Shown: piece after piece, positions 1-64,000 of the stretch
Position numbering within the stretch: position 1 is the first letter of the stretch
How the letters are laid out: the number at the start of each line of letters is the position of its first letter
NCBI GenBank assembly: GCA_964585475.1
Contig: CAZPDF010000001.1
Span: 1,441-65,440, forward strand
Reading direction: 5' to 3'
Source of the DNA: an uncultured Candidatus Saccharibacteria bacterium
Lineage (GTDB): Bacteria > Patescibacteriota > Minisyncoccia > Sungbacterales > HO2-52-23
Length of the DNA stretch: 64,000 nucleotides
Program-made: the position numbers and the translations under genes
The notes under the pieces: generated by a model
The model's input: the letters and a program-made list of their open reading frames with translations, nothing else
Databases searched by the model: none
What the model was told of the DNA's origin: nothing

Positions 1-1225
1 CCGGAGGCAACATGTCTTCCATTGCCCTTTTCACCTCATTCATTATTTCGTAAATAATTTCACCGCGGATGATGCGGATATTTGAGTTTTCTGCCAATTC
101 CCGCACCGCGGGATTCACTTTCACGTTGAATCCGACAATGGTGACAAGGTTGGTTGCTTGAGCAAGTTTAACGTCGGACTCGTTTATGTCGCCCGCCTCG
201 CTCCGCAAAATCCTGACCCTGATTATTTCCGAGTCGAGTTTCTTCAGGGAGTCCTCCAGCGCTTCTTTTGATCCGGCGACGTCCGATTTTAGAATTATAT
301 TGAATACGGGTTTGTTGACATCGCTCGTCGGCGAGCCCGCCTTTTCCTTGGCGGTATCTTCCGGCAATGAAGCTATAAAATCTTCTGCGGCTTCTTTGGA
401 GTGGAACGTTTTAAACGTGTCGCCGGCGCCCGGGGCCCCAGAGAGGCCAGCAACGAGTATCGGGGATGAAGGTCCGGCTTCATCAATGCCGCGACCGAGA
501 AAATCCTCCAAAATTCGTATGGTTTCAACCGATTTTCCAATCGCCACAATATCGCCTTTTTTCAACGTTCCGTCCAAGATGAGCAACGTCGCACTAATGC
601 CTCGTTTCGGATCAATGTTGGTTTCGACAACCGTTCCCTCGGCCGGTTTCAAGGGGTCTGCCTTGAGTGCTTCAAGGTCCGCCAGGAGCAGAAGTATTTC
701 AAGGAGCGCATCCATATTTTTGCCGCCCTTGGCGCTCACCTCTGCTGCAGGAACCTTGCCTCCATATCCTTCAACCAGAACCCCCGTTTCGGCTAACTGA
801 GATCGCACCCGCTCGGAATTGGCCTCCGATTTATCGATTTTATTTATAGCGACCGCAAAAGGCAGATCGTTTTTCAGGATGATGTCAATCGCCTCTTTGG
901 TTTGCGGCTTTACGCCTTCATCCGCGGCCACCACCAGTACGGCGATATCCGCGGCTTTGGCGCCCCTAGAACGGAGGCGCGAAAATGCTTCGTGGCCCGG
1001 AGTATCAATAAACGTGATTCTTTTCCCTTGGTGCGTCACTTCGTAGGCGCCGATGTGCTGGGTGATTCCGCCGGATTCCTCCTCCACCACTTTGGTTTTC
1101 CTGTACCAATCTAGAAGCTTGGTTTTGCCATGATCAATGTGGCCCATCACAACCACAATGGGGGGCCTTACTTGGACATGTTCTTTTTGGGATCTCGTTG
1201 TCTTACTTTTTATTGTCATAGCCAT
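1..1225 (-). CDS. infB: translation initiation factor IF-2 (5' part of the gene; the 3' end runs off the left edge)
   Basis: Absent from the ORF track because it has no stop codon inside the window. My reverse-strand translation from the ATG at 1225 reads MAMTIKSKTTRSQKEHVQVRPPIVVVMGHIDHGKTKLLDWYRKTKVVEEESGGITQHIGAYEV...FIDTPGHEAF...AINKIDK. This contains GTPase motifs G1, G3 and G4 of IF-2 with almost no N-terminal extension. The + strand ORFs 186..800, 667..849, 819..1046 and 902..1114 are antisense shadows of this gene. Confidence 0.9.
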   Translation of the reverse strand, partial: MAMTIKSKTTRSQKEHVQVRPPIVVVMGHIDHGKTKLLDWYRKTKVVEEESGGITQHIGAYEVTHQGKRITFIDTPGHEAFSRLRSRGAKAADIAVLVVAADEGVKPQTKEAIDIILKNDLPFAVAINKIDKSEANSERVRSQLAETGVLVEGYGGKVPAAEVSAKGGKNMDALLEILLLLADLEALKADPLKPAEGTVVETNIDPKRGISATLLILDGTLKKGDIVAIGKSVETIRILEDFLGRGIDEAGPSSPILVAGLSGAPGAGDTFKTFHSKEAAEDFIASLPEDTAKEKAGSPTSDVNKPVFNIILKSDVAGSKEALEDSLKKLDSEIIRVRILRSEAGDINESDVKLAQATNLVTIVGFNVKVNPAVRELAENSNIRIIRGEIIYEIMNEVKRAMEDMLPP

Positions 1226-1310
1226 CCGCCGATAAGTCGCTGATAGTTACGCTGATTAAACGCCGATCAAGAATGATCAGCGACTTATCGGCGTAGTAAT
1301 CAGCGTCGTA

Positions 1311-1775
1311 TCAGCGGTTAATGGTTTCTTCCAGCACCTTCTTTTCTTCCTCCGATAGAGGATGTTTTGATTTTCCCGCCTCAATTTTTTTGGCGTATAT
1401 TCTTATCCCATCGCGCATATAGAGTGAGGAAATTACGACGCCATTGTCTTCATGATCAAGTAGCGCGAGGATAAAACTTTGATCGCTTCCGGTGTCCTGA
1501 AATGGGTTGAACCTTAAAAATCCTATTTTCTGAACGCTGATTTTGGAAATTTCTTCAACCGATTTAAGACGCGGTTCAAATTCCTCAAATTTCGCCTCTA
1601 GCCGAGCGAGGCGCCTTATCAGGTCTTTTTGAAAATCCGGCGGGGTTTCTTTATCTCCTCCCAGAATCGCGGTGACCTTCTTTTTTAGATCAAATACTTG
1701 CCAAGCCGTTATCGCAAAGCTGGCAATGAGTAGGCCTAGCAAAATAAAAAATTGGTATTGATTAATCCAGTTCAT
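1311..1775 (-). CDS. DUF4446-like membrane protein
   Basis: ORF track gives 1311..1886. I trimmed the start to the internal Met (MNWINQYQFFILLGLLIASFAITAW...) because the upstream codons overlap the 3' end of the GNAT gene. The protein has one N-terminal TM helix, a coiled segment, then GFLRFNPFQDTGSDQSFILALLD...IYAKKI, which I recognise as the DUF4446 pattern. Confidence 0.7.
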   Translation of the reverse strand: MNWINQYQFFILLGLLIASFAITAWQVFDLKKKVTAILGGDKETPPDFQKDLIRRLARLEAKFEEFEPRLKSVEEISKISVQKIGFLRFNPFQDTGSDQSFILALLDHEDNGVVISSLYMRDGIRIYAKKIEAGKSKHPLSEEEKKVLEETINR

Positions 1776-1815
1776 GGTGGTCGCAATTAATTTTTGCTTG
1801 AGAATATTCCGATAT

Positions 1816-2241
1816 TCATGTCTTTTTCCTGTCCTTTTCCATTTCAGCAGTTTCAACCGCATAGACTGCCTTATGCAGTCTTCCATTTTCTAAGTCGGTG
1901 GGAAGGTTATAGCCGTAACAACTTGAGCCTGGTATTACTGGTTTCCACCCCGCCTTTTCGTATATGGAGTAGGCAGGATCATTTTCGGCAATTGAATTGA
2001 ATAGGAGACCCGCCTTTTTCCGTAAATCAAGAAAGTGATTAAGTTCGTTGAGAATATCTTTCCCAAATCCTTGGTTTCTCGCGTGTGGTAAAACAAACAC
2101 CAGTTTTATGTAATAAAACGGGAATGGGCTGTTTCTATATTCTAAATTTGCGAAGCCGACCATATCGCCTTCTGTCTGTAGTTCAATACGATGTATTTTC
2201 CCCTCTGTCGCGGGAGGTTTAAGGTGTTCAAATTCTTTCAT
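1816..2241 (-). CDS. GNAT family N-acetyltransferase
   Basis: 141-aa ORF with an acetyl-CoA binding motif in ARNQGFGKDILNEL (Q/R-x-x-G-x-G/A) and a typical GNAT size. Confidence 0.75.
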   Translation of the reverse strand: MKEFEHLKPPATEGKIHRIELQTEGDMVGFANLEYRNSPFPFYYIKLVFVLPHARNQGFGKDILNELNHFLDLRKKAGLLFNSIAENDPAYSIYEKAGWKPVIPGSSCYGYNLPTDLENGRLHKAVYAVETAEMEKDRKKT

Positions 2242-2283
2242 AATTTTTTAGCCAATTAGGCCTCTCGACAAAAAGTTATTTAC

Positions 2284-2330
2284 CGGCGAGGGGAGGATTC
2301 GAACCTCCGGTACCATTGTTGGTACACCTG
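2284..2330 (-). other. tRNA-Ser-like 3' fragment (variable arm, T arm, acceptor strand)
   Basis: Minus strand reads GGTGTACCAACAATGGTACC-GGAGGTTCGAATCCTCC-CCTCGCC-G. No adjacent 5' half is present. The strand CCTCGCC could pair with GGTGGGG at 2914..2920 using two G:U pairs. It is preceded by a local hairpin CGATTTGT-TG-CCAAAATTTC...GAAATTTTGG-ACAAATCG. Confidence 0.4.
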
Positions 2331-2434
2331 TTTTTTCCCGATTTGTCCAAAATTTCGATTCAATTTGAAGAAGAAATTTTGGCAACAAATCGCAATCCCG
2401 TTCAAAACGGAGGCGAGAGGATTTGAACCTCTGA

Positions 2435-2548
2435 GGGGATTTCGGTTGCCTTCTCGGCAAACCCCAGGGCCGACTTTTGTAAAACGTTCGCAAGGCGCAC
2501 TTAAATAAAGTAGTCGGCCCGCGAAACGATCGGTAATCGTTTCGCCCA
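2435..2548 (-). repeat. three-hairpin structured element, copy 1 (in the variable region of the outer tRNA-Ser)
   Basis: Minus strand reads TGGGCGAAACGATTACCGATCGTTTCGC-GGGCCGACT...TGCGAACGT...AGTCGGCCC-TGGGGTTTGCCGAGAAGGCAACCGAAATCCCC. It shares the blocks TGGGCGAAA, TTTCGCGGG, TGCGAACGT, CCCTGGG, TTTGCCGA and GAAGGCAA with copy 2. Confidence 0.65.
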
Positions 2549-2583
2549 GCCGGTTTCTTGCCCCGCACTAAAATTTGGATTTT

Positions 2584-2670
2584 CGGAAGCGGGAGGATTC
2601 GAACCTCCGATACGGTTTCCCGTATAACGGTTTTCGAGACCGTCCCATTCAACCACTCTGGCACGCTTCC
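2584..2670 (-). tRNA. tRNA-Ser(CGA)
   Basis: Hand-folded cloverleaf: GGAAGCG-TG-CCAGAGTGGTTGAATGGG-ACGGT-CTCGAAA-ACCGT-TATACGGGAAACCGTATC-GGAGGTTCGAATCCTCC-CGCTTCC-G. It has a long variable arm. No CCA is encoded. Confidence 0.85.
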
Positions 2671-2751
2671 AAATTTTTAGTGCGGGGTCGAGACCGGCGC
2701 TTTAGACCACTCAGCCACGCCTCCGTTTTGTCCGGGACGAGACCGTCCCAT

Positions 2752-2848
2752 TGTTTTGCCTTCGTCGGCAAAACCCAGGGAAATTTTTTACGTTCGCACG
2801 GCTCCGCCGGCTCGCTAAATTTCCCGCGAAAGTCTATAGCTTTCGCCC
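2752..2848 (-). repeat. three-hairpin structured element, copy 2 (in the D loop of a truncated tRNA-Ser-like fragment)
   Basis: Minus strand reads GCCAGAGTGG-[GCGAAAGCTATAGACTTTCGC-GGGAAATTT...GTGCGAACGTAAAAAATTTCCC-TGGGTTTTGCCGACGAAGGCAAAACA]-ATGGGACGGTCTCG. The flanks match the D arm and anticodon stem of the intact tRNA-Ser (GCCAGAGTGGTTGAATGGGACGGTCTCG). Confidence 0.65.
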
Positions 2849-2862
2849 ACTCTGGCATCCCG

Positions 2863-2920
2863 CCAAATTTTTAGTGCGGGGTCGAGACCGGCGCTTTCAA
2901 TCGGACTCAGCCACCCCACC
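2863..2920 (-). other. orphan tRNA-Ser-like 5' half plus helix arm
   Basis: Minus strand reads GGTGGGG-TG-GCTGAGTCCGATTGAAAGC-G-CCGGT-CTCGA-CCCCGCACTAAAAATTTGG. This is the same layout as the 5' part of the outer Ser gene at 2688..2724, but no matching second arm follows it. Confidence 0.45.
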
Positions 2921-2935
2921 CCAAGGCGCTAGCTC

Positions 2936-2964
2936 AAAATAGCATTTTTTTCTTGAAAATTCAA
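2936..2964 (-). promoter_or_regulatory. candidate sigma-70 promoter for the tRNA array
   Basis: Minus strand has TTGAAT, a 17-nt spacer, then TATTTT, ending about 15 nt upstream of the first tRNA-like 5' end at 2920. Confidence 0.45.
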
Positions 2965-3031
2965 CCGGCCGCCCTGCCGAAGGCACGGCTACGGCCGCCT
3001 TGGGGCGACCTGCCTCTAACGGGGTCAATGT

Positions 3032-3057
3032 AAAACCCCGTGCTGTGAGGACGGGGT
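3032..3057 (-). terminator. intrinsic terminator after the gene 3066..3938
   Basis: Minus strand has ACCCCGT-cctcacagc-ACGGGGT followed by TTTT. A third copy of the stem half at 3019..3025 allows an alternative pairing. Confidence 0.6.
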
Positions 3058-3065
3058 CGTAAGTA

Positions 3066-3938
3066 TTACTTGAATTCCCAGATAATGCCGGCGCCGATTT
3101 CCATCTCTCGCTTGTTCCCATGGTTCTCGTTAAGTTTGCCGCTCGGGTCAAGGTTTAGCAGGAAACTGTAGTTTCCGCTCAAGCGTAGCGCCAAGCCGTT
3201 AAGGCCTTTGGGAAAGTGGAGGTGCTTACCGAGGTAATATGTAGCGGCAGGAGAGATGCCTATTCGCCGCATCTCAAGGGACCGGTCAAGGTATGCGGAA
3301 GGAGCCAGCGCAAGTTCGATATACTCGGTCGGCCGATAGTAACTGCGGAGCCCCACTTCCATGGTCATGGGGTTTTTATGCTCGGTGGTGGTTATATTGG
3401 TTGCCGGCATGTCGGAGATGATATGGTAGCGGCCGCATCCGTCAATGAGAAAATCTGGGCTGCCAAGAAGTTTCGCACAGGCGCCGATCCAGTGGGTTTT
3501 CGCCCCCCAATCCGGGTTTTTCTCGCCGATATTGTGCATTCTGCGGGTTCCGAGCTCCAGCCGCACCATTTTGAGGAATGCGGGAGTATAGCCGAGTTCT
3601 CCGCCCCAATCAATGCGGTCCGGTGCGTCTGTGCCGGTCAGGAGAGCGAGATCAATGTATGCCTCGAATTTACCCCACTGCGGATCCTCAAAGAAGCGAT
3701 ACTGCGTCTGCATTCCAAGTTTACGGGTCGGGCTCTTTTGGGCATCTCTAACTTTGGTATCAAGCTGTAGCATCCGGTTGTTAAAGACGGACCACTCGTG
3801 GGAAAGTTCGAAACGAAGCGCAGGATCCTGATCCCACCTAATCCCAGAGTATGGCTCGTATGCCGAGGTGTTCGAAAAGGCCAGCAACACGGCCAAAACA
3901 GCGAAAATCGAGGCAAAACGAAGGTAATTCTTGCTCAC
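3066..3938 (-). CDS. secreted hypothetical protein, possibly a beta-barrel
   Basis: 290-aa ORF with a signal peptide (MSKNYLRFASIFAVLAVLLAFSNTSA). It has alternating hydrophobic/polar stretches rich in Y/G/W and a C-terminal GAGIIWEFK. The fold assignment is only an impression. Confidence 0.65.
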   Translation of the reverse strand: MSKNYLRFASIFAVLAVLLAFSNTSAYEPYSGIRWDQDPALRFELSHEWSVFNNRMLQLDTKVRDAQKSPTRKLGMQTQYRFFEDPQWGKFEAYIDLALLTGTDAPDRIDWGGELGYTPAFLKMVRLELGTRRMHNIGEKNPDWGAKTHWIGACAKLLGSPDFLIDGCGRYHIISDMPATNITTTEHKNPMTMEVGLRSYYRPTEYIELALAPSAYLDRSLEMRRIGISPAATYYLGKHLHFPKGLNGLALRLSGNYSFLLNLDPSGKLNENHGNKREMEIGAGIIWEFK

Positions 3939-4036
3939 TGCTTAACCTCGTCTGTAGTGATCTAGCCCATTCGTTGCATATAGGGGGACTTAAGTCAAGT
4001 TTTCTAAAACATTCTGTTTTCCACAGTTTTGGGAAA

Positions 4037-4142
4037 CCCCGCCCCTACTCTACTGCGGAATTCTTACCCTTACTACAAGGATACTGCAGCTTGACCCTTG
4101 TCTTTAATAATTCAACTACGAGGTAGAGTAGGGGGAGCGGGG
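4037..4142. repeat. CCCCGC-terminated long palindromic element
   Basis: Left arm is ccccgcccctactctac (4037..4053). Right arm is gtagagtagggggagcgggg (4123..4142). Intergenic between two minus-strand genes. Confidence 0.6.
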
Positions 4143-4164
4143 TAAACAAAATGGACCAGTATTT

Positions 4165-5064
4165 CTACTTGGTCCGAGACGAATTGATGGTGATTGCCCG
4201 TATCCATTTTGAATCCCGGGTCACATATTCATAGCCGCGTTCTTCAAGAAGTTTCTGCATATAGAGAGTGTGGTACCAGCCGTATTTAAGACATGCGGTC
4301 ACGGGCTTAGAACTTTGAAGGGGGTTTTGAAGGAGATTATCAAGCACTTTTAACGCCTCTTCATCGCGTTCCCGGGTTACGAAGTCGCGTACGGGCTTAC
4401 GAAGATCCCGGTATTCGATAAATGCGGTTCTCATCCATTTCTCAAATTCGGGTTTGGTTGCATTCCCCGCTTCCACTTTTGAGAAAAATTCGTGGGAGAG
4501 GGCGGCAAATTCAATGCGCGAAAGTACCGGAGAGGCAGAGGCGATTTCTTGCAAAGATTTCCAGAAATTGCGCCAGCCATTTTTCTCTTGCCGCATATAC
4601 CAAACCGCATCTCCGGAAACCCAGTTTGGCTGTTGATAATCAAAAGCAGTTCGTTCGTCCCACCAGCCAAAGATGGAGCGGAAAGTGGGATGTGAAATCA
4701 GATCGGCGATGGCGAAAAATCTGTCAAAATCCTCCCCGAAAAGTTTGGGTTTCTGAATAAGCTCGCGATACCAATAGAGCTCCGGGCTTTCGGGCGCAAG
4801 TTTCTCCGCAAGCGGCCCCTCGTAAATTACGTAGTCGCACTGGCGAAGTATTTCGCGAAGATGGAGATAGTAAGCGGGATCGGCCTGATGAATGGTTCCG
4901 ACAAGTATGATTGTCCGCTTGTCGCGCGGATGCCAGAAGTAATTGACCTTGGTTGAGATGGCCTGAGGTTCAATGAGCAGTCCTTTCGGTACCGGCTTGG
5001 ATTCCCAGGGCGGTTCTTGGCAGGCAAAGAAGAGTGTTGCAACACAGACAATGGTTTTTAACAT
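4165..5064 (-). CDS. lipoprotein-like hypothetical protein (possibly TraB/GumN-like)
   Basis: 299-aa ORF. The N-terminus MLKTIVCVATLFFAC resembles a lipobox. The motif LVGTIHQADP is reminiscent of the GTxH motif of the TraB/GumN family. The family call is unverified. Confidence 0.6.
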   Translation of the reverse strand: MLKTIVCVATLFFACQEPPWESKPVPKGLLIEPQAISTKVNYFWHPRDKRTIILVGTIHQADPAYYLHLREILRQCDYVIYEGPLAEKLAPESPELYWYRELIQKPKLFGEDFDRFFAIADLISHPTFRSIFGWWDERTAFDYQQPNWVSGDAVWYMRQEKNGWRNFWKSLQEIASASPVLSRIEFAALSHEFFSKVEAGNATKPEFEKWMRTAFIEYRDLRKPVRDFVTRERDEEALKVLDNLLQNPLQSSKPVTACLKYGWYHTLYMQKLLEERGYEYVTRDSKWIRAITINSSRTK

Positions 5065-5236
5065 TTTATCCGTCCTCTACGGCTGTAAGCGAGCTGTTTA
5101 GAAAATAGCACTTTCCATAAAATTTGTCAAACCAGTTAGAAAAACGGCGGAGATGTATGAAGAATTAAATTATTTGCGGCGTCAGCGGAATTTAACAGCA
5201 ATTTGGATTCAGCAGTTTTTCTCTAACGGGGTCAAC

Positions 5237-5258
5237 AAAAAAATCCGCCGAGGGCGGA
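5237..5258 (-). terminator. intrinsic terminator downstream of 5337..6365
   Basis: Minus strand has TCCGCC-ctcg-GGCGGA followed by TTTTTTT. A second hairpin, cccggcttcggccggg, lies at 5313..5328. Confidence 0.6.
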
Positions 5259-5336
5259 CTTGGAAATAGGGAATGGCGTAAGTAACCGATTTGGGTGTGC
5301 AGTAATAATAAATCCCGGCTTCGGCCGGGAGAAAAG

Positions 5337-6365
5337 TTAATTAAGGATTTTCCGGAAAAATTCCATCATTTTCCTGGGCGTATAACTAAGGTTGAGAACC
5401 GTCGTCGAAATAAAAGACGTCTTGTGTCCGTGTAGGAAAGTAATTCGCTCCGGTTCTCCCGCGGCATGCCAAAATGCTTCTCTGCCAGAATAAGGAATAT
5501 ATTCATCGAATTTGGCATCCACATAGAGTACGCGCGAAGAATCTAGATTCGCCGCATAGCGCACGGGTTCGATATCCCAAAAAAGCGGCTTGAGAATTCT
5601 TTGCAGTTCTTCGGCGGTTTTGCCGGAATGGCGTATAACGGTATCTCGGATCTTTTTAATGCGGGGTTCTTGCGCATAAGCAAACATCTCATCCAGATTC
5701 CCTCCGCCCATAAAAATTGCGCCAGCGGCAATCCGTTCATCAACGCCCATGGCAACACCGGCAACTAACGCGCTCGTACTCAAACCGACCAGCCCAACAC
5801 GCTGTATATCAATCTCCTGCTCACTTTCCGCCCAATCCGTGAGGCGACGGATGCCGATAACTGCGCGCTGGAATCTTGCCTTTGAATCTCGAAGGGCCGC
5901 AAGCATTTCCTCTTCCGTCGATACGGCCACAAGCGCATCAAGATCAAGGGGGTCGTCGCCTGCATGCTCCTGAAGATAGAGAACGTTAAAATCCGCATAC
6001 GGATTCCAGAGCGCAAAGTGTGAAGCAACAAAAACCGCGGGAAGCTCGTGCTTTCCATAGAGAGGAAGTATAATAATCAGCCTCTTTTTTCCGGTGGCCC
6101 TGCTCCGGTAGTACGTCGCCTCAATACGATTTTCTGGCGTAGAAAGCTCTAAGTAAAAGGTTTGATATAGATCGTTTCCTTCTGAAGGAAGTTCGTCCAG
6201 AAAGACGGTGCTTTTCTCCGGCTTATATGCGAAAAAGGAAGAATTATCTGGGTGATGCCGGGGATTGGGTACGGCGCCGCGATAGGGCAAAACCATCGTT
6301 GTACAGGCGCTCGCAAAAGATGCTATAGCCAACAATCCGAAGATACGATGCATTACGGAGAGCAT
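5337..6365 (-). CDS. alpha/beta hydrolase-fold lipoprotein
   Basis: 342-aa ORF. It has a signal/lipobox-like N-terminus (LLAIASFASAC), a nucleophile-elbow-like VGLVGLSTSALVAG, and a C-terminal HGHK typical of the fold. Confidence 0.65.
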   Translation of the reverse strand: MLSVMHRIFGLLAIASFASACTTMVLPYRGAVPNPRHHPDNSSFFAYKPEKSTVFLDELPSEGNDLYQTFYLELSTPENRIEATYYRSRATGKKRLIIILPLYGKHELPAVFVASHFALWNPYADFNVLYLQEHAGDDPLDLDALVAVSTEEEMLAALRDSKARFQRAVIGIRRLTDWAESEQEIDIQRVGLVGLSTSALVAGVAMGVDERIAAGAIFMGGGNLDEMFAYAQEPRIKKIRDTVIRHSGKTAEELQRILKPLFWDIEPVRYAANLDSSRVLYVDAKFDEYIPYSGREAFWHAAGEPERITFLHGHKTSFISTTVLNLSYTPRKMMEFFRKILN

Positions 6366-6573
6366 GAGAAGTATTGTCCTTTTTTGCAGGTGCTATCCTT
6401 AATTATATTCACTCTTATTTTTTCTTCAAGAGTTGATCCTCAAGGTAGTTAGGACGAGAGTAGCGAGAATGGTGATATTTTTCAAGAGCGATCTTTCAAA
6501 TGCACCGCCTTGAAAACTTGCCTGTTTCAGCTACCTTAGATGAAAGGAAAGGCCGCCTATTTCGTCTTAAATT

Positions 6574-7095
6574 ATGAACACCGGAGAACAGAATAGTTTT
6601 CTTAAGGCATACGAAGATTTTTCAGACGCAATCTTCCGGTATTGCTATTTTCGGCTTTATCACCGGGAACTTGCGAAGGATCTCGCGCAGGAGACATTTA
6701 TAAAGACTTGGGAATACATTGCCAAGGGAGGGAAAGTGCAGAATATACGCGCGTTTTTATACCGCGTGGCGCGAAACCTCATTATCGATGAGTCAAGGAA
6801 AAAGCGGATGTTCTCTTTGGATTTATTGCGAGAAAAAGGGTTTGATCCGGCTGTATCCATGGAGGAGGAGATACAGTCCCACGCAGGCGTAAGGGATGTA
6901 ATGAAGTTTCTTTCGGATCTTGAGCCGAAATACCGCGAAGTAATTATCTTGCGCTTCGTTGAGGACATGTCACCCAAAGAAATTGCGGAGGCGATTGGTG
7001 AATCGGAAAATAATATATCGGTACGACTCCACCGCGCAATTAAAAAAGTGCGGGAGCTAATAGAGAAGGAATCTCGCCATCATGAATCCCGTTAG
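6574..7095 (+). CDS. RNA polymerase sigma-70 family ECF sigma factor
   Basis: 173 aa. Region 2 is DLAQETFIKTWEYI...FLYRVARNLIIDESRK. Region 4 HTH is MSPKEIAEAIGESENNISVRLHRAIKKV. Confidence 0.85.
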   Translation: MNTGEQNSFLKAYEDFSDAIFRYCYFRLYHRELAKDLAQETFIKTWEYIAKGGKVQNIRAFLYRVARNLIIDESRKKRMFSLDLLREKGFDPAVSMEEEIQSHAGVRDVMKFLSDLEPKYREVIILRFVEDMSPKEIAEAIGESENNISVRLHRAIKKVRELIEKESRHHESR

Positions 7096-7202
7096 AAGCC
7101 GCGATCGCATATCAAAAATAACAAATATCTCTATGTGCAACATTTTAGGTATAAATAATCCATGTAGATCGGATCACCTGATCGCGATCTGCTTCTAACG
7201 GG
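7088..7202. repeat. inverted repeat bridging the sigma stop codon and the downstream start codon
   Basis: cccgttagaagc (7088..7099, contains the TAG stop) and gcttctaacggg (7191..7202, ends 1 nt before the ATG at 7203) are perfect 12-bp complements. Further GATC-rich partial pairing lies inside. Confidence 0.6.
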
Positions 7203-8348
7203 ATGAAGCCTAATTTCGAAGAACTTATACGACTGGCAAAATCCGCCGGTCTTACGCGTGAGGAAAAGGACTCGATGAGGCGGGCGATCTTAGCATTTAT
7301 TGAATCCAGTCCTGTAAGAGTTTCGGTTTGGTCCCGTCTTCATTTTTATATTGCGGTCGAAGCGGAAAGAATAGGAGTTCTTTTCGCAAGGCCGGCGGTG
7401 AAAGCCGTGCCAATAGCTATAATTATTGTATTAATTCTGGGGGGCGGCGTTTCATACGCCGCAGAAGGGGCGCTTCCGGGAGACATACTTTATCCCGTGA
7501 AGGTTTCGATAAATGAAGAAGTTCGCGCTCGTTTTGCAATTTCTCCCGAATCCCGCGCGGCATGGGAGGCGAAAATTGCAGAAAGGCGGCTTGAAGAGGC
7601 AGAGGATCTCGTTTCCGAGGGGCGCATGAGCAGGGAGACCGCAGCGAAAATTGCGGAAAAATTTGACGCGCATGCCGAGCGGGTAAACGAACGTATTTTG
7701 GCGCTGGGCGCAGCCGATAAGGTTGAGGTGGCCGCCGATTTGAGCTCGAACTTCGAAACATCCCTTAAGGCGCACGACCGGATCCTTTGGCGTATCGCCG
7801 AGGGGCAGGAAGAAGCTAGTTCCTCGGTTAGGGAGATCCGCGAGAAGGTAAGGGCCAACGCCCGGAAGTTTATGAAAATCCGTTCTGAAAATGAGGAGAA
7901 AGTTTCCGCGTCTCTGGAAGTAAAAGCGCGAGCCGCGGCCACTGCCAAGCTGAATTCTGCGGAAGAGAAAATAAGCGAAACGAGGAAATATGCGTCTAGG
8001 ATCAAGGCACTATTGGGTGAGGTGTCTCTTGCCAGTATAGAAATGCGGCTTGAGGTTGCAACCAGGGTTCTCGCGGACGGTAAGGCGCGGTTTGAAGCAG
8101 GGGCGTACGGCGAGGCGTTTTCACTCGCCCAGAAAGCAGAGCGCATTGCTAAAGAAGCAAAACTTCTTGCGGCGGCGCGAAATGAGTTTAGAATAAATGT
8201 AGATTTTGATGAGCGCGCCGCGGCTGAGGGACTTCATAGGGATTCTGCCGCGGCATCCGATACTGAAGATAATTCTGGGGCCCACGACGATAATGATTCC
8301 GAGGATGAAAATATCCGCGATGGCGTAAAAAAGAAGGAGCAGAGATAA
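7203..8348 (+). CDS. DUF5667-like membrane protein (probable anti-sigma partner)
   Basis: 381 aa, located directly after the ECF sigma gene. It has one TM helix (AVKAVPIAIIIVLILGGGVSYAA) followed by LPGDILYPVKVSINE and a long Ala/Glu-rich helical region. Confidence 0.7.
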   Translation: MKPNFEELIRLAKSAGLTREEKDSMRRAILAFIESSPVRVSVWSRLHFYIAVEAERIGVLFARPAVKAVPIAIIIVLILGGGVSYAAEGALPGDILYPVKVSINEEVRARFAISPESRAAWEAKIAERRLEEAEDLVSEGRMSRETAAKIAEKFDAHAERVNERILALGAADKVEVAADLSSNFETSLKAHDRILWRIAEGQEEASSSVREIREKVRANARKFMKIRSENEEKVSASLEVKARAAATAKLNSAEEKISETRKYASRIKALLGEVSLASIEMRLEVATRVLADGKARFEAGAYGEAFSLAQKAERIAKEAKLLAAARNEFRINVDFDERAAAEGLHRDSAAASDTEDNSGAHDDNDSEDENIRDGVKKKEQR

Positions 8349-8378
8349 GATAAAGGTCGAGTTTAAGTTAACTGCGTA

Positions 8379-8987
8379 TTGTATGCCAATATGGAGAACC
8401 TGAAAAAATCAGCATTGATATTCGGGATTATGGCCGTAGCGCTTGCGCTTGTATTCAGCGCGACTATGTCGGTGCGCGCCGATTCGGACGATAACGACTT
8501 GGAGGATTTGTTTGAAGGAAAGGGAGCGTTTAAGTTTGATAAGTTCCCGCCGGGGCTTGATAAAAAGCGCGATCTTCCCAAGGGTCCGAGTTTCACCGTA
8601 AATCCGCAGGGCCGAGTGTTAATTAGCGCGGGGGAAGTTACCGAAGCGAATTGGCCGAATCTCAAAGTTAAGGTGTGGGGTCTTTCGTTGAGTGTTCACG
8701 TTATGCCGAATGCGGTTATCCACGGAGCAGCCGCACCGGTCGTAAATACGAGCACTTCAACCGCAACGACCACTCCCCCTACAACTACGGGTGGGGTATC
8801 GGTAGGCGACAAAGTGGATATTTTGGGGGAGATGGAGTCCTCGACCGGCCTGATCCACGCGCTTCATTTCAAGAACCGTTCGCAAACTGACCATACGATT
8901 AATGCGCTCCAGCAGAGAATCCAGGAACTCTTGAAGGAGATTGAGAAAATCCGCCAGAGTCTTAAGGATATCCGGAAGGGACTGTAA
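8379..8987 (+). CDS. secreted hypothetical protein (third gene of the sigma cluster)
   Basis: 202 aa with a signal peptide (ALIFGIMAVALALVFSATMSVRADS), a Thr-rich linker and a C-terminal coiled tail. The start could be the Met at 8391. Confidence 0.65.
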   Translation: MYANMENLKKSALIFGIMAVALALVFSATMSVRADSDDNDLEDLFEGKGAFKFDKFPPGLDKKRDLPKGPSFTVNPQGRVLISAGEVTEANWPNLKVKVWGLSLSVHVMPNAVIHGAAAPVVNTSTSTATTTPPTTTGGVSVGDKVDILGEMESSTGLIHALHFKNRSQTDHTINALQQRIQELLKEIEKIRQSLKDIRKGL

Positions 8988-9001
8988 TTTGTTGCATCGA
9001 G

Positions 9002-9038
9002 AAAAACGAATACGCCACCCGGGTGGCGTATTCGTTTT
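9002..9038. terminator. bidirectional intrinsic terminator
   Basis: aaaaacgaatacgccaccc / gggtggcgtattcgtttt forms a perfect long hairpin with an A run and a T run on either side. Confidence 0.75.
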
Positions 9039-9040
9039 GG

Positions 9041-9150
9041 TGGGCAGTGAAGGAATCGAACCCCGTAGCAGAACCTTCGGTTCGCTACGGGGCAGGCCTA
9101 CGGCCTTCGCGGTGTAAACGCGACGCTCTTCCGGGGATTCTTCTATTTCG
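9041..9150 (-). pseudogene. degenerate tRNA-Val(TAC)-like remnant with a hairpin inserted in the T arm
   Basis: Minus strand reads ...GGAAGAGCGTCGCGTTTACACCGCGAAGGCC..., which matches the anticodon arm of the neighbouring tRNA-Val. It then continues CCCCGTAGC-GAACCGAAGGTTCT-GCTACGGGG-TTCGATTCCTTC-ACTGCCC-A. The T-stem strand GAAGG is trapped in the loop of a 9-bp hairpin, and no matching 5' acceptor strand (GGGCAGT) is present. Confidence 0.4.
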
Positions 9151-9159
9151 AGTGTAAAT

Positions 9160-9231
9160 TGGGCGCTCAAGGGATCGAACCTTGGGCCTTCTCGGTGTAA
9201 ACGAGACGCTCTACCACTGAGCTAAGCGCCC
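9160..9231 (-). tRNA. tRNA-Val(TAC)
   Basis: GGGCGCT-TA-GCTCAGTGGTAGAGC-G-TCTCG-TTTACAC-CGAGA-AGGCC-CAAGGTTCGATCCCTTG-AGCGCCC-A. All stems pair. Confidence 0.9.
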
Positions 9232-9235
9232 AAAA

Positions 9236-9667
9236 TTATTCTCCGGTCCAGCTTAATATCCAGCGCGGCTTGATTTTTAAAGTCACTCGGGAGCCGGCCT
9301 CCAGCAGCTCCTTAAAATATTTCCCCGCTTTTTCTTTTGGCAAGTACTTATATGCGAGCCGTTCTAAAAGCTTTCCTTCCGGGTCGTCCTCCATGGTGAC
9401 ATCTCCGTAACCGACAACCGCAGCATAAGGTAGAGAGTGTTCAGCAATAGAAAACCCCGCCTTGGGATCCTCCTTTAAATTTCTCGTCTTTTTACGTCCC
9501 GGGGTGGTGCTGACCAAAAAGTTTTCTCCATCATACTCAAACCACACCGGAGTTACATGAGGATATCCTTCCGGCGTAATTGTCGCAATATCCATCAGGA
9601 CAGGACGCTGAAAAAATTTTTTCATTTGTTCCGGAGTCATCCCCGGAGTTACTGGATTTGAAGACAT
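9236..9667 (-). CDS. pyridoxamine 5'-phosphate oxidase family protein
   Basis: 143 aa. MDIATITPEGYPHVTPVWFEYDGENFLVSTTPGRKKTRNLKEDPKAGFSI is a typical PPOX/split-barrel pattern. The ATG lies 1 nt from the tRNA-Val(GAC) 3' end. Confidence 0.8.
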   Translation of the reverse strand: MSSNPVTPGMTPEQMKKFFQRPVLMDIATITPEGYPHVTPVWFEYDGENFLVSTTPGRKKTRNLKEDPKAGFSIAEHSLPYAAVVGYGDVTMEDDPEGKLLERLAYKYLPKEKAGKYFKELLEAGSRVTLKIKPRWILSWTGE

Positions 9668-9668
9668 A

Positions 9669-9740
9669 TGCGCGCTGAGGGGATTGAACCCCCGACCTAC
9701 TCTACGTCAAAGAGTCGCTCTACCACTGAGCTACGCTCGC
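9669..9740 (-). tRNA. tRNA-Val(GAC)
   Basis: GCGAGCG-TA-GCTCAGTGGTAGAGC-G-ACTCT-TTGACGT-AGAGT-AGGTC-GGGGGTTCAATCCCCTC-AGCGCGC-A. The D, anticodon and T arms are good. The acceptor stem has two non-Watson-Crick positions (A4:G69 and G7:A66). Confidence 0.75.
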
Positions 9741-9822
9741 AAGTGTAACGGGGCAAGCTACCGCCTAATTTGATGAATTAGGCGAGCCTCGCTCAGCTTT
9801 GATGAGCGGGAGCCAAACGCCC

Positions 9823-10011
9823 TTATGATTTCTTCAATTTTTTAAGTTCTTCAAGTTCCGCCTGAAGATTGGCGCGTAGTTTTTCCTGCTCTTCCGGCGT
9901 TAAATCCGAAATAATATTTTTCCAGAATTTCAATTCTTCCGCATCTTCGCCAAGAAGGAGCAGTTCGTCAATGGTTGCCCCGATGTCATTATTTTTTACG
10001 CCATCGATCAT
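9823..10011 (-). CDS. small helical hypothetical protein
   Basis: 62 aa, acidic and coiled (EELKFWKNIISDLTPEEQEKLRANLQAELEELKKLKK). It overlaps the upstream gene by 4 nt (ATGA), suggesting translational coupling. Confidence 0.55.
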   Translation of the reverse strand: MIDGVKNNDIGATIDELLLLGEDAEELKFWKNIISDLTPEEQEKLRANLQAELEELKKLKKS

Positions 10012-10592
10012 ATCATTGCAGGTCCCGGCTCTAGTTCGTTGAGATATTCTTCTGCCTGTTTCCCCATTCGGCGCACGCCTTGGATAAATTGTTCTCGCTT
10101 GTCCATAAAGTATGACGCAGTTTTTTCAAGGAAAGCAGCTGGCTTTGGAAATTTGTCCTTTGTTTTTTGCGCGATTTCCTGCATCATTTCCGGGCCGAAT
10201 TCTATTTTGGCGATAAAGCTCGAAGCGCTTCGCGCGGCAAGCGCTGCCTCCGGCGTGCCGAATGCCGCTAATGCGTAGGAGAGCGCGATCCCGCCGCCGA
10301 TAAGCATATGGTCGAAGCGCTGCCTTGATGTTAATTTTTCGTTGCTTAAGGTTTTCCCGAGCATACCCTCGATCGCGAGTTTGGGAGCATCAATTCCCGG
10401 CACGAAGTTTGCGGCAATATCAATCGTTCGCGAAGTTACCATGTCTTTCAAGAGCCCGAGGCGCCCCTTTTTATGCCGCTCCATCGTCTCTTGGTATTCT
10501 GGAACGAGTATCGATTCCGTGCCCTGGGCCACCGATTCCGCGGGCGGTATCTCGGCTTCTTCAACGGGATTAATGTTTTCAAATGATGGCAT
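10008..10592 (-). CDS. hypothetical protein
   Basis: 194-aa ORF with normal composition, co-oriented with and overlapping 9823..10011. The + strand ORFs on top of it are shadows. Confidence 0.6.
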   Translation of the reverse strand: MPSFENINPVEEAEIPPAESVAQGTESILVPEYQETMERHKKGRLGLLKDMVTSRTIDIAANFVPGIDAPKLAIEGMLGKTLSNEKLTSRQRFDHMLIGGGIALSYALAAFGTPEAALAARSASSFIAKIEFGPEMMQEIAQKTKDKFPKPAAFLEKTASYFMDKREQFIQGVRRMGKQAEEYLNELEPGPAMI

Positions 10593-10750
10593 AAGAAATC
10601 AAACCAAAATTTTTTAAAGATGTCTTTTCCGATCGCTATGGTTCCGAAGCCCGTCATGGCGGGCGCGGGAAGTCGGGTTAAGTACTTAGACCCTGCAAGC
10701 AGTATAAGGCTTTTTCGGAGATTTTTCTACTGGCGAGCGTAAGCTATAAG

Positions 10751-10775
10751 AAAAGCACGTTAATTTCGTGCTTTT
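10751..10775. terminator. bidirectional intrinsic terminator
   Basis: aaaagcacg-ttaattt-cgtgctttt. Confidence 0.6.
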
Positions 10776-10791
10776 GTTTCGCGGTCTATAT

Positions 10792-11562
10792 TTATGGGGA
10801 TTGAATTTTTATGGCGTACGCGTGTTGCTTAAGCGTTTGGGCCGCTGACTTCAGCTTTTCTTGGTGGTGAGGGAAAAGATCTTTTAGGATTTCGGGATCA
10901 AGCTCAAAAATGAGCGCTGCATGCCCCACTATCGGCGCGGCATATGAAGGGTACATTTCCAGCGTTGCTGAATTGGTTGGAACGAACTCGTCTTTTTCGG
11001 CGCGTATCTGAAGGAGCTTCCGGGGATTATTTTGGATATCCTCCCGGAGTTTTGCCAGCCATTTCGAGTCCGGTCGGATTTGGCGCGCGGCCTCATGCCA
11101 GAAGACGAAACGCGCAAGGGATGATCCTCGAAAAGGCGTGCCTGCGGTGACTACCTGGAAGTGCATAAGCTCCGGGTCGCGTGCTTGAGCGGCAAGGATT
11201 ATGAGTCCTCCCATGCTGTGCCCCAAGAACACGAGGTCTTTTTCAAGGTCAGTAAGCCGCAGGCCGTATTTTTGATGCAATCTCTCTTCTTGTTTCGTGA
11301 GAAATTTGTCAAAGCGTGCTGTGAGGGTATCAATGTCTTTTCTCGCCCAGCCGGTGTCGGCGATGACCACATTAAACCCCGCATTCCCCAGCCGCGCACG
11401 CAACGGAAGCATGACCGACGGAGTTCCTCCGAGGCCATAGGCCAGAATTATATTGGGCCTTGTCGGATCAAGCTCGTTTTCTGGAATTGGTATAAGGGAG
11501 CCCGGAAAAAGGAGCAGGAGATACGAGAAAATATAGACCGCTTCTTTAATCCACTCAAACAC
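10792..11562 (-). CDS. alpha/beta hydrolase (lipase/esterase-like)
   Basis: 256 aa with an N-terminal TM/signal segment, the nucleophile elbow FLGHSMGG, and a His near the C-terminus (VGHAAL). Confidence 0.75.
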   Translation of the reverse strand: MFEWIKEAVYIFSYLLLLFPGSLIPIPENELDPTRPNIILAYGLGGTPSVMLPLRARLGNAGFNVVIADTGWARKDIDTLTARFDKFLTKQEERLHQKYGLRLTDLEKDLVFLGHSMGGLIILAAQARDPELMHFQVVTAGTPFRGSSLARFVFWHEAARQIRPDSKWLAKLREDIQNNPRKLLQIRAEKDEFVPTNSATLEMYPSYAAPIVGHAALIFELDPEILKDLFPHHQEKLKSAAQTLKQHAYAIKIQSP

Positions 11563-11630
11563 CGTGTTTCTCCTTTGAGAGTGCGTAGTTTATTAGTAGA
11601 GGAAATTAAGTCCGAGGTCAAATTAAATCA

Positions 11631-11779
11631 CCACCCTAGGAGGTTGTCCCAAAACTATAAAAACAACACTTTCGTCATTCTGAGCGAAGCGAAGAATCTC
11701 GTATTTAAGCCATTTCTAAACAGTGGAGATTCTTCACAAAGTTCAGAATGACAGTTTTTAGACAGCCCCCTAGGGGTGG
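11631..11779. repeat. GTCATTCTGAGCG-AGCGAAGAATCTC nested hairpin repeat, copy 1
   Basis: Outer arms are ccaccctaggaggttgtc / gacagccccctaggggtgg. Inner arms are gtcattctgagcgaagcgaagaatctc (11674..11700) / gagattcttcacaaagttcagaatgac (11726..11752). The same core recurs at 49493..49621. Confidence 0.7.
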
Positions 11780-11788
11780 AAACTACAA

Positions 11789-11976
11789 TGGCCCCAATGG
11801 GATTCGAACCCATGTACTGGGCTCTTGCCCTCCCACTTTTTTGTTTGCCGCCACCGGGATTCGAACCCGGGTACCGGGCTTGAAAAGCCCGTGTCCTAGA
11901 CCAAGCTAGACGATGGCGGCGTCAAAAGTGGGAGGGTGAAAAAAGCCCATGTCCTAGGCCTCTAGACGATGGGGCC
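11789..11976 (-). other. interrupted (outer) tRNA-Glu-like gene enclosing tRNA-Glu 11846..11920
   Basis: Minus strand reads GGCCCCA-TC-GTCTAGAGGCCTAGGAC-A-TGGGC-TTTTTTCA-[CCCTCCCACTTTT-gac-inner tRNA-aacaa-AAAAGTGGGAGGG]-CAAGA-GCCCA-GTAC-ATGGGTTCGAATCCCAT-TGGGGCC-A. The acceptor, anticodon and T stems of the outer molecule are perfectly paired, and the D stem pairs with one G:U. Confidence 0.55.
11846..11920 (-). tRNA. tRNA-Glu(TTC)
   Basis: GCCGCCA-TC-GTCTAGCTTGGTCTAGGAC-A-CGGGC-TTTTCAA-GCCCG-GTAC-CCGGGTTCGAATCCCGG-TGGCGGC-A. Confidence 0.9.
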
Positions 11977-12083
11977 AAAATTAAGTTAAAAGCATAAAGT
12001 CAAAAGTTCAAAGTCAACGAACTAACTATATCAAAAATTTGGTAAAATTTCAAATGAAAAAACCCAACTCGACAAGAGTTAGG

Positions 12084-12395
12084 TTAGAAATCTTTGCAGG
12101 CGCCTATAGATGCGGCTTCCTCAAAATCGGTAGGGCTGCCGTCCACCAAGTCTTTAGTATCCTGAACCGGACCTACGAATATGCCGGAGAGTATGCCGGC
12201 AAGGGCATAAAATGGTGCTACCACCACCATCCCTGTGGCTTTTGCCACTTTCATCGCTGGTTGATCTTGGTGATTCAGCAGTGCTTTGGCCGGGCAAGTC
12301 ACAATGGCAGCTGGGCTAGTAACAATCCTGGTAGCCGTGGCACATCCCTGAACGAGAACTGCAGCGACGATCAAAGAACCGACGATTTTTCTCAT
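12084..12395 (-). CDS. small lipoprotein
   Basis: 103 aa. MRKIVGSLIVAAVLVQGC contains a lipobox (L-V-Q-G-C). Confidence 0.65.
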   Translation of the reverse strand: MRKIVGSLIVAAVLVQGCATATRIVTSPAAIVTCPAKALLNHQDQPAMKVAKATGMVVVAPFYALAGILSGIFVGPVQDTKDLVDGSPTDFEEAASIGACKDF

Positions 12396-12499
12396 GGGTC
12401 TCTCCTATTCGGGTACCGGATCCATTAGTTGCAAACCCGCGACTTTTTGTCAATAGGCGCGGTCTTTTTTCATCCCCGATTTTATGTTATTTTCTAGGC

Positions 12500-14035
12500 A
12501 TGCGGTACGAAGTTGTCATAGGCCTCGAAATCCACGCGGAGCTCAAAACCAAAACCAAGATGTTTTGCTATTCTTTGAATGACCCGAACGAGAAGCACCC
12601 GAATATAAATGTGTGCCCAATTTGTATGGGGCATCCCGGAACTCTGCCGGTAATAAATGAGGAAGCGGTGAAAAAAGTTATTACGGTGGGGCTTGCTTTG
12701 GGCGGCGAGATTCCCGAATTTTCGCAATTTGACCGCAAGAATTATTTTTATCCCGACTTGCCTAAGGGATACCAGATATCGCAGTATCAACACCCCCTCG
12801 TTCAAGGAGGATATCTTGAACTCCAAATCCCAAATCCCAAATTCCAAATCTCAAACAAATCTCAAATTCCAAATTCTAAGTCCGAAACGCGAGGGATACG
12901 AATCCAGAGAATTCATCTCGAGGAAGATACGGGACGCCTCATACATGATAAAGCGTCCGGCGCTTCGCTAGTTGACTTCAATCGCGCTGGGGTGCCGCTC
13001 ATGGAGTTAGTGACCGAGCCGGATTTGCGATCCGGGGAAGAAGTGAAGAAATTCGGGGAGGAGCTGCAGCGAATCTTGCGTTACCTTGGCGCATCGGACG
13101 CGGATATGGAAAAAGGCCAGATGAGGGTGGAGGTGAATATTTCACTCCGTGAACTACCAACTACCAACGACCAACGACCAACGACCTTAGGCACGAAGGT
13201 AGAAATTAAAAACATCAACTCCTTCAAATATGCCGCTGATGCGGTGGAGTATGAGACCAGACGGCAGAGCGAACTCTTGGAGCGCGGCGAAAAAGTAATT
13301 CAGGAGACGCGGGGGTGGAATGAAAAAAAGCAAGAGACTTTTTCACAGCGTTCCAAGGAAGAAGCGCATGACTACCGCTATTTTCCGGAACCGGATCTCC
13401 CGCCGCTCAAAATTTCGCGGGAATTGGTTGAAGAGCTGCGGGCACGTCTTCCCGAACTGCCGGAGTCAAAAAAGACCCGGTTGGTAAAAGAATACGGGTT
13501 GGAACAGGGCGTGATTGAGATTCTCATACGCGAAAAATCGCTTGCCGATTATTTCGAGGCGGTCGCAAGTGAGCTTATGCAGCACGATAAGGAGACGCCC
13601 GAGAAGTCATCCAAAAATCCAGTTGCTATTGCCGCCTCATTTCTAACGGGCGACTTCCTGCGGATTCTTAATGAAAGCGGGGCGCAAGCAAATGATACTC
13701 GTGTAACTGCAGAAAATTTTGCGGAGCTTGTGATATATTTTGCCGAGGAGAAAGTCTCAAATCTTACCGCGAAGCAAGTCCTTGAGGAAATGTTTCGATC
13801 GGGCGAAGATCCCTCCGATATCATCGATCGCCTGGGGTTATGGCAGATGAGCGATACTGCGGATTTAGAGAATATTGCGGGGCACATTATTGAGGAGAAT
13901 CCCAAAGCGGTTGAGGATTTCCGACGGGGGAAAGAGGCCTCGCTTCAATTTTTGGTGGGGCAGGTGATGAAAGAGACCAGGGGAAAGGCAAATCCGAAGG
14001 TTGTGCTGGAAATATTAAAGAAGCTCATGAGTTAA
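12500..14035 (+). CDS. gatB: Asp-tRNA(Asn)/Glu-tRNA(Gln) amidotransferase subunit B
   Basis: 511 aa with VIGLEIHAELKTKTKMFC, CPICMGHPGTLPV, GYQISQ, RIHLEEDTGR, VEIKNINSF and a C-terminal YqeY-like tail. It contains two extra low-complexity segments encoded by heptamer repeats. Confidence 0.92.
   Translation: MRYEVVIGLEIHAELKTKTKMFCYSLNDPNEKHPNINVCPICMGHPGTLPVINEEAVKKVITVGLALGGEIPEFSQFDRKNYFYPDLPKGYQISQYQHPLVQGGYLELQIPNPKFQISNKSQIPNSKSETRGIRIQRIHLEEDTGRLIHDKASGASLVDFNRAGVPLMELVTEPDLRSGEEVKKFGEELQRILRYLGASDADMEKGQMRVEVNISLRELPTTNDQRPTTLGTKVEIKNINSFKYAADAVEYETRRQSELLERGEKVIQETRGWNEKKQETFSQRSKEEAHDYRYFPEPDLPPLKISRELVEELRARLPELPESKKTRLVKEYGLEQGVIEILIREKSLADYFEAVASELMQHDKETPEKSSKNPVAIAASFLTGDFLRILNESGAQANDTRVTAENFAELVIYFAEEKVSNLTAKQVLEEMFRSGEDPSDIIDRLGLWQMSDTADLENIAGHIIEENPKAVEDFRRGKEASLQFLVGQVMKETRGKANPKVVLEILKKLMS
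12823..12878 (+). repeat. tandem heptamer repeat (CCAAATC family) inside gatB
   Basis: ccaaatc ccaaatc ccaaatt ccaaatc tcaaaca aatctca aattcca aattcta. It encodes QIPNPKFQISNKSQIPNSK, between the conserved GGYLE and IRIQRIHLEED blocks. Confidence 0.8.
13154..13186 (+). repeat. tandem heptamer repeat (CTACCAA/CGACCAA) inside gatB
   Basis: ctaccaa ctaccaa cgaccaa cgaccaa cgacc. It encodes LPTTNDQRPTT, just before the conserved GTKVEIKNINSF. Confidence 0.8.
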
Positions 14036-14037
14036 GT

Positions 14038-14763
14038 ATGCGCTATTCTCATGCGATAAAAATTTATCGGAAGCGCTGGCATCTCGGAGTGACATTTCTC
14101 GTCATAGTTTTGCCATTCGTTTTTATTTTAGTTTTTTCGCAAGTTACGGGAGTTGACGCCATGCGCGTCTTTATCGATCTTGGCGCATCTTTCGTGCGCG
14201 TCTTAGTCGCTTATCTTATCTCGATCATTCTGGCAATTTTATTTGCGGTGCTTCTCGGGCAAGGAAAGGTTGGAAATTTTTTCCTGCCGGTATTTGACGT
14301 TTTGCAGAGTTTTCCTGCGTTTGCTCTTCTCCCGCTTCTTACCTTGTGGTTCGGCATAGGCAGCTGGGCGGCGATATTTTTTCTTGTGGCGACCATGCTC
14401 TGGCCGATTCTTTTCTCAACGCTCTCGGCGATCCATATGTCACGAACCGATCTTGCCGAAGCCGCGTTTATCTTCGGCGCCAAGGGAATAAAAAAGTTTT
14501 TTGCCTTTACCGTACCCATTGCTTTCCCCGGGCTTGTCGTGGGTTCTATAGTCGGAATAGGAGAAGGGTGGGAGGCGATCGTCGGTGCGGAAATTATTGG
14601 TATAACTCCCGGCATTGGGGGCTTTCTTAATACAGCATCAACCCAAGCCAATATCCCCGTGCTTACTTTCGGGATAATTGCGCTTCTTCTTTTCTTATTC
14701 ACGTTAAATAAATTAATATGGCTTCCGTTGCTTAAGAAGAGCCACGACTATTCCCATGAATGA
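14038..14763 (+). CDS. ABC transporter permease (NitT/TauT-like, binding-protein-dependent family)
   Basis: 241 aa with about 6 TM helices. The pattern LVAYLISIILAILFAVLLGQ...FDVLQSFPAFALLPLLTLWFG is typical of SsuC/TauC-type permeases. Confidence 0.8.
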   Translation: MRYSHAIKIYRKRWHLGVTFLVIVLPFVFILVFSQVTGVDAMRVFIDLGASFVRVLVAYLISIILAILFAVLLGQGKVGNFFLPVFDVLQSFPAFALLPLLTLWFGIGSWAAIFFLVATMLWPILFSTLSAIHMSRTDLAEAAFIFGAKGIKKFFAFTVPIAFPGLVVGSIVGIGEGWEAIVGAEIIGITPGIGGFLNTASTQANIPVLTFGIIALLLFLFTLNKLIWLPLLKKSHDYSHE

Positions 14764-23411: not shown

Positions 23412-23744
23412 ATGCATCTTACCAACGAAGGGGCTGCGATGTTGCTCAAAAGTCTGTTTGATCCCGCCACGATGTGCACTTCCTGTGGCCGCTCCCTTGA
23501 GAGGGTGGCCAGCTACTGCACGTGGTGCGGAGCGAAAAACCCCGAGTTTGATGAGTGTGAACTTGTCTACCGCGCCGGGAAGACGCTCCGCGAAGCGCAA
23601 GAGGATTGTTGCAACGGCCATCCGGAAAAATTGGCTGCCATTCGTGAGGACATCGCGAGGATCATCCCCGAATCATTTCCTGAGCTCGTGAACAAACCCT
23701 ACGATCAGCCGTTCTGCATGCACTGCGGAACGCAGGTGGCTTAA
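23412..23744 (+). CDS. zinc-ribbon hypothetical protein
   Basis: ORF track gives 23358..23744. I trimmed the start to the Met behind the strong RBS. It has the Cys pairs CTSCG...CTWCG and a C-terminal CMHCG. Confidence 0.65.
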   Translation: MHLTNEGAAMLLKSLFDPATMCTSCGRSLERVASYCTWCGAKNPEFDECELVYRAGKTLREAQEDCCNGHPEKLAAIREDIARIIPESFPELVNKPYDQPFCMHCGTQVA

Positions 23745-23756
23745 AGGAGGCCAGCT

Positions 23757-24116
23757 ATGAAACTGACAAAGTGTGATTGGCTGCTCATCATCTCCTGCCT
23801 CGTGATCACTCTTTACTCCTGGGCCGTGATGTTTACGGGCGTCGCAAACAACTGGCCTTTCGGCAGCGGTGGAGGATGGTTCGGGTCGCTTTCCTCGGTT
23901 TTAGTCGGCGCGCTCCTGCTTTCCTTCTGGCTAATCCTTGCGGTGGTGAGAGCGGCAACGCTGTTATATCGGGAATACGCCGATCTCACACCAGGGGAGA
24001 AGAGCATCGTAGGCCGAATAATGAGCAGGGCGGCTGAGGAGTTGATCAAGAAGTTGAGGCGCCGCCAAGACAGGGTCGGAAAAATCATCCGGCTCGGCGA
24101 CAGAATGAGAAAGTAG
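23757..24116 (+). CDS. membrane hypothetical protein
   Basis: 119 aa with two predicted TM helices and a basic tail. An AAAGGAGG RBS precedes it. Confidence 0.65.
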   Translation: MKLTKCDWLLIISCLVITLYSWAVMFTGVANNWPFGSGGGWFGSLSSVLVGALLLSFWLILAVVRAATLLYREYADLTPGEKSIVGRIMSRAAEELIKKLRRRQDRVGKIIRLGDRMRK

Positions 24117-24168
24117 ATGTAGAAGTTCGGGTCCTGCCGTAAAGGCGGGGCCCAAATTTTTAAAAGAT

Positions 24169-24492
24169 GTGGAAAATAAGTATTTGACATTTCAAAATGG
24201 CCCTGTATCCTTATATTGTATGAACGTATGCAGCAACTTAATTACTACTTTGGTTACGGAAGCTGGCTTAACTCCGGAAGAGATTAAACTGTGGGAAGAA
24301 ATTTCAGGAAATATACCCGAAAAATTATGCACCGACCTCTATGATACCCTAAAATCGGTACCGGGCGCGGTGCGCGCAGCAACTGACAGTTTAAAAGAGA
24401 AAAAACCAGCGCTACAGAGCGGTGATATCAAAAAGTGGGGGGAAATTTTGAGCAGAGAGAACGATCTCCTTCTCTCATTTATCAAAAAGTAA
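24169..24492 (+). CDS. hypothetical small helical protein
   Basis: 107 aa from a GTG start; the alternative start is the ATG at 24220. The segment LTPEEIKLWEEISGNIPEKL loosely resembles EELKFWKNIISDLTPEEQEKL of 9823..10011. Confidence 0.5.
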   Translation: MENKYLTFQNGPVSLYCMNVCSNLITTLVTEAGLTPEEIKLWEEISGNIPEKLCTDLYDTLKSVPGAVRAATDSLKEKKPALQSGDIKKWGEILSRENDLLLSFIKK

Positions 24493-24502
24493 CAAAAATA
24501 AA

Positions 24503-25051
24503 ATGAAAGGCCCCGAACAAGAACGACCCAAACCAAGTAAAGGGATCGTACCGGAAAAAGGTAAAGAGTTTCCGGTTGTTGATATAATCAAAGGAAAAAT
24601 TGGAGAGATGATCGACAAGCAGATAGGAAAGAAAACAGGGATAGACGTAAAGAAAATATTAGAAGCGGCCAAGCCCCCGATAATGCATGCGGCAGAAGGT
24701 GAAACTGCTGAAGGTGGAACCGAGGGAATTATGGAGAAAATTCTTAATAATCCTAAAGCTGTTCGTGCGGGAGCAGCAGTCACGCTTGCTGCGTTAGAGA
24801 GATGGACGAGATTTTGGTCAACTTTCATGGAACCGCCCATACCAGGTTTTCTTAAGTCTAAAGAGGAGAAAGAGCAGGAAAAGAGAGATAAGGAGGGCGG
24901 TGGCGAAACCTTTTTGGAACAAGCCCGCAGGTACTATGAGTTTGGCGGCCGGCTGGAAAACGCCGTACTTAAAGGGGAGTGGGATGAACTTCTAAAGAAA
25001 AAGGCGACAGCTAGAAAGGGTGGTGGAATTCCTGATGGCAAAGCCGCCTAG
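24503..25051 (+). CDS. hypothetical Lys/Glu-rich protein
   Basis: 182-aa ORF with no recognisable motif. Confidence 0.55.
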   Translation: MKGPEQERPKPSKGIVPEKGKEFPVVDIIKGKIGEMIDKQIGKKTGIDVKKILEAAKPPIMHAAEGETAEGGTEGIMEKILNNPKAVRAGAAVTLAALERWTRFWSTFMEPPIPGFLKSKEEKEQEKRDKEGGGETFLEQARRYYEFGGRLENAVLKGEWDELLKKKATARKGGGIPDGKAA

Positions 25052-25092
25052 GAATGCGGCTAATGTGTAGAAGAGGGGGCATTAAAAAAAGA

Positions 25093-25120
25093 TTAAAAAC
25101 TGCCGCGAGGCAGTTTTTAA
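25093..25120. terminator. bidirectional terminator
   Basis: ttaaaaactgcc-gcga-ggcagtttttaa, between convergent genes. Confidence 0.7.
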
Positions 25121-25162
25121 TCTGCCTATAAGAAGATATTGTCGGCTATAAATCCGCGTATT

Positions 25163-25196
25163 TCTATTCTAATGTTCTTAAGAATTTGAGAATAGA
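25163..25196. promoter_or_regulatory. imperfect copy of the ArsR operator palindrome, overlapping the ArsR stop codon
   Basis: tctattctaatgttc-ttaa-gaatttgagaataga. 12 of 15 arm positions pair. The left half matches the half-site of 25450..25481. Confidence 0.4.
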
Positions 25197-25433
25197 TATT
25201 CCGGTGGAAGTAAGTTTGTGCCGGATTGAAGTTCCATCCGACCGCTTCATTAAAAGACCCGCAATGCCAAGCCGCCGTATATGTTCCGAGATGGTTTTGA
25301 AGTTTACGTCAAGCTTCTCGGAAATTTCCGAAACCGAAAGTTCCGGCTCCCGCCCCAGGAGCTGCATGATCTCAATTCTTCTATGGTTCGCGAATCCCTT
25401 CACGATCCGCTCAAGTTCCCTTGTCTTTTTCAT
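25164..25433 (-). CDS. ArsR/SmtB-family transcriptional regulator
   Basis: 89 aa. FANHRRIEIMQLLGREPELSVSEISEKLDVNFKTISEHIRRLGIAGLLMKR is a winged-HTH ArsR pattern. Confidence 0.8.
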   Translation of the reverse strand: MKKTRELERIVKGFANHRRIEIMQLLGREPELSVSEISEKLDVNFKTISEHIRRLGIAGLLMKRSDGTSIRHKLTSTGISILKFLRTLE

Positions 25434-25449
25434 TCCTTTTTATGATACT

Positions 25450-25481
25450 TTATTCTAATATTCTCAAGAATATTAGAATAA
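25450..25481. promoter_or_regulatory. probable ArsR operator (perfect 14-bp arms, 4-nt spacer)
   Basis: ttattctaatattc-tcaa-gaatattagaataa, located 17 nt upstream of the ArsR start codon. Confidence 0.6.
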
Positions 25482-25563
25482 GAGTTTTATCACATGTTCC
25501 GTGGCATTTTTTATATTTCTTTCCGTATCCACAGGGAGTTAATTTGTAACGCGCGGAAAAATA

Positions 25564-28092
25564 TTATTTCAGGTCCTCGGAGGACAATGAAAACTCGCTC
25601 CCCGGTTTTATCTCGCCCTTGATGATCTTATCGGCGATTTCTTTTTCTATTTTGTCTTGAATAAAGCGCTGCATCGGCCGCGCGCCAAAAGCCGGATCAT
25701 ATCCGCCTTTCGCGGCCGCATCAACCAATCCGTCCGTTATTTTTAAAATTATATTCTGTGATTTCAAGCGCGATGTCAGTTTCTCGAGCATCAGGCGCGC
25801 GATTTTCTGTAATACCTCTTTGCCGAGCGGCCTGAAAATAATTACGGCGTCAAAGCGGTTCAAAAGCTCCGGGCTCATTATTTTTTCTTTCTGGATATAC
25901 TCGATGATTTGCCGCTCCATGCTTGAGGGATCTTCTCCGCGGTTGGTTAGTTCCCAAATAAGTTGGGATCCGGCGTTGGAGGTTGCAATAATGATGGTGT
26001 TTCGCATGTTCACGCGCTCTCCCAAGTAGTCTGAAAAGAAGCCCTCATCCAGAACCTGCAGGAAGAGGTTTTTTACTTTGAGGTTTGATTTCTCAAATTC
26101 ATCCAGAAGTACCACGCCGTAAGGATAGGAGCGGATTTTGCTTGCTAAGATTCCCGGCTCGTTTTTCTCAAAAGATCCGAGAAGCCGCGTTACGTCCTCA
26201 TCTGTTTGGAACTCGGTCATGTCTAGTCGCACCGTGGCTTCCTCGTTTCCGAAGTAGCTCTCGGCGAGCGCCTTGGCGGTCTCTGTTTTTCCGACGCCGG
26301 TTGGCCCCAGAAAAAGAAAAGTGCCTATGGGACGCTTCGGATTTCGGGTGCCCGCGCGCGCGCGGCGGACGGCATCGGCAATCGCCTGGATCGCCATTTC
26401 CTGATCAATTACTCGCTTGTGGAGTATATCTTCGAGAGCAAGCAGTTTCTCCTTTTCTTCTCCCGTAATTTCCCCAAGCGGCATTTTGGTTTTTCGTTCT
26501 AGGATGGCAAGCACTAGCTCCGGTCCCACCATGAATATTTTTTGGGCAACCGCCTCATTCGCTACTTCCTCCAATAAATCAACCGCGCGTTTGGGCATGG
26601 CGCCGGTAACAAGGAAATTTGTTGCGCCTTCACCTATTTTCTCAAGCGCGGGGTAAGTGAAGATAATTTTTCCTCCGCGTGAGGCCTCGGTTGCCGGAAT
26701 TATGTCCTCCAGAATTTTAAATAGTGCGTTTCCGGCCGGCTCCGCAATTTCAATTTTGGAAAAATGTTCCATCAGGCCCTTATTCGTTTCGAGGATTCTC
26801 CGGAAAGGCAGGGTGTCTGCGAGAGCAATAATATGAATATCTGAACTTCTAAGATAAGGCTGTAGGAGTTCATTTGCGCTAATACCTAAAGCCGTGAGGG
26901 AGGCGGTAAATTCCGGGAATTCGTCTATGGCGAGTATTATGTTCCCGGCCTTTACAGCTTCGTTTAGCAAGCGGAGGAGGAGTGACTCTGTTTCTCCTTT
27001 GGTTTTTCCGGAGGCGACAACGCCAGAGCCAAATAGTTCAAGAATGCGTTTGTGTTCAAGTTCCGGGAAAATGTTGCCGTGCGTAATCATCCGCGTAAGC
27101 CCGAGAAGAATTGTTCGCTTGCCTGTGCCGGGTTCCCCCACCAGAACCAGGTTTGCCCCGGATTTTTTAAGAAGGGAGGATTCAAGAAGTTTGATCTCGC
27201 GATCGTGTCCGATAATTTCTTCTTCGGCCCCCAGCGCTTCATAGGCGAGGTCTCTCGCAAATTTTTCAAGAAAGGCCGTGTGTCCGTACGCCCAGTCTTT
27301 GGCAAATCCCGGAATGCGGCCCAGCCTGACCCTAGTCCACCATCTGCGTTTTGCATCACCTTGCGAAAATTTTTCTTCCTGCCATTCGGCCGCCCCGCGC
27401 AGGGTAACTGGCGTTACGCCATTGGCCATGAGGTAATCGCGGAACGGCTTGGATGTTTCAAAAAGGGCCGTCATGAGGTTGGCGAAAGTTATATCCTTAT
27501 CGGCGTCAATGTTTTTTTCAAGATAGCCCAAGAGGGTATTGATATTTCCGTCTACATCGCCGGCCGAAATAATGGTTTGCAGGAGATTTTTATATTCTTC
27601 GTTTTCAACTCCAAGACGCCAAATAAGTTCCTGGCCGATATCGGTCCTGGGCAGCGTTTCAAATAATCGAGATAGGGTTATTGTGCCGGCGGGGGAAGAT
27701 GCGCGGTACCAAACCTGGGCCGCATATAAATTTAAGCGGCACAAGATATTGGAGTGCGGCGCTTCTCCTGGTTTGTCGGCGGTCTTTGAATTGAAAAACC
27801 CGTCAAGCGCCCCAAGGAGTAGACGCGGGGCGGTGAGAAGAAATAAGGCCCCGATCAAAAAATTTTGATCAATTCCCGGTATCTCCGTCGGCAGTCGGAT
27901 CTCTATGCCGTATGCATGCGTTCCCGCGACCTGCCGCGCCAGCAGAGAATAAAAAATTAGCGCGAGGTTAACCAAAACCATTTTGTCAAGAACTCGCGCG
28001 ATGGAATTTCGAAAACGGCGCGGGAAAACGTTTTCAAGGGCGAGCGCCCCGATGAATTTATTTTCGAAGATGTGGGGATAAGGCGTAGGCAT
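25564..28092 (-). CDS. membrane-anchored double-AAA+ Clp/Hsp100-family ATPase
   Basis: 842 aa. The N-terminal ~110 aa contain hydrophobic helices. D1 has Walker A GEPGTGKRT and Walker B ILAIDEF. D2 has [15 protein letters not shown] and VVLLDEFEK, and a C-terminal ARPMQRFIQ. There is no ClpB-type middle domain. Confidence 0.8.
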   Translation of the reverse strand: MPTPYPHIFENKFIGALALENVFPRRFRNSIARVLDKMVLVNLALIFYSLLARQVAGTHAYGIEIRLPTEIPGIDQNFLIGALFLLTAPRLLLGALDGFFNSKTADKPGEAPHSNILCRLNLYAAQVWYRASSPAGTITLSRLFETLPRTDIGQELIWRLGVENEEYKNLLQTIISAGDVDGNINTLLGYLEKNIDADKDITFANLMTALFETSKPFRDYLMANGVTPVTLRGAAEWQEEKFSQGDAKRRWWTRVRLGRIPGFAKDWAYGHTAFLEKFARDLAYEALGAEEEIIGHDREIKLLESSLLKKSGANLVLVGEPGTGKRTILLGLTRMITHGNIFPELEHKRILELFGSGVVASGKTKGETESLLLRLLNEAVKAGNIILAIDEFPEFTASLTALGISANELLQPYLRSSDIHIIALADTLPFRRILETNKGLMEHFSKIEIAEPAGNALFKILEDIIPATEASRGGKIIFTYPALEKIGEGATNFLVTGAMPKRAVDLLEEVANEAVAQKIFMVGPELVLAILERKTKMPLGEITGEEKEKLLALEDILHKRVIDQEMAIQAIADAVRRARAGTRNPKRPIGTFLFLGPTGVGKTETAKALAESYFGNEEATVRLDMTEFQTDEDVTRLLGSFEKNEPGILASKIRSYPYGVVLLDEFEKSNLKVKNLFLQVLDEGFFSDYLGERVNMRNTIIIATSNAGSQLIWELTNRGEDPSSMERQIIEYIQKEKIMSPELLNRFDAVIIFRPLGKEVLQKIARLMLEKLTSRLKSQNIILKITDGLVDAAAKGGYDPAFGARPMQRFIQDKIEKEIADKIIKGEIKPGSEFSLSSEDLK

Positions 28093-28110
28093 AAGAGGCT
28101 GGGACTAAAT

Positions 28111-28527
28111 TTAAAAAATGAAGGCGAGTCCCGTAAAAAATAGCGCGGGAAGGAGGATCGGGAAAAATATCCATACGGCCAATATGGCGGTGGTGGCGAT
28201 GATTACGGCGCCCTCGAAAATTATTCCGATAATTAAAACAATGGTTCGGAAGAGAAACCCGACTACGCGCGAAACGGTGTTGGCCACAATATTTTCTAAG
28301 AGCGCCTCAAGGGCGACGACGCCTTTAGACTCCTCCCGGATGCGGTAAAACGGCGCAAAAAGCGTTTTTAACAGGAGTTCCAGGGAAAAGAGATAATACC
28401 CGAACCAAAGAAAATTTTTCCCTAGTTCCCAAATGTCGCGGAGCGCTTGCCCGTAGTGCCAGGTGATGTATTCGCCGAGAAAAATCGCAATACCCATTAA
28501 GTTCATTATAAATGAAAGGGGCGACAT
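28111..28527 (-). CDS. small polytopic membrane protein (upstream partner of the AAA+ gene)
   Basis: 138 aa with about 4 TM helices. Its stop lies 19 nt before the AAA+ start. Confidence 0.65.
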   Translation of the reverse strand: MSPLSFIMNLMGIAIFLGEYITWHYGQALRDIWELGKNFLWFGYYLFSLELLLKTLFAPFYRIREESKGVVALEALLENIVANTVSRVVGFLFRTIVLIIGIIFEGAVIIATTAILAVWIFFPILLPALFFTGLAFIF

Positions 28528-28568
28528 GGCGCAATCGGAGAAAATCTGCTAGATTATATGGCATAAGT

Positions 28569-28749
<181 letters not shown>

Positions 28750-28751
28750 TT

Positions 28752-29090
28752 ATGGGAATCTATCGTCATACGCAGGAAACATTTGCGGATCGTAGCGGCA
28801 CCATAATTGAGGCCGATCTCCTGGGCACCATTGATACAGAGAGCCCTGAATATCAGGAGGCGTATCTCGGTTTTCTCAAACGCAACCGGGCAGTGATTGA
28901 GAAGAAACTTCGAGGGGAGCCGATATCGCGTGAGGAAGATGAGCATCTTTTTTCTGAAGCGGAAGAGCTTGTGGTGACGTTTCCGCCTGACGACCCAATC
29001 AAACCGGAACATGCGGTCTTGCGTGATTTGCGTGAGGCGATGCTTGATCAATTTGAGCTTGTTTCCGAAAAAGACATGGATCGCCTTTAA
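28752..29090 (+). CDS. hypothetical protein
   Basis: 112-aa acidic ORF that starts 3 nt after the outer tRNA-like 3' end. Confidence 0.5.
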   Translation: MGIYRHTQETFADRSGTIIEADLLGTIDTESPEYQEAYLGFLKRNRAVIEKKLRGEPISREEDEHLFSEAEELVVTFPPDDPIKPEHAVLRDLREAMLDQFELVSEKDMDRL

Positions 29091-29102
29091 ATTTTTTCGT
29101 GC

Positions 29103-29351
29103 GTGGGTAGTCCGCTCGACCGACTTTTTGGCGCCGACATTCTAATCCGGGTCGGCAGTAAGGAACCTAAAAAGAAACCGAGGCCTCTTACTTTTGATTT
29201 GACGGTACGGCGCGCGAAAACCGGAACGAAGGCTGACGTTCTAATCAAGGATCTGCCGGACCCGGATTTACAGGAGAAGGAGTACCTTAAGGCCATGGGT
29301 GGAGCGGCTCATGACGCTTTTAGAATTTATCTTCGCAGGAGCAGAAATTGA
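29103..29351 (+). CDS. hypothetical basic protein
   Basis: 82-aa ORF with a non-ATG start in the ORF track. Confidence 0.4.
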   Translation: MGSPLDRLFGADILIRVGSKEPKKKPRPLTFDLTVRRAKTGTKADVLIKDLPDPDLQEKEYLKAMGGAAHDAFRIYLRRSRN

Positions 29352-29388
29352 TTTTGTAAAACGACGCATACCATGCTAGAATAAGGAC

Positions 29389-30484
29389 ATGGAAGAATTA
29401 CGGAAACGATTCAACGATCTGGAATTTAAGATCCGCGGCCTCGCGGACCGGCTTTGATATCTCAAAAAAACGGCAAGAAATTTCCGAAATTGAGCGCGGG
29501 ATGCAGAGTGTTGATTTCTGGAAGGACAAGGAACGCGCCTCGGGGTTTTCGCGAGAGCTTGCGGCTCTGAAGCGCGAAGTCGAGCGGTATGAAGCACTGG
29601 CGCGGGAGTTGGACACACTTTTTAAGATGGTCGACCTGGCTGAAAGTGATGAGGGCATCCGCAAAGAACTTGAATCAGAAGTTAAAGCCCTCCAAAAAGA
29701 AGTTAAAAAAATAGAAACCGAGCTTTATTTTTCCGGAAAATACGACAAGGGTAATGCCGTTCTCTCGGTTTATGCCGGTGCTGGCGGGAAAGACGCAGAG
29801 GACTGGGCGGCGCTTTTGATCCGCATGTACCGCCGTTTTTCCGAAGAACGGGGATGGATAGCCAGAACCATTCATGAGCATTGGGGCGAGTCCAACGGTC
29901 CTGCCGGCTGGGGGATCAAGAATGCCACGATACTTATCGAGGGTGCTTATTCCTACGGGTATTTGAAAAAAGAATCGGGCGTGCATCGTTTGGTCCGGAT
30001 CTCGCCCTTCTCTTCGCAATCCCTTCGTCACACCTCTTTTTCACTGGTTGACGTTATGCCGGAATTGGTCGCGCCGGAAGAGGTGGAAATAAAACCGGAG
30101 GATTTGAAAATAGATTTTTTCCGCTCATCTGGCCCGGGGGGACAGAACGTCAATAAACGAGAGACCGCTGTCCGAATCACGCATCTGCCCACAGGAATTC
30201 AGGTGGCAGCGCAAGTGGAAAGGACGCAGGAAAGAAACCGCGAAATCGCGATGGAGATTCTTCGCTCGCGACTCTATAAATTTGAATTAGTGAAACAAGA
30301 AAAGGAGCGCCAGGGAGTTCGACAGGAAAAGGTTGCCATTGAATGGGGCAGCCAGATCCGTTCCTACGTCATGCATCCGTACCAGATGGTAAAGGACCAT
30401 CGCACTGACGTTGAGACCTCACAGATAGATAAAGTGCTGGATGGGGGGCTTGAGGAGTTTATCGAAGCAGAAGTGAAGATATAA
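29389..30484 (+). CDS. prfB: peptide chain release factor 2 (two frames joined by a programmed +1 frameshift)
   Basis: Frame 0 reads MEELRKRFNDLEFKIRGLADRL then TGA at 29455..29457. The +1 frame continues DISKKRQEISEIERGMQSVDFWKD... to 30484. It has the SPF tripeptide (RISPFSS) and GGQ (SGPGGQNVNK). Confidence 0.92.
29452..29458 (+). promoter_or_regulatory. prfB +1 frameshift site CTT TGA T
   Basis: CTT at 29452..29454 is followed by an in-frame TGA. Reading resumes at GAT at 29456, in frame with ORF 29501..30484. The upstream GGACCGG is only a weak SD-like element. Confidence 0.85.
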
Positions 30485-30494
30485 TTTTAGGCGC

Positions 30495-33400
30495 ATGAAG
30501 CGTATAAAAAAACACATCAAAAACCACCACATTATCTCTGCATTGGCAGCAGGCGGCATTGCTTTTGCGGCGTTCAACTTTAACGGTACGCCGCTTTTTA
30601 ATAATCTTGATAACTTCGTTCTCTTTGCGAGTGAAGAAATACAGATAGAACAGGGAACACAGGTTTCTTCGGGCGACCTCGGTTCCAACGGGAAAATTGA
30701 TATTGAAAAAGACGTTATCATAAACGGCAACCTTTTTGCGAATGAAATCACGATAGACAAAGATTCCACCATAAACGGTAACGCCTCTTTTAATAAACTC
30801 AAACCCCATAAAAATTCACGGATTCTTGGAACGCAAACCAAACCGGTACAACTTCCGATAGCGAACATCCCCAATGTTTCCGAATTTCAGATCGGCACGC
30901 AGGATTTCAGATTTGAAGGAGCAACTAACACGCTTTCCGTCGGAAGCTACCGTGATATTATCCTCGAGAAAAACGCCCGCCTAAACCTTTCGGGCGGAGC
31001 TTACAATTTGCGGAAACTCGAACTCAAAGAAAACTCCACGTTCATTTTCAACGGCTCAACCACGATAAACATTCAATTCAAGCTCAAAGGGAAAGATAGG
31101 GTATCAATCCTCCCCGGACAAAATATCAAACCCGACGACCTAACAATCAATTACCTCGGCCTTCGTCCCAGAAACGAAAAGGAAGAAAAGGAAGATGATG
31201 ACAACGAAATTGATTCGGAAATGGACAACCAAGAAAAGAAAGATCACAAAGCCAGTAAAATCGGCCGACCAATTGTTTTTGGCAAAAATTCTTTCCTCAA
31301 CTTTAAACTCCTTGCTCCAAAGGCGAGTGTTCATATTGGAAAGGAATCAACCGTGAGGGGCCAGATTTTGGCAAGGAAGATAAAAATAGAAAAGAATTCT
31401 ATATTGAGCAGAGAACAAACCGGATTCAAGATTGCCAAACCGGAAGACATCATTACCGATCCCGACGGAGGCGTTTATCCGATCAATGAATTGCTGGTTT
31501 CTTTAACTCCGGAAGCGACCATCTTAGACGCTCAAACCATAGCCGCAAGCGTCAACGGCCGGATTATCGGCATTGTTTCTTCGATTAACCTTTATCAAAT
31601 TGGGGTTCCCGCAGGATCAATTCAGGAGTTAGAAAATTTGATTAGCATTTTACGGAGCAACCCTAAAGTCGAAGGGGTATTTAGGAATTTTGTTGTTCCA
31701 AAGCAGTTTTTTCCAGTGGATCGGGTTGAGACACTATCCAAGATCGATAACGAGTTTAAAATAGCGCCCTCAGTGGTGTACCTTATTTTTGCTACACCTA
31801 TGTATCGAATTTTATTCTTCGCGGCTACTCTCTTACTGGCCCTTTACTTATACCTAAAACGGCATCAACTCAGAAAGTTCAGCATCATCAAAGATAAATT
31901 ATTCTACAGTTCTTCGCATCTGGCATGGTTTGCTGTCTTATCAATAACATTTCTTTTGTTCCCTCTGACGTGGTTGGTTCGGTGGATAGCGCCCTATGGT
32001 CGAGGTGGCTCTATCGGTATTCCTTTTATCACCTTCGGCGGTAGTACTTACGAATTCGGATTTAGTATAGTCGGCATCCTGGGGAATATATTATTTGTTT
32101 ATATCCTTACCTTAGTAGTCGCGTATCTCAAAAGAAATTTTAGGAAACATGGCAGTTTGATAATTCTCTTGGTACTCGCCCTTTTGATAACCGGCAGTAT
32201 ATTTTTAGTATTTGTGCGATTTGTGAGAGAGGGAGCACCTTTTATGCCGTCACCAATACTATTAAGAATTCTCGGACACGAAGCATATGCAGCGCCGCAG
32301 ATAAAATACGATTTAGAGAATCTTAGAAATCAGTTCCCCCCATTCACAAAAGCTTATGACAATATCAAAATCCAACAGGCGTGGGAGGTTATAACAAGCG
32401 TTACACCTCTGCTATCGCCGCCTATTATTGGAATTGTTGATTTCGGTGTTGAGGCAACCCATCACGAATTTAATACACCCGAAGTAAATTTCGGTTCGGT
32501 CAATCGTTCGCTCCTAGAAGATTTTATAGAGTCCACCTTTCTAGATCCGGTTGGCGGCCATGGCACTCAAGTTGCCGGAATTATCGGTGCGAATAACGTT
32601 TCTAGAATAAACCCTCTAGCGCAAGATAGTCCTCAAATGAATGGCATACTTTCGGGGGTTCTTTCAGAAAATCAGTACACTTTGGAGTTTAAGCCAATCG
32701 GTGGTCCTAAAAATGCTGCTACCTCAACCTTTATACAAGTTGCCGGCGCCCTAGAAGCAGCTATAGGAGGGAGTTCCAGGGTTGTTAATATGAGTTTTGG
32801 TGGCGCACTTTGTTCTGCGCTCTCGATTTTCAGTGGACGAGAATGCTATAAAACAGATCAAGAGTTTCTTGACGCCTTTGGCGTTTATCAAAGACAGTTT
32901 CAACAAGCTTCAACGACTTTATTTGTCGCCGGTGCGGGAAATGATGATATTGATGCTTCCCACTCTTTGCCAGGTGCCTTGAGTCTGCTGGATAATGTAA
33001 TGACCGTCGGAGCTACCGATTTAGATGATAAAAGAGCAGAATTCCTCTTTCCGGAAAAGAGCAATTTTGGGTCTAGTGTAAACATCTCTGCTCCAGGTAC
33101 AGATGTTTATGCTCCCGCTCCAAACAACGAATACGATTCCGACTTCTCTGGCACCTCCGCCTCCGCCCCTATGGTTACCGGTGTTGCAGGGCTTTTGAAA
33201 GCCCTTGAACCGGAGTATCAGAAATTCACTCTAGGGCTTGTGATGAATCCTGCAAAAATAAAAGAAATTCTAATTAAGTCTGCTGATCCGATAAATACCG
33301 GAGAACTAAATAAACCCCTAGGCAAAGATTGTTTCAATTTCAATACCTTTATTCATAACGGCTGCCGGGAAAATGCTCACAGAGCCGTGGCCTGGCAATT

Positions 33401-35384
33401 TCCTCCGAAATCGGTTGAAAATCTGACGACCTCAAATATAACTTCAAGTTCCATAGCTCTGAATTGGACAAGATCGTCTGATTTTGATTTTCAAAACCCA
33501 GATTTTGATTCGTATAAAATCTTCCGCAGCACAACTGCAGGAGTCAATACCAGCAATACTCTTATTGCCACAATCACTGGCTCAACCACAACAAGTTTTG
33601 TCGATTCCGGCTTAACTCCCACTACCGCCTTCTTCTACAAAGTCTTCGTCTTTGATCGAGCCGGTCTTTCTTCCGGCAGCAACGAGGTTTCGGCAACTAC
33701 GCAGCCCTCGGTTCCGTCTTTCCCCGGCCCCCAGCCCGGTCCTAATGTGGGGGATACCATTTCAATTCCCATGCTCTCCGGAGGCATTCTGGGAATAGGG
33801 ACGGAAATGGATATTACCGGAGTTGCGGTTGCGGCTGACGGCGTGAACGCCGTGGTTGCCGAAAGCTCCGGAGATCTCTCAAGGGTAAATCTTGCAACCG
33901 GCCAGGTAACTACCATTGCATTCGTAAGCGCGGGCGGCATTGCCAGTCCGGTAATCGAGCCGGGAGGTGAGACCGTGCTTGTCGTTACTGCTCCGCGCGG
34001 CGGGGGGCCGTCCGGCGGAATTGCGCGCGTGAATCTCACGACCGGAGCTGTAAATACCATTTTGGCTAGCGGCATTGACCACGCCGCTGCCATGGCTCTG
34101 GATTCCCAAGGAAGATTCGCTTATGTCACTGGATCGGAAGGAGGGCTTTTCAAGATTGACCTTGAGGCCCGCACCGTAAGCGTGATTTCGGGGATTGGAG
34201 GATTTGGCCTTGCGCTCGAATCAAACAACACCACCGCATTAGTGCCTGCTGGCGGTCCCGCCGGCGGAGTATTTAGCTGCAACCTCATGCGGATAGATCT
34301 TGTGACAGGAGACGTAACCCCTATTGCCTCGGTATGCCTTTTCGGAGGAGTCCCAGTAAGTGTTGCCATAGAACCCGGAGGCCAAACCGCCCTGGTTGCC
34401 ACTACCGGCCAATTCGCCGGGGCTTCCGGAGTCATAGCTAGGGTCACTCTTGCCACCGGGGCGGTCAGAACGCTCTCCTCATGCCAGGGATGCGGCTGGC
34501 CCCACCTTACTATGGAGCCATCTGGAACCAGCGTACTTTATCTTGGCGATCTCGATCAATCCATCATCCGATTCAATATCGCAGATAACACCCAGACCAC
34601 CCTGGCGCGATCAGACAGCCCCCAAGGTATGGCGCTTTCTTCAGACGGCCAAACGGCGTTTACGGTTTCCGACGAATTCCGCTTTACAAGCAAGCTCTCG
34701 CGAATTTCGCTTGACACCGGAAAAGTGGATAAACTCGTAACCACCGGCCGCGCGGGCGGCGGGATTATTCTTGGAAACGGAGACACTTCTGCCTTCTTTA
34801 CCGCTCTTGATCCCGTAAATTTCAGTACTCCGACCATCCAAAAAGTTGATCTTTCCACACTCCGAGCAAGCACCACAAGCGTACTTCCCGATTTTGGACA
34901 CGGAATTGCGAGAGAAGCAAACGGCAATACCGTCTTGGTAGCTGTTAATGACGGCCGAAGTCTTTTGCGTGTAAACTTAATATCAGGAGCCGTTGGTCTC
35001 ATCTCCGACCAGCTTTCAAGCCCCGTGGCAGTTGCCGTAGAAGAGGAGGGGGTATCGGCGCTGGTGGTTGAGGGACGCGCCAACGTCTCCCTTTCCCGCG
35101 TTGACCTCCAAACTGGCGGCGTTACGGTAATTGCGAGCGATCTTGCAGCAATCGGTTTTGGACGAATAGGAGGTGTGGCGCGTGAACCCAGTGGCCAAAC
35201 CGCGCTTGCTGCCATAGGAGGGGCGCTCATCAGAGTGAATCTTCTTTCGGGCGCGCTTACCACGCTTGCCTTTCCGATCTGCGGTTTGGGTAACGGACTT
35301 TCTGGAGTAATCATTGAGGGTGGAGGAAATACCGCATTGCTTTCCCATGAGGTATGCGGGATATTAAGAATAAGAATACGCTGA
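30495..35384 (+). CDS. giant multidomain surface protein: beta-helix, I9-like segment, polytopic membrane block, S8 subtilase, FN3, ~13 beta-propeller blades
   Basis: 1629 aa. It has an N-terminal anchor, then hexapeptide-like repeats (DVIINGNLFANEITIDKDSTINGNA). Hydrophobic helices are encoded at about 31780..32230. The S8 triad is in IVDFGVE (Asp codon 32439), GGHGTQVAG (His codon 32559) and GTSASAPMVTG (Ser codon 33156). An FN3-like segment follows (SIALNWTRS...YKIFRS...FYKVFVFD). Then come repeats of 45-50 aa of the type LSRVNLATGQVTTIA or IARVNLTTGAVNTIL. The antisense ORFs here are shadows. Confidence 0.85.
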   Translation: MKRIKKHIKNHHIISALAAGGIAFAAFNFNGTPLFNNLDNFVLFASEEIQIEQGTQVSSGDLGSNGKIDIEKDVIINGNLFANEITIDKDSTINGNASFNKLKPHKNSRILGTQTKPVQLPIANIPNVSEFQIGTQDFRFEGATNTLSVGSYRDIILEKNARLNLSGGAYNLRKLELKENSTFIFNGSTTINIQFKLKGKDRVSILPGQNIKPDDLTINYLGLRPRNEKEEKEDDDNEIDSEMDNQEKKDHKASKIGRPIVFGKNSFLNFKLLAPKASVHIGKESTVRGQILARKIKIEKNSILSREQTGFKIAKPEDIITDPDGGVYPINELLVSLTPEATILDAQTIAASVNGRIIGIVSSINLYQIGVPAGSIQELENLISILRSNPKVEGVFRNFVVPKQFFPVDRVETLSKIDNEFKIAPSVVYLIFATPMYRILFFAATLLLALYLYLKRHQLRKFSIIKDKLFYSSSHLAWFAVLSITFLLFPLTWLVRWIAPYGRGGSIGIPFITFGGSTYEFGFSIVGILGNILFVYILTLVVAYLKRNFRKHGSLIILLVLALLITGSIFLVFVRFVREGAPFMPSPILLRILGHEAYAAPQIKYDLENLRNQFPPFTKAYDNIKIQQAWEVITSVTPLLSPPIIGIVDFGVEATHHEFNTPEVNFGSVNRSLLEDFIESTFLDPVGGHGTQVAGIIGANNVSRINPLAQDSPQMNGILSGVLSENQYTLEFKPIGGPKNAATSTFIQVAGALEAAIGGSSRVVNMSFGGALCSALSIFSGRECYKTDQEFLDAFGVYQRQFQQASTTLFVAGAGNDDIDASHSLPGALSLLDNVMTVGATDLDDKRAEFLFPEKSNFGSSVNISAPGTDVYAPAPNNEYDSDFSGTSASAPMVTGVAGLLKALEPEYQKFTLGLVMNPAKIKEILIKSADPINTGELNKPLGKDCFNFNTFIHNGCRENAHRAVAWQFPPKSVENLTTSNITSSSIALNWTRSSDFDFQNPDFDSYKIFRSTTAGVNTSNTLIATITGSTTTSFVDSGLTPTTAFFYKVFVFDRAGLSSGSNEVSATTQPSVPSFPGPQPGPNVGDTISIPMLSGGILGIGTEMDITGVAVAADGVNAVVAESSGDLSRVNLATGQVTTIAFVSAGGIASPVIEPGGETVLVVTAPRGGGPSGGIARVNLTTGAVNTILASGIDHAAAMALDSQGRFAYVTGSEGGLFKIDLEARTVSVISGIGGFGLALESNNTTALVPAGGPAGGVFSCNLMRIDLVTGDVTPIASVCLFGGVPVSVAIEPGGQTALVATTGQFAGASGVIARVTLATGAVRTLSSCQGCGWPHLTMEPSGTSVLYLGDLDQSIIRFNIADNTQTTLARSDSPQGMALSSDGQTAFTVSDEFRFTSKLSRISLDTGKVDKLVTTGRAGGGIILGNGDTSAFFTALDPVNFSTPTIQKVDLSTLRASTTSVLPDFGHGIAREANGNTVLVAVNDGRSLLRVNLISGAVGLISDQLSSPVAVAVEEEGVSALVVEGRANVSLSRVDLQTGGVTVIASDLAAIGFGRIGGVAREPSGQTALAAIGGALIRVNLLSGALTTLAFPICGLGNGLSGVIIEGGGNTALLSHEVCGILRIRIR

Positions 35385-35388
35385 TATT

Positions 35389-36069
35389 ATGATTTTTTTC
35401 GATAACGTTTCTAAAATCTATAACCATAATTCCGTCGCGTTGAAAAACGTGACTCTTCGGATTGAGCCGCGCGAATTTGTTTCCATCGTGGGTTCTTCCG
35501 GGGCCGGAAAAACAACGCTTTTGAAGCTTTTGATCAGGGAAGAGGAGCCGACCGACGGCAAAATTTATCTTGACGGTTTTGATATAACTATCGTTCCGAA
35601 AAGCGAGATTCATCACGTGCGCAGGCGCATTGGGATCGTATTTCAGGATTATAAATTGCTTCCAACCAAAACCGCCCATGAAAATGTCGCATTTGCCATG
35701 GAGGTGGCCGGAAGATCGGATGCGGAGATCGCCGAGGATGTTCCGCAGGCGCTGGAACTCGTCGGGCTTGCCGATAAGATTAATAATTTTCCACACCAGC
35801 TCTCCGGTGGAGAGAAACAGAGAGTAGCTATTGCGCGCGCTTTGGTCAATCGGCCGGACGTTATTTTGGCGGACGAGCCGACCGGAAATTTGGACCCCAT
35901 AAATACGTGGGAGATCATAAAACTTTTGCAGAAAATAAACATGCTTGATACGACGGTGGTCTTGGCCACGCACGACAAAGAAATTATCAACGCGATAGAC
36001 AAGCGGGTGGTGGTGCTGGACAAAGGGGAAGTAATATCGGATAAAGAAAAGGGGAAGTATTTGGTATAA
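35389..36069 (+). CDS. ftsE: cell division ATP-binding protein FtsE
   Basis: [24 protein letters not shown] and [12 protein letters not shown]. An ftsX gene follows downstream. Confidence 0.9.
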
Positions 36070-36209
36070 CGAATGTTTTTTCGGTACGCCTATCGCTTGC
36101 CCCGGCGAGGCAAGCTCGCTCCAGCGCTCGGTTTCGCTCTCCTCGCATACGCTCGGAACCGTGCCCGCTCAACCTCGCGAGGCCCTCAAAAACATTCGTT
36201 ATACCAAAT
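36059..36209. repeat. 151-nt element with perfect 22-bp terminal inverted repeats between ftsE and ftsX
   Basis: atttggtataacgaatgttttt (36059..36080, includes the ftsE TAA) and aaaaacattcgttataccaaat (36188..36209). The interior is GC-rich with internal hairpins (cttgcc-ccggcgag-gcaag). ORF 36073..36390 over it is not credible. Confidence 0.7.
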
Positions 36210-36223
36210 GAAGAAAGACAAAC

Positions 36224-37132
36224 ATGCTGAAGGTAACCTTAAAACGTATATTAAAAGCCGGTTATTTGAGCTTTCGGCGGAATGGCTGGCTTTCTACGGC
36301 TACGATTTTGGTAATGGTGCTCGTGCTTTTTGTTTTGGGGAATCTGGTGTTTTTGAGTGCGATTGCAGCGACCGTGGTTGGGACGCTTGAATCCAAGATC
36401 GATATTAGCGTCTATTTCGTCTCTGACGCCTCGGAGGAAAATATCCTTGCCGTAAGGCGTGAAATCGAAGCCCTCCCCGATGTTGCCGGAGTGGCCTATG
36501 TGTCAAAAGATGAGGCGCTTGCCGACTTCAGGGAAAAACATAGCGGCAATGCTTTAATTGCCAACGCCTTGGACGAACTTGGAGAAAACCCGCTTGAAGC
36601 AAGTTTAAATATCAAAGCCAAAGACCCGGCCGATTACGGATCAATCAGCAATTTTCTGCTTCATAAAAACTATGCCGTCGTGGACAAAATCAATTATTTT
36701 GAAAATCAAATGGTAATTGAGCGGCTTGGAGCAGTTCTTACCACGGTGCGAAGTTCGGGTGCCGTTCTTGCAATCTTTCTTGCGTTTGTCTCGGTTTTGG
36801 TCGCGTTCAACACGGTGAGATTAGCAATTTACACCATGCGGGAAGAGATCGGGATTATGCGTCTGGTGGGGGCAACCAAGTGGTTTATCCGGGGGCCGTT
36901 TCTTTTGAACGGCGTATTCTACGGCGCGATTGCCGCACTCGCCGCGATATTTATATTTTTCCCTCTTACTTGGGCGGCGTCTCCCAAGCTTGCTCTGGTT
37001 GTTCCGAATTTCGAGCTTTTTCGGTATTTTCTTGATAATTTCTGGGAGTTTTTCGGCGTCATGCTTTTTGCCGGAGTTTTTCTTGGTGTTGTTTCGAGTT
37101 TCATCGCAATCAGGCGGTACCTCGATGCATAG
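36224..37132 (+). CDS. ftsX: cell division permease-like protein FtsX
   Basis: 302 aa. MLKVTLKRILKAGYLSFRRNGWLSTATILVM is followed by an extracytoplasmic domain and three C-terminal TM helices. Confidence 0.88.
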   Translation: MLKVTLKRILKAGYLSFRRNGWLSTATILVMVLVLFVLGNLVFLSAIAATVVGTLESKIDISVYFVSDASEENILAVRREIEALPDVAGVAYVSKDEALADFREKHSGNALIANALDELGENPLEASLNIKAKDPADYGSISNFLLHKNYAVVDKINYFENQMVIERLGAVLTTVRSSGAVLAIFLAFVSVLVAFNTVRLAIYTMREEIGIMRLVGATKWFIRGPFLLNGVFYGAIAALAAIFIFFPLTWAASPKLALVVPNFELFRYFLDNFWEFFGVMLFAGVFLGVVSSFIAIRRYLDA

Positions 37133-37159
37133 CCATTTCTCAATTTTTGTGTTATGTTT

Positions 37160-37182
37160 AAAATCGCCTATAGGGCGATTTT
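37160..37182 (+). terminator. intrinsic terminator after ftsX
   Basis: aaaatcgcc-tata-gggcgatttt. Confidence 0.65.
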
Positions 37183-37190
37183 AAGTTTAT

Positions 37191-37261
37191 TCCGGGGTCG
37201 TCTAACGGTAGGACACATGCCTCTGGAGCATGGTATCTTGGTTCGATTCCAGGCCCCGGAG
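37191..37261 (+). tRNA. tRNA-Gln(CTG)
   Basis: TCCGGGG-TC-GTCTAACGGTAGGAC-A-CATGC-CTCTGGA-GCATG-GTAT-CTTGGTTCGATTCCAGG-CCCCGGA-G. Confidence 0.9.
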
Positions 37262-37285
37262 TTTTGTGCGGGAGACGCGGAAATT

Positions 37286-37396
37286 GGGGGCAAAACGCAA
37301 AATGCTTTGCGTTTTGCGGGACTGCTACATTAAATCCGCGAGCTAACGAGCGTAAAAAATAAAGGCAGTCCCGGGAATTTGTGAAGGAACAAATTG
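37286..37396 (+). repeat. three-hairpin structured element, copy 3 (immediately 3' of tRNA-Gln)
   Basis: GGGGGCAAAACGCAAAATGCTTTGCGTTTTGC-GGGACTGC...GCGAGCTAACGAGCGTAAAAAATAAAGGCAGTCCC-GGGAATTTGTGAAGGAACAAATT. It shares TTT(C/T)GCGGGA, CGA(A/G)CGTAAAAAAT, TCCC(T/G)GG and the GAAGG hairpin loop with copy 2. It is followed at 37396..37416 by TTGATTCTCTGTCCCGGAGTTTT, an imperfect duplicate of the tRNA-Gln 3' end TTCGATTCCAGGCCCCGGAGTTTT. The 11-nt perfect direct repeat CCCGGAGTTTT lies at 37255..37265 and 37406..37416. Confidence 0.6.
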
Positions 37397-37432
37397 ATTC
37401 TCTGTCCCGGAGTTTTATGATAGAACTTATCT

Positions 37433-37759
37433 ATGGAAAACCCAATTGAAAAAGGCCCTGAACGGATCCTGACAAAAGAAGACGTCATGGAGGTTATTGC
37501 TCGTCATGCGGAAAATGCTATCCTCGTTCGAGAGTTGTCTGACGAGCAGGGACTCTACTTACTTGAAGTAAAAGTAGAAGGCAAAGAGTCCGATGAAATT
37601 ATCCAATATCAATATATGAGGAAAGGAAGGTTCCCAAACCACAACGAAGCATCAGAAACTGCTATTCATGCTGTGTATTATCAAGGTGAAACGCCAGTTG
37701 GTGGAGATAAAATTGCTGTTTATAAATCTGAAATGGGGGGCTGGGAAGAAGTAGAATAA
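37433..37759 (+). CDS. hypothetical protein
   Basis: 108-aa ORF with no recognisable motif. Confidence 0.55.
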   Translation: MENPIEKGPERILTKEDVMEVIARHAENAILVRELSDEQGLYLLEVKVEGKESDEIIQYQYMRKGRFPNHNEASETAIHAVYYQGETPVGGDKIAVYKSEMGGWEEVE

Positions 37760-37833
37760 GTTCCAACATCGTCCCACAGCCGTAGAGCCCTTGCGATTCC
37801 TACCGAGATGGGTCATGCGCTATATCCACAAAA

Positions 37834-38541
37834 ATGGCAACTGATTTTTCTTCAAAACAGTTATCCGAAACATACTCTGAAGGGGTAACGGCCGAAGGGC
37901 TCAGTTTACGGCCAGTAGTTTTGGAATTAGTTGGAGATGTGCGGGAAAAAGAGGTGCTGGATATAGGTTGCGGCGATGGCCGTTATAGCATCGTCTTTGG
38001 AGAGAATGGGGCTAAGGTTACCGCAATTGATCTTTCACCTCATCAAATAGCGATAGCGATGCAGAAGCATTCACACCCTAATATCAACTACAGTACCGGA
38101 GATGTTACGAGCGACATTGTCGAAGATAATTCTATAGATTTAGTCTTTGCTAATTTAGTTGTTCCAGACCTAGATAATTTAGAAAAGCTGGGCAGGTTAT
38201 TTTTTCTTTCCAGGCGAGTACTAAAAGTGCAGGGCAGGTTGATTTTCTCGGTCCTTCATCCCCTGTATCTTTGTTCAGACCAAGATAATTTTGATAAAGC
38301 GGTTAGCTTTGATCCCAAAGGTTATTTCAACGAAGGAAGCAACTACCGTGCGGAGGCCCTGACGAATGCCGGAAATAAAATGACGTTCGATGAGACGCAT
38401 TTCAGCCTGACCTTTATTTCTAAATTGCTCAGAGAACAGAACTTTTTAATTCGATCCATATCGGAAAGTCGTCAAGTTCCTGAAAAGGGAATGTTTCTCC
38501 CGAAGTATCTTGTTTTTGAATGTATTCCAGCTGAAAAGTGA
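37834..38541 (+). CDS. class I SAM-dependent methyltransferase
   Basis: Motif I is VLDIGCGDGRYS, followed by an acidic residue after beta-2 (VTAIDLS) and the post-I/II pattern DLVFANLV. Confidence 0.8.
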   Translation: MATDFSSKQLSETYSEGVTAEGLSLRPVVLELVGDVREKEVLDIGCGDGRYSIVFGENGAKVTAIDLSPHQIAIAMQKHSHPNINYSTGDVTSDIVEDNSIDLVFANLVVPDLDNLEKLGRLFFLSRRVLKVQGRLIFSVLHPLYLCSDQDNFDKAVSFDPKGYFNEGSNYRAEALTNAGNKMTFDETHFSLTFISKLLREQNFLIRSISESRQVPEKGMFLPKYLVFECIPAEK

Positions 38542-38677
38542 GACGCAAGGCGTCTAGCCTTTTGAGGGCCTCATTTAAGTTAAAATAACCCCTACCAAGA
38601 CCCCCGCCTTCGGCGGAAGGTACCTGATTCACCGTTAATCGATACTTGAGGAGGCCAGTCGGATCTAGTTTTAAAAT

Positions 38678-38800
38678 ATGTGGGAAGATTTTTTAGCAAA
38701 TTATCTCGCTTCGCTCGCATCGGCCCTCACCTTGGCGCTTCTTGGTTTCGGGTCGTATAAAATTTATAAGAGGAGGAAGCGGGGTGCGGGGAAATATTAA
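38678..38800 (+). CDS. possible 40-aa single-pass membrane peptide
   Basis: Found by eye; it is below the ORF-track cutoff. It reads MWEDFLANYLASLASALTLALLGFGSYKIYKRRKRGAGKY, with a GAGGAGG sequence about 25 nt upstream. Speculative. Confidence 0.3.
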   Translation: MWEDFLANYLASLASALTLALLGFGSYKIYKRRKRGAGKY

Positions 38801-38890
38801 TAGATGAGGTAACCCTTAAATCGCTGATTGAACTTTGTTTTTTGGCTCCCGGATATGATAGGATGGAATCGGGGTGGCGCTTGACTACTT

Positions 38891-40435
38891 ATGTTTTACC
38901 GAAAACCCTTATTCATTGTTTTAGCATTTGCGGCCCTTGGCGTTTTCGCCGGAGGGTATGTTTATTTTGGACGCTCGTCCAAAGAGGCCCCCGCGGTCGT
39001 AAGCGTAAAACGTGCAGACATCGTTCAGGAAGTAAACGTGACCGGGAGAGTGAAACCCGCGTCCGAGGCAAATCTTGCTTTTGAAAAAATTGGCAAAGTT
39101 ACGAGCGTATACGTCAAAGTGGGGGAACGGGCTCTGGCCGGACAGGTGCTGGTAGTACTTGATAATGCCGAGATCCTCGCGTCTCTGGCGGATGCCGAGG
39201 CGAATGTTCGCGCTAAAATCGCGAAACTCGACGAGCTAAAACGCGGCACCAGGTCCGAGGAGATCCGTATACAAGAGGTTAAGGTGGAGAACGCGAAAGT
39301 AGCGGTGGAAGATGCGAAGCGAAATCTTCTCGATAAGATCCAAGATGCGTATACAAAATCGGACGATGCCGTACGAAATGATGCGGACCAATTTTTTTCT
39401 AACCCCCGAAGTTTAAATCCCCAGCTTACATTTGTGAATGTTGATACGGGACTCAAAGCCGATCTTGAACGGGAGCGGCCGATTCTCGAGACGATGCTGA
39501 ACTCCTGGAGTGCATCGCTTGCGGCTTTAAGCGTATCGCAAGACCTTCTTTCTTATGCGAAAGCCGCCCGGGAAAATCTGGGGCGGATAAAATCATTTTT
39601 GGATAAGGCCTCGCTTGCGGTAAACGTGCTTACGCCGACCTCAAATCTTTCCCAGACAACCGTTGATGCGTGGAAGACGGCAGTGTCTGGCGCCCGCGCG
39701 GATATTAATACTGCCTTAAGCAATTTGACCGTTGCGGAGGAGAAGCGTCGGGGTGCCGACTCCAATCTTGCTGTCGTGGAAAATGAGTTGGCGTTGAAGC
39801 TGGCAGGTGCTACGCCGGAAGAGATCGCGGCACAGGAAGCGGAAGTCGAGCGCGCACGCGCCAGCGTACTCACGATCCGCGCCCAGATTTCTAAAACCGA
39901 ACTCCGGGCGCCTTTTCGCGGAATCATAACGGAACAAAACGCCAAAGTGGGTGAGATTGCTGCTGCCAATAGCGCCCTTGTCTCTCTTATCTCGGAGACG
40001 CAATTTGAGATTGAAGCCAATGTTCCCGAAGCGGATATTGCCAAAATAAAAATTGGAAACTCCGCGCGAGTGACACTGGATGCCTATGGGAGTGACATCG
40101 GTTTTGACGCGTCGGTCGTATCTATAGACCCCGCGGAGAAAATTATTGACGGCGTGGCAACGTACCGCATCACGCTTCAATTTGCCAAAGAAGATATGCG
40201 GATCAGATCCGGCATGACCGCCAATATCGATATTGTAGGCGATCGGAGGCATAATGTTCTCGCCGTCCCGCAGCGGGCGATCAGTATCCGCAACGGCGAA
40301 AAAACAGTCCGCATACTTAAAGGAGGTGCGGCGCAAGAGGTGCGGGTGGGTACGGGGCTTCGCGGATCGGATGGCAATGTCGAGATAGTCCAAGGCCTTG
40401 AGGAGGGCGATCAGGTTATTCTCTCAAACGACTGA
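38891..40435 (+). CDS. HlyD/MacA-type periplasmic adaptor (membrane fusion) protein
   Basis: 514 aa with an N-terminal anchor, a lipoyl-like VTGRVKP...GKVTSVYVKVGERALAGQVLVVLD, a long coiled-coil hairpin and a beta-barrel C-terminus. It lies upstream of MacB-like genes. Confidence 0.85.
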   Translation: MFYRKPLFIVLAFAALGVFAGGYVYFGRSSKEAPAVVSVKRADIVQEVNVTGRVKPASEANLAFEKIGKVTSVYVKVGERALAGQVLVVLDNAEILASLADAEANVRAKIAKLDELKRGTRSEEIRIQEVKVENAKVAVEDAKRNLLDKIQDAYTKSDDAVRNDADQFFSNPRSLNPQLTFVNVDTGLKADLERERPILETMLNSWSASLAALSVSQDLLSYAKAARENLGRIKSFLDKASLAVNVLTPTSNLSQTTVDAWKTAVSGARADINTALSNLTVAEEKRRGADSNLAVVENELALKLAGATPEEIAAQEAEVERARASVLTIRAQISKTELRAPFRGIITEQNAKVGEIAAANSALVSLISETQFEIEANVPEADIAKIKIGNSARVTLDAYGSDIGFDASVVSIDPAEKIIDGVATYRITLQFAKEDMRIRSGMTANIDIVGDRRHNVLAVPQRAISIRNGEKTVRILKGGAAQEVRVGTGLRGSDGNVEIVQGLEEGDQVILSND

Positions 40436-40446
40436 AACCTCAAAAT

Positions 40447-41166
40447 ATGGCGTTGATTGAAACGAGGAATCTCGAAAAAATATACTCTGGCGAAAGTGTA
40501 GCAACTCCGGCGCTCCGCGCCGTATCTTTTTCTATTGATCGCGGGGAGTTCGTGGCCATCATGGGCCCTTCCGGATCGGGCAAATCAACCCTGCTTCATA
40601 TTTTGGGATTTCTTGACCGCCAAACCGGCGGCGAGTATCGTTTTGAGGGAAAAACCAGCGAGGATTATTCAAAAGCAGAAATAGCCCACGTGCGGAATAA
40701 AAAAATGGGGTTTGTGTTTCAGGCGTTTAATCTTCTGGCGCGGACTACGGTACTCGAGAATGTAAAGCTGCCGCTTCTTTATTCGGATGTCCCGGAATCG
40801 CATTGGGACGGCTTGGCAAAAAAAGCGATTGAGGCGGTCGGTCTCTCGCATAGGATTCAGCATGTGCCTTCCCAGCTTTCGGGCGGGGAGAAACAGCGAG
40901 TTGCGATTGCGCGCTCTCTCGTCAATAACCCCGAAGTAATTTTTGCAGATGAGCCGACCGGGAATCTTGATTCGAAATCCGGAAAGCAAGTGATGGAGAT
41001 TATACAGAATTTGAATCAAAAAGACGGGCATACCATTATTTTGATTACACACGAGACCTATACCGCGGAGCACGCCGGAAGGATCATCCGGTTGCTTGAC
41101 GGAAAAATAGAGAGCGACTCTCTCGTGAATCATCGGAGGAGGGCTGAGGACCAATTTATAAAATAG
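40447..41166 (+). CDS. MacB/LolD-type ABC transporter ATP-binding protein
   Basis: [26 protein letters not shown] and [11 protein letters not shown]. Confidence 0.9.
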
Positions 41167-41190
41167 TTTTTTTCGGAGGAGCCAAAATCC

Positions 41191-42429
41191 ATGCGTTTTA
41201 CACATAATTTCAAAACCGCGTTTACCGGGCTTAAGACCCATAAATCCCGGTCTATTCTTACTATTCTCGGGATTGTGATTGGAATTACCGCCATCATTTT
41301 GGTCATGGCGGTGGGGCAAGGCGCCCAAGAATTGATTATTGGCCAAATTCAGGGGCTTGGGTCGCGTACCATAGCCGTGGTCCCGGGAAGACAGCCACGG
41401 GGGCCTTCCGACTTCGCGCAGATTTTCAGTGACTCACTTAAAGAAAAAGATTTGACGGCCCTCGAGCGTAAAGAGAATGTGCCGACCTTAAAGGAGATTA
41501 TGCCGGTGGTATTCGGGGGGGAGTCCGCCTCATACGAGGGCGAAACGTATCGGCTTACCATATTCGGCGCATCGGAGCTCATTTCAAAAATTTTTGATCT
41601 AGTCCCTGCCGAGGGTCGATTTTTTACTGATGACGACATAAAAAGCCGGGCCGATGTCGTGGTGATCGGAGCCAAAGTAAGGGACGAGCTTTTCGGCTCG
41701 TCAGATGCAATCGGTCAGAAAATAAAGATCAAGGAGAAAAGTTTTCGGGTGATAGGCATACTACCGAGAAAGGGACAAGTTTCTTTTTTCAATTTCGATG
41801 ATATGGCGATTGTGCCCTATACGACTGCTCAGCAGCTAATTTTTGGAATCAAGCACTTCCACCGTTTTATCATAGAGGCCGACTCTGAAGAAAATATCGC
41901 GCGGACCGTAAGAGACGTGAAGGAAACTCTGCGAAGTTCCCACGGCATTACCGATCCTCTGAAAGACGATTTCTTTGTTGAGACGCAAGCGGATCTTGTC
42001 GGCCGCCTGTCCACCGTTACTAACGTTCTTACCATACTTCTCGTCTCGGTTGCCGCGATCTCACTTCTTGTCGGCGGCATAGGCATCATGAATATAATGC
42101 TTGTTTCCGTAACCGAGAGGACGCGGGAAATTGGCCTGCGCAAGGCCGTGGGCGCAACCGAGAAAAATATTTTGACCCAATTTCTGCTTGAAGCGGTCAT
42201 GCTTACCGTAAGCGGCGGGATCGTCGGGATTGCGCTGGGAGCGCTTCTCTCCCTTGCGGCTTCCTTTATCTTGAGCCAATTCGTCGGCTTGAGCTGGAAA
42301 TTTACTTTTCCGATTTCAGCCGCACTGATAGGCCTGGCGGTCTCGACCTCTATCGGGATAATTTTTGGTATCTATCCTGCCCGTCAGGCCTCTTTAAAAA
42401 ACCCCATTGAAGCGCTACATTATGAGTAA
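41191..42429 (+). CDS. MacB/FtsX-family ABC transporter permease
   Basis: 412 aa with a MacB_PCD-like periplasmic domain between TM1 and TM2, and a C-terminal FtsX domain (REIGLRKAVGATEKNILTQFLLEA). Confidence 0.88.
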   Translation: MRFTHNFKTAFTGLKTHKSRSILTILGIVIGITAIILVMAVGQGAQELIIGQIQGLGSRTIAVVPGRQPRGPSDFAQIFSDSLKEKDLTALERKENVPTLKEIMPVVFGGESASYEGETYRLTIFGASELISKIFDLVPAEGRFFTDDDIKSRADVVVIGAKVRDELFGSSDAIGQKIKIKEKSFRVIGILPRKGQVSFFNFDDMAIVPYTTAQQLIFGIKHFHRFIIEADSEENIARTVRDVKETLRSSHGITDPLKDDFFVETQADLVGRLSTVTNVLTILLVSVAAISLLVGGIGIMNIMLVSVTERTREIGLRKAVGATEKNILTQFLLEAVMLTVSGGIVGIALGALLSLAASFILSQFVGLSWKFTFPISAALIGLAVSTSIGIIFGIYPARQASLKNPIEALHYE

Positions 42430-42441
42430 TCTCTACATTAG

Positions 42442-43080
42442 ATGGAATATTTTATAGGAATAGATCTTGCAGGGCTAATCGAAACCGTTGGCTATATCGG
42501 TATTTTTGCAATTGTATTTGCCGAATCAGGACTCCTGATAGGTTTTTTCCTGCCCGGTGACTCCCTGCTTTTTACGGCGGGGATTCTTGCATCGCAGGGA
42601 TATTTCAATATCGCGATATTGACGTTTCTTTGTTTTGCGGGAGCAGTTTTGGGCGATTCTTTTGGGTATGCTTTTGGCAGAAAAGCCGGACCGAAAATTT
42701 TTACGAAAGAGGATTCAATTCTTTTTCACAAATCTCATCTTGAGCGAGCCCGGCGGTATTATGAGAAGCATGGCGGGAAAACGATTATTCTTGCGCGTTT
42801 TGTACCGATCGTCCGTACGTTTGCGCCGATTCTCGCGGGAGTTGGCGGCATGCACTACAAGACCTTTCTGTCGTACAATGTTTTCGGCGGCCTTATCTGG
42901 GGGGCTGGCCTCACGCTCCTTGGGTATTTTCTCGGGAGCGTGATTCCGGACGTTGACCGCTTTTTTTTTCCTCTTATTGCCTCGATTATAGTTTTATCAT
43001 TCCTTCCGCCGGTTATACATGTGCTGCGTGATAAAGAGGAGAGGAGACAGATTTTAAAATTTTTAAAAATGAGAAAATAG
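42442..43080 (+). CDS. DedA/VTT-domain family membrane protein
   Basis: GLLIGFFLPGDSLLFTAGILA...ILARFVPIVRTFAPILAG. This is the second DedA paralog, again directly downstream of an ABC system. Confidence 0.85.
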   Translation: MEYFIGIDLAGLIETVGYIGIFAIVFAESGLLIGFFLPGDSLLFTAGILASQGYFNIAILTFLCFAGAVLGDSFGYAFGRKAGPKIFTKEDSILFHKSHLERARRYYEKHGGKTIILARFVPIVRTFAPILAGVGGMHYKTFLSYNVFGGLIWGAGLTLLGYFLGSVIPDVDRFFFPLIASIIVLSFLPPVIHVLRDKEERRQILKFLKMRK

Positions 43081-43095
43081 ATTACTATTTAGGTG

Positions 43096-43209
43096 GCCCA
43101 CGCACTAATTTCGTAAAGATGTTTATCTTATTGCGGTTAAACATTCGTGGTATCGCCTCCGGCTTACCTAGAGGCCAATAAATACTTATTGCTAAAATTA
43201 GTGCGGGGC
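43096..43209. repeat. CCCCGC-terminated long palindromic element
   Basis: Arms are gcccacgcactaattt / aaattagtgcggggc with one mismatch. The interior contains tcgcctccggctt, identical to 13 nt of the outer tRNA-like 3' end at 28737..28749. Confidence 0.6.
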
Positions 43210-43267
43210 ATAAGTTTTGTATCCAAAATTTCTTCGCTTAAGGGCTTTAAATTTTGGACAAAGCCTT

Positions 43268-44512
43268 ATGGATCACGAGGAAGCAAAAAAGCCAACCAAA
43301 TTTTTCGGACTTTCCCGGAACGTAATCTCCATGGGCGCGGTGAGTTTTTTAAACGATCTTTCCTCGGACATGATTTTTCCTTTTATTCCGATTTTTCTCA
43401 CAACGGTCCTTGGTGCCAGCGCTACATTTATCGGACTCATAGAGGGGATCGCGGATGCCACCGCCAGCATTTTGAAAATAGTTTCCGGCCGCCTCTCGGA
43501 TAAATGGAGGATTAGAAAACCATTTGCGGTTTTTGGCTATAGCTTGTCGGCGGCAGCAAAGCCCATTTTAGCTTTGGCTTCCGCACCCTGGCACGTTTTG
43601 GCAGTGCGGTTTTTGGATCGAGTGGGCAAAGGTACGCGCGACGCTCCGCGAGACGCGCTCCTTTCACTCTCGGCGGAGAAGCGGCATATCGGCCGTGCAT
43701 TCGGGTTCCACCGCGGAGCTGATACTTTAGGGGCGGCGCTCGGACCGCTGATCGCCTTTGCCGTTTTGCCATTTCTTGGAGGTGAGAGCGAGTCGGGGTT
43801 TCGCAATCTTTTTCTTCTCTCATTTGTAGCGAGCTTTTTTGCGGTACTTATTCTTAAGTTTTCGGTCCGTGAAGTTCGTAATAATATCGATGGCAAAGAA
43901 CCGCTTTTTCCGCCGAAATTTAGATTTAAGTATCTCGGCGTACCCTTTCTTATTTTCCTCGCTGCGGCAACTATTTTTTCTCTGGGAAAGGCCTCGGAGG
44001 CGTTTTTGCTACTCCGCGCGCAGGGACTGGGCGTTGCGATAATGCTTCTTCCGATAATTTATTTTGTGTATAACATCACTTTTGCTCTTTTCTCCACTCC
44101 TGCCGGTATGCTCTCGGATAAAATTGGGCACCGCAATACTTTTATGATCGGGATGCTTATTTTTTCCGGGACTTATTTTTTGTTCGCCCAAGCCACCTCG
44201 TCTCTTGCCATGTGGATTCTTTTCGCTGTCTACGGGTTTTATAGCGCATTTACCGAGGGAGTGGGGCGCGCCATAGTAGCGGATCTTGTGGAGGAAAAAT
44301 TCCGAGCAACCGCCTACGGAATGTACAGCGCCTTCACCGGTTTTGCGCTTCTGCCGGCAAGTCTGGTTTTCGGCATTTTGTGGGATCGCTTCGGGCCCAG
44401 CGTTTCATTCCAGTACGGCGCAATCCTCGGCCTTATCGCGTTCGTAATATTTCTTTTCCTGCGTTTGAAAAATCATCAGAAAGAGATGAATGCCGCATCA
44501 ACACGAAGCTAA
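43268..44512 (+). CDS. MFS transporter
   Basis: ORF track gives 43217..44512. I trimmed the start to the Met after the palindromic element. It has about 12 TM helices and the motif-A-like SGRLSDKWRIRKP. Confidence 0.8.
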   Translation: MDHEEAKKPTKFFGLSRNVISMGAVSFLNDLSSDMIFPFIPIFLTTVLGASATFIGLIEGIADATASILKIVSGRLSDKWRIRKPFAVFGYSLSAAAKPILALASAPWHVLAVRFLDRVGKGTRDAPRDALLSLSAEKRHIGRAFGFHRGADTLGAALGPLIAFAVLPFLGGESESGFRNLFLLSFVASFFAVLILKFSVREVRNNIDGKEPLFPPKFRFKYLGVPFLIFLAAATIFSLGKASEAFLLLRAQGLGVAIMLLPIIYFVYNITFALFSTPAGMLSDKIGHRNTFMIGMLIFSGTYFLFAQATSSLAMWILFAVYGFYSAFTEGVGRAIVADLVEEKFRATAYGMYSAFTGFALLPASLVFGILWDRFGPSVSFQYGAILGLIAFVIFLFLRLKNHQKEMNAASTRS

Positions 44513-44530
44513 GGTTAGAATAACAAAGTT

Positions 44531-45271
44531 ATGGATAAGGATAAAATTTATCAACAAATCCTGAAAGAGGCAGAATCTGATTCCGACGTCATCGGCTTTG
44601 TGCTTGGTGCTGGTAGGGGCAAAGGAATTGTTGGTGAGTACTCAGACTATGATATTGCTATTATTGTTTCTGATGAGTTGAAAGCTGAGTATGTAGAAAA
44701 GTACGAAAAGAAATACCACCAGACCGAGATTATCGATATTGGAGTTTATTCCTTGACTGACTATAAGAATTACGCACAATGGGGCGCTCCCGATGCTCCC
44801 CATCGGTACAACTTTGCTTATCTGAAAGCTGTAATAGACAGAACAGGTGAAATTCAAAAAATAATCGACGCCAAAGGGGTAATACCGCCGGACAAAGTTA
44901 AAGAGTTCGTTGCCGCAGAACTGGATGGTTACATGAACTACTATTATCGAGCCGTTAAAAATTATCGTGATGGTAATATGACCGCCAGCCGATTAGACGC
45001 CGCCGAATCGATGGTCCCGCTCCTAGTGACATTATTCGGAGCAGAAGGTAGATTACGACCCTATAACAAGTATCTCGAATGGGATCTTAAAAATCACCCT
45101 TTAAAATTTTTGCCGTGGCCAGTAGACGAATTTATAGAAAAGATAATAAAAATCATGACGACGGGCGACATCAAAACCCAAAAGGAAATTTTCGAGAAAG
45201 TTTGCGAATTATTCAGAGCTCAAGGATACGGTGAGGTTATTGACGGATGGAAAGGGTACTATTTGGGTTAA
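44531..45271 (+). CDS. nucleotidyltransferase-domain protein (ANT(6)/Lnu-like architecture)
   Basis: 246 aa. GAGRGKGIVGEYSDYDIAIIVSD resembles the G-S ... DxD minimal nucleotidyltransferase motif of aminoglycoside/lincosamide nucleotidyltransferases. The gene is visibly more AT-rich than its neighbours. Confidence 0.55.
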   Translation: MDKDKIYQQILKEAESDSDVIGFVLGAGRGKGIVGEYSDYDIAIIVSDELKAEYVEKYEKKYHQTEIIDIGVYSLTDYKNYAQWGAPDAPHRYNFAYLKAVIDRTGEIQKIIDAKGVIPPDKVKEFVAAELDGYMNYYYRAVKNYRDGNMTASRLDAAESMVPLLVTLFGAEGRLRPYNKYLEWDLKNHPLKFLPWPVDEFIEKIIKIMTTGDIKTQKEIFEKVCELFRAQGYGEVIDGWKGYYLG

Positions 45272-45438
45272 AGCTGGTCTCTGCTGAGACCCCTCAATAA
45301 GTAGGAGTGAGTAGGGGGTCGCAGTTTGCCGCTTATTCAATAGAACTGTTATAAGCTTCATGTGCGAAAGACCCCTTGTGGGGTTTAAATACTTTATATA
45401 TAATCGGACTATAACTATCCGAGTACTATAAGAATACT

Positions 45439-45726
45439 ATGAAAAGAAAGTTTGATTATGCACTAGTTCTTGTTGAATGCCTCAAGAAAAGAAGCGGTGA
45501 ATTTATAGGCGTAAAGACGGTCGCGAAAGAATTTCGGCTTCCCGAAGCATACCTTGAGAAAGTGGCACAGGAGCTCAAGCGCGCCGGATGGCTTGAGGGG
45601 CGGAGAGGTGCTGGCGGAGGATATCGGCTTTTAAAGGATCCCGCCGCTGTTTCAGTGGAGAACCTGATCAATTTCTACGAGCCCGTTTACTCGTTTTGCC
45701 CGCTTCTTAGGGAGCTAAAAAAATGA
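45439..45726 (+). CDS. Rrf2-family transcriptional regulator (short, IscR/NsrR-like)
   Basis: FDYALVLVECLKKRSGEFIGVKTVAKEFRLPEAYLEKVAQELKRAGWLEGRRGAGGGYRL. It overlaps nifS by 4 nt. Confidence 0.8.
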   Translation: MKRKFDYALVLVECLKKRSGEFIGVKTVAKEFRLPEAYLEKVAQELKRAGWLEGRRGAGGGYRLLKDPAAVSVENLINFYEPVYSFCPLLRELKK

Positions 45727-47042
45727 GAGAAGTATACTTAGACCATGCCGCTACTACTTATTTGGACCCACGGGTAAAGGAAGCGATGGAGCCATATTGG
45801 ACGGAGGACTTTGGTAATCCATCAAGCTTGTATAGAGGCGGGAGGCGTGCCAAAGAAGCGTTGGATAAAGCGCGCGAAACCATTGCGCAGATTTTGAATT
45901 GCAAGCCCGAGGAGCTGATTTTTACAGGAGGAGGAACTGAGGCAATAAACTTGGCGATCTTTGGATCGGCTAAGCAATACGGACTCCCGTTCCAGACTAA
46001 GTCTGGAACGGATGGCAGACTTAGTCCGGAACGCAGGGGTAATCTCGTAACTTCAAAAATTGAGCATCATGCCGTCCTGCATAGCATGGAGGCCTTGGGC
46101 AAGGAGGGGTTTGAAATAACCCATCTTGATGTTGACGAATATGGGCTGGTCAACCCGGAGCATGTGAGAGAAGCAATCCGGCAGGACACGATTTTAGTTT
46201 CTATAATGTATGCGAATAACGAGATCGGGACGATCGAGCCGATCGAGGAAATAGGAAAAGTGATTAAAGAAGCGCGCGAGGCGCGAAAGAAGGAAGGAAA
46301 CGCGACTCCGATTTTTTTCCATACCGATGCTTGCCAGGCCGCAGGGGCACTGGATTTAGACGTCCAGAAACTAGGGCTAGATCTACTTGCGATCAACGGC
46401 TCAAAAATTTACGGGCCAAAAGGGGTGGGCTGCCTTTTTATCCGCAGAGGAGTGCGCGTTAAGCCCCTGATTTACGGCGGAGGACAGGAGAATAATTTGC
46501 GGTCCGGCACAGAAAATGTTCCGGGAATTATCGGTTTTGCGAAGGCCCTGGAACTTGCGCACATGGAACGAGAAAAAGAAAACGCTCGTCTCAGTGAATT
46601 GCGGGATTATCTTCTGGTACGGCTTCTAAAAGAAATTCCCAAAACGGTTCTCAACGGCCATCCAGCGAAGCGGCTTCCCAATAACATAAATGTGTCAGTG
46701 CTCGACATTGAAGGGGAGGCGGTTATTCTTTATCTGGATGCCAAAGGAATTTATGTTTCCACCGGATCCGCCTGCGCATCCACCAGCCTTGATCCCTCGC
46801 ATGTCATTTTGGCGATAGGCCGGCCGTATGAATACGCCCACGCGTCGCTGCGCTTTACGCTTGGTAGGAGAACTGCCAAAGAAGATCTGGATTATGTTAT
46901 GGAAGTTTTTCCTGGAGTTGTGGAGAAATTACGAAAAATTAGTCCCCTGCGAATAGAAGTAGGACAGATGACGGTGAGTCATCCGGAAGCATTTGCGGGG
47001 CAAGGGTCGAAAGTGAAAGTTGGAGGGAAGAATTATAAGTAA
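45723..47042 (+). CDS. nifS: cysteine desulfurase (NifS/IscS type)
   Basis: LDHAATT, FTGGGTEAINLAI, HHAVL, HTDACQAAG, INGSKIYGPKGVG (the PLP lysine), RSGTENVPGI and the active-site STGSACAS. Confidence 0.9.
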   Translation: MREVYLDHAATTYLDPRVKEAMEPYWTEDFGNPSSLYRGGRRAKEALDKARETIAQILNCKPEELIFTGGGTEAINLAIFGSAKQYGLPFQTKSGTDGRLSPERRGNLVTSKIEHHAVLHSMEALGKEGFEITHLDVDEYGLVNPEHVREAIRQDTILVSIMYANNEIGTIEPIEEIGKVIKEAREARKKEGNATPIFFHTDACQAAGALDLDVQKLGLDLLAINGSKIYGPKGVGCLFIRRGVRVKPLIYGGGQENNLRSGTENVPGIIGFAKALELAHMEREKENARLSELRDYLLVRLLKEIPKTVLNGHPAKRLPNNINVSVLDIEGEAVILYLDAKGIYVSTGSACASTSLDPSHVILAIGRPYEYAHASLRFTLGRRTAKEDLDYVMEVFPGVVEKLRKISPLRIEVGQMTVSHPEAFAGQGSKVKVGGKNYK

Positions 47043-47102
47043 AGGGCTTTCTCTAAATTTTCGAGTTCGTAGAACGAAGAAAATTTAGCTAGAAAACCTT
47101 TA

Positions 47103-47370
47103 CCGAGCACTCAATTTATTCTGCTATGTATTATGTCTATGTGATTCGTAATCGGAAGTCGCGGGAAACCTATATCGGTTATTCCGACGACTTGAAACGG
47201 AGGTTACGAGAACACAAGGATAAAAATCCGGAGCTTCTGTATTACGAAGCATACAAAAGCGAGAAGGATGCAAGGATACGGGAGAAAAAGCTGAAGCAGC
47301 GGGGGACAAAGCATCCGCTGGCTCAAAGAAAGATTGAAGTACAGTTTAGCAGAATAAATTGAGTGCTCGG
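47103..47370 (+). mobile_element. GIY-YIG gene cassette bounded by perfect 23-bp inverted repeats
   Basis: ccgagcactcaatttattctgct (47103..47125) and agcagaataaattgagtgctcgg (47348..47370) are exact reverse complements. The ATG follows the left repeat directly, and the stop codon lies inside the right repeat. Confidence 0.6.
47126..47362 (+). CDS. GIY-YIG nuclease superfamily small protein
   Basis: 78 aa. MYYVYVIRNRKSRETYIGYSDDLKRRLREH contains the GIY-(10)-YIG motif plus the conserved Arg and Glu. Confidence 0.8.
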   Translation: MYYVYVIRNRKSRETYIGYSDDLKRRLREHKDKNPELLYYEAYKSEKDARIREKKLKQRGTKHPLAQRKIEVQFSRIN

Positions 47371-47465
47371 TGCTCAATGCTGTTACCAAATTTTCTTCAC
47401 CGTTGGTTCGAAAATTTGGACATCATTGGCAAATAATAAAAAAGAGGGGCATGTCGCCCCTGAGT

Positions 47466-47720
47466 TTAGTGGAGATAGGATCCGAGGTCTTTCTCGCGGA
47501 AATGCTTCGTGAGGTCGCTCTCCGACGTGATGACAAAATTGGCGAGGCGCGGATTTTTTTCCTTGATTTTCACCCCCGCAACGGCAGCAGCGATTTCTTC
47601 GACGGCTTCCTCAAGTTCTCGCCACGCCCGCTCGAATCTTTCCTGAAGCATTTCGCGTGTGAAAGAATTCGGAAGCGGCGGTTTATTCTTCCAGATGACG
47701 TACTCGTACGGGGCCGTCAC
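47466..47720 (-). CDS. hypothetical protein (downstream gene of a two-gene minus-strand pair)
   Basis: 84-aa ORF whose start lies 1 nt from the stop of 47722..48129. Its composition is normal, unlike the Arg-rich + strand ORFs covering it. Confidence 0.5.
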   Translation of the reverse strand: MTAPYEYVIWKNKPPLPNSFTREMLQERFERAWRELEEAVEEIAAAVAGVKIKEKNPRLANFVITSESDLTKHFREKDLGSYLH

Positions 47721-47721
47721 G

Positions 47722-48129
47722 TTAATCCGGTATCAGATGCGTCCGATGCTCGCCATCGCAGCAGGGGCGCACGCACGTTTCCGTACCCGGCGTATCTTCC
47801 GGATCTTTTTCAGGAATCAATTGTGCCGAAGCAACTTCTCGCTCGTCATCCAGAAGCCCGACGTGAGTAAGGTACATAGAAAGAATGGTTGCGGAAGGCA
47901 TACCGGCTCGGAGTCCTTTACAGTCGATACTTTCTGGAATGTGGCTGTGCAGGGCGAAGAGTGTGCTCTTGGGCATGGTAATTCTGAAAGTTTCTGTCTC
48001 CGCCTCCTTCACTACTTCTATGCCGAGACGCTGTTTTCCCGAAAGATCCGGGAAAAAAGGAACGAACTGCAGCTTGAATTCGTCTTTCCTGCGGAGAGTC
48101 ACCCTGACCCCTACTTTTGCGGTATCCAT
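47722..48129 (-). CDS. hypothetical protein (upstream gene of the pair)
   Basis: ORF track gives 47722..48153. I prefer the Met at 48129 (MDTAKVGVRV...), which is preceded by AAGGAGGGACTG. A TTGACT-17-TATCCT promoter-like sequence lies upstream on the minus strand. Confidence 0.5.
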   Translation of the reverse strand: MDTAKVGVRVTLRRKDEFKLQFVPFFPDLSGKQRLGIEVVKEAETETFRITMPKSTLFALHSHIPESIDCKGLRAGMPSATILSMYLTHVGLLDDEREVASAQLIPEKDPEDTPGTETCVRPCCDGEHRTHLIPD

Positions 48130-48218
48130 CAGTCCCTCCTTGGCGAGAAACAAGCTTATAAAAGGATACCATGTAAGCTATAGAAAGTCAATTTTATTTA
48201 TAACAAACAAATAAAGAT

Positions 48219-48911
48219 ATGAGTCCAGAAGAAAAAGGAACATCACCGGTGACGAAGCCGAAAGTCGATACGAAGGCAGATGTGATAAACCAATTCACCG
48301 GAGAAAAGTGGTACTACACGGATATCGTAAAGGAGCATTTTTTTAATCCCCGGAATTTGATGTTGGAAGATCCGGACGAGTCGCAGTATGACGCGGTGGG
48401 AATGGTCGGGAGCGCTGCCTGCGGAGACATGATGAAGATGTGGCTGAAGATTGAGCCGGAAACGGAAAAAGTAAAAGAAATGAAGTGGCGTACTTTTGGT
48501 TGCGGCAGTGCGATTGCCGCGACCTCGATGTTTAGTGTGATGGTCACGGAAAATGGAGGCGTTCCGATCGGTGAGGCATTAAAAATAAAGCCCCAGCATA
48601 TTATGGAGCGCCTCGGCGGCTTGCCCAATCGTAAAATCCATTGCTCGGTTCTGGCTGACAAAGCTTTCCGCAAAGCCGCGAACGAATATTTCCGCAGGAC
48701 AGGACAAGTCGGTCGTATTATAATAGAAGGAGCGCGTGTGATTGACCCTAAACTTAACATGACGGATAAGGATATTGAGGAGGCGGTTTTAGAAGGCGCG
48801 ACAGATTTAGAATCTGTGCAGAAAAAATTAAAAATCGGGATCGGGTCCCCGGAGATCATTCCGGAAGTCGAGCAACTTATCAGATTTTATAAAGAGAAAT
48901 ATTATGGTTAG
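48219..48911 (+). CDS. nifU: NifU/IscU-type Fe-S cluster scaffold protein
   Basis: The three scaffold cysteines are in GSAACGDMMKMW, FGCGSAIA and KIHCSVLA. A C-terminal extension is present. Confidence 0.88.
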   Translation: MSPEEKGTSPVTKPKVDTKADVINQFTGEKWYYTDIVKEHFFNPRNLMLEDPDESQYDAVGMVGSAACGDMMKMWLKIEPETEKVKEMKWRTFGCGSAIAATSMFSVMVTENGGVPIGEALKIKPQHIMERLGGLPNRKIHCSVLADKAFRKAANEYFRRTGQVGRIIIEGARVIDPKLNMTDKDIEEAVLEGATDLESVQKKLKIGIGSPEIIPEVEQLIRFYKEKYYG

Positions 48912-48962
48912 TCATAATATTTCTTGTAAATTAAAATGACAGCCCAGCGGCTGCCAAGTATA

Positions 48963-49424
48963 CTATGACGCAGAGAGTATGGCGATATCGCCTTTTATAG
49001 TATTGCGAATTGCGGTTTTGTCGCTTTCCGGATCTTCAAGTTCTCGAATACGCCTTTCAAAAGTCGGTATGTAGCGGATTACCGACGGAGGGTTTGAGGC
49101 CAGCGCCTGAAGGACCCTTCCCGCATGCGAGGAGTCAAGGGCGTCAAGTTTTTTCAGCACCTCATAAAGCCGCCCGCAGTTTTCAAGATTCGAGGATGAT
49201 CCGAGGTCGAAGACATACTCCATTGAATATCCAAGATACTTAAGGTTTTCCGGATTCTCTTTAGCCATCGCGATAAGACTGTCTTGATTAGGTAGCCACA
49301 CGTCTAAGACGTAGAAAGGATCAAATATAAATGCTTTAAGTATATTTATAGGCCAGCCAGCATTAAATTCCTCTAGCGCCTTGAGTATTGAAAAGAGCTT
49401 ATCGCATTTTTGGAAAGTAACCAA
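48963..49424 (-). CDS. hypothetical protein
   Basis: 153-aa ORF with no recognisable motif. Confidence 0.55.
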   Translation of the reverse strand: MVTFQKCDKLFSILKALEEFNAGWPINILKAFIFDPFYVLDVWLPNQDSLIAMAKENPENLKYLGYSMEYVFDLGSSSNLENCGRLYEVLKKLDALDSSHAGRVLQALASNPPSVIRYIPTFERRIRELEDPESDKTAIRNTIKGDIAILSAS

Positions 49425-49492
49425 GGGAAATCACCCCGTCTTTCCCAATTTATCAGTAGACCAGCGTGCTTAATCCAGATTAGCATGTTAAT

Positions 49493-49621
49493 GAACTGGT
49501 AGCGAGTAAACCCACAAACGTCATTCTGAGCGTAGCGAAGAATCTCTATATTTGTGTCTAAGAGATCCTTCACTTCGTTCAGGATGACAGCTAGAAATGT
49601 CGTGTTACTCGCTACCAGTTC
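49493..49621. repeat. GTCATTCTGAGCG-AGCGAAGAATCTC nested hairpin repeat, copy 2
   Basis: Outer arms are gaactggtagcgagtaa / ttactcgctaccagttc. Inner arms are gtcattctgagcgtagcgaagaatctct (49520..49547) / agagatccttcacttcgttcaggatgac (49561..49588). It ends 6 nt before the ferredoxin ATG. Confidence 0.7.
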
Positions 49622-49627
49622 AATAGA

Positions 49628-49891
49628 ATGGATCAAGATCCAGCCGAAAATCTACAGGAATCCAAAAAACCCCTCAAGATAGGGAAGATTGTAGTTGATA
49701 GAAATTTGTGTATTGGCGCGGCATCCTGTATTGCCGTTGCTCCCGGAGTGTTCGAGCTTGATTCCGAAAATAAGGCAATCGTGTATAATGAAAAAGGAGC
49801 GGATGATGAGACCATACTTTTGGCCGCAAAGTCCTGCCCCACGCAAGCTATATTGGTGTTTGATGAGGAAGGCAATCAAATATTTCCTTAG
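49628..49891 (+). CDS. small single-cluster ferredoxin
   Basis: 87 aa. VVDRNLCIGAASCIAVAPGVFELD...AAKSCPTQAI. Confidence 0.8.
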   Translation: MDQDPAENLQESKKPLKIGKIVVDRNLCIGAASCIAVAPGVFELDSENKAIVYNEKGADDETILLAAKSCPTQAILVFDEEGNQIFP

Positions 49892-49966
49892 AAGTAACGA
49901 ATTTCCGCGAATTCGAAACGAATTTACACGAATCACGAATTATTCGCGTTGATTCGTTTAAAAAGT

Positions 49967-50599
49967 ATGTACGAAGCAAAAAATTTCGACCATCTTTTAG
50001 GAACTGCCGGTTTTAGCGACACGCTGCTTAAGAATCACTTCACTCTCTATCAGGGTTACGTTACGAACACCAATAAATTATCCGACACACTACAGGAAAT
50101 GGTAAAAACCGGAAAAATAGGAACGCCGGAGTACGCGGAACTGAAGCGAAGATTCGGCTGGGAATTTAATGGGATGCGGCTTCACGAACTTTATTTTGGC
50201 AACATGAGGCATGCGAATAGCGCGCCTCCGCCTAGCGGCTCCGGCAATGCGAATGAGCCCATGCGAATGGATGCGGTGTTGGATTCGGAATCAGCGTTAA
50301 TGAAAAAAATCGTGGAGGACTTTGGAAACTACGAGAACTGGGAGAAAGATTTTAAAGGTACGGGTGCTATGCGCGGCATTGGCTGGACCATTCTTTACTA
50401 TGACCCGGAAGCCAATCGCATGTTCAATGTTTGGATAAATGAACACGACTTCGGGCATCTTGCTGGCTGTAAAACGCTCTTGGTGCTCGATGTTTTTGAG
50501 CATGCATATGTGCTTGATTATGGCCTCAAACGCGCCGACTATATTGAAGCGTTCTTTAAGGCGATCGACTGGCAGGCGGTAACAGAACGATTTAAGTAA
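49967..50599 (+). CDS. sodA: Fe/Mn superoxide dismutase
   Basis: ORF track gives 49949..50599. I prefer the ATG at 49967 (MYEAKNF...). It has the C-terminal metal-ligand motif DVFEHAYVLDY and an N-terminal H...H region. An extra Pro/Ser/Gly-rich insert (ANSAPPPSGSGNANEPMRMD) is present. Confidence 0.8.
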   Translation: MYEAKNFDHLLGTAGFSDTLLKNHFTLYQGYVTNTNKLSDTLQEMVKTGKIGTPEYAELKRRFGWEFNGMRLHELYFGNMRHANSAPPPSGSGNANEPMRMDAVLDSESALMKKIVEDFGNYENWEKDFKGTGAMRGIGWTILYYDPEANRMFNVWINEHDFGHLAGCKTLLVLDVFEHAYVLDYGLKRADYIEAFFKAIDWQAVTERFK

Positions 50600-50638
50600 A
50601 AAGTTGCTTTTTAGTAATTAATATGTTATAATAGAAAT

Positions 50639-50866
50639 ATGGAATCTTTAAGACCTAAAAATCCGGGAGAGCGGCACGAGACCCCGTTTCAAATAGATGC
50701 CGTCTATAAGGAGCCAGGCCAGGACATGATTGATATTATGAAGCGGGAGCTTGCCAAGAAAAGATCAACGCCAGGGCGGAGTGTTAAACCTGAAGATATA
50801 AGTGACGAAGAAGCGTCCCAGGCCATTTATAAAGAGCGAAAGATTGGCTTGCGAGAAAATGCTTAA
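50639..50866 (+). CDS. hypothetical small protein
   Basis: 75-aa ORF whose stop abuts the next start codon. Confidence 0.5.
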   Translation: MESLRPKNPGERHETPFQIDAVYKEPGQDMIDIMKRELAKKRSTPGRSVKPEDISDEEASQAIYKERKIGLRENA

Positions 50867-51085
50867 ATGATCGAGCAGATCGAGAAAGCTTTGGAAGAGA
50901 TTCGCCCGATGCTGGCACGCCACTTGGGCAACATTGAATTTGTGAAATTTGAAGAGGGAGTGGCCTACGTCCGGTTTCTTGGCACCTGCCACGGATGCCC
51001 GCTTTCGCAATTGACTCTTAAAGCCGGAGTAGAGGAGGTTTTGAGATCAAAAATTCCCGAGGTTGCAAGGGTGGAAGCGGTGTGA
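50867..51085 (+). CDS. NifU C-terminal (Nfu-like) domain protein
   Basis: 72 aa. IRPMLARHLGNIEFVKFEEGVAYVRFLGTCHGCPLSQLTLKAGVEEVL contains the CxxC motif. Confidence 0.8.
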   Translation: MIEQIEKALEEIRPMLARHLGNIEFVKFEEGVAYVRFLGTCHGCPLSQLTLKAGVEEVLRSKIPEVARVEAV

Positions 51086-51119
51086 TATACTGCATTCAGA
51101 TCCAACTGGAGAAAAGAAT

Positions 51120-51254
51120 ATGTTTGGCAATGAGCGCGTGAGGCATTGGCCTAATCCTGGCGGGAGTCCTGGTGACTTCGGTTTCGGCAAGACCAAACCC
51201 AAGAAGAGGCGGCTGTTGAAACTAACTCTTGAAAGGTTGAGTAATGTTCAATAA
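51120..51254 (+). CDS. possible 44-aa peptide (paralogous N-terminus with the next ORF)
   Basis: MFGNERVRHWPNPGGSPGDFGFGKTKPKKRRLLKLTLERLSNVQ. This is the internal Met of ORF 51063..51254. Confidence 0.35.
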   Translation: MFGNERVRHWPNPGGSPGDFGFGKTKPKKRRLLKLTLERLSNVQ

Positions 51255-51384
51255 CGAGCGCGTGCGGCATGATGAGGGTGGCATCGTTGTTGCCTGTCCA
51301 CACTGTAAAGCCAAGGTATTTAAGCCGATCAGGATAGGCGGAGTTTCTTGTTGCCCACTGTGCAAGACCCCATTATTTAGATAG
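51244..51384 (+). CDS. possible 46-aa zinc-ribbon peptide
   Basis: Found by eye. It reads MFNNERVRHDEGGIVVACPHCKAKVFKPIRIGGVSCCPLCKTPLFR, with two CxxC pairs. It overlaps the previous ORF by 11 nt. Confidence 0.4.
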   Translation: MFNNERVRHDEGGIVVACPHCKAKVFKPIRIGGVSCCPLCKTPLFR

Positions 51385-51477
51385 TAAGCCGACGATCTCT
51401 GACCGTTCGGTTTTTTATTTGTTTGTCCAAATTTTTGAGCAAGATGTGCGATGAAAATTTGGTTCACAAACAAATAA

Positions 51478-51625
51478 CCCCTCACCAATTTTGCCAAGTA
51501 TTACAGAATGGGGTCGATGGGTATACCCAATCGAGATCCACCCGCGAAGCGCGCGTGCCGAATAGGCACATCCCTAATGGGCGAAGCGTTTCGCTCTCTA
51601 CTACTTTGTAAAATTGGTGACGGGG
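51478..51625. repeat. CCCCGC-family long palindromic element (shares a core with 56430..56575)
   Basis: Arms are cccctcaccaattttgc / gtaaaattggtgacgggg. The interior contains cgcgcgtgccgaataggcacatccctaatgggcgaagcg, the reverse complement of the core in the clpB leader copy. Confidence 0.65.
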
Positions 51626-51639
51626 TTGATTTTAGAATC

Positions 51640-51667
51640 TTGACGAATTGATTCCCAGTTATATAAT
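51640..51667 (+). promoter_or_regulatory. sigma-70 promoter upstream of htrA
   Basis: TTGACG (51640..51645), a 16-nt spacer and TATAAT (51662..51667). It is followed by a ~200-nt hairpin-rich leader. Confidence 0.6.
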
Positions 51668-51873
51668 TTGAAGGAAAGGCGCGAAGTCGAGTTCAGCTCG
51701 ACCAAGCGCTACTTTAAGAAAATGCAGCGAGCGAGTGTAATTCTATTTAGAGACAATGGGAGGAGCGATTTGCTTGGTTCCGCGCAATCGCGGAAAATCG
51801 CGACGACCCTTAGCGAGGCCGCCGCAGGAGCGGCCGAGTCGTGTCGAGAAATAGAATTACCGAGCAAACGGTT

Positions 51874-53133
51874 ATGGACGAGAACCAACCCACAACCCGG
51901 CAAATAGTGCTTTTTACAGTTGTTTTAAGTTTTATTGTCTCGATAATCGGGACTGTTTTGACTTTGGGAGTTTTTGGTCCGCTTTTTGGGGGGGACGAAG
52001 GGGGAGGGCCTATTCTTTTTAACCGTCCGAAGATTTTGGAAAAAATCACCGAGCGGGAAACCACCGAACGCGTTCTGCGGCAGGACGAGCTTGCGGTGAA
52101 AGTCGTGGAAGAAGCGTCTCCGGCAGTAGTCAGCATTATTGCTTCAAAAGACGTACCGGTAATTGAGCAATTTTTTACCGATCCCTTCGGGGACGACCCG
52201 GTTTTTAAGCAATTTTTTGGAGATCAGGGATCCGGCTTTCGTATTCCGCAGTTTCGGCAGAAGGGCACCGAGAAGCAAGAGGTTTCCTCCGGCACCGGCT
52301 TTATTGTCTCTTCGGACGGCCTCATTATTACGAATAAACACGTAGTGTCTGATCTTGAAGCGTCTTATACGGTTTTCATGAATGACGGTCGGCATCTGGG
52401 AGTGAAGATCTTGGCACGTGATCCGTTTCAGGACTTGGCGGTATTAAAAATTGAAGGCGGCAATTTTCCTTCGGTGCGGCTTGGCGATTCATCCCGAGTA
52501 AAAATCGGTCAGACCGCAATTGCGATCGGGAACGCCTTGGGCGAATTTAGAAACACGGTTTCCGTAGGCGTTATCTCCGGTCTCCATCGCTCGGTGGTGG
52601 CTTCCGGTGCTCCGGCCGGCCCCGAGACATTGCAGGAACTAATCCAGACCGATGCGGCCATAAATCCGGGCAATTCCGGCGGCCCGCTTCTTAATCTTTC
52701 GGGAGAAGTAATCGGGATTAATACCGCCATGGCGCAGGGCGCGGAGAACATCGGCTTTGCCATTCCGATAAATAAGGCGAAGCGTGATATAGAAAGTGTC
52801 CAAAAACAAGGAAAAATTGTGTATCCGCTTCTGGGAGTGCGCTACGTTCCCATTACCAAAGAGCTGGCCGAGAAAGATAAGTTGGGGCGGGATTACGGCG
52901 CGCTCTTGATTTCTAGCGCGAATGATCCGGCTATTGTTTCAGGTGGCCCGGCAGATAAAGCCGGACTCAAAGAAAAAGATATACTTCTTGAGCTAAACGG
53001 CGAGCGGATTGACGCGGAGCATACGCTTGCCTCTCTCATTCAAAAATATCAGCCGGGAGACGAGGTGACGTTTAAAGTATTCCGCGACGGAAAGGAATTT
53101 GAGGCGAAGGTAAAATTTGATGAGAGAAAATGA
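51874..53133 (+). CDS. htrA: HtrA/DegP-family serine protease with PDZ domain
   Basis: ORF track gives 51841..53133 (GTG start). I prefer the ATG at 51874. It has a TM anchor and the catalytic residues His (ITNKHVV), Asp (DLAVLKI) and Ser (GNSGGPLLN), with a C-terminal PDZ domain. Confidence 0.9.
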   Translation: MDENQPTTRQIVLFTVVLSFIVSIIGTVLTLGVFGPLFGGDEGGGPILFNRPKILEKITERETTERVLRQDELAVKVVEEASPAVVSIIASKDVPVIEQFFTDPFGDDPVFKQFFGDQGSGFRIPQFRQKGTEKQEVSSGTGFIVSSDGLIITNKHVVSDLEASYTVFMNDGRHLGVKILARDPFQDLAVLKIEGGNFPSVRLGDSSRVKIGQTAIAIGNALGEFRNTVSVGVISGLHRSVVASGAPAGPETLQELIQTDAAINPGNSGGPLLNLSGEVIGINTAMAQGAENIGFAIPINKAKRDIESVQKQGKIVYPLLGVRYVPITKELAEKDKLGRDYGALLISSANDPAIVSGGPADKAGLKEKDILLELNGERIDAEHTLASLIQKYQPGDEVTFKVFRDGKEFEAKVKFDERK

Positions 53134-53252
53134 TTTATCATGCGCGAGAGCGTGTCCGGCCCCCTTCTTTAGCGAACCCAACTTGGAAACCCCGTTTCCA
53201 AGTTATGCGGGACTGGCGAAAGCATAAATGAAAGATCAAAAAACCAGCCGCA

Positions 53253-53627
53253 TCAATCGGGCTGGTTTTGGTTTGCGCGGTTTTTCCAGAGCGTAAAACA
53301 TCCGCAGAGAAAAGAGATAAGAAAAAATCCATACATGAGCTGCGCCCCCAGCGGATGTTCAAGTACTTGAAAGGTAAATGCAATCACTATGACGCCAACT
53401 GAATACCCCAGTACTGACCCGCAGTTGATGCCAAAGATATGTCGCCGGAAAGTCATCGCCGCCAAGTAGCCGACCAGAAGCGATATGAGCATCCACCCCA
53501 TTAAGATTAGCCGACTTAGCACTTCAAAATTATTGTGGATTAGCACGATTCCGCCTAAATAGGGAATGGGGATCAAAATAAGACATATTCCCGCCAGACG
53601 CCTTTTCCATATGACGGTCATATTCAT
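53253..53627 (-). CDS. polytopic membrane hypothetical protein
   Basis: 124 aa with about 4 TM helices. It overlaps the upstream gene by 4 nt. Confidence 0.6.
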   Translation of the reverse strand: MNMTVIWKRRLAGICLILIPIPYLGGIVLIHNNFEVLSRLILMGWMLISLLVGYLAAMTFRRHIFGINCGSVLGYSVGVIVIAFTFQVLEHPLGAQLMYGFFLISFLCGCFTLWKNRANQNQPD

Positions 53628-54358
53628 CGCAATCCTCCGGTGCCACCCCTTAACCGCATTTTGAACGTTTCATTGTCTCGCCAGGAGACCAGTTTTTCCT
53701 GCAGGCCTTTATAGATCAGCCGATCGAATTTTTTCCCTTTGAAAACGATGAGATAATGATCCGCAAAATCAAGCGCGGGAATTTCTTCCAGCTTTTTCGC
53801 ATCGCGGAAGAAGAGATGAATCTTGGCCCTCCATAGCCAGAGAGCGACACTCTCGGGCAAGGGACTATGCATAATAGAAAGGAGCATGGAGGTATCATTG
53901 AAGTCGGCGATCGAGCGCTCTAGAAATTCAAAGATCCTTCTGCCTTCTCTATCCAGAAATCCTTCCGGCACAAATCCGCCCTTTATCATTTTTTCTTCAG
54001 CTTGAGCAAGATCGGCCAGTGTTCGCATCTCGCCAAGATTTTGCAGAAACGGCCTCCAGGTGTCGAGCCCCTCACTTTGGAAATGGATCTCCGGCCGTTC
54101 TTCGATGAGGCGGTCGCAAGTTACACCGACGCACTCTTTAGAGTATTTTGCGAGCGCGCGGGCGGTTTCTTGGCAAATGCGTGAAGGAGCATAGAAAACT
54201 TTATCAAAAGGATATTGATCAAATTCCATCCGCACGAGATCTTTTAGATATCGTTCTCCTTTATCCTCTTTTTTTAGTCCGGCATCGGGGTCGTTTGAGG
54301 CGCGTTCCCCAAAACGCATGAGACTCACGCCTATAAGCTGGTCGGAGTTATTCGCCAT
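53624..54358 (-). CDS. hypothetical protein (degenerate histidine-phosphatase-like N-terminus?)
   Basis: 244 aa. SLMRFGERA sits where the RHGE motif of the histidine phosphatase family would be, but with Phe in place of His. The family call is weak. Confidence 0.55.
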   Translation of the reverse strand: MANNSDQLIGVSLMRFGERASNDPDAGLKKEDKGERYLKDLVRMEFDQYPFDKVFYAPSRICQETARALAKYSKECVGVTCDRLIEERPEIHFQSEGLDTWRPFLQNLGEMRTLADLAQAEEKMIKGGFVPEGFLDREGRRIFEFLERSIADFNDTSMLLSIMHSPLPESVALWLWRAKIHLFFRDAKKLEEIPALDFADHYLIVFKGKKFDRLIYKGLQEKLVSWRDNETFKMRLRGGTGGLR

Positions 54359-54415
54359 AGTTCCCCACGTTTTTCTGGAACTGGATATAGTATAAATATG
54401 ATGTCGGCTTTGGTC

Positions 54416-54560
54416 AACCCCGCACCTTTTATGCGCTAGGCCACCTCGCGAGCACCGGATTCTTATACCTATTCGGCACTTACTCTATACAGAGTTAATC
54501 TCGGCATACAGTGTACCTGTGAGGTGGCTGGTGCGATGCGGCGCATAAAAGGTGCGGGGT
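54416..54560. repeat. CCCCGC-terminated long palindromic element
   Basis: Arms are aaccccgcaccttttatgcgc / gcgcataaaaggtgcggggt. Second-tier arms are ggccacctc / gaggtggc. It is flanked on both sides by tcaa. Confidence 0.7.
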
Positions 54561-54634
54561 CAACTAATCCCTTGGTTTGACGAAAATTCATTGTAGGTTT
54601 ACTTTTGAAGCAAGACCCTTTGGAGTAAAAGAAG

Positions 54635-54850
54635 ATGAATGGGGCAAAGATCTTCTGCCTTCGATGCGAGAAAGAAATAAGTTCAGCGAATCATGAGTGT
54701 GATTTCGAAGCCGCGACAGGTTTTTCCATAGTGAGTGCGTTTAAGGACTCATTTTCACATCGTCCCCTGAAGCCAAAATCAATATGGAAGTTCTTTGTGG
54801 TTTTAGGGATCCTCGGCATCCTTGCTTTGCTTATTGGTGTATTATTCTGA
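54635..54850 (+). CDS. small zinc-ribbon/TM hypothetical protein
   Basis: 71 aa with CLRCEKE...HEC and a C-terminal TM helix (FFVVLGILGILALLIGVLF). Confidence 0.55.
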   Translation: MNGAKIFCLRCEKEISSANHECDFEAATGFSIVSAFKDSFSHRPLKPKSIWKFFVVLGILGILALLIGVLF

Positions 54851-55106
54851 TCTGGCGAGTTTCCCGGACTGCCGTAGCAAATTTTCCTTCACTTAGGCCC
54901 TTAGCAGATAGTTAAACTTTGGACAGGCAACTCGCTTGTCTTTTTGTATTTTGTTTCCTGCGATATCCACACGCCTTCCAAGAGCCGGTTGAGGCAATGG
55001 TTGGAAACGCTGGCGTGGGTTCCGAAACGCGCCGAAGCAAGAATCCCGCAGGGGCCTTAAAGTTTTCCAGAGACAGGCAGTCGAAATCTGGCTGCCTTTT
55101 TATTTA

Positions 55107-55247
55107 CCCCGTTACAAGAAAGCCACGGGTGTAAGCCCGTGGATGAATTGCGCCGTTCCTGCCAGCCTTAAGATAAAATGCCACGAGCGTAAGCTCGTGG
55201 TCGCCTTGTAACGGGGTTTACCGGGAAACCCCGCACGAAGTGCGGGG
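55107..55247 (+). ncRNA. candidate structured RNA / cis-regulatory leader
   Basis: A 12-bp stem (ccccgttacaag / cttgtaacgggg) encloses two near-identical hairpins: ccacgggtgtaagcccgtgg (55123..55142) and ccacgagcgtaagctcgtgg (55181..55200). They differ by a compensatory G:C to A:T change. The hairpin ccccgcac-gaa-gtgcgggg follows at 55229..55247. ggggttt-accggg-aaacccc offers a mutually exclusive pairing. Confidence 0.4.
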
Positions 55248-55335
55248 AGGGTGTCATTTAATACCTTTTTAACTCTTGACTTCGATACCGACTATATGAT
55301 AAGATTTTAACGGTACTCTTATAATAATAGGGTGT

Positions 55336-55776
55336 GTGATGCAAAAGATCGTGTTCATTGCGTTTGGACTGATGCTGTCAATGGTGGTAGCTGCTAACGT
55401 TTCTGCGGAAGAATACGGTGATATCGGCATCAAGTGGGGCGTTGCAACTGGATTACAGACCGATCCCGCCACAGGAGAAAAAAAGAGCGTAGTCGCGAGC
55501 GTTTTCATTACCGATATTGCCCCAGGAGGTCCGGCGGAACGAGCTGGAGTTCCTGAGAGGGGTACCCTGATTTCTGTGGATGGAAAGAAAATCACGGAGA
55601 TGCCCATAACGAATAATCGCATACATCTCGGTATTCGCGGGCCCGTGGGCACCGCGGTGACGATTGAGATTTTCACACAAAGGGTAAAGAACGGGGTGGT
55701 TCACCTTGGCCTGAAGAAGTTTACGATTACCAGAGAGAAGCTCAATACCCTCGACAAAAATTCAGCGGAAAAATAG
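55336..55776 (+). CDS. secreted PDZ-domain protein
   Basis: 146 aa with a signal peptide (IAFGLMLSMVVAANVSA) and the PDZ pattern VFITDIAPGGPAERAGVPERGTLISVDGKKI. Confidence 0.75.
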   Translation: MMQKIVFIAFGLMLSMVVAANVSAEEYGDIGIKWGVATGLQTDPATGEKKSVVASVFITDIAPGGPAERAGVPERGTLISVDGKKITEMPITNNRIHLGIRGPVGTAVTIEIFTQRVKNGVVHLGLKKFTITREKLNTLDKNSAEK

Positions 55777-55923
55777 ATCGAGATCCGACCCGGTAGTCGG
55801 ATCTTTTTTCTTTTGACTTTTTTTGAGCTCATGTTATAATTAACGGCACTGGGGCTTCCTTGGCCTGAAGGAGTACCCCAGTATTTGGGTTCTAAACGAG
55901 AGACGACGACGAGGAGGATGACG

Positions 55924-56268
55924 ATGGCAAGATCAAAGATTGTGGTTAAATACTTCAGCGACCCGAACTTCAGAGAGTACCACGTGAGCAAGGAGATCTC
56001 TCTGTCTCACGAGATTTTCAAGAGACCGCTCCGCCCCCGATCCAATGAGTATCTGAAAAGGGTCGGCAAGGTAGGCGCAGAGCTCGTGAGGGATATCATC
56101 GCAGTGCCGGGTGTCGCTTCGGTCGGCATCGAGTCCTACCACCTGTGGGTGTCGAAGGGACATGCCTTCGAGTGGGCGGAGATCGAGTCCTATGTAGTTA
56201 ACGCCCTCAAGCAGGCAGTCGGTACGGATGTCGAGGTCGTTGAGCCAACGCCCTTCCCTTACCGTTAA
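55924..56268 (+). CDS. Nfu/NifU N-terminal-like domain protein
   Basis: ORF track gives 55885..56268. I prefer the ATG at 55924, which lies 6 nt after AGGAGG. DIIAVPGVASVGIESYHLWVSKGHAFEWAEIESYVVNALK resembles the Nfu_N pattern (GV..V.....FITV.K.....W). Confidence 0.55.
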   Translation: MARSKIVVKYFSDPNFREYHVSKEISLSHEIFKRPLRPRSNEYLKRVGKVGAELVRDIIAVPGVASVGIESYHLWVSKGHAFEWAEIESYVVNALKQAVGTDVEVVEPTPFPYR

Positions 56269-56382
56269 GTTGTCGGGTTAGAATACAAGTGGCGTTCAGG
56301 CCCGCCGCTCGTGTTCGCCCCGCCGAAACAGCCAGTCGTAACTAAGGGGAGGCCGCAAGGTCCCCCCTTCCTAATTATGCTC

Positions 56383-56411
56383 TTGATTTCCGTAAAAAAT
56401 TTTGGTATACT
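56383..56411 (+). promoter_or_regulatory. sigma-70 promoter for clpB
   Basis: TTGATT (56383..56388), a 17-nt spacer and TATACT (56406..56411), about 220 nt upstream of the clpB ATG. Confidence 0.55.
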
Positions 56412-56429
56412 AGAGGTATTAGTAGCCTT

Positions 56430-56575
56430 CCCGCCCTAATTTTGCTAGATAAAACAAGCGCAAGACGCTTCGCCCGTTGAGGGATGTGCCTATCCGGCAC
56501 GCGCGTCTTGTTAGGATTTCCGGGTGTGTACTTTGCTGGGGTTTATACTTTTTGATAGGGCAAAATTAGAGCGGG
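56430..56575. repeat. CCCCGC-family long palindromic element inside the clpB leader
   Basis: Arms are cccgccctaattttgc / gcaaaattagagcggg with one mismatch. The core is acgcttcgcccgttgagggatgtgcctatccggcacgcgcg, enclosed by the stem caagacgc / gcgtcttg. Confidence 0.65.
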
Positions 56576-56630
56576 ATGGTCATAATTTCAGCGAAAATTT
56601 GTTCGCTGAAACTCCAAATTTTCGGAAATT

Positions 56631-59306
56631 ATGCCACCTTTTCAACAATTCACCATCAAAGCCCAAGAGGTCTTGAAAAAAGCGCATGACCTTGCGCTGG
56701 AAAGATCACATCATCAAATTGATGTGCTGCATTTGCTTACCGGATTGATCTTGCAGGAGGAGGGGACGGTGGACGCGATTTTGGAAAAACTTGAGATAGA
56801 TGTTTCCATGATTGCTGACCGGCTTCTGGAAACTCTGGACTCGATGCCTCGCGGGGCAATGATCGCGACCCCTCTCGGGCAGGTCTATTTGACGCAGGAT
56901 TTGGCAAAAGTGATCGAGCAGGCGCATAGGGAAGCGGCGCAATTGAAAGATGAATTTATTTCAACCGAGCATCTCTTCTTGGCATTGGTTGAGGTACCTT
57001 CCAGGGCCAAAGAAATGCTTGAGCGGGAGGGCCTGAATAAAGAGATGATTTTACGCGCTTTAGCCGAGCTTCGAGGCGGGCAGAGGATTACCGACCCCGA
57101 ACCAGAAACTAAGTATAATGTCATTGAAAAATACGCGCGTAACTTGACGCGCCTGGCGCGTCAGGAAAAACTCGACCCCGTGATTGGGCGCGAGAACGAA
57201 ATCAGGAGAGTCATGGAAGTTTTATCCCGCCGCACGAAGAATAACCCTGTCCTTATCGGAGAAGCGGGGGTGGGGAAAACAGCCATTGCCGAGGGATTGG
57301 CGCAGAGGATAGTTTCCGGCGACGTGCCGGAAACCCTGAAGGATAAGGACCTTATTTCCGTGGATCTTGCCGCAATTGTAGCGGGCACCAAATACAGGGG
57401 AGAATTTGAGGATCGGGTGAAAGCGATTTTACGCGAGATCGAGAGAGCGCAGGGTAAATACATAATTTTTATTGACGAGCTGCATACGATTGTCGGCGCC
57501 GGGGCCGCGGAAGGCGCGATTGACGCCTCCAACATGTTAAAACCGGCGTTAGCGCGCGGAGAACTCCATGCTATTGGCGCTACCACCCTCAAAGAATATC
57601 AGCGCTATATCGAGCGCGATCCGGCCCTCGCTCGCCGCTTCCAGCCGGTATACGTGGATGAGCCAAGCGTGGAAGACACCGTTGCGATACTGCGGGGGCT
57701 CAAACCAAAATATGAGGCGCATCACGGGATTAAGATCACCGATGGCGCTATTGTGGCTGCCGCCAATCTTTCGTCGCGCTACATAACTGATCGTTTTCTG
57801 CCGGATAAAGCGGTGGACCTAGTTGACGAGGCATCATCTTCCCTGCGTCTTGAGATGGACAGTCTACCCAAAGATCTGGATGACACGCGGAGGAGAATTA
57901 TGAAGCTTGAAATTGAAAAGGAGGCCATCAAAAAGGAGATTGACAGAAAAAGTAAGGAGCGGTTGAAAAAACTTGTGAGTGAAATTGCGGAGCTGCAAGG
58001 TGGCACGCAAGCCATGGAAGAAGCGTGGAAGCAGGAGAAAGAAACCATTGTCGGGATCCGCGCCATGAAAAAAGAGTTGGATACTGCGCGTCAGGAATCG
58101 GATATTGCCGAGAGAGCGGGAGAATTCGGGAAAGTAGCCGAACTTCGCTACGGAAAAATTCCGCAGACCGAGACCAAGCTTGACGAGGCCGAAAAACTTC
58201 TTAAGAAACTTCAGAATTCTCGGCATCTTGTGCGCGGGGAAGTTACGGAGGAAGATATCGGTTCCGTGGTCGCCCGCTGGACCGGAATTCCGGTAACGAA
58301 GATTCTTGAAACCGAAGCCGTGCGCTTGACGAAGATTGAGGAAGAGCTTAAAAAGCGAGTCATCGGGCAGGGAGAGGCCGTTGAGAAAATTGCGAATGCG
58401 GTGCGCCGCTCAAGAGCCGGCATTGCCGAGGAAAATCGTCCCATCGGCTCCTTCATATTCTTGGGCCCCACCGGAGTAGGAAAAACCGAGCTTGCCAAAA
58501 CCCTGGCTGAGTTTTTATTTTCGGACGAGAAGGCCTTGATTCGCGTGGATATGTCCGAATACATGGAGCGACACACGGTTTCCAAATTCATTGGCTCTCC
58601 TCCCGGATACGTAGGGTATGAGGAGGGGGGCCAATTGACCGAGCTTGTGAAGCATCGGCCCTATTCGGTAATACTTTTTGATGAGATAGAAAAAGCGCAT
58701 CCGGAGGTCTTCAATGTTCTTTTGCAGATTCTGGATAACGGGCGTTTGACCGATGCCAAAGGCCGCATGATTAATTTCAAAAACACGATAATTATAATGA
58801 CTTCCAATATCGGCGGGGAGTATGCGCAAGAGATGGGGAAAATAGGATTTGCGAGCGGAGACGAGGATACCAGGGAACGGAAAGAAGGCGACATGAAAGA
58901 TAAGATAAGAAAGGCCCTTGAGCGTCATTTCCGGCCTGAGTTTTTGAATCGCCTGGATGAAATAATAATTTTCTCCTCGCTTACGCCGGAAGTCATCCAA
59001 AAAATTGTTGAAATACAACTCGAGCGCGTGGTTAAGCGTATGGCCGGGCGCGAAATATCTGTTTCATTCACCGGAGAGGTCAAGAAATTTATCGCGGAGA
59101 AGGGTTACGACCCGACTTACGGAGCGCGGCCCCTGAAGCGCGCGATCCAGACGCATATTCTTGATATGCTCGCGCAGGAAATTATTGCGGGGAAAATCGG
59201 GGAAGGGGATGCGGTTTTGGTTGACGCCAAAGACGGGAAGGCGGTTTTTGGGAAAGGAGTTAAAAGAGTTGGAGGGAAAAGAGCGGTGGTAGTGGCGAAA
59301 AGTTAA
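56631..59306 (+). CDS. clpB: ATP-dependent chaperone ClpB
   Basis: 891 aa with a Clp_N repeat, NBD1 ([23 protein letters not shown]), a long coiled-coil middle domain, NBD2 ([26 protein letters not shown]) and [10 protein letters not shown]. Confidence 0.95.
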
Positions 59307-59557
59307 GGCGCGGTTTCTTCTTTATTGGGCAGGCCTCGGCATATCGCCTCGAAAAGACGCTCGCCGCGCTTAAACTTTTAAACATTTAAACTTTCCCGGC
59401 TCGCTAAGGTTCCGGCCGCCATGAATTAGTTACCAGTTACCATTTGTTATTCGGGCGGCCTCCATATTCTTTTCTCGGCAACATGCCTCGACCTGCGCGA
59501 TTGTTCGACCGCGCCAAACCATCCGTCTATGTTAATAAACTAGGATAGAAGTAAGAG

Positions 59558-64000: not shown

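Follow-up and report, generated by a model that had tools for sequence, protein, structure and literature searches.

The DNA analysed here is a 64-kb stretch (64,000 nucleotides, the window) of a Parcubacteria genome (Sungbacteria-like) in which several tRNA genes are opened in a loop by a hairpin-ended, tRNA-carrying cassette. At each of three loci in the window, the anticodon loop of one tRNA gene encloses an intact tRNA of matching isotype (Ser-CGA, Glu-TTC or Thr-CGT), which is bracketed by complementary arms of 10-18 bp. ARAGORN and Rfam call only the inner genes at these loci and never the outer ones. This tRNA-in-tRNA architecture had been described in a first-pass annotation made from the sequence alone. 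It was confirmed, all of the sequences that the annotation quoted are present where it placed them, and the nesting proved more extensive than it had stated. The tRNA genes encode no CCA. A Pfam scan of the ORFs identified genes for GatB, PBP1, ClpB, RF and FtsEX, placing the window on a bacterial chromosome, and a phage origin was rejected after a megablast search against phage genomes gave no match.

Locus 1 (Ser; 2284..2920, all features on the minus strand) is built of four layers, A, B/E, C and D. The first-pass annotation recognised its nested core but not its extent, which it gave as 2408..2724. The outermost layer, A, is the 5' half of a tRNA-Ser(CGA)-like gene of allele type 1 (2882..2920), which ends in ...CCGGTCTCGA inside the anticodon loop; no matching 3' half was found at the locus. 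It is followed by a first copy of the 5' arm alpha (CCCCGCACTAAAAATTTGG, 2863..2881), identical to the copy at 2669-2687. Layer B (2738..2864) consists of the 5' two-thirds of a tRNA-Ser of type 2, like layer D, and ends in ...ACGGTCTCG at position 35/36; its D loop contains copy 1 of element X, a three-hairpin structured insert (2753..2846). The 5' arm beta (TCCCGGACAAAAC, 2725..2737) pairs with 2396-2408 across all of layer C, and in the repeat search this match covers 20 nt at 90% and takes in the acceptor stem of layer C.

Layer C, the outer Ser gene of the first-pass annotation, begins with a 5' half (2688..2724) that ends in CTCGA at position 36/37 and leads into the second copy of 5' arm alpha (2669..2687), the final GG of which forms the first two bases of the inner tRNA. 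This inner gene, layer D (2583..2671), is an intact tRNA-Ser(CGA) called by ARAGORN, with an Rfam tRNA score of 57.5 bits, and is presumed to be the functional Ser gene of the locus. Beyond it lie the 3' arm alpha (CCAAATTTTAGTGCGGGG) with an unpaired CAAG (2557..2578), the 3' strand of the layer C anticodon stem with the start of its variable arm (AAACCGGCTGG, 2546..2556), copy 2 of element X in the loop of that variable arm (2444..2545, 102 nt), and the rest of layer C, comprising the variable-arm remainder, the T arm (AGAGG TTCAAAT CCTCT) and the acceptor 3' strand CGCCTCC with discriminator G (2408..2443). The alpha arms show 94% complementarity over 16 nt in the repeat search, or 18 bp with one bulged A when read by eye. 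Layer C has perfect acceptor, D, anticodon and T stems, and a normal Ser variable arm once its copy of X is taken out. After the 3' arm beta (GTTTTGAACGGGA, 2396..2408), the locus ends with fragment E (2284..2332), a tRNA-Ser 3' half with variable arm, T arm and CCTCGCC G. Fragment E is probably the decayed 3' half of layer B; its acceptor pairs with that of B at 6/7 positions with one G:U, the anticodon stem is broken, and it is 76% identical to D. A 56-nt segment running from an outer end through the arm to the inner start is present twice at locus 1 (89% identical), and the layers alternate between two allele types, A and C versus B and D. Element X is a structured unit of ~100 nt, both copies of which lie in loops of dead layers, and it has no Rfam identity as a known ribozyme or sRNA.

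At locus 2 (Glu, minus strand), the 5' half of an outer tRNA-Glu-like gene (11937..11976) ends in TTTTTTCA and is followed by the 5' arm CCCTCCCACTTTT (11924..11936), an intact inner tRNA-Glu(TTC) (11846..11920; called by ARAGORN, 62 bits in Rfam), the 3' arm AAAAGTGGGAGGG with an unpaired CAAG (11824..11840) and the outer 3' half (11789..11823). The arms are complementary at 13 of 13 positions in the repeat search, and the outer stems are perfect, as the earlier annotation had said of all but the D stem (one G:U). In-silico excision from the outer gene gives tRNA-Lys(ttt), SeC(tca) or a Glu with a 9-nt loop, depending on the cut site; the 9-nt loop had been foreseen, and no single excision restores a 7-nt TTC loop. 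A promoter-like site (TTGAAA-17-TATAGT, 10/12, extended TG; 12025..12053, minus strand) lies ~48 nt upstream of the outer 5' end, and no site of that kind lies between the outer half and the inner tRNA. This placement suggests that transcription of the inner tRNA most likely starts at the promoter ahead of the outer 5' half and probably gives a composite transcript needing processing.

Locus 3 (Thr) is on the plus strand. It comprises the 5' half of an outer tRNA-Thr relic (28569..28601), a 5' arm GCCCGTTAGAAA (28602..28613) belonging to a widespread family of CCCGTTAGA palindromic elements, an intact inner tRNA-Thr(CGT) (28618..28691; called by ARAGORN, 76.2 bits in Rfam), a 3' arm TTTCTAACGGAC (28696..28707; 10/10 complementary in the repeat search) and the 3' part of the relic (28708..28749). 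The outer acceptor strand GCCCGAG has one C:C mismatch with CTCCGGC, which bears out the mismatch noted earlier. Its anticodon, which had been called unclear, can be read by homology: aligned to the inner gene, the 3' part (TAA ACAGC ... CTCCGGC T) matches at 76% from T36 on, and the outer gene is, on this alignment, a Thr(CGT) relic broken at about position 35/36. With mismatches in the acceptor and the anticodon stem, no canonical tRNA was obtained from it by in-silico excision. The junction CTCG/NCCCGTTAGA is common to locus 3 and the related locus L093. For Val(TAC), reciprocal survival was observed between the window and the relative L161: the live window gene corresponds to the dead outer type of L161, and the window Val relic (9041-9129) to the live inner type.

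The architecture recurs independently in other Parcubacteria (L093/L094, L161 and L164). Nested Gly, Thr (three layers) and Gln genes, the last opened in the T loop, occur in L093/L094, a nested Val in L161, a locus of the complete genome CP066690.1, and a nested Glu in L164. The sequence TTTATTCACYCCGTTAGA is repeated in two layers of L161. The Gln arrangement of L093 is found in four more contigs (L176-L179). An assembly artefact was rejected, since the arms are unique sequence and the architecture is present in the complete genome and in independent assemblies; the four Gln contigs, which come from different samples, also contradict it. Local duplication was likewise rejected as the source of nesting. 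Sequence divergence between inner and outer copies is ~20-25%, and the stems show compensatory changes; the copies are therefore separate functional lineages and not local duplicates.

Alignment of relatives, which the first-pass annotation had put forward as a check, revealed uninterrupted syntenic orthologous tRNAs (Gly, Thr and Gln in L163; Glu in L161 and L001) and outer halves that decay with depth. Multi-layer loci, without exception, show poorer preservation the further out a layer lies, and the majority of outer layers yield no canonical tRNA after any one excision. Truncations or mismatches affect most outer copies of L093, L161 and L164, and the outer Gly, the outermost Thr and the outer Val (L093, L161) have broken T arms or acceptors. 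L093 and L094, ~100% identical at the Gly and Thr loci, differ in the insert found at one shared point of the outer Gln. No diverged pair of genomes with the same insertion was found; the best GatB identity was only 76%, with no orthologous nested locus. Insertion points were mapped to the anticodon loop at 35/36 (layer B, locus 3, L093 Thr, L161 Val) or 36/37, to the T loop and to position 26/27, and those of element X to the D loop and the variable loop. Every one of them is single-stranded in the folded tRNA. The T-loop and position 26/27 cases in relatives go against the earlier claim that insertion is confined to anticodon loops.

To gauge the significance of the arms, every tRNA that ARAGORN called in ~1.5 Mb of related DNA was used for comparison. 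At its longest, exact leader/trailer complementarity covered 10-13 nt for nested tRNAs versus 3-7 nt for un-nested ones. Leader/trailer duplex energies were -17.5 kcal/mol or lower for the 10 nested tRNA calls (z -2.8 to -6.8) and -16 or higher for ~48 other calls (z mostly near 0). Without exception, the armed calls (10/10) are nested or lie in an interrupted tRNA gene, and the ~48 armless calls are un-nested. Leader-trailer pairing as a clade-wide feature of tRNA genes was rejected, being absent from the un-nested calls.

The three arm pairs of the window are three different sequences, contradicting the single palindromic element that the earlier annotation had envisaged. The CCCGTTAGA arm family of locus 3 was found in 28 of 160 related loci, with variable cargo or none, and its copies have conserved ends and variable interiors and are nested within one another. 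Of 25 distinct copies, 10 have exact 4-bp direct repeats on their flanks, versus 1.6 expected (maximum of 7 in 5000 shuffles). Target-site duplications are lacking in all of the tRNA-nested copies (window locus 3, L093 Thr, L094 Gln, L161 Val), and none is visible at loci 1 and 2. A scan of viral contigs for armed tRNA cassettes gave 10 matches, 0/10 with tRNA cargo; similar hairpins were seen only on L166 and L174 (IMG/VR).

Among the scanned ORFs, no nuclease, transposase or recombinase gene was found at or near the three window loci. Scanned window ORFs include no integrase, and the nests have no direct att repeat. Relatives have GIY-YIG ORFs within tRNA genes that are interrupted or partly duplicated, namely in L093 (Gln; 11349-11591, Pfam E=1e-13), L092 (Met; tblastn E=6e-8) and L180 (His; Pfam-annotated). 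Other GIY-YIG ORFs, in the window (47126-47362), L008 and L152, are bracketed by perfect inverted repeats of 17-28 bp. The proteins predicted from the window and L093 ORFs are 78-80 aa long.

The nests could be read as composite functional genes, a possibility raised in the first-pass annotation. The cassette and element X would be removed from the outer pre-tRNA by some unknown bacterial route of cutting and ligation, for example RNase III or another endonuclease together with RtcB, and one transcript would yield at least two working tRNAs of the same anticodon. The outer Ser suits this reading well. Freed of its 131-nt insert and of X (2444-2545), it becomes an exact, canonical 84-nt tRNA-Ser(cga), valid to ARAGORN, with the predicted loop CTCGAAA, although removal of the cassette alone, as originally proposed, does not give a valid tRNA. 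The acceptor, D, anticodon and T stems are still perfect in both outer Ser and outer Glu, all inserts lie in loops, the arms join the two junctions as intron helices do, and Patescibacteria are rich in tRNA introns, including at position 35/36 (PMC13011429). The junctions themselves argue against splicing. No bulge-helix-bulge motif was found at any window junction by sequence reading and folding; the arm helix begins right at the 5' junction and leaves 0-6 unpaired nt (often CAAG) before the 3' junction, a geometry that gives an internal loop beside the anticodon stem and not a 3-4-3 motif. Neither a group I nor a group II core was found: no group I hit reached the Rfam gathering threshold in the window or L093/L094, and no group I core was detected at E<=10 in window 2200-3000 or at E<=1 in L093 11200-12300. 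The inserts (95-131 nt) have no known ribozyme or sRNA identity in Rfam. ARAGORN intron searches of the window, with default and wide intron limits, found no outer gene, and the sole intron hit across the loci, a Val(gac) in L164, was discarded because it bridges a scaffold gap (a run of N). Single excision fails for two of the three outer genes (Glu and Thr), layers A and B/E and most outer copies of L093, L161 and L164 are truncated or mismatched, and older layers lack partners. The product would repeat the anticodon of the inner tRNA and so meets no apparent need, no sampled locus has a tRNA with a cargo-less hairpin insert as its only copy, and EndA, RtcB and RNase III are absent from the Pfam-scanned ORFs of the 64-kb window. 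Splicing of the outer tRNAs is considered highly improbable, whereas the composite transcript implied by the same reading probably exists, as the promoter-like site at locus 2 suggests. The analogy once drawn with archaeal split tRNAs holds for structure and for nothing beyond it.

Alternatively, the arms may be terminal inverted repeats mobilized by a transposase encoded elsewhere and acting in trans, as in MITEs, with insertion more or less anywhere; the same-isoacceptor pattern would then reflect survivors only, in which the cargo replaced the single-copy essential tRNA that had been hit. The CCCGTTAGA family lends itself to this, with its many cargo-less or variable-cargo copies, its nesting, its excess of 4-bp flanking repeats, copies that border a HicAB-methyltransferase segment in L161 and L162, and the similar hairpins on the two IMG/VR contigs. 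The nested tRNA copies behave differently. They carry no target-site duplication, which does not suit simple cut-and-paste transposition, and random insertion predicts mostly intergenic armed tRNAs, but all those in the sample lie inside a relic of their own isotype. Arm sequences are unlike between cassettes, and neither the window nor the sampled loci yielded a transposase with matching ends; in L004, the 2 kb that separate distant arm copies contain ordinary genes, ThrRS among them. We judge MITE-type transposition rather unlikely. An origin at the RNA level has also been weighed, in which a hairpin-clamped pre-tRNA would be ligated into a cognate tRNA nicked in its loop (anticodon-nuclease damage repaired by an RNA ligase) and the chimera copied back into the gene. 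It would account for insertion points that are all single-stranded in the folded tRNA, but none of the loci showed a reverse transcriptase, the cassette carries along leader and trailer sequence outside the mature ends, and the GIY-YIG associations suggest DNA breaks; this route appears barely credible.

The most likely explanation is invasion of a resident tRNA gene, at the DNA level, by a replacement-tRNA cassette bounded by inverted repeats, with the outer halves left as relics. A resident gene at its ancestral chromosomal position would have been invaded in a loop by a short cassette consisting of a complete tRNA gene of the same isoacceptor between inverted-repeat arms. The cassette tRNA would take over function, and the split resident gene would become a decaying shell. 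Later cassettes would enter the currently live inner tRNA and so build a Russian-doll stack with the oldest layer outermost. This explanation draws on the observed anatomy, its recurrence, the association of arms with nesting, the decay gradient, the uninterrupted orthologues and the strain polymorphism. It retains the relic outer gene and same-isotype replacement of the mobile-element reading in the first-pass annotation, which is further supported by the cargo-less members of the locus 3 arm family, and abandons its anticodon-only target and single element.

Under the DNA-level invasion model, transcription of the live tRNA would start at the old promoter that precedes the outer 5' half, which would make the primary transcript composite. 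The paired arms may clamp leader to trailer, allowing the inner tRNA to fold independently of its look-alike shell. The inner tRNA could then be freed by ordinary end-processing (RNase P, RNase Z or exonucleases, and possibly RNase III acting on the arm helix), and the outer halves would serve only as leader and trailer, to be discarded and not spliced.

Within the invasion model, a homing-like spread of the cassettes has about an even chance of being correct. Donor DNA with a filled cognate gene would repair or recombine with an empty allele, using the outer half-tRNAs as homology arms, and a break made by small GIY-YIG nucleases may help. Such a spread would produce the strict same-isoacceptor rule, identical junctions across layers and genomes, and the A/C versus B/D allele alternation at locus 1. 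It does not explain why the arms exist. The flawless outer Ser and Glu stems fit a recent insertion and fit continued selection equally well, and the location of all inserts, including X, in tRNA loops and never in stems is not predicted by a purely double-stranded-DNA mechanism.

A bolder view, which we hold only tentatively and think doubtful, is that these are selfish tRNA genes, minimal homing cassettes (one tRNA between its inverted-repeat arms, in some cases with a GIY-YIG nuclease of ~80 aa) spreading among Parcubacteria. The cassette would break the resident cognate gene in a loop, and the cell would then depend on the nuclease-immune allele of the cassette, which could next be invaded by a rival allele. 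The A/C and B/D layers of locus 1 would be the fossil record of this ping-pong, and element X might belong to this system as a second partner, structured and targeted to loops.

Free-standing homing-endonuclease cassettes that bring a replacement gene segment are known from the seg and mob genes of phage T4 and from mitochondrial mobile ORFs with a duplicate gene end; the GIY-YIG enzyme SegB of T4 lies in a tRNA gene cluster. Like the nests, such cassettes invade a conserved essential gene without splicing, supply a substitute copy and leave the displaced part as a nearby pseudogene. The small GIY-YIG genes in interrupted or partly duplicated tRNA genes of relatives add to the likeness, and spread would use the homology of the flanking gene halves. 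In keeping with homing, outer halves flank every cassette, identical junctions recur and relatives carry empty alleles. The window cassettes differ in having no nuclease gene, in nesting a whole gene within the old one, in their inverted-repeat bounds and in repeated rounds that give multi-layer nesting, for which, to our knowledge and from literature searches, there is no description among homing-endonuclease cassettes.

Likeness to other systems is partial. MITEs, REPIN-like and Correia-like repeats are also short, non-coding, multi-copy, hairpin-forming and bounded by inverted repeats, and they nest; the CCCGTTAGA family shares the MITE traits of terminal inverted repeats and of cargo-less members with 4-bp flanking direct repeats. 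Unlike them, the nests carry a full functional tRNA, show no target duplication, sit in cognate tRNA loops and yielded no partner transposase in the window or the sampled loci. Integrase islands also target tRNA genes, often in the anticodon or T loop, and restore a working tRNA, but they encode an integrase and supply only the 3' part of the tRNA, leaving a direct partial repeat kilobases away, whereas the nests enclose a complete tRNA within ~100 nt and have neither integrase nor direct att repeat. Archaeal intron-containing, split and permuted tRNAs (with BHB motifs, and in Nanoarchaeum) are likewise interrupted in the anticodon loop or at non-canonical positions. In split tRNAs complementary sequences join the gene halves, and one gene may be interrupted several times, as the outer Ser is by X and the cassette. 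The nests differ in their bacterial host, the lack of BHB, an insert that is a tRNA of the same anticodon, mostly dead outer genes, and a splicing endonuclease not in evidence in the 64-kb window. Group I introns at position 35/36 in Patescibacteria (PMC13011429) share phylum, anticodon-loop location and association with homing endonucleases, but the nest inserts are 95-131 nt long, have no catalytic core, follow a 5' exon that does not end in U and would not self-splice as they stand. It is conceivable that the inserts go back to degenerate introns which had picked up a tRNA.

If the invasion model is correct, a mobile element colonises an essential, single-copy, non-coding gene without being an intron, by bringing a spare copy. 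This would account for tRNA genes being turned over quickly and replaced horizontally in the tiny Patescibacteria genomes, and the stacks would be a layered fossil record of successive invasions. Literature searches on nested, mobile or selfish tRNA genes and on the arm sequence returned nothing relevant, and we could not find an earlier description of one live tRNA gene enclosed in Russian-doll fashion by stacked dead shells. The findings raise the questions of which nuclease cuts tRNA genes here, whether the leader-trailer stalk is a processing signal and what kind of RNA X is. They also bear on annotation: tRNA counts and "missing tRNA" calls in candidate phyla are affected, gene finders see the inner gene only, and split or intron-containing tRNAs may be annotated by mistake where there are relic halves.

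Only the inner genes of the three nested loci are called by ARAGORN and the Rfam tRNA model, namely tRNA-Ser(cga) at 2583-2671 (minus strand, locus 1), tRNA-Glu(ttc) at 11846-11920 (minus strand, locus 2) and tRNA-Thr(cgt) at 28618-28691 (plus strand, locus 3). ARAGORN intron mode recovered none of the outer genes of these loci, and no tRNA gene at the three loci encodes CCA. All sequences quoted in the first-pass annotation were found in the window, and the complementary arms it had described around each inner tRNA were confirmed by repeat search, at 2561-2576/2672-2687 (16 nt, 94%), 11828-11840/11924-11936 (13 of 13 nt) and 28604-28613/28696-28705 (10 of 10 nt). For comparison, ~1.5 Mb of Parcubacteria DNA around gatB was sampled and all ARAGORN tRNAs were taken. 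In this sample, the longest exact complement between leader and trailer is 10-13 nt for nested tRNAs versus 3-7 nt for ordinary ones. The leader/trailer duplex energy of ten nested tRNA calls ranges from -17.5 to -36 kcal/mol (z -2.8 to -6.8), while the other ~48 calls all stay at or above -16 kcal/mol and mostly have z close to zero, giving a clean split between the two groups. The arms of nested tRNAs are far from chance.

The outer and inner tRNA-Ser anatomy first described for locus 1 stands, but the locus is much larger, running from 2920 to 2284 on the minus strand as a stack of tRNA-Ser copies. Layer A, the 5' half of a Ser gene, ends CTCGA and is followed by a first arm, CCCCGCACTAAAAATTTGG, and by layer B, the 5' part of a further Ser gene whose D loop holds a 94-nt structured element (X1) and which ends CTCG. 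A second arm, TCCCGGACAAAAC, leads into layer C, the outer gene of the earlier description, and a repeat copy of the first arm stands between the 5' half of C and the intact tRNA, layer D. After D come the complementary arm and CAAG, then the remainder of the C anticodon stem. The loop of the C variable arm holds a 102-nt insert (X2), beyond which lie the T arm and acceptor strand of C and GTTTTGAACGGGA, the complement of the second arm; fragment E, a Ser 3' half, lies ~60 nt beyond. The layers are of two types. A is 82% identical to C and B is 78% identical to D, while E is closer to D (76%) than to C (64%), and the stack therefore alternates from type 1 to type 2, to type 1 and again to type 2. 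A 56-nt segment, comprising outer-half end, arm and inner-gene start, is present twice at 89% identity and includes a 32-nt identical junction.

Excision of the inserts from the outer genes was also simulated in silico. The outer Ser proposed in the first-pass annotation is called by ARAGORN as an 84-nt tRNA-Ser(cga), but this needs removal of X2 as well as of the 131-nt cassette. Four alternative cuts of outer Glu led to Lys(ttt), SeC(tca) or a Glu whose loop is too large, and TGGGC-TTTTCAA-GCCCA is not recreated by any single deletion. In outer Thr, the acceptor contains a C:C mismatch, the anticodon stem is 4 bp long, and removal of the insert yields no canonical product; since the 3' part of this gene is homologous to the inner gene (76% from T36 onward), it is read as a Thr(CGT) relic split at ~35/36. 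The sole promoter-like site of locus 2 (10/12, extended -10) is placed upstream of the 5' half of the outer gene, which suggests that the inner tRNA is probably made from a composite transcript, with shell and arms as leader and trailer. The arm helix would shield the inner tRNA from mispairing with the look-alike shell, and may serve as a processing site.

By gene content, the window is a bacterial chromosome segment, encoding GatB, a class A penicillin-binding protein, two ClpB/ClpC-type ATPases, a release factor, FtsE/FtsX, ABC transporters and DUF5667/DUF5715 proteins, and no phage match to it was found. Relatives of its GatB are all Patescibacteria, the nearest named being Candidatus Sungbacteria/Sungiibacteriota, and because the best identity is only 76% no species-level relative was available. 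In one related locus, L001, the 511-aa GatB query matches across 2250 nt (377-2626), which points to an insertion of ~700 nt (intein, intron or other) in the gene.

The nested architecture is also present in independent assemblies (L093/L094, L161 and L164). In L093/L094 (GatB 56% identical), tRNA-Gly(ccc) is bounded by CCTCCCATCTTT arms inside a Gly-like shell with a decayed 3' end, and the ending of these arms, GGGAGGGCAAG, is exactly that of window locus 2. The same contigs carry a Thr(cgt) stack of three layers. Its middle layer has arms TCCCGTTAGA/CTAACGGGA of the window locus 3 type and shares the junction directly after CTCG. Homology to the outermost gene and the sequence flanking it covers the innermost gene together with at least 12 nt of leader and 24 nt of trailer. 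The tRNA-Gln(ctg) cassettes of L093/L094 interrupt an outer Gln at its T loop, and the anticodon arm of this outer gene is intact. In the complete genome L161 (CP066690.1), Val(tac) lies between CCCCGTTAGAAAT arms at 35/36 of an outer Val that has lost its 3' acceptor; the junction TTTATTCACYCCGTTAGA recurs upstream of the outer gene. L164 holds an armed Glu plus relic pieces and an X-like element.

The order gatB - VTT-domain gene - Gly(ccc) - PBP - DUF4015 - Thr(cgt) - RF - ftsEX - Gln(ctg) is common to the window and L163, and gatB and the three tRNA genes keep the same order in L093/L094, so the nests occupy ancestral tRNA positions. Plain tRNAs stand at these positions in L163 (Gly, Thr, Gln), L161 (Glu) and L001 (Glu). 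For Val(TAC), two allele types survive reciprocally: the live gene of the window (9159-9232) is of the type of the dead outer Val in L161, and the relic of a second tRNA-Val(TAC) 29 nt downstream of it (9041-9129, minus strand) matches the live inner Val of L161. This relic extends from the D-stem 3' strand through the acceptor strand ACTGCCC, discriminator A and CCA; its anticodon arm is intact, and its T arm holds a hairpin insert of 34 nt. L093 and L094 are ~100% identical across the Gly and Thr loci, yet their outer Gln carries different inserts at one identical point; the L093 form is present in four more contigs from different samples. A 26-nt tandem duplication (arm end and inner tRNA-Gly 5' start) at ~13100-13135 of L094 is lacking at 4975-5000 of L093, which is otherwise identical.

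These data make DNA-level invasion with replacement, leaving the outer genes as relics, a likely general model. It fits because only the inner genes are intact, preservation drops from inside to outside and older layers are truncated; because empty orthologous sites exist and one locus is polymorphic between near-identical strains; and because the inner and outer genes, which differ by compensatory changes, form separate lineages.

The arms themselves fall into several sequence types, all starting with CCC. The locus 3 arm is part of a palindromic element, YCCCGTTAGA...TCTAACGGGR, which occurs at 28 of 160 gatB loci, with copies ranging in spacing from bare 25-nt hairpins to >200 nt, with variable cargo and mutual nesting. 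An exact 4-bp direct repeat flanks 10 of 25 distinct copies (shuffling control: mean 1.6, maximum 7, 5000 trials) and looks like a target-site duplication; no such repeat is found at the tRNA-nested copies. The arms of loci 1 and 2 differ in sequence from this family, and at both loci an unpaired CAAG follows the 3' arm, a tail that cargo-less hairpins in L087, L116 and L152 also have. A tRNA-free copy of the locus 3 arm element (CCCGTTAGA), with ~20-bp arms and no cargo, occupies 7087-7203 (plus strand), between the stop of ORF 6574-7095 (TAG within the 5' arm) and the ATG of a DUF5667 gene, with the direct repeat TGAA on either side. Half-sites occur at 3015-3022, 5222-5229, 13642-13649 and 37201-37208, all on the minus strand. 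The family is widespread in Parcubacteria, often adjoining start codons; the same ATGAA flanks occur in the viral-collection contig L174, and opposite-orientation copies in L161 (12662-14343; also L162) flank a HicB-HicA-methyltransferase segment resembling a composite cassette. A solo arm-like motif, CTTGCCCCGTTACAC, lies at 9742-9756 (minus strand) directly upstream of tRNA-Val(gac) and is the reverse complement of the GGGGCAAG tail found 3' of many arms.

No nuclease gene was found at the three window loci. Elsewhere, L093 has an 80-aa GIY-YIG ORF (Pfam E=1e-13) beside the inner Gln, within the outer Gln; in L092, GIY-YIG homologues separate the intact tRNA-Met from an 11-nt duplicate of its 5' end; and L180 has a GIY-YIG ORF between a 16-nt duplicate (leader and 5' end) and an interrupted tRNA-His. 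The L180 ORF is upstream of the tRNA-His-like gene and flanked by two copies of ACATTCCGCGATAGCT (leader and tRNA 5' end); the anticodon loop of that gene is interrupted by a segment with an HNH-type ORF. The whole arrangement spans ~1130-1850 of L180, where ARAGORN calls no tRNA. Perfect inverted repeats surround GIY-YIG ORFs in the window (25 bp), L008 (17 bp) and L152 (28 bp), so arms plus cargo is a general cassette form in these genomes. In the window, the ORF is of 78 aa (47126-47362, plus strand), its inverted repeat is ACCGAGCACTCAATTTATTCTGCTA, and 47101-47373 looks like a minimal mobile cassette. The homologous armed copy in L008 lies in the nusG-rplK spacer.

Shell and cargo share the same isotype at every typable nest (three Ser, two Glu and three Thr cases, plus Gln and Val), and the Gly shell probably agrees; this cannot be due to chance. 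In a homing-like mode, the outer halves would act as homology arms, and such a mode explains directly why shell and cargo match in isotype, why junctions recur and why allele types alternate. Transposition with later selection for compensation accounts for the isotype match less well, since armed tRNAs outside shells were never seen. That the inserts all lie in tRNA loops is explained by neither, and both modes are kept open.

Among known systems, archaeal introns carry a BHB motif that the window junctions lack, and group I introns have a catalytic core that is absent from the window inserts, which are also too small. Group I introns have been reported at tRNA position 35/36 in Patescibacteria (PMC13011429), a position likewise used by several nested inserts. 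Integrase-type islands bring an integrase and an att-type repeat, neither of which was found here. Closest in logic are hairpin MITEs and those free-standing homing endonuclease cassettes that carry a replacement for the displaced sequence. A literature search gave no description of tRNA genes nested within cognate tRNA genes, and there is a substantial chance that they form a distinct class of selfish tRNA cassette.

Element X, a structured ~95-110 nt sequence, was found in five copies. X1 (2753-2846, minus strand) and the L164 copy (~2470-2575, minus) lie in the D loop/D-arm region of tRNA relics, X2 (2444-2545, minus) in a relic variable loop, and X3 (37287-37395, plus) and the L161 copy (~1994-2100, minus) just before relic 3' ends. 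They share a three-helix consensus with compensatory changes in 9 of 27 pairs; helix 2 differs wholly in sequence between X1 and X2, with full covariation. The motifs GCGA(A/G)CGT and GGG(T)TTTGC.GA are conserved, and left flanks end in GG. Rfam gave no match to X in window 2200-3000, which holds both locus 1 copies; an ncRNA, a loop-targeting mobile element and an intron remnant are candidate natures. X3 sits in the middle of a tRNA-Gln relic (37267-37412, plus strand; 5' piece beginning TGCGGGA, 3' piece ending GATTCTCTGTCCCGGAG) directly 3' of the live tRNA-Gln(ctg) at 37190-37262, an arrangement that is tandem and not nested. An atypical tRNA-Pro(tgg) at 16850-16922 (minus strand), scored at 42 bits by Rfam and called by ARAGORN at relaxed threshold only, has the non-canonical T loop TGCAAGT.

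Follow-up and report, generated by a model that had tools for sequence, protein, structure and literature searches.

Insertions in the tRNA genes of Patescibacteria were the subject of a single paper, on group I introns, in our full-text searches, and tRNA introns are abundant in this phylum (PMC13011429). In archaea, non-canonical and apparently mobile introns as well as split tRNAs have been described from Thermoproteales and Nanoarchaeum (reviewed in PMC4090602 and PMC4390854). Gain by transposition is evidenced for archaeal tRNA introns. Integrative elements reportedly target tRNA and tmRNA genes and restore the gene from a copy of their own, an account attributed to Williams in 2002. Neither nested tRNA genes nor the three-hairpin element analyzed here are described in the literature covered by these searches. 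The element was found in a stretch of 64,000 nt, called the window throughout, in which an earlier note had proposed three copies of a structured, mobile sequence with tRNA genes as targets.

Family, structure and strand of the three-hairpin element

The window is identical to ENA contig ERZ27284378:k139_393244. Its host is bacterial, as PBP1A, GatB, ClpB, sigma-70, IF-2 and a DUF5667 family protein are encoded, and its GatB is 64-76% identical to proteins named Candidatus Sungbacteria or Patescibacteria in their sources. Sungbacteria are tiny groundwater bacteria.

The three copies were recovered by a covariance model (CM) where the earlier note had placed them (Table 1). Their pairwise identity is only 44-57% or 48-57%, and the shared architecture and sequence blocks hold up: the folds reach z values of -4.2 to -5.7 against dinucleotide shuffles, the copies have GG-H1, TTYGCGGG, CGARCGT with an A-rich run and CCCNGG-H3 in common, and the core pattern GCGGG..CGARCG..CCCNGG occurs three times in the window, compared with 0.07 times expected by chance. 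The element is non-coding and 96-113 nt long (typically ~100 nt). It consists of GG, hairpin H1, a directly adjoining long hairpin H2 with a GGG...CCC stem, a short NGG(R) linker and hairpin H3, whose loop is purine-rich (GANGRR).

Further copies turned up in other genomes. A strict element pattern gave 10 matches in JGI metagenomes, three of them real (L010, L015 and L016, on JGI and ENA metagenome contigs), and no real copy in 185,579 GTDB species genomes, where the two matches were GC-rich, coding and due to chance. The first covariance model was built from six copies, and the relatives searched with it were obtained through GatB and FtsX homologues; it scored 61 bits in L019, 55 bits in L021 and 90 bits in L035, which is identical to L036. 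The models thus detect nine copies in six genomes, six of them beyond the window in five other Sungbacteria contigs, and the 923-kb NCBI record CP066690 is among the carriers. Two divergent relatives, the L024 unit and unit 2 of L035, were found via alignment only and match window copies 1 and 3, so that the known membership is only about 11 with these two included. A second covariance model found no additional copies in ~320 kb of Sungbacteria DNA, and none in that DNA lies away from tRNA or tmRNA sequence. Two scans of viral contigs gave nothing or one chance match in a coding region, and a blastn query with copy 2 returned no match among phage and plasmid records.

Stem sequences differ between copies while pairing is kept, as the earlier note had read by eye. 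Among eight copies, 97% of the H1/H2 cells pair, and sliding the 3' partners lowers this share to 24-60%. Changes on both sides are seen in 10 of the 17 pairs, and none of 500 shuffles reached the observed covariation values. The H3 stems also vary with pairing kept (GUUUUGCC/GGCAAAAC, GUUUCGCC/GGUGAAAC, AUCGUGCU/AGCAUGAU and AAUUUGU/ACAAAUU); here covariation was taken from individual folds, since MAFFT on H3 alone failed to place the loop gaps. The unpaired parts that are invariant or nearly so comprise the GG before H1, the CGGG of the H1-H2 junction, CGARCGU with the A-rich run in the interior of H2, CCC-NGG, and GANGRR. The similarity of the H1 5' arm to the H3 3' arm, considered as possible terminal direct repeats, was no better than in shuffles.

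The fold is more stable on the tRNA-sense strand than on the antisense strand in all nine copies, by 0.5 to 13.7 kcal/mol, and the sense strand has 16 G.U pairs compared with five on the antisense strand. Together, these two asymmetries indicate that the structure is selected on one strand, and they favor the tRNA-sense strand as the structured one. A sigma-70 promoter scan of positions 2150-3100 gave zero sites. The stems are near-perfect in every copy, including those in decayed "shells", as we call the disabled tRNA duplicates that host the element, and this fits either youth of the copies or purifying selection in place, i.e., a function for the host.

A host-beneficial structured RNA that is not mobile and spreads only with tRNA cassettes might be considered. 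It could be a small RNA liberated from a pre-tRNA transcript, or it could act as an insulator or a processing module which would stop disabled tRNA halves from folding into a chargeable tRNA-like form or mispairing with the working tRNA. Stems that stay intact while shells decay, conserved loop and internal-loop nucleotides and the sense-strand-specific structure agree with such a role, as do the constant proximity to an expressed tRNA, the use of H2 in L024 as the leader-trailer stem of a working tRNA, and insertions that strike tRNA recognition features, namely G19 and G53 at the elbow and the variable arm of tRNA-Ser. We nevertheless consider this explanation unlikely, as the distribution is sporadic, with the element missing from syntenic loci and from most shells, and no copy was found among GTDB species representatives with the strict pattern. 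Additionally, divergent copies coexist within one genome, yet one subtype is near-identical across unrelated genomes, and L035 holds a tandem duplicate.

Insertion sites and nested tRNA genes

All nine copies are oriented in sense with their host, and eight of them lie in a loop of a disabled tRNA copy. Five are found in the D loop after G18G19, following (A/G)TGG (window copy 2, L010, L016, L021 and L035), two in the T loop after G53 (window copy 3 and L019), and one in a variable-arm loop of tRNA-Ser (window copy 1). The ninth, in L015, is next to a tmRNA gene, in the stretch that separates this gene from a repeat of its own 3' end. Wherever the host can be read it is a disabled duplicate next to a working gene of the same kind. 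The proposal of a mobile, structured element directed at tRNA genes is thus upheld as far as structure, lack of coding capacity, gain and loss, and location in tRNA sequence (8/9) are concerned, and is to be corrected in that the hosts are disabled duplicates.

Copy 1 replaces ~2 nt in the variable-arm loop of the tRNA-Ser(CGA) shell B. Its empty site is seen in the orthologous working tRNA-Ser(CGA) of L024 and L021, in which the variable arm TGGGGA-GNAA-TCCCC is intact. The variable-arm position had been recognized correctly by the earlier note; its host, described there as the outer tRNA-Ser, is one disabled layer of a nest four deep. Copy 2 does lie in the D loop of a Ser-like fragment, after AGTGG in the relic shell C, and the orthologous shell C of L024 has an uninterrupted D loop. 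This copy is 83-89% identical to L010, L015 and L016 in local BLAST alignments; in the model alignment, type 2 copies are 72-87% identical, and their host loci range from 42 to 55% GC (the genomes from 42 to 57%) and have no other DNA in common. Copy 3 separates G53 from T54 in a tRNA-Gln relic, and its flanks GAAATTGGGG|..|TTGATTCTCTGTCCCGGAG match GAAATTGGGGTTCGATTCCCTGTCCCCGAG in the working tRNA-Gln of L029. In L031, tRNA-Gln is directly followed by the next gene and the whole block is absent. As the insert is missing at orthologous loci of relatives, the element has been both gained and lost. The syntenic loci of L024, L031, L032 and L037 are without it, as are most shells, and L035 carries two units in tandem.

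The left flank ends in GG in all copies and in NTGG in 6/9. Comparison with empty sites shows 0-3 missing target nucleotides and no target duplication; the element ends are fuzzy and have no terminal inverted repeat. Absence of a target duplication, fixed orientation and the constant GG (NTGG in 6/9) would fit a hairpin transposon that lacks a gene of its own and moves as single-stranded DNA with an HUH/Y1 enzyme in trans, similar to IS200/IS605-derived palindrome-associated elements or REP/REPIN sequences; the RNA structure would then be incidental. Hairpins at both ends, the strand-specific structure with tolerated G.T pairs and the sporadic distribution are also in line with this. However, H1 begins 0-1 nt from the junction, which leaves no room for an IS608-type guide sequence and spacer, and target nucleotides are lost at some sites. 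An NTGG target would be expected genome-wide, yet no copy departs from tRNA or tmRNA sequence or its immediate vicinity. The loci examined, including the scanned window ORFs, showed no Y1 transposase, and the conserved H2 interior is left unexplained, which makes such a transposon quite improbable. A Pfam search of 30 of the larger window ORFs linked no transposase, integrase, reverse transcriptase or endonuclease to the element.

Copy 3 is accompanied by an 11-nt repeat, CCCGGAGTTTT, at 37255-37265 and 37406-37416. The repeat lies where the earlier note had located it; it had been likened to an att-type duplication, and its second copy is instead the 3' end of the relic. An integrase island with att duplication was rejected, as only 143-270 nt and no gene lie between the repeats of copy 3 and L015. 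That the family is a chance similarity, an assembly artefact or a leftover of integrase islands in tRNA genes appears extremely improbable: covariance-model E-values range from 1e-17 to 1e-38, covariation is strong, the copies come from independent ENA, JGI, NCBI and Logan assemblies, and no tRNA duplication flanks the copies in D loops and in the variable arm. What could be cited for this view are the tRNA 3'-end duplications that flank window copy 3 and the L015 copy, and breaks in Logan contigs at window positions 2434 and 37224.

The tRNA-Ser locus is a nest four deep, with tRNA-Ser genes separated by inverted repeats (Table 1). On the minus strand the order is fragment A, CCCCGCACTAAAAATTT, the 5' part of shell C with copy 2, TCCCGGACAAAAC, the 5' half of shell B and again CCCCGCACTAAAAATTT, followed by the working tRNA D, AAATTTTAGTGCGGGG-CAAG, the 3' half of shell B with copy 1, GTTTTGAACGGGA, a long hairpin and the 3' part of shell C. 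The repeats AAATTTTAGTGCGGGG/CCCCGCACTAAAAATTT form a helix of 15 bp around tRNA D. Fragment A and its repeat (2865..2922) are 87% identical to the 5' half of shell B plus repeat. Earlier states of the nest are present in relatives, with B alone in L021 and C enclosing B in L024.

Table 1. Positions of the element copies and of the surrounding tRNA features in the window.
Feature	Position	Strand	Basis or remark
Copy 1, three-hairpin element	2441..2549	-	CM R1 83.6 bits, E 1e-26; fold -48 kcal/mol, z -4.9
Copy 1, element proper	about 2445-2545	-	
Copy 2, three-hairpin element, "type 2" subfamily	2752..2850	-	CM 101 bits
Copy 3, three-hairpin element	37286..37398	+	CM 73.5 bits; fold z -5.7
Shell C 3' part, decayed	about 2284-2336	-	same layout in L024
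Long hairpin	about 2339-2392	-	same layout in L024
Repeat GTTTTGAACGGGA	2396-2408	-	same layout in L024
Shell B 3' half, tRNA-Ser(CGA): anticodon-stem 3' strand, variable arm with copy 1, T arm, acceptor CGCCTCC	2408..2556	-	read from sequence
Right inverted repeat AAATTTTAGTGCGGGG + CAAG	2557..2576	-	partner of CCCCGCACTAAAAATTT at 2671-2687
D, working tRNA-Ser(CGA), innermost in nest	2584..2670	-	ARAGORN; Rfam tRNA 57.5 bits
Left inverted repeat CCCCGCACTAAAAATTT, flanked by tRNA D and shell B 5' half	2671..2687	-	
Shell B 5' half (GGAGGCG ... CCGGT CTCGA)	2688..2724	-	
Repeat TCCCGGACAAAAC, after shell C 5' part	2725-2737	-	
Older shell C, 5' part (GGCGGGATGCCAGAGTGG, copy 2, AATGGGACGGTCTCG)	2738..2864	-	orthologous shell in L024
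Second copy of CCCCGCACTAAAAATTT, after fragment A	2865-2881	-	
A, outermost tRNA-Ser 5' fragment	2882-2922	-	
Working tRNA-Gln(CTG), upstream of copy 3	37191..37261	+	ARAGORN, Rfam
GTGCGGG, repeat-like remnant and start of tRNA-Gln relic (GAAATTGGGG, 37280-37289)	37267..37289	+	
Remainder of tRNA-Gln relic (TTGATTCTCTGTCCCGGAG) + TTTT	37394..37416	+	second copy of the 11-nt repeat

Nesting is not restricted to this locus. Other nests or relics in the window involve tRNA-Glu, tRNA-Thr, tRNA-Val(GAC), tRNA-Val(TAC) and tRNA-Gln, the downstream relic of tRNA-Val(TAC) carrying a mini-hairpin at position 53/54, so that six of the eight window tRNA genes are enclosed or adjoined by older, disabled copies of themselves. 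Where both members of a nest can be read, the inner and the outer gene point the same way, and their anticodons are identical where the outer one is legible (Ser, Arg, and Val-GAC in L021). The unit of repeat plus CAAG is sometimes flipped relative to the nested genes (L021, L035). The inverted repeats were also considered as a general signal for pre-tRNA processing; many tRNAs in the same genomes are without repeats, and a general signal is therefore rejected. The disabled tRNA copies arise from this nesting of tRNA in tRNA between inverted repeats, a second phenomenon besides the element.

When CCCC...GGGGCAAG is removed from shell B, the 7-nt anticodon loop CT-CGA-AA is restored, and the same removal in L016 restores the loop CT-CCG-AA of the outer tRNA, where the inner gene is also a tRNA-Arg(CCG). 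With both inserts removed in silico, shell B becomes a normal tRNA-Ser(CGA), as called by ARAGORN, and the outer tRNA of L016 becomes a tRNA-Arg(CCG). These reconstructions would be compatible with a true intervening sequence that leaves the transcript through self-cleavage and ligation, or with the help of a protein endonuclease and an RtcB-like ligase. The outer tRNAs would then be functional, comparable to archaeal tRNAs that carry several introns. The sense orientation of all copies in tRNA loops and the abundance of introns in the phylum point the same way. Positions 19/20 and 53/54 and the variable loop are also non-canonical intron positions in Thermoproteales. Still, the hosts of window copy 3, L019, L021 and L010 are fragments incapable of yielding a tRNA, loop nucleotides are missing after removal in silico, no bulge-helix-bulge can be drawn at the junctions and, even at E up to 10, there is no match to a ribozyme family. 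Moreover, a working gene with the same anticodon lies alongside, so that nothing selects for splicing. An intron is very doubtful on these grounds.

Proposed mechanism and proposed link to tRNA cassettes

In L036, the gene of a large serine recombinase ends 4 nt before GTCAAAATTTAGTGACGGGG-CAGG, which abuts the T stem of tRNA-Val. This arrangement indicates that such repeats are the ends of a recombinase-bearing element, at least in L036. A 2-bp crossover by a serine recombinase was rejected for the nest junctions because no register fits both of them; the junction pattern X-TT-CA-CCC...GGG-CA-AG-Y is recurrent and is left unexplained by such crossover models.

The divergent unit of L024 lies in the D loop of a tRNA-Val relic. 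Apart from the loop, its H1 is the same as in window copy 1. The tip of its H2 is occupied by a complete, working tRNA-Val(TAC), on whose acceptor stem the inner stem of H2 stacks. Unit 2 of L035 has the same hairpin, closed by CACA and without a tRNA. Cargo in H2 is a single case, for which a secondary insertion could account. From the tRNA-Val at the tip of H2 we infer that the element family belongs to the nest-building tRNA-cassette system.

Considering the family, its structure, strand asymmetry, insertion sites and differences in presence and absence, our preferred reading, to which we assign a probability of roughly one half, is that the element represents a small family of mobile, non-coding, structured insertion modules specific for tRNA loops in Candidatus Sungbacteria. 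The module would enter single-stranded tRNA loops in sense orientation, i.e., the D loop, the T loop or a long variable arm, and would survive only in tRNA copies that are already dispensable, which might act as a "safe haven". These shells would be the remains of a resident tRNA gene overwritten by an incoming tRNA cassette. Mobility is probably provided in trans, and the moving intermediate may be either RNA or single-stranded DNA. The element is likely co-transcribed with the adjoining working tRNA, also at loci other than L024, so that its structure would be selected on that strand; in L024, H2 would serve as the leader-trailer stem of tRNA-Val.

A bolder version, which we regard as a long shot, is that cassettes systematically overwrite the tRNA genes of Sungbacteria, each recognizing its own cognate gene, with the element as the RNA or single-stranded part of this machinery. 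The element might then be a self-inserting or self-excising RNA module, a guide or a landing scaffold, which would carry a tRNA at its tip and steer insertion into the loops of the resident tRNA. Recognition of the cognate gene would account for the match between inner and outer gene in all nests with a legible outer anticodon. Bacteria would then possess a counterpart to the disruption of tRNA genes in archaea, with a mechanism of its own.

If our preferred reading of a mobile, tRNA-loop-specific module is correct, the element is a new small structured insertion element of bacteria, selected on one strand. Nesting of tRNA genes in disabled copies of themselves, an apparently undescribed arrangement, would add to the genome dynamics of ultra-small bacteria. 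Both bear on how essential single-copy tRNA genes can tolerate invasion without death of the host, on the practice of tRNA annotation in Patescibacteria and on the origin of disrupted, split or intron-bearing tRNA genes. With the large serine recombinase and the tRNA at a hairpin tip, the system is open to in vitro testing.

Comparison with known systems

The earlier note could not assign the element to a known ribozyme or intron class, and Rfam agrees with it. The element had no family match in the whole window at gathering score, and all 4227 families at E up to 10 gave only tRNA-related or noise matches in 2200-3000 and 37150-37480; nothing relevant was found at E up to 10 in 43040-43260. 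Small self-cleaving ribozymes (hammerhead, twister, twister-sister, pistol, hatchet, HDV-like and hairpin) gave no covariance-model match. The element is not itself a tRNA either, as neither ARAGORN nor RF00005 calls it and the H1 and H3 loops are without GG and TTCRA.

Group I tRNA introns resemble the element in being sporadic, structured, sense-oriented and mostly without a protein, in bacterial tRNA genes of the same phylum. However, they measure at least ~200 nt, have a P3-P9 core and self-splice from the anticodon loop of working genes, whereas the element is ~100 nt long and occupies D, T or variable loops of disabled copies only. A group I intron was rejected, as RF00028 has no match in the window, nor at E up to 10 in the element regions. 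Archaeal introns and split tRNAs are similar in their use of several cloverleaf positions (D, variable and T loops) and in the complementary flanks that join the halves. They need a bulge-helix-bulge motif and EndA and yield working tRNAs, while the element has a bacterial host, lacks the motif and lies in relics. By inspection, the junctions (AATGG|GCGAAA ... CAAAAC|GAGC and others) do not form a 4-bp helix with 3-nt bulges, and an intron of the archaeal type was rejected.

Similar to REP/REPIN, IS200/IS605-derived, BOX, Correia and ERIC sequences, the element is short, non-coding, hairpin-rich, non-autonomous and patchy, with structure that outlasts sequence. All of those sequences are found in normal intergenic regions and bear terminal inverted repeats or defined motifs at their ends, while the element is confined to tRNA and tmRNA sequence, is always in sense and has a conserved internal loop. 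A MITE was rejected because the ends GGGCGAAA... and ...GGCAAAAC do not constitute terminal inverted repeats and insertion entails a loss of 0-3 nt without duplication. The intervening sequences of 23S rRNA likewise swap terminal-loop nucleotides for an extended stem-loop and are sporadic and horizontally spread. Their host rRNA is functional, and RNase III excises them with no subsequent ligation, in contrast to the three hairpins in tRNA relics observed here; such an intervening sequence was rejected, as the assessable hosts are all tRNA relics that do not work.

Integrative elements that target tRNA genes also land in tRNA loops, leave displaced fragments beside a complete gene and use 53/54 and anticodon-loop sublocations. 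Unlike these elements, the three-hairpin module has no integrase. Furthermore, classical islands carry only the tRNA part downstream of the crossover and give rise to tandem fragments, whereas in Sungbacteria whole tRNA genes are nested within one another.

Nested tRNA genes and their relics

The tRNA-Ser(CGA) locus of the window is a four-deep nest of tRNA genes inside tRNA genes, in which CCCCGCACTAAAAWTTT-type inverted repeats set the layers apart and two tRNA-Ser sequence types alternate from layer to layer. In the compared records of relatives, the same locus holds layer B alone (L021) or layer C around B (L024). The nest and the related features are listed in the table below.

Nested tRNA genes and associated features in the window and in compared records
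Feature	Record	Coordinates	Strand
tRNA-Ser(CGA) nest, four deep, A > C > B > D (outermost to innermost; D, working gene)	window	2284-2922	(-)
tRNA-Val(TAC) and tRNA-Val(GAC) loci with relics	window	9040-9158 and 9742-9790	both (-)
tRNA-Glu(TTC) inside second tRNA-Glu	window	11789-11976	(-)
tRNA-Thr(CGT) (28618-28691) within decayed outer tRNA-Thr	window	28567-28749	(+)
tRNA-Gln locus: outer 5' three-quarters, up to G53, with working gene and flanking sequences	L029 (CP066690)	10985-11210	
Three-hairpin unit, working tRNA-Val(TAC) at central-hairpin tip	L024	9092-9282	(-)
Large serine recombinase gene (Resolvase, Recombinase, Zn_ribbon_recom)	L036	3325-5023	

The tRNA-Glu nest runs from the outer 5' half through CCCTCCCACTTTTGAC, the inner gene (11846-11920) and AAAAGTGGGAGGG-CAAG to the outer 3' half. 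The anticodon loop of the outer tRNA-Glu would be 9 nt, and the three-hairpin element is absent from this nest. The tRNA-Thr(CGT) gene is bracketed by CCCGTTAGAAA and TTTCTAACGG, and related Thr arrangements are present in L029 and L027. At the Val loci, a relic lies downstream of tRNA-Val(TAC) and consists of the 3' two-thirds of another tRNA-Val(TAC). A small hairpin cassette, CCTG-CCCCGTAGC...GCTACGGGG, sits in this relic exactly at its G53/T54 boundary. Upstream of tRNA-Val(GAC) lie the 5' end of a decayed shell and CTTG-CCCCGTTAC, which is a flipped repeat. In L029 the 5' part of a tRNA-Gln is followed in order by CCCGCCCCCACACTC, a working tRNA-Gln, a hairpin and GAGTGTGGGGG, while the 3' end of the outer tRNA-Gln is missing. 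In L035, unit 2 has a hairpin (about 1668-1757) that is homologous to the central hairpin of the L024 three-hairpin unit and is closed by CACA.

Logan contigs of run SRR8863434 break off at window positions 2434, about 10 nt 3' of three-hairpin copy 1, and 37224, within tRNA-Gln, and these breaks could stem from repeats or population variants at the two loci. Between ftsX and tRNA-Gln, an ORF with a faint LAGLIDADG match is found in L027 (6754-7344) and L028 (1387-2091), and the window has only a terminator at this place. Elsewhere in the window, a tRNA called by Rfam at 42 bits (16851-16922, minus strand) is missed by ARAGORN, and its acceptor 5' strand and anticodon loop (around TTTGGTA) look irregular.

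Repeat junctions and enclosed non-tRNA segments

Junctions of the CCCTCCCAC/CCCCGTTAG subfamily were compared at window 11937/11824, L021 about 5392/5276, L019 about 2371/2256 and L010 about 2385/2494. They read X-TT-CA|CCC...GGG|CA-AG-Y, whereas the intact tRNA reads X-CA-Y. A simple 2-bp crossover or target-duplication model fails to reproduce this pattern.

Inverted repeats of the nest kind, GCCC(A)CGCACTAATTT ... AAATTAGTGCGGGGC, also enclose about 85-90 nt that are not tRNA, at window 43096-43208, L027 16050-16160 and L021 7270-7400. In the window and L027, another long hairpin comes after the repeat and resembles that at window 2339-2392. The window site lies between VTT-domain and MFS genes, and the equivalent pair, assuming orthology, is directly adjacent in L029.

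An 86-nt stretch 3' of clpB (window 59334-59417, plus strand) is 80% identical to L010 1348-1431, which follows an apparent ribosomal protein L7/L12 gene, as judged by C-terminal residues. The shared stretch could be a conserved non-coding element.

A serine recombinase gene beside a nest-type repeat

The large serine recombinase gene of L036, a record from the same genome as L035, adjoins a DNA methylase gene and an HTH gene. Downstream lies GTCAAAATTTAGTGACGGGG-CAGG, which directly adjoins the T stem in a relic of tRNA-Val(TAC). Since the recombinase gene stops 4 nt upstream of GTCAAAATTTAGTGACGGGG-CAGG, the nest-type repeat there forms one end of an element that bears a recombinase.

Follow-up and report, generated by a model that had tools for sequence, protein, structure and literature searches.

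Is a perfect palindrome in front of a small regulator gene that regulator's own operator, and if so, what are its relatives elsewhere in the same DNA for? The question arises in a 64,000-nt stretch of DNA from an uncultured Candidatus Saccharibacteria bacterium (GCA_964585475.1, CAZPDF010000001.1:1441-65440), which we call the window. A preliminary description of the window had pointed to such a palindrome upstream of an ArsR-type gene, to a relative of it in a tRNA-Gly islet, where it was thought to let the regulator control an islet gene, and to a third, imperfect copy.

Three related palindromes in the window

The three sites, none of which is assigned to a strand, are as follows.

25450..25481: palindrome P1, with a 28-bp core at 25452..25479; read from the sequence and from an inverted-repeat scan
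17696..17733: palindrome P2, with its core at 17701..17728; read from the sequence and from an inverted-repeat scan
25160..25199: 3' palindrome P3, with its core at 25166..25193; from an inverted-repeat scan

P1 reads TTATTCTAATATTCT-CA-AGAATATTAGAATAA, with perfect 15-bp arms around a 2-nt centre, and it ends 17 nt from the ATG of the regulator gene. P2 reads ACAACATTCCAACATTCT-CA-AGAATGTTGGAATGTTGT, with perfect 18-bp arms, each made of two tandem CAACATTC units, and the same 2-nt CA centre as P1. The preliminary description had both sites in the right place and had correctly called them perfect, but it gave P1 14-bp arms and P2 17-bp arms, each with a 4-nt spacer. For P1 the arms are longer because the T and A of the supposed spacer, tcaa, pair too. 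The close relationship claimed for the two sites is real. They have in common a 28-bp core, ATTCYAAYATTCT-CA-AGAATRTTRGAAT, and differ at two positions per arm; the differences are mirrored in both arms, so that each site is still perfect. The general motif of the sites is 13-2-13, ATTCYNNNNTTCT-NN-AGAANNNNRGAAT.

P3 is less regular. Its inverted repeat is 83% complementary, the arms of its core pair at 10/13 positions, and the core is identical to that of P1 at 24/28. It overlaps the TAG stop (25164..25166) of the regulator ORF, and its core ends on the first base of the stop.

The 28-mer pattern had 0 matches in 100 dinucleotide-preserving shuffles of the 64-kb window, and the 12-nt half-site, with one mismatch allowed, had 6 matches in the window against 1.8 expected. 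Pattern and inverted-repeat scans of the window found no further full copies. With 3 copies in 64 kb, the sites do not have the high copy number of REP- or MITE-like elements, nor did we find conserved flanks, target-site duplications or a linked RAYT transposase. The terminator scan did not call P1, P2 or P3, which have AT-rich stems and no T run.

The regulator gene and its protein

The regulator gene and the elements around it are listed here.

25164..25433 (-): regulator gene, for an 89-aa winged-helix protein with an ArsR/SmtB fold ("family A"); Pfam HTH_5 and a fold model
25442..25447 (-): candidate -10 hexamer TATCAT, 4 nt past the P1 core; read from the sequence
25452..25457 (-): alternative -10 candidate TAGAAT, inside P1
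25090..25123 (-): intrinsic terminator, 15-bp stem then T run; terminator scan and inverted repeat I8

The gene is monocistronic in the window. Upstream, a clpB-like gene ends at 25564; downstream, the terminator, which lies about 40 nt after P3, ends the regulator transcript, and the gene beyond it (24503..25051, +) is convergent. Neither candidate -10 hexamer has a good -35. TATCAT belongs to the same 4-nt offset class that holds a perfect TATAAT in two related loci (L020 and L068), and either hexamer could serve as the -10.

The assignment of the gene to the ArsR family in the preliminary description was confirmed. Pfam HTH_5 (PF01022) matched the protein with 38.2 bits against a cut-off of 22, and a profile search against the PDB gave HlyU (2e-8), then CadC, CzrA and other ArsR/SmtB structures, as well as AspA (2e-5). 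No NCBIfam model reached its own cut-off: HTH_metalloreg fell slightly short (50.9 against 55) and the BigR equivalog model far short (26.2 bits against 155). The AF2 model, a monomer with a pLDDT of 91.6, has the topology α1-α2-α3-αR-β1-β2-α5, with helices at residues 2-14, 17-28, 34-41 and 45-57, strands at 61-66 and 69-74, and a last helix at 76-88. Foldseek placed this model closest to CzrA (TM 0.90, rmsd 1.2 Å), with CzrA, CadC and SmtB all at TM 0.83-0.90 and AspA at 0.74. As modelled, the protein carries the ArsR/SmtB fold with its C-terminal dimerisation helix.

Metalloregulators of this family sense their metals through cysteines in α3 or α3N (ELCVCDL) or through a His/Asp/Glu site in α5. 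The 89-aa protein has zero cysteines, and therefore the cysteine-based sensor sites are absent; the ELCVCDL motif has become ELSVSEI. Its α5 (TGISILKFLRTLE) has no His, no Asp and no metal ligands, which leaves neither kind of sensor site in the protein. The protein is therefore a DNA-binding module of the ArsR fold in which no sensor can be recognised.

The upstream site in family A

Relatives of the protein are widespread. At E ≤ 1e-5 they amount to at least 1,674 protein clusters with identities of 65-88%, nearly all of them from Patescibacteria MAGs, and in a collection of species-representative genomes the relatives occur in 399 stretches. The C-terminus LKFLRTLE is near-invariant. For the comparison, 80 family A loci were taken from the species-representative genomes with protein patterns that excluded the C-terminus. 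Upstream sites were scanned for as TTCT-NN-AGAA cores with arms at least 10/13 complementary.

A palindrome lies just upstream of 60/71 orthologous genes, and 43 of these palindromes are perfect (13/13). We then looked for -10 hexamers (at least 5/6, with A2 and T6 required) within 34 nt downstream of the upstream site. They were present at 37/62 loci, compared with 13/62 on the control side; 18 were a perfect TATAAT and 16 had an extended TG, and on the control side 2 were perfect. The offsets from the palindrome cluster at about 16 nt and about 4 nt, with P1 in the latter class. At the offset of about 16 nt, the outer TTRGAA of the upstream site falls at -35. These fixed offsets place the upstream site on the core promoter, so that most of it is not transcribed.

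The inner part of the upstream site varies. In the 80 loci it is mostly TAATG, CAATG or TCAAA, and four family A loci (L061, L063, L048, L072) nonetheless have CAACA-type sites. Solo sites, those away from a gene of the regulator type, thin out with distance, from 1.3 per 10 kb within 500 bp of a family A gene to 0.06-0.1 beyond 5 kb, and the sites are concentrated within 2 kb of the gene.

ArsR/SmtB operators typically have arms of about 12 bp and a 2-bp centre and sit on the promoter, and the 13-2-13 site, to which the protein is predicted to bind, has this layout. The proposal that P1 is the operator of the ArsR gene gains from the comparison, since most orthologues have this palindrome at the equivalent position, where it overlaps the promoter. 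P1 is very likely the regulator's own operator, and autoregulation through P1 is well supported as an inference from these positions.

No wider regulon came into view. The neighbourhood of family A genes is loosely kept (Mur ligases at 9 loci, dnaX at 7, rsmI-like at 6, DUF4015 at 6), and downstream genes are co-directional in 80% of the orthologous loci. Pfam scans of 49 and 38 genes beside sites gave a heterogeneous collection with no recurrent family and no coherent regulon, and we rejected a conserved regulon on these grounds.

In the closest relatives (L095-L101, 81-87% identity), the regulator gene has an aspS/asnS-like tRNA synthetase gene on one side and scpA-scpB, the kleisin partners of SMC, on the other. 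In the window it lies between the clpB-like gene and a terminator, and so the bracketed gene has switched neighbourhood at short evolutionary distance. Adjacency to scpAB is confined to one small clade. When two sets of neighbours from the 80 loci were scanned, the genes beside palindromes and the clusters of recurrent neighbours, scpAB did not figure among the families that recur.

The site at the 3' end of the gene

P3 is made of the last nine codons of the regulator gene (ILKFLRTLE), which encode the end of helix α5 (residues 76-88), and the first base of the TAG stop. The tail codons ATT CTN AAR TTC TTR AGA ACA TTR GAA, followed by the T of the stop, spell the site motif. We compared synonymous codons in the tail of 74 orthologues with those in the body of the same genes, and the Fisher p values ranged from 1e-15 to 1e-45.

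Arg AGA: tail 74/74, body 20%
Phe TTC: tail 73/74, body 40%
Leu(-5) TTR: tail 73/73, body 39%
Glu GAA: tail 74/74, body 58%
Thr ACA: tail 49/51, body 25%
Ile ATT: tail 62/62, body 47%

The constraint does not end with the last codon. The 3' palindrome runs past the stop, and the stop co-varies with codon -10 (xCT with TAG, xTT with TAA, xTC with TGA): 36/71 genes have a palindromic pair of the two, where 24.1 are expected (p=3e-5). TAG is the stop in 62% of family A genes. There are also lineages in which residues are altered and the site is perfect, as in ILMFLRTLE and ILTFLRMLE. The arrangement in which two sites bracket the gene, with one of them in the last nine codons and stop, is kept in hundreds of related genomes. 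The copy in the window is among the most degenerate of the 3' copies, and there a terminator follows it.

From the codon and stop choices we conclude that P3 is constrained at the nucleotide level and does not echo P1 by chance. The preliminary description was right that a third copy is present at the ArsR stop and that it is imperfect, but by leaving it as an incidental copy it undersold a family-wide element.

We also considered the 3' site as a promoter of the downstream gene and rejected this, as -10 boxes follow the 3' site at 21/74 loci, which is no excess.

Joint evolution of the paired sites

The two sites of a gene evolve together. In each genome, the upstream half-site corresponds, in symmetrised form, to one half of the gene's own 3' site, either the left (ILKF) or the right (RTLE-stop). 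In three loci (L018, L040, L065) the upstream site repeats the 3' site almost exactly and is not palindromic, and in four (L002, L040, L043, L065) the stop codon and a few flanking bases have been copied into it as well. Upstream and 3' cores are identical at 23.8 of 28 positions within a locus and at 22.6 between loci, a difference that 0/20,000 permutations reached.

In 60/66 loci the two cores are 266-341 bp apart, with an overall median of about 302; in the window the distance between P1 and P3 is about 290 bp. We found no helical phasing of this distance (Rayleigh p at least 0.18), and therefore no support for a rigid loop.

The sites are also more symmetrical than their conserved part. 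Inner positions 5-9 differ among the sites of one genome, with both arms shifting together, and the arms extend on average 4.6 bp past the core, where 1.07 are expected and the permutation maximum is 1.6. Perfection beyond the conserved core is not predicted by simple operator selection, and it raises a separate question. The ATTC boxes form two direct 8-bp repeats (NNNNATTC) per arm, ATTC-N4-ATTC-N4-GAAT-N4-GAAT, and the extra symmetry may come from two dimers that occupy these repeats at each site. It may also come from cruciform formation, or from mutations that perfect quasi-palindromes, combined with gene conversion between the two sites of a gene.

A paralogous family with the same arrangement

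A metagenome scan by DNA pattern alone gave at least 120 loci. Among them we found a second winged-helix (wHTH) subfamily, family B, of about 90 aa, with a C-terminus of ...FMKTF or ...FIKTFQHS and a match of 78 bits to the window protein. Family B genes are bracketed by two sites as well, 304-350 bp apart, in another reading frame, and their stop is inside the site, either as TAA at core positions 5-7 or as a central TGA when position 5 is C. This independent recurrence of the bracketing argues that the site at the 3' boundary is functional.

The change at core position 5 of the family B 3' site toggles the end of the protein (loci L107-L205, e.g. L136:2387-2680 and L200:709-1086). With T at this position the site reads ATTC|TAA and the protein ends in ...TF. 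With C it reads CAA CAT TCT TGA, which adds the QHS extension and puts the stop at the palindrome centre.

The recognition helices of the two families are near-identical (NFKTISEHIRRL in family A, NFKTIS[EQ]HTRRL in family B), which makes cross-binding plausible. One contig (L127) carries both family A and family B. In the 64-kb window, an HMM search of six-frame translations found no family B gene or pseudogene.

Solo sites and P2

Among the matches listed in the metagenome scan, 102 pattern-selected sites had enough flank to be classified: 37 are at a wHTH gene and 65 (64%) are solo. By crude gene calls, 50/64 of the solo sites among the matches listed are intergenic, and most are 0-110 nt from a start codon. 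The genes beside them, again among the matches listed, are functionally heterogeneous and include some variable-region types (RhuM, Fic, GIY-YIG). The preliminary description had reasoned that a palindrome at many unrelated intergenic positions would be a generic repeat or terminator and no operator. Across metagenomes such positions are indeed common, given the solo share of 64% among the matches listed, but the low copy number per genome and the systematic link to wHTH genes speak against the generic repeat.

P2 matches the commonest type of solo site exactly, with the inner variant CAACA, and as the relative of P1 that it was proposed to be, it is a genuine site of the same motif family. 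Identical copies of 38-41 nt are found in unrelated metagenome contigs, where the similarity stops at the palindrome. Its role next to the islet gene is another matter. Within the tRNA-Gly islet, P2 sits in a gap of 346 bp without coding sequence. It is 217 nt ahead of the ATG of 17951..18268, which is above the usual distance of solo sites. Homologues of that gene in four independent contexts have no palindrome upstream. With the CAACA variant as a further point against it, the proposed control of 17951..18268 by the regulator found no support, and neither did P2 as a regulatory site of this gene. The product of the gene is real and has 31 homologous clusters.

The inner variant bears on which protein P2 belongs to. 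Among the matches listed, CAACA or TAACA is found in 39/50 family B upstream half-sites and 150/210 solo half-sites, and in just 4/22 family A upstream half-sites obtained with the same search pattern. P2 could then be an operator of a family B paralogue encoded elsewhere, and not of the 25164..25433 protein, with P1 and P3 staying with family A. The usual family A variants (TAATG, CAATG, TCAAA), the contig on which both families occur and the exact 38-bp copies of P2 in many contigs all fit this. However, the window has no family B gene or pseudogene, the recognition helices of A and B hardly differ, and the four family A loci named above use CAACA-type sites themselves. We regard this as a possibility worth keeping in mind, though an unlikely one.

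Several other origins for P2 were tried and rejected. As a relic of a decayed wHTH gene, it gave only the motif in tblastn with family A and in the family B HMM search, and six-frame translations of the window hold no wHTH gene or pseudogene beside it. Known RNA families at P2 and in the islet produced only chance matches to microRNA hairpins, far under threshold. For a phage origin, we searched 2.9 million viral contigs in IMG/VR with the degenerate 28-mer; there were 7 matches, none palindromic and none beside a wHTH gene.

The tRNA-Gly islet

The region after tRNA-Gly, 16200..18400, has a G+C of 0.43-0.44, compared with 0.47-0.56 in the flanks, and holds small hypothetical genes only. We found no integrase in it, and the tRNA-Gly 3' end has no direct repeat, so an att-like repeat that delimits the islet was rejected. 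An islet is therefore plausible and not demonstrated. We noted the following features in it.

16783..16814, 17637..17668 and 18287..18318: copies of a 32-nt direct repeat (TTTTTTTATCCAAAACTYGGYAC...), one after the terminator of each of the three small islet genes; P2 starts 28 nt past the second copy
16851..16922 (-): tRNA-like gene, 42 bits with Rfam and missed by ARAGORN, with the anticodon loop UUUGGUA
17055..17028 (-): perfect promoter of the tRNA-like gene, TTGACA-16-TATAAT
16849..16816 (-): terminator of the tRNA-like gene, with a 15-bp stem
17674..17679: -35-like TTGACT, 16 nt before P2
17734..17835 (+): segment directly after P2 that folds at -40.1 kcal/mol (z=-3.7 against shuffles) and ends in a terminator-like GC hairpin and T run at 17809..17830
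17951..18268 (+): gene for a 105-aa protein of a conserved family (31 clusters, 58-73% identity, some members 176 aa)

The anticodon of the tRNA-like gene is possibly UGG (Pro). The mechanical ORF 16527..17090 encloses it and is thus unlikely to be a true gene. Rfam had no match to the segment after P2, which might encode a small RNA or belong to a leader or 3' UTR. Homologues of the 105-aa protein (L081-L087) adjoin an rve integrase, a tRNA or a GIY-YIG gene, and these neighbours suggest that it is a hitch-hiking accessory gene.

Elsewhere in the window, near the tRNA-Val genes, there is a perfect 36-bp palindrome without a spacer at 9003..9038 (AAAACGAATACGCCACCC/GGGTGGCGTATTCGTTTT). Its sequence is unrelated to P1 and P2.

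Proposed mechanism and alternatives

The reading we prefer, with a probability of roughly 0.65, is that a sensor-less dimer of the ArsR/SmtB type has the 13-2-13 palindrome as its cognate site and uses P1 for autoregulation, P3 as an auxiliary operator and P2 as a solo operator. It builds on the sequence elements and their conservation, on their position relative to -10 boxes, on the nucleotide-level constraint at P3 and on the fold. The 89-aa protein would bind as a dimeric winged helix. P1 would lie over the -35 and spacer of the gene's own core promoter, where bound protein would exclude RNA polymerase, and so we infer repression, that is negative autoregulation, rather than activation. P3 would be a second operator about 290 bp away, so that the gene is bracketed; its role is most likely auxiliary, either in a loop with P1 or as a roadblock at the junction with downstream genes. 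P2 would be a target either of the 89-aa protein or of a paralogue whose gene lies elsewhere in the genome. What speaks against operators is that a protein 65-88% identical across deep lineages has no coherent regulon, and that the palindromes are perfect over a greater length than one dimer should read.

The palindromes could instead act as nucleic-acid structures, either as DNA cruciforms or as RNA hairpins with a part in transcript stability, processing or termination, and the wHTH link would then be secondary. Symmetry that is kept at non-conserved positions 4.6 bp past the core would agree with this, as would a 3' palindrome that crosses the stop with covariation and solo copies between genes. 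However, imperfect sites have no excess of G.U-compatible mismatches on either strand, and the upstream sites, on the -35 and spacer of promoters, are mostly not transcribed with the gene. An RNA loop would need more than the 2-nt centre, the stems are rich in A and T, and none of P1, P2 and P3 has a T run; for termination the window uses canonical GC-rich hairpins, one of them 40 nt after P3. The strict tie to two wHTH subfamilies points to a protein partner. We think that structure as the main function is improbable.

We give little credence to the idea of a dispersed, possibly mobile palindromic repeat or cassette boundary, in which the unit of site, wHTH gene and site, along with the solo copies, is spread or homogenised by recombination. 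The solo sites beside unrelated genes such as RhuM, Fic and GIY-YIG (64% among the matches listed) would fit, and so would the position of P2 in a low-GC islet beside a tRNA and the different neighbourhood of the wHTH gene in L095-L101 and the window. The five loci in which the upstream site copies its own 3' site, including the stop and flank (L002, L018, L040, L043, L065), look like gene conversion. But the copies resemble one another only within the palindrome, without longer conserved flanks or target duplications, and away from the gene they are sparse (about 0.06-0.1 per 10 kb). The sites have no linked transposase or recombinase, no palindromic match turned up among the 2.9 million viral contigs, and the neighbourhoods are those of housekeeping genes (Mur ligases, dnaX, rsmI-like, DUF4015).

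A chromosome-organising or centromere-binding factor of the ParB/parS or archaeal AspA kind, with the clustered palindromes as loading sites, is very improbable. In its favour, the sites cluster within 2 kb of the gene, both the sequence and the fold searches returned AspA, scpA-scpB immediately follows the gene in the closest relatives, there is no coherent regulon, and the spo0J gene of B. subtilis likewise contains a parS site. Against it, no partner ATPase is linked to the gene, the classical repressors CzrA, CadC and HlyU outscore AspA, the sites are placed on promoters with a -10 box at fixed offsets, and scpAB adjoins the gene in a single small clade and does not recur in the two neighbour sets scanned from the 80 loci.

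All three of these readings, structure only, mobile repeat and centromere, are less well supported than the operator reading. Within the operator reading, we tentatively put forward a broader proposal, with slightly more doubt than belief: families A and B would be near-universal in Patescibacteria, with an operator written into the gene's own 3' end, and the concerted bracket would be an autoregulatory module that gates downstream genes. If this is true, the bracket is self-contained, working by a loop or a roadblock, and the C-terminal dimerisation helix and the choice of stop have been shaped by the protein's own DNA recognition.

Significance

Patescibacteria (CPR) have tiny genomes and, to our knowledge, few transcription factors. 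In the literature searched we found no experimentally characterised CPR regulon. A widespread wHTH protein with a computationally defined DNA site would allow targets to be predicted in any CPR genome and tested in vitro without cultivation. The dual coding is of wider interest, as a C-terminal helix, its synonymous codons and the stop are all under constraint from a DNA element that the protein itself most likely binds. It is relevant to the joint evolution of regulatory sites and coding sequence where genomes are compact.

Comparison with known systems

An ArsR-type autorepressor with a palindromic operator is textbook knowledge. We found no description of this protein-palindrome pair in the limited full-text literature that we searched.

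SmtB/ArsR repressors use 12-2-12 inverted repeats that lie close to, or across, the point where transcription of the regulated gene begins (PMC8790569). The present system resembles SmtB, CzrA and CadC in its fold (TM 0.90 to CzrA) and in having an inverted repeat with 12-13 bp arms and a 2-bp centre on the promoter (PMC8790569), and we expect a homodimer here too. It differs in that the regulator has no α3N or α5 metal site, no cysteine and no linked metal-resistance gene. The polarity of the half-sites is TTCT..AGAA, compared with TGAA..TTCA in SmtB, CzrA and CadC, and the sites are perfect and longer. It also has the proposed extra operator inside the regulator's own 3' coding end.

HlyU, BigR and SqrR include the best profile match (HlyU, 2e-8), although their sensing cysteine pair is absent here. 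The SqrR site has the spacing ATTC-N8-GAAT. SqrR, a member of the ArsR family, reads an ATTC half-site (bioRxiv 10.64898/2026.05.15.721447). ATTC is the invariant box of our motif as well, but the boxes occur here as two direct 8-bp repeats per arm.

AspA, the centromere-binding protein of the Sulfolobus plasmid pNOB8, is likewise a small ArsR-like wHTH protein (E 2e-5, TM 0.74). It binds a palindrome upstream of its own gene. In contrast to AspA, the gene here is chromosomal, with housekeeping neighbourhoods, no ParA- or ParB-like partners and sites on promoters.

Intragenic sites that cooperate with or supplement a promoter-proximal site also have precedents. Auxiliary operators are found inside genes as lacO2 in lacZ and galOI in galE, and in B. 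subtilis a parS site lies inside spo0J, the gene of the protein that binds parS. Unlike these, the site described here consists of the last nine codons and stop of its own gene, its synonymous codons are frozen superphylum-wide, and the arrangement recurs in a paralogue in a different reading frame. What is apparently new is the combination of a sensor-less subfamily that spans a superphylum, a gene bracketed by two concerted sites, and a site that is carried by the last nine codons and the stop.

Follow-up and report, generated by a model that had tools for sequence, protein, structure and literature searches.

Within the window (the whole 64,000-nt stretch of DNA analysed here, from an uncultured Candidatus Saccharibacteria bacterium), the Fe-S operon is interrupted between nifS and nifU by ~1.2 kb, raising the question of what occupies this gap. 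The Rrf2, nifS, and nifU identities given in an initial annotation of the locus were confirmed by Pfam (Table 1), and its premise that nifS and nifU are normally adjacent was borne out, with nifU starting ≤~200 nt after nifS in most of 68 related two-gene loci from a genome scan in which the nearest NifS is only ~59% identical to the NifS of the window. Relatives usually keep the two genes side by side, and the junction is split by an insert as described. The gap consists of two unrelated parts (47040-47432 and 47433-48218). The best explanation, held with moderate confidence, is that of two independent insertions: a copy of a hairpin repeat element with a GIY-YIG gene in the loop of its central palindrome, and a separate orphan two-gene unit.

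Table 1. Features of the nifS-nifU junction (positions in the window)
Feature	Coordinates	Strand	Remarks
Rrf2-family regulator	45439..45726	+	Pfam PF02082, E 2.8e-18; first gene of the Fe-S operon
nifS-type cysteine desulfurase	45723..47042	+	Pfam Aminotran_5, E 4.9e-72
nifS stop codon (TAA)	47040-47042	+	Forms the initial three bases of the conserved element; element alignments start at TAAAGGGC
Whole composite element	47040..47432	+	Left hairpin domain, inverted repeat with GIY-YIG gene in loop, right hairpin domain
Left domain	47044..47098	+	Outer stem ~47048-47052 with 47091-47095, enclosing hairpin B
Hairpin B arms	47053-47062; 47079-47088	+	CTAAATTTTC; GAAAATTTAG; inverted-repeat scan
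Left repeat arm	47102..47126	+	ACCGAGCACTCAATTTATTCTGCTA; last base is the A of the start codon; no Shine-Dalgarno
GIY-YIG nuclease gene, single-domain	47126..47362	+	78 aa as read; Pfam PF01541
Right repeat arm	47347..47371	+	Holds the present and ancestral stop codons
Right domain	47372..47432	+	Long stem ~47375-47384 with 47420-47429, enclosing hairpin E; ends in conserved ATTGGCA
Hairpin E arms	47386-47395; 47410-47419	+	CCAAATTTTC; GAAAATTTGG; inverted-repeat scan
Orphan two-gene unit	47433-48218	-	ORF135 and ORF84 with own signals
Terminator-like hairpin and T-run	47436..47461	-	Closes the two-gene unit; starts 4 nt past the right end of the element
ORF84	47466..47720	-	84 aa; GTG start, 1 nt after the ORF135 stop
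ORF135	47722..48129	-	135 aa from ATG; acidic tail with Cys/His
Ribosome-binding site	48141-48134	-	AAGGAGGG; 4 nt before the ORF135 ATG
Promoter-like site	48191-48163	-	TTGACT-17-TATCCT with TG; promoter scan
nifU-type scaffold gene	48219..48911	+	Pfam NifU_N, E 9.4e-35; separated from nifS by the insert

Anatomy of the repeat element

The element is built of three consecutive DNA hairpin domains, and in gene-bearing copies a gene of ~75 aa lies exactly in the loop of the central hairpin. The unit is ~390 bp long, spans a whole spacer from upstream stop to downstream start, and was matched by a covariance model (R1) at 47040-47135 (54 bits) and 47327-47433 (44 bits). The framing of the GIY-YIG gene by a repeat, as proposed initially, holds for the core of the element, but the cassette is larger than had been thought, with two more hairpin domains and with siblings that lack an ORF. 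The inverted repeat is indeed perfect, but measures 25 bp, 2 nt more than the 23 bp first given; the ATG overlaps the final base of the left arm and the stop codon (TGA, 47360-47362) falls in the right arm, as originally read. An exact search placed the 23-mer at only two sites in 64 kb, both at the element (0 matches expected in shuffled sequence, even allowing 3 mismatches), and the suggested search for further copies of the repeat or of the GIY-YIG gene returned none within the window.

The inverted repeat is a trait of the whole protein family and no local oddity. Among 81 copies (80 metagenome loci and the window copy), 68 had a perfect repeat, ≥11 nt long, abutting the start codon, with a median stem length of 18 bp. 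The arms vary from locus to locus (ACCGAGCAC, ACCCAGCAC, ACCCCGCAC, CCCTCACC, and others) and always match within a locus, the family stems comprising 1118 Watson-Crick pairs against 14 mismatches, of which only 3 are G-T. This near absence of G-T pairs argues for a constraint at the level of DNA, with which a role in RNA remains compatible; G-U and A-C mismatches are both rare and about equal in number, so the test favours selection on DNA only weakly.

The flanking hairpin domains are real structures and covary strongly. Compensatory changes were present in 13 of 17 pairs of helices 1-2 (left domain) and 21 of 23 pairs of helices 4-6 (right domain) of the consensus structure, and across all 52 consensus pairs 95.1% of positions were paired, compared to 71.4% in shuffles and ~40% when the partners were slid, with changes on both sides in 43 pairs. 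Outside the 25-bp repeat that encloses the gene, the hairpins at 47053-47088 and 47386-47419 are in direct orientation to each other, and this layout is kept family-wide. The ends of the unit are sharp: the window copy resembles non-orthologous copies from TAAAGGGCTTT up to ATTGGCA (alignments of 23 loci and of L163/L164), and the window, L163 (after secE), and L164 are alike only within TAAAGGGC...ATTGGCA(TG).

The GIY-YIG protein

The presence of a 78-aa GIY-YIG gene in the gap was confirmed by a Pfam match to PF01541 (score 42.2 bits, cut-off 22.6, E 1e-10). The window protein belongs with 455 homologues of ~75 aa, most of them 73-78 aa long and carrying only PF01541-type domains. Eighteen positions are invariant across 27 aligned family sequences, including Y3, Y5, Y16, G18, R26, H30, and E53, all of which are present in the window protein. 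The C-terminus of the window protein deviates from the same alignment: the G-run at 47301-47305 holds five G where L163 has four, the ancestral frame resumes at 47307, and it ends at a TAA (47355-47357) for a 76-aa product. The frame-corrected product reads QSIRWLKERLKYSLAE up to that stop and shares 88% identity with P0002 over its full length. As a result of this +1 frameshift the annotated C-terminus and stop differ from the ancestral ones, and the one-base insertion replaces the conserved C-terminal helix. The window copy is most likely an inactive relic; otherwise the extra G, which sits in a homopolymer, would be an assembly error.

The initial annotation had likened the gene and its repeats to a compact selfish or homing-type cassette. 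Compact behaviour of a mobile or selfish type fits the family, with its family-wide repeat, unrelated junctions, and decayed copies, but a classical homing endonuclease or intron does not. The closest solved relative of the protein is the UPF0213 protein BH0048 (E 7e-4, matched over only ~30 residues), and its N-terminal 30 residues weakly match the TIGR01453 group I intron endonucleases (E 1.5e-4, below cut-off) as well as phage homing endonuclease families. These matches speak for a homing endonuclease housed in a self-splicing intron; a related proposal is a housekeeping gene of the UPF0213 type with the repeat as a plain terminator. Either is very improbable. No group I or group II intron model matches the element, Intron_gpI not even at E up to 10, the element lies between a stop and a start codon and not inside a gene, and the protein is a catalytic domain alone, without a separate DNA-binding domain. 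The candidate of a group I intron or classical homing endonuclease was rejected on account of the absent ribozyme and the intergenic position, while a terminator would not enclose a whole gene, carry its start and stop codons, or covary over hundreds of loci.

Distribution and insertion sites

The repeat-element family is widespread in Patescibacteria (candidate phyla radiation, CPR) and was previously undescribed. Gene-bearing copies occupy many different operon junctions, with 71 singleton clusters of flanking proteins. The closest relative, P0002 (88% amino acid identity and, by eye, ~90% nucleotide identity), is sited after secE and not nifS, and the P0007 copy precedes a T4SS pilin gene. 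Gene-bearing copies lie within 23S rRNA at five of the 80 loci and within RNase P RNA at one, and seven copies lie directly 5' of tRNA genes. At five tRNA-adjacent copies (L040, L054, L068, L069, and L079) there are direct duplications of 7-15 nt of the tRNA 5' end; no target-site duplication was evident at the window copy or the operon-junction copies. Among the genes next to gene-bearing copies, 44 of 49 upstream and 40 of 41 downstream share the orientation of the GIY-YIG gene.

Copies without an ORF are also present. A covariance model search of the window recovered at least five, at 60824-61004, at 43086-43270 (minus strand), at 2342-2389, near 51414, and near 56518, which use CCCCGC-type arms. 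Two full ones were recovered in other contigs, L058 (2227-2464, 118 bits) and L022 (1771-1978, 103 bits), each beside a gene-bearing copy. The L022 copy is on the minus strand, and the minus-strand copy at 43086-43270 lies between plus-strand genes. Short solo hairpins of the repeat type numbered 19 in the 80 loci, and hairpins of the CCAAAATTT type 8 in 64 kb. Descent of ORF-less copies by deletion was considered and set aside, since alignment of the L058 copy to a gene-bearing copy revealed no convincing gene remnant in the loop.

No near-identical pair at different sites was found among the 80 loci, the pairs >98% identical all having at least partly homologous flanks, so these loci give no sign of recent mobility. 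No presence/absence polymorphism of the element was found in a comparison whose nearest NifS is ~59% identical. The only hint of population heterogeneity at the site is a Logan contig (6.5 kb, NifS identical) that breaks off where the repeat has its outer edge, at position 47104 of the window. Only two weak relatives occurred in 2.9 million viral contigs, indicating that the family is not phage-borne.

One alternative gives these units a host role. The three-hairpin units might serve the host as spacers, processing elements, or recombination signals, and the nuclease might be a host single-strand DNA nuclease, for example in the control of incoming DNA as proposed for Neisseria SsnA, its gene merely housed in one unit. 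Such domestication, argued by the authors of the Ssn work for their own system (PMC11893778), would agree with the absence of near-identical copies at different sites, with the conservation of the protein, with the excess of ORF-less over gene-bearing copies in the window, which is large, and with the conservation of some sites across diverged genomes (an upstream gene is common to 8 loci, at 33-98% identity). It sits poorly with the spread of one element lineage through unrelated junctions, with the copies inside rRNA and RNase P RNA genes, and with the frameshifted or truncated copies (the window, L023, and L026), and is judged rather unlikely. The family was also not found in 652 kb of NifS loci, other Patescibacteria included, and such a patchy distribution is a better fit to a parasite than to a core function.

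The near-constant co-orientation with neighbouring genes, the start codon within a stem and without a Shine-Dalgarno, the strong covariation, and the copies in 23S and RNase P RNA, which need removal or tolerance at the RNA level, could also suit a primarily RNA element resembling an intervening sequence, in which RNase III excises the nuclease mRNA or controls its translation and complementarity reflects selection on RNA. As a complete account this is improbable, because G-U pairs are so rare in the stems (3 against 1118) and ORF-less copies occur in both orientations. By our own tally of per-pair counts, wobble pairs made up ~14 of ~770 paired cells, and A-C mismatches were about as frequent, leaving no strand asymmetry. 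Rfam searches, run for the region with E values up to 10 and for the whole window, returned only chance matches of microRNA or snoRNA type and tRNAs, and gave no match to the element or to the other repeat-bounded elements in the window. An RNA function is compatible with the mobile repeat element as a second layer, not as a replacement for it.

The minus-strand gene pair

The second part of the gap holds the two minus-strand ORFs, the ribosome-binding site, and the TTGACT-17-TATCCT site, all present as described in the initial annotation. The intrinsic terminator-like site that closes the pair, called at 47461-47445, is a feature absent from that description. Both ORFs carry a coding signal, with codon usage like that of real genes: ORF84 (codon score 0.25, within the range of host genes) and ORF135 (0.13) each had the best score of the six frames. 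The unit breaks a rule of the family, in which the right end of the element normally abuts a co-oriented start codon, and the pair is probably a separate unit inserted later between the right end of the element and the nifU start codon.

An addiction or defence-type module had been suggested for the pair. Two small genes 1 nt apart, with a promoter-like site, a ribosome-binding site, and a terminator-like site of their own, codon usage that indicates real genes, and a position next to an element of mobile type are in keeping with a toxin-antitoxin or defence pair. Neither protein had a family match in Pfam, NCBIfam, PADLOC, or PHROGs, however, and a homology search with ORF84 returned no homologue. 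ORF135 had a single weak homologue among 1.8 billion representatives (P0122, E 1e-6, 29% identity), whose gene stands alone with no partner gene after it, so the pair is not conserved at the one locus available for comparison. The structure prediction recommended for both proteins yielded nothing usable, the AlphaFold2 models computed without an alignment being of low confidence (pLDDT 47 for ORF135 and 60 for ORF84, the latter predicted to be mostly helical). The suggestion is accordingly rated improbable.

A possible mode of spread

By analogy with Ssn, a nuclease without a DNA-binding domain would recognise its own hairpins in single-stranded DNA and cut beside them. Repair or copying of the breaks would spread the hairpin elements, and sometimes the gene as well, with operon junctions and hairpin tips within RNA genes as the destinations. 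The GIY-YIG gene has neither a promoter nor a ribosome-binding site of its own, from which we infer that it depends on read-through, and expression of the nuclease would come from transcription of the host operon. Once transcribed, the long perfect stem would mask the start codon and would also be a substrate for a double-strand-specific RNase; together these properties could account for the tolerance of insertions in rRNA, RNase P RNA, and operons.

A more far-reaching proposal is that the units are autonomous mobile elements of a new class, from which many non-autonomous copies derive. A 75-aa GIY-YIG domain would be the sole mobilising enzyme, acting on hairpins in single-stranded DNA and inserting in hairpin loops and operon junctions, and the perfect stem would take over the role that a ribozyme has for intron-borne homing genes, rendering insertions in rRNA, RNase P RNA, tRNA flanks, and operons harmless. 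This is put forward tentatively, as possible and not as the expected outcome. If true, it would account for the GIY-YIG insertions of non-intron type in CPR rRNA genes and could supply the mobilising enzyme for the small intergenic repeats of these reduced genomes.

Significance

Small intergenic palindromic repeats are common in bacteria, and the enzymes that mobilise them are mostly not known. To our knowledge, the only gene-repeat pairs described are REP/RAYT and, since 2025, NTS/Ssn, to which the element family would add a third, one that is very compact and resides in the reduced genomes of Patescibacteria. Its anatomy is clear: the gene occupies a hairpin loop, the three-hairpin scaffold is fixed, some copies lack the ORF, and essential RNA genes are among the insertion sites. 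The family also offers a concrete hypothesis for unexplained non-intron insertions in CPR rRNA genes. Natural pairs of nuclease and hairpin are possible candidates for single-strand DNA tools, as for Ssn. For annotation, many intergenic spacers and signals of split operons in these genomes are repeat elements, and for assembly, short contigs that break at such repeats are to be expected.

Comparison with known systems

Homing GIY-YIG enzymes such as I-TevI and Seg, free-standing or intron-borne, resemble the element described here in catalytic fold, in a selfish life cycle that leaves decayed copies, and in a translation start buried in RNA structure. They differ in having at least 200 aa with a separate DNA-binding domain and in recognising long double-stranded targets in conserved genes, and we know of no bracketing palindrome or gene-less repeat family for enzymes of this type. 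Correia/NEMIS and ERIC-type repeats are likewise small intergenic elements with terminal inverted repeats and are co-transcribed with neighbouring genes, their RNA stems being substrates of RNase III. They have no sequence similarity to the element, and neither a mobilising enzyme nor an autonomous nuclease-bearing copy is known to us for them.

The inserts at rRNA helix tips known as intervening sequences, and those in CPR rRNA genes, are similarly bounded by inverted repeats and sometimes carry an ORF. All GIY-YIG proteins in the CPR rRNA survey of Tsurumaki et al. (2024, PMC11270868) lay in inserts resembling neither group I nor group II introns, and GIY-YIG genes in CPR rRNA were judged there to be rare and outside homing; the five 23S insertions among the 80 loci are exactly such cases. 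The inverted repeat, the three-hairpin scaffold, and the copies at operon junctions are not described in that study.

The nearest known system is the Ssn/NTS pair and, by analogy, REP/RAYT, any membership of the Ssn group being putative. REP/REPIN-RAYT systems also combine one nuclease gene with flanking inverted copies of a short palindromic repeat that is otherwise dispersed intergenically, singly or in clusters, and their action is likewise presumed to be on single-stranded DNA hairpins. RAYTs, however, are HUH tyrosine enzymes related to IS200/IS605 and not GIY-YIG proteins, and REPs do not form a three-hairpin unit holding the gene in a hairpin loop.

Ssn nucleases with their NTS/SRM hairpin repeats (Chenal et al. 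2025, Nat Commun, PMC11893778) set a precedent for a single-domain GIY-YIG nuclease whose gene has hairpin repeats on both sides, a layout that its authors liken to an insertion sequence. Differences from Ssn are several: the gene here lies inside the loop of one palindrome, whereas an Ssn gene lies only between two complete hairpins; a fixed three-domain scaffold of ~150 nt takes up the spacer from stop to start codon; some copies lie within rRNA and RNase P RNA genes; the host is a member of the Patescibacteria, which go unmentioned in PMC11893778; and the protein has 75 aa compared to 94 aa. The published degenerate SRM motif (HGTCWY..RNCYNB) had 0 matches on both strands of the 64 kb. The likenesses are that both systems have a single-domain GIY-YIG protein of <100 aa without a DNA-binding domain and a gene bracketed by hairpin-forming repeats (here the 25-bp repeat together with the directly oriented hairpins B and E). 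Ssn genomes also hold many gene-less hairpin copies in intergenic DNA; the 64 kb examined here have at least five further scaffold copies and the 8 CCAAAATTT-type hairpins, but no other copy of the exact 23-mer.

A GIY-YIG gene at the nifS-nifU junction

The finding at the nifS-nifU junction is real and exceeds a single odd cassette: it belongs to a so far undescribed family of hairpin repeats in Patescibacteria that has a minimal GIY-YIG nuclease embedded in it. As read from the sequence in the initial annotation, the flanking genes were identified by Pfam as Rrf2, a class-V aminotransferase (NifS) and NifU_N, and the intervening ORF as GIY-YIG (E 1e-10). For comparison, 80 NifS genome loci were used, the closest NifS proteins being only ~57–59% identical (one-genome-per-species data). 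Adjacency is the rule in these loci, with nifU within ~200 nt 3′ of nifS in the great majority of the 68 that also hold NifU, and the 1.2-kb gap in the window is therefore an interruption of the operon, as had been proposed. Exceptions to adjacency included other inserted genes (L100 and L103) and two Woesearchaeota genomes (L086 and L094) in which the match to NifU picks up again only at residue 68 or 94, suggesting inteins within NifU. The junction also carries an opposite-strand insert in a Saccharibacteria genome (L101), where five small ORFs, several of them paralogous hydrophobic proteins with ...YICDKC ends, separate nifS from nifU.

The perfect inverted repeat reported around the GIY-YIG ORF was present, at 25 nt rather than 23 nt (ACCGAGCACTCAATTTATTCTGCTA and its complement), with the left arm ending on the A of the ATG and the TGA located within the right arm. 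Further copies of the 23-mer, for which a search had been proposed, were absent from the window beyond the two arms, and shuffled sequence gave zero matches even at three mismatches. A metagenomic contig with an identical NifS (L001; Logan SRR8863434) ends at window position 47104, 2–3 nt inside the left arm, which may be due to strains differing at the edge of the element, or to nothing more than low coverage.

The window protein has 455 relatives, nearly all 73–78 aa, many of them on very short contigs and with named sources among the Patescibacteria, Sungbacteria, Terrybacteria, and Spechtbacterales; viral contigs held only two weak relatives. The catalytic positions do not vary among 27 aligned members, and the window protein diverges from the family past QRG because of an extra G in a homopolymer run (five G vs four in a relative, DNA alignment). 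The next frame, from 47307, reads QSIRWLKERLKYSLAE followed by a stop, in agreement with the family consensus, and the frame-corrected product (76 aa) is 88% identical over its full length to the closest relative (P0002). The window copy is either newly inactivated or a homopolymer mis-assembly, and decay is also seen as disrupted GIY-YIG genes in L023 and L026.

Coordinates of features in the window and in comparison loci
Feature	Sequence	Position	Strand	Detail
GIY-YIG element	window	47040–47432		
Inverted-repeat arms	window	47102–47126, 47347–47371		
GIY-YIG ORF	window	47126–47362		78 codons
G-run	window	47301–47305		
Terminator-like hairpin and T-run	window	47461–47445	-	
ORF84	window	47466–47720	-	GTG start
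ORF135	window	47722–48129	-	
Promoter-like TTGACT-17-TATCCT	window	48191–48163	-	
Gene-less hit, CCCCGC-type arms	window	60824–61004	+	45 bits
Gene-less hit, CCCCGC-type arms	window	43086–43270	-	35 bits
Gene-less hit, left domain only	window	2342–2389	+	33 bits
Gene-less hit	window	56518–56638	+	29.7 bits
Gene-less hit	window	51414–51549	+	26.7 bits
Repeat-bounded elements, CCCCGC-type arms	window	51414–51630, 56420–56638, 54405–54572, 55100–55222, 4030–4145		
Stretches with GCGCGTGCCGRATAGGCACATCCCT..GGGCGAAGCGT	window	51478–51624, 56426–56579		opposite strands
DnaA-box-like motif	window	60819–60827		
Apparent tRNA-Ser(CGA) nest	window	2340–2925	-	
Complete tRNA-Ser(CGA)	window	2583–2671		
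CCCCGCACTAAAATTT inverted repeats	window	2561–2576, 2672–2687		third copy 2866–2881
Outer 20-nt inverted repeat	window	2396–2415, 2718–2737		
Additional tRNA	window	16851–16922	-	Rfam, 42 bits
Complete gene-less unit	L058	2227–2464		118 bits
Complete gene-less unit	L022	1771–1978		103 bits
Group I intron	L049	708–938		Intron_gpI, 60.5 bits
Small ORFs between nifS and nifU	L101	5422–6524	-	
NifU gene, ~600 aa	L086	5176–6984		
NifU gene, ~600 aa	L094	5471–7246		

Conserved architecture of the element

Among 81 copies (the window and 80 metagenome loci encoding relatives of the GIY-YIG protein), 68 possess a perfect inverted repeat with arms of ≥11 nt. The left arm stops no more than a few bases from the start codon, the right arm reaches ~14–15 nt beyond the stop codon, and the median stem is 18 bp. 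Arm sequences vary by locus (ACCGAGCAC..., ACCCAGCAC..., ACCCCGCAC..., CCCTCACC..., CCCCACAC...), and within each locus the arms are always complementary (1118 Watson-Crick pairs vs 14 mismatches, three of them G-T). Start and stop codons are frequently within the stem, and a Shine-Dalgarno sequence is lacking.

Flanks were aligned for 23 loci whose neighbour genes are unrelated. Similarity started exactly at the stop codon of the upstream gene (TAAAGGGCTTTGTC...) and stopped at ...ATTGGCATG, the ATG of which is the start codon of the downstream gene; in the window, this sets the limits of the element at 47040–47432. Using 16 aligned units with the ORF interiors cut out, RNAalifold predicted three domains: a left stem around one hairpin, a central inverted repeat, and a long right stem around one or more hairpins. 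This structure is marked by covariation, with 95.1% of cells paired (500 shuffles, 71.4%, none reaching the real value; partners slid, 35–44%) and 43 of 52 pairs changed on both sides. Wobble pairs were again rare (~14 of ~770 paired cells; our tally of per-pair counts) and A-C mismatches about equally so, a pattern that we take to favour, not decisively, a constraint on DNA hairpins over RNA helices. No Rfam family matches the element.

Genomic sites of gene-bearing copies

The gene-bearing copies occupy diverse contexts, with flanking proteins forming 71 singleton clusters and few recurrent contexts. Neighbours are co-oriented with the gene (upstream, 44 of 49; downstream, 40 of 41) at median gaps of 65 nt (upstream) and 77 nt (downstream). 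Of the relatives of the window copy, the closest sits 3′ of secE and the next-closest 5′ of a T4SS pilin gene, and a three-way alignment has high identity inside TAAAGGGC...ATTGGCA and none beyond. Based on Rfam, copies also occur inside 23S rRNA genes (L049, L059, L060, L065, and L077), inside RNase P RNA (L042), and directly 5′ of tRNA genes (L040, L054, L068, L069, L070, L074, and L079), always in the orientation of the RNA gene, and at the tRNA genes the first 7–15 nt of the tRNA are duplicated left of the element. No pair of near-identical copies at unrelated sites was found in the 80 loci. GIY-YIG genes of L010 and L021 are 99% identical with an identical immediate flank, while the upstream gene, 120–700 nt off, is only 73% identical and L010 carries one extra 34-nt solo hairpin, suggesting recombination or transfer of a segment containing the element.

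In L049, the GIY-YIG insertion is followed ~200 nt further downstream by a group I intron, such that both insertion types occur in one 23S rRNA gene. A DnaA-box-like motif (TTATCCACA/TTATCCAC) directly adjoins several elements, including one in the window, and lies downstream of the element in L007, L008, L010, L015, L021, L022, L024, and L043, often followed by TTGACA; it is perhaps a motif that accompanies promoters in these genomes.

Gene-less copies

Searching with a covariance model built on the unit identified five gene-less hits in the window, not counting the GIY-YIG copy, which was hit as two halves; in the NifS loci of other lineages (652 kb) the model had zero hits. The two highest-scoring hits, at 60824 and 43086, carry an 89-nt insert in place of the gene in the central stem, are mutually homologous over 127 nt (common core, GTAAGCCGNAGGCGNTACC), and have their left 83 nt in common with the GIY-YIG copy. 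Hairpins of the CCAAAATTT type occur eight times in the 64 kb (loops of 14–18 nt, one of 30 nt), each beside a repeat-bounded element; the GIY-YIG gene lies between two of these hairpins, which are in direct orientation. Complete gene-less units are intergenic beside the gene-bearing copies of L058 and L022, with no clear gene remnant in their loops, and 19 solo short hairpins (ccGAGCACATAA-loop-TTATGTGCTCgg), frequently tandem, were found in the 80 loci.

Repeat-bounded elements with CCCCGC-type arms have interiors of 50–110 nt, and most adjoin a CCAAAATTT-type hairpin. None in the window has a match in Rfam. They could represent genes for small RNAs, or else cargo of the repeat family.

In the apparent nest of tRNA-Ser(CGA) genes, an outer tRNA-Ser-like gene is split (5′ half ending near 2689; 3′ end ...GGTTCAAATCCTCTCGCCTCC near 2405), and directly after its CGA anticodon comes a complete tRNA between CCCCGCACTAAAATTT repeats. 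The outer unit, itself within an inverted repeat, follows the CTCG of another partial tRNA. The arrangement looks like repeated rounds of insertion by a cassette that is bounded by repeats and carries a replacement for the disrupted gene. One additional tRNA is missing from the ARAGORN list.

The minus-strand ORFs

ORF135 and ORF84, in the same gap, are genuine open frames separated by 1 nt, and the signals first noted for them, a ribosome-binding site (AAGGAGGG) ahead of the first ATG and a promoter-like sequence, were found, together with a terminator-like hairpin. Codon-usage scores of both are the best of six frames and within the host-gene range. A search of 5.8 billion proteins returned only ORF135 itself, and 1.8 billion representatives gave one weak relative (P0122; 124 aa, 29% identity, E 1e-6), encoded alone between two opposite-strand genes. 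No relative of ORF84 was found, neither ORF has relatives at any other GIY-YIG locus, and single-sequence structure models of both were poor. The right end of the element normally adjoins a co-oriented start codon, and we therefore infer that the minus-strand unit was a later insertion that separated ATTGGCA from the nifU ATG. The suggestion of an addiction or defence module found no support, as Pfam, NCBIfam, PADLOC, and PHROGs gave no match for either ORF and P0122 has no partner.

Comparison with known systems

We infer a mechanism in which hairpin-directed cutting of single-stranded DNA would drive spread and the stem would render insertions harmless at the RNA level. The best solved relative of the window protein is a UPF0213 protein, with a match spanning only 30 residues. 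All GIY-YIG proteins of CPR rRNA insertions are reported to lie in insertions other than group I or group II introns, and they were placed outside homing (Tsurumaki et al. 2024, PMC11270868); our data supply an anatomy for these insertions and show that they make up the smaller part of a far more extensive family. Ssn proteins are single-domain GIY-YIG proteins (~94 aa) that bind NTS/SRM hairpin repeats of single-stranded DNA and cleave next to them, with repeats on both sides of ssn genes and numbering in the hundreds, and their authors see a likeness to insertion sequences and REP/RAYT (Chenal et al. 2025, PMC11893778). Patescibacteria are not mentioned in that study, and the published SRM motif does not occur in the window. 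The present family has in common with Ssn/NTS the logic of a nuclease gene and hairpin repeats, but differs in the gene being within the loop of one palindrome, a scaffold of three fixed domains, copies within RNA genes, and another host phylum. Overall, we rate the family as a variant of the Ssn/NTS and REP/RAYT type of system.
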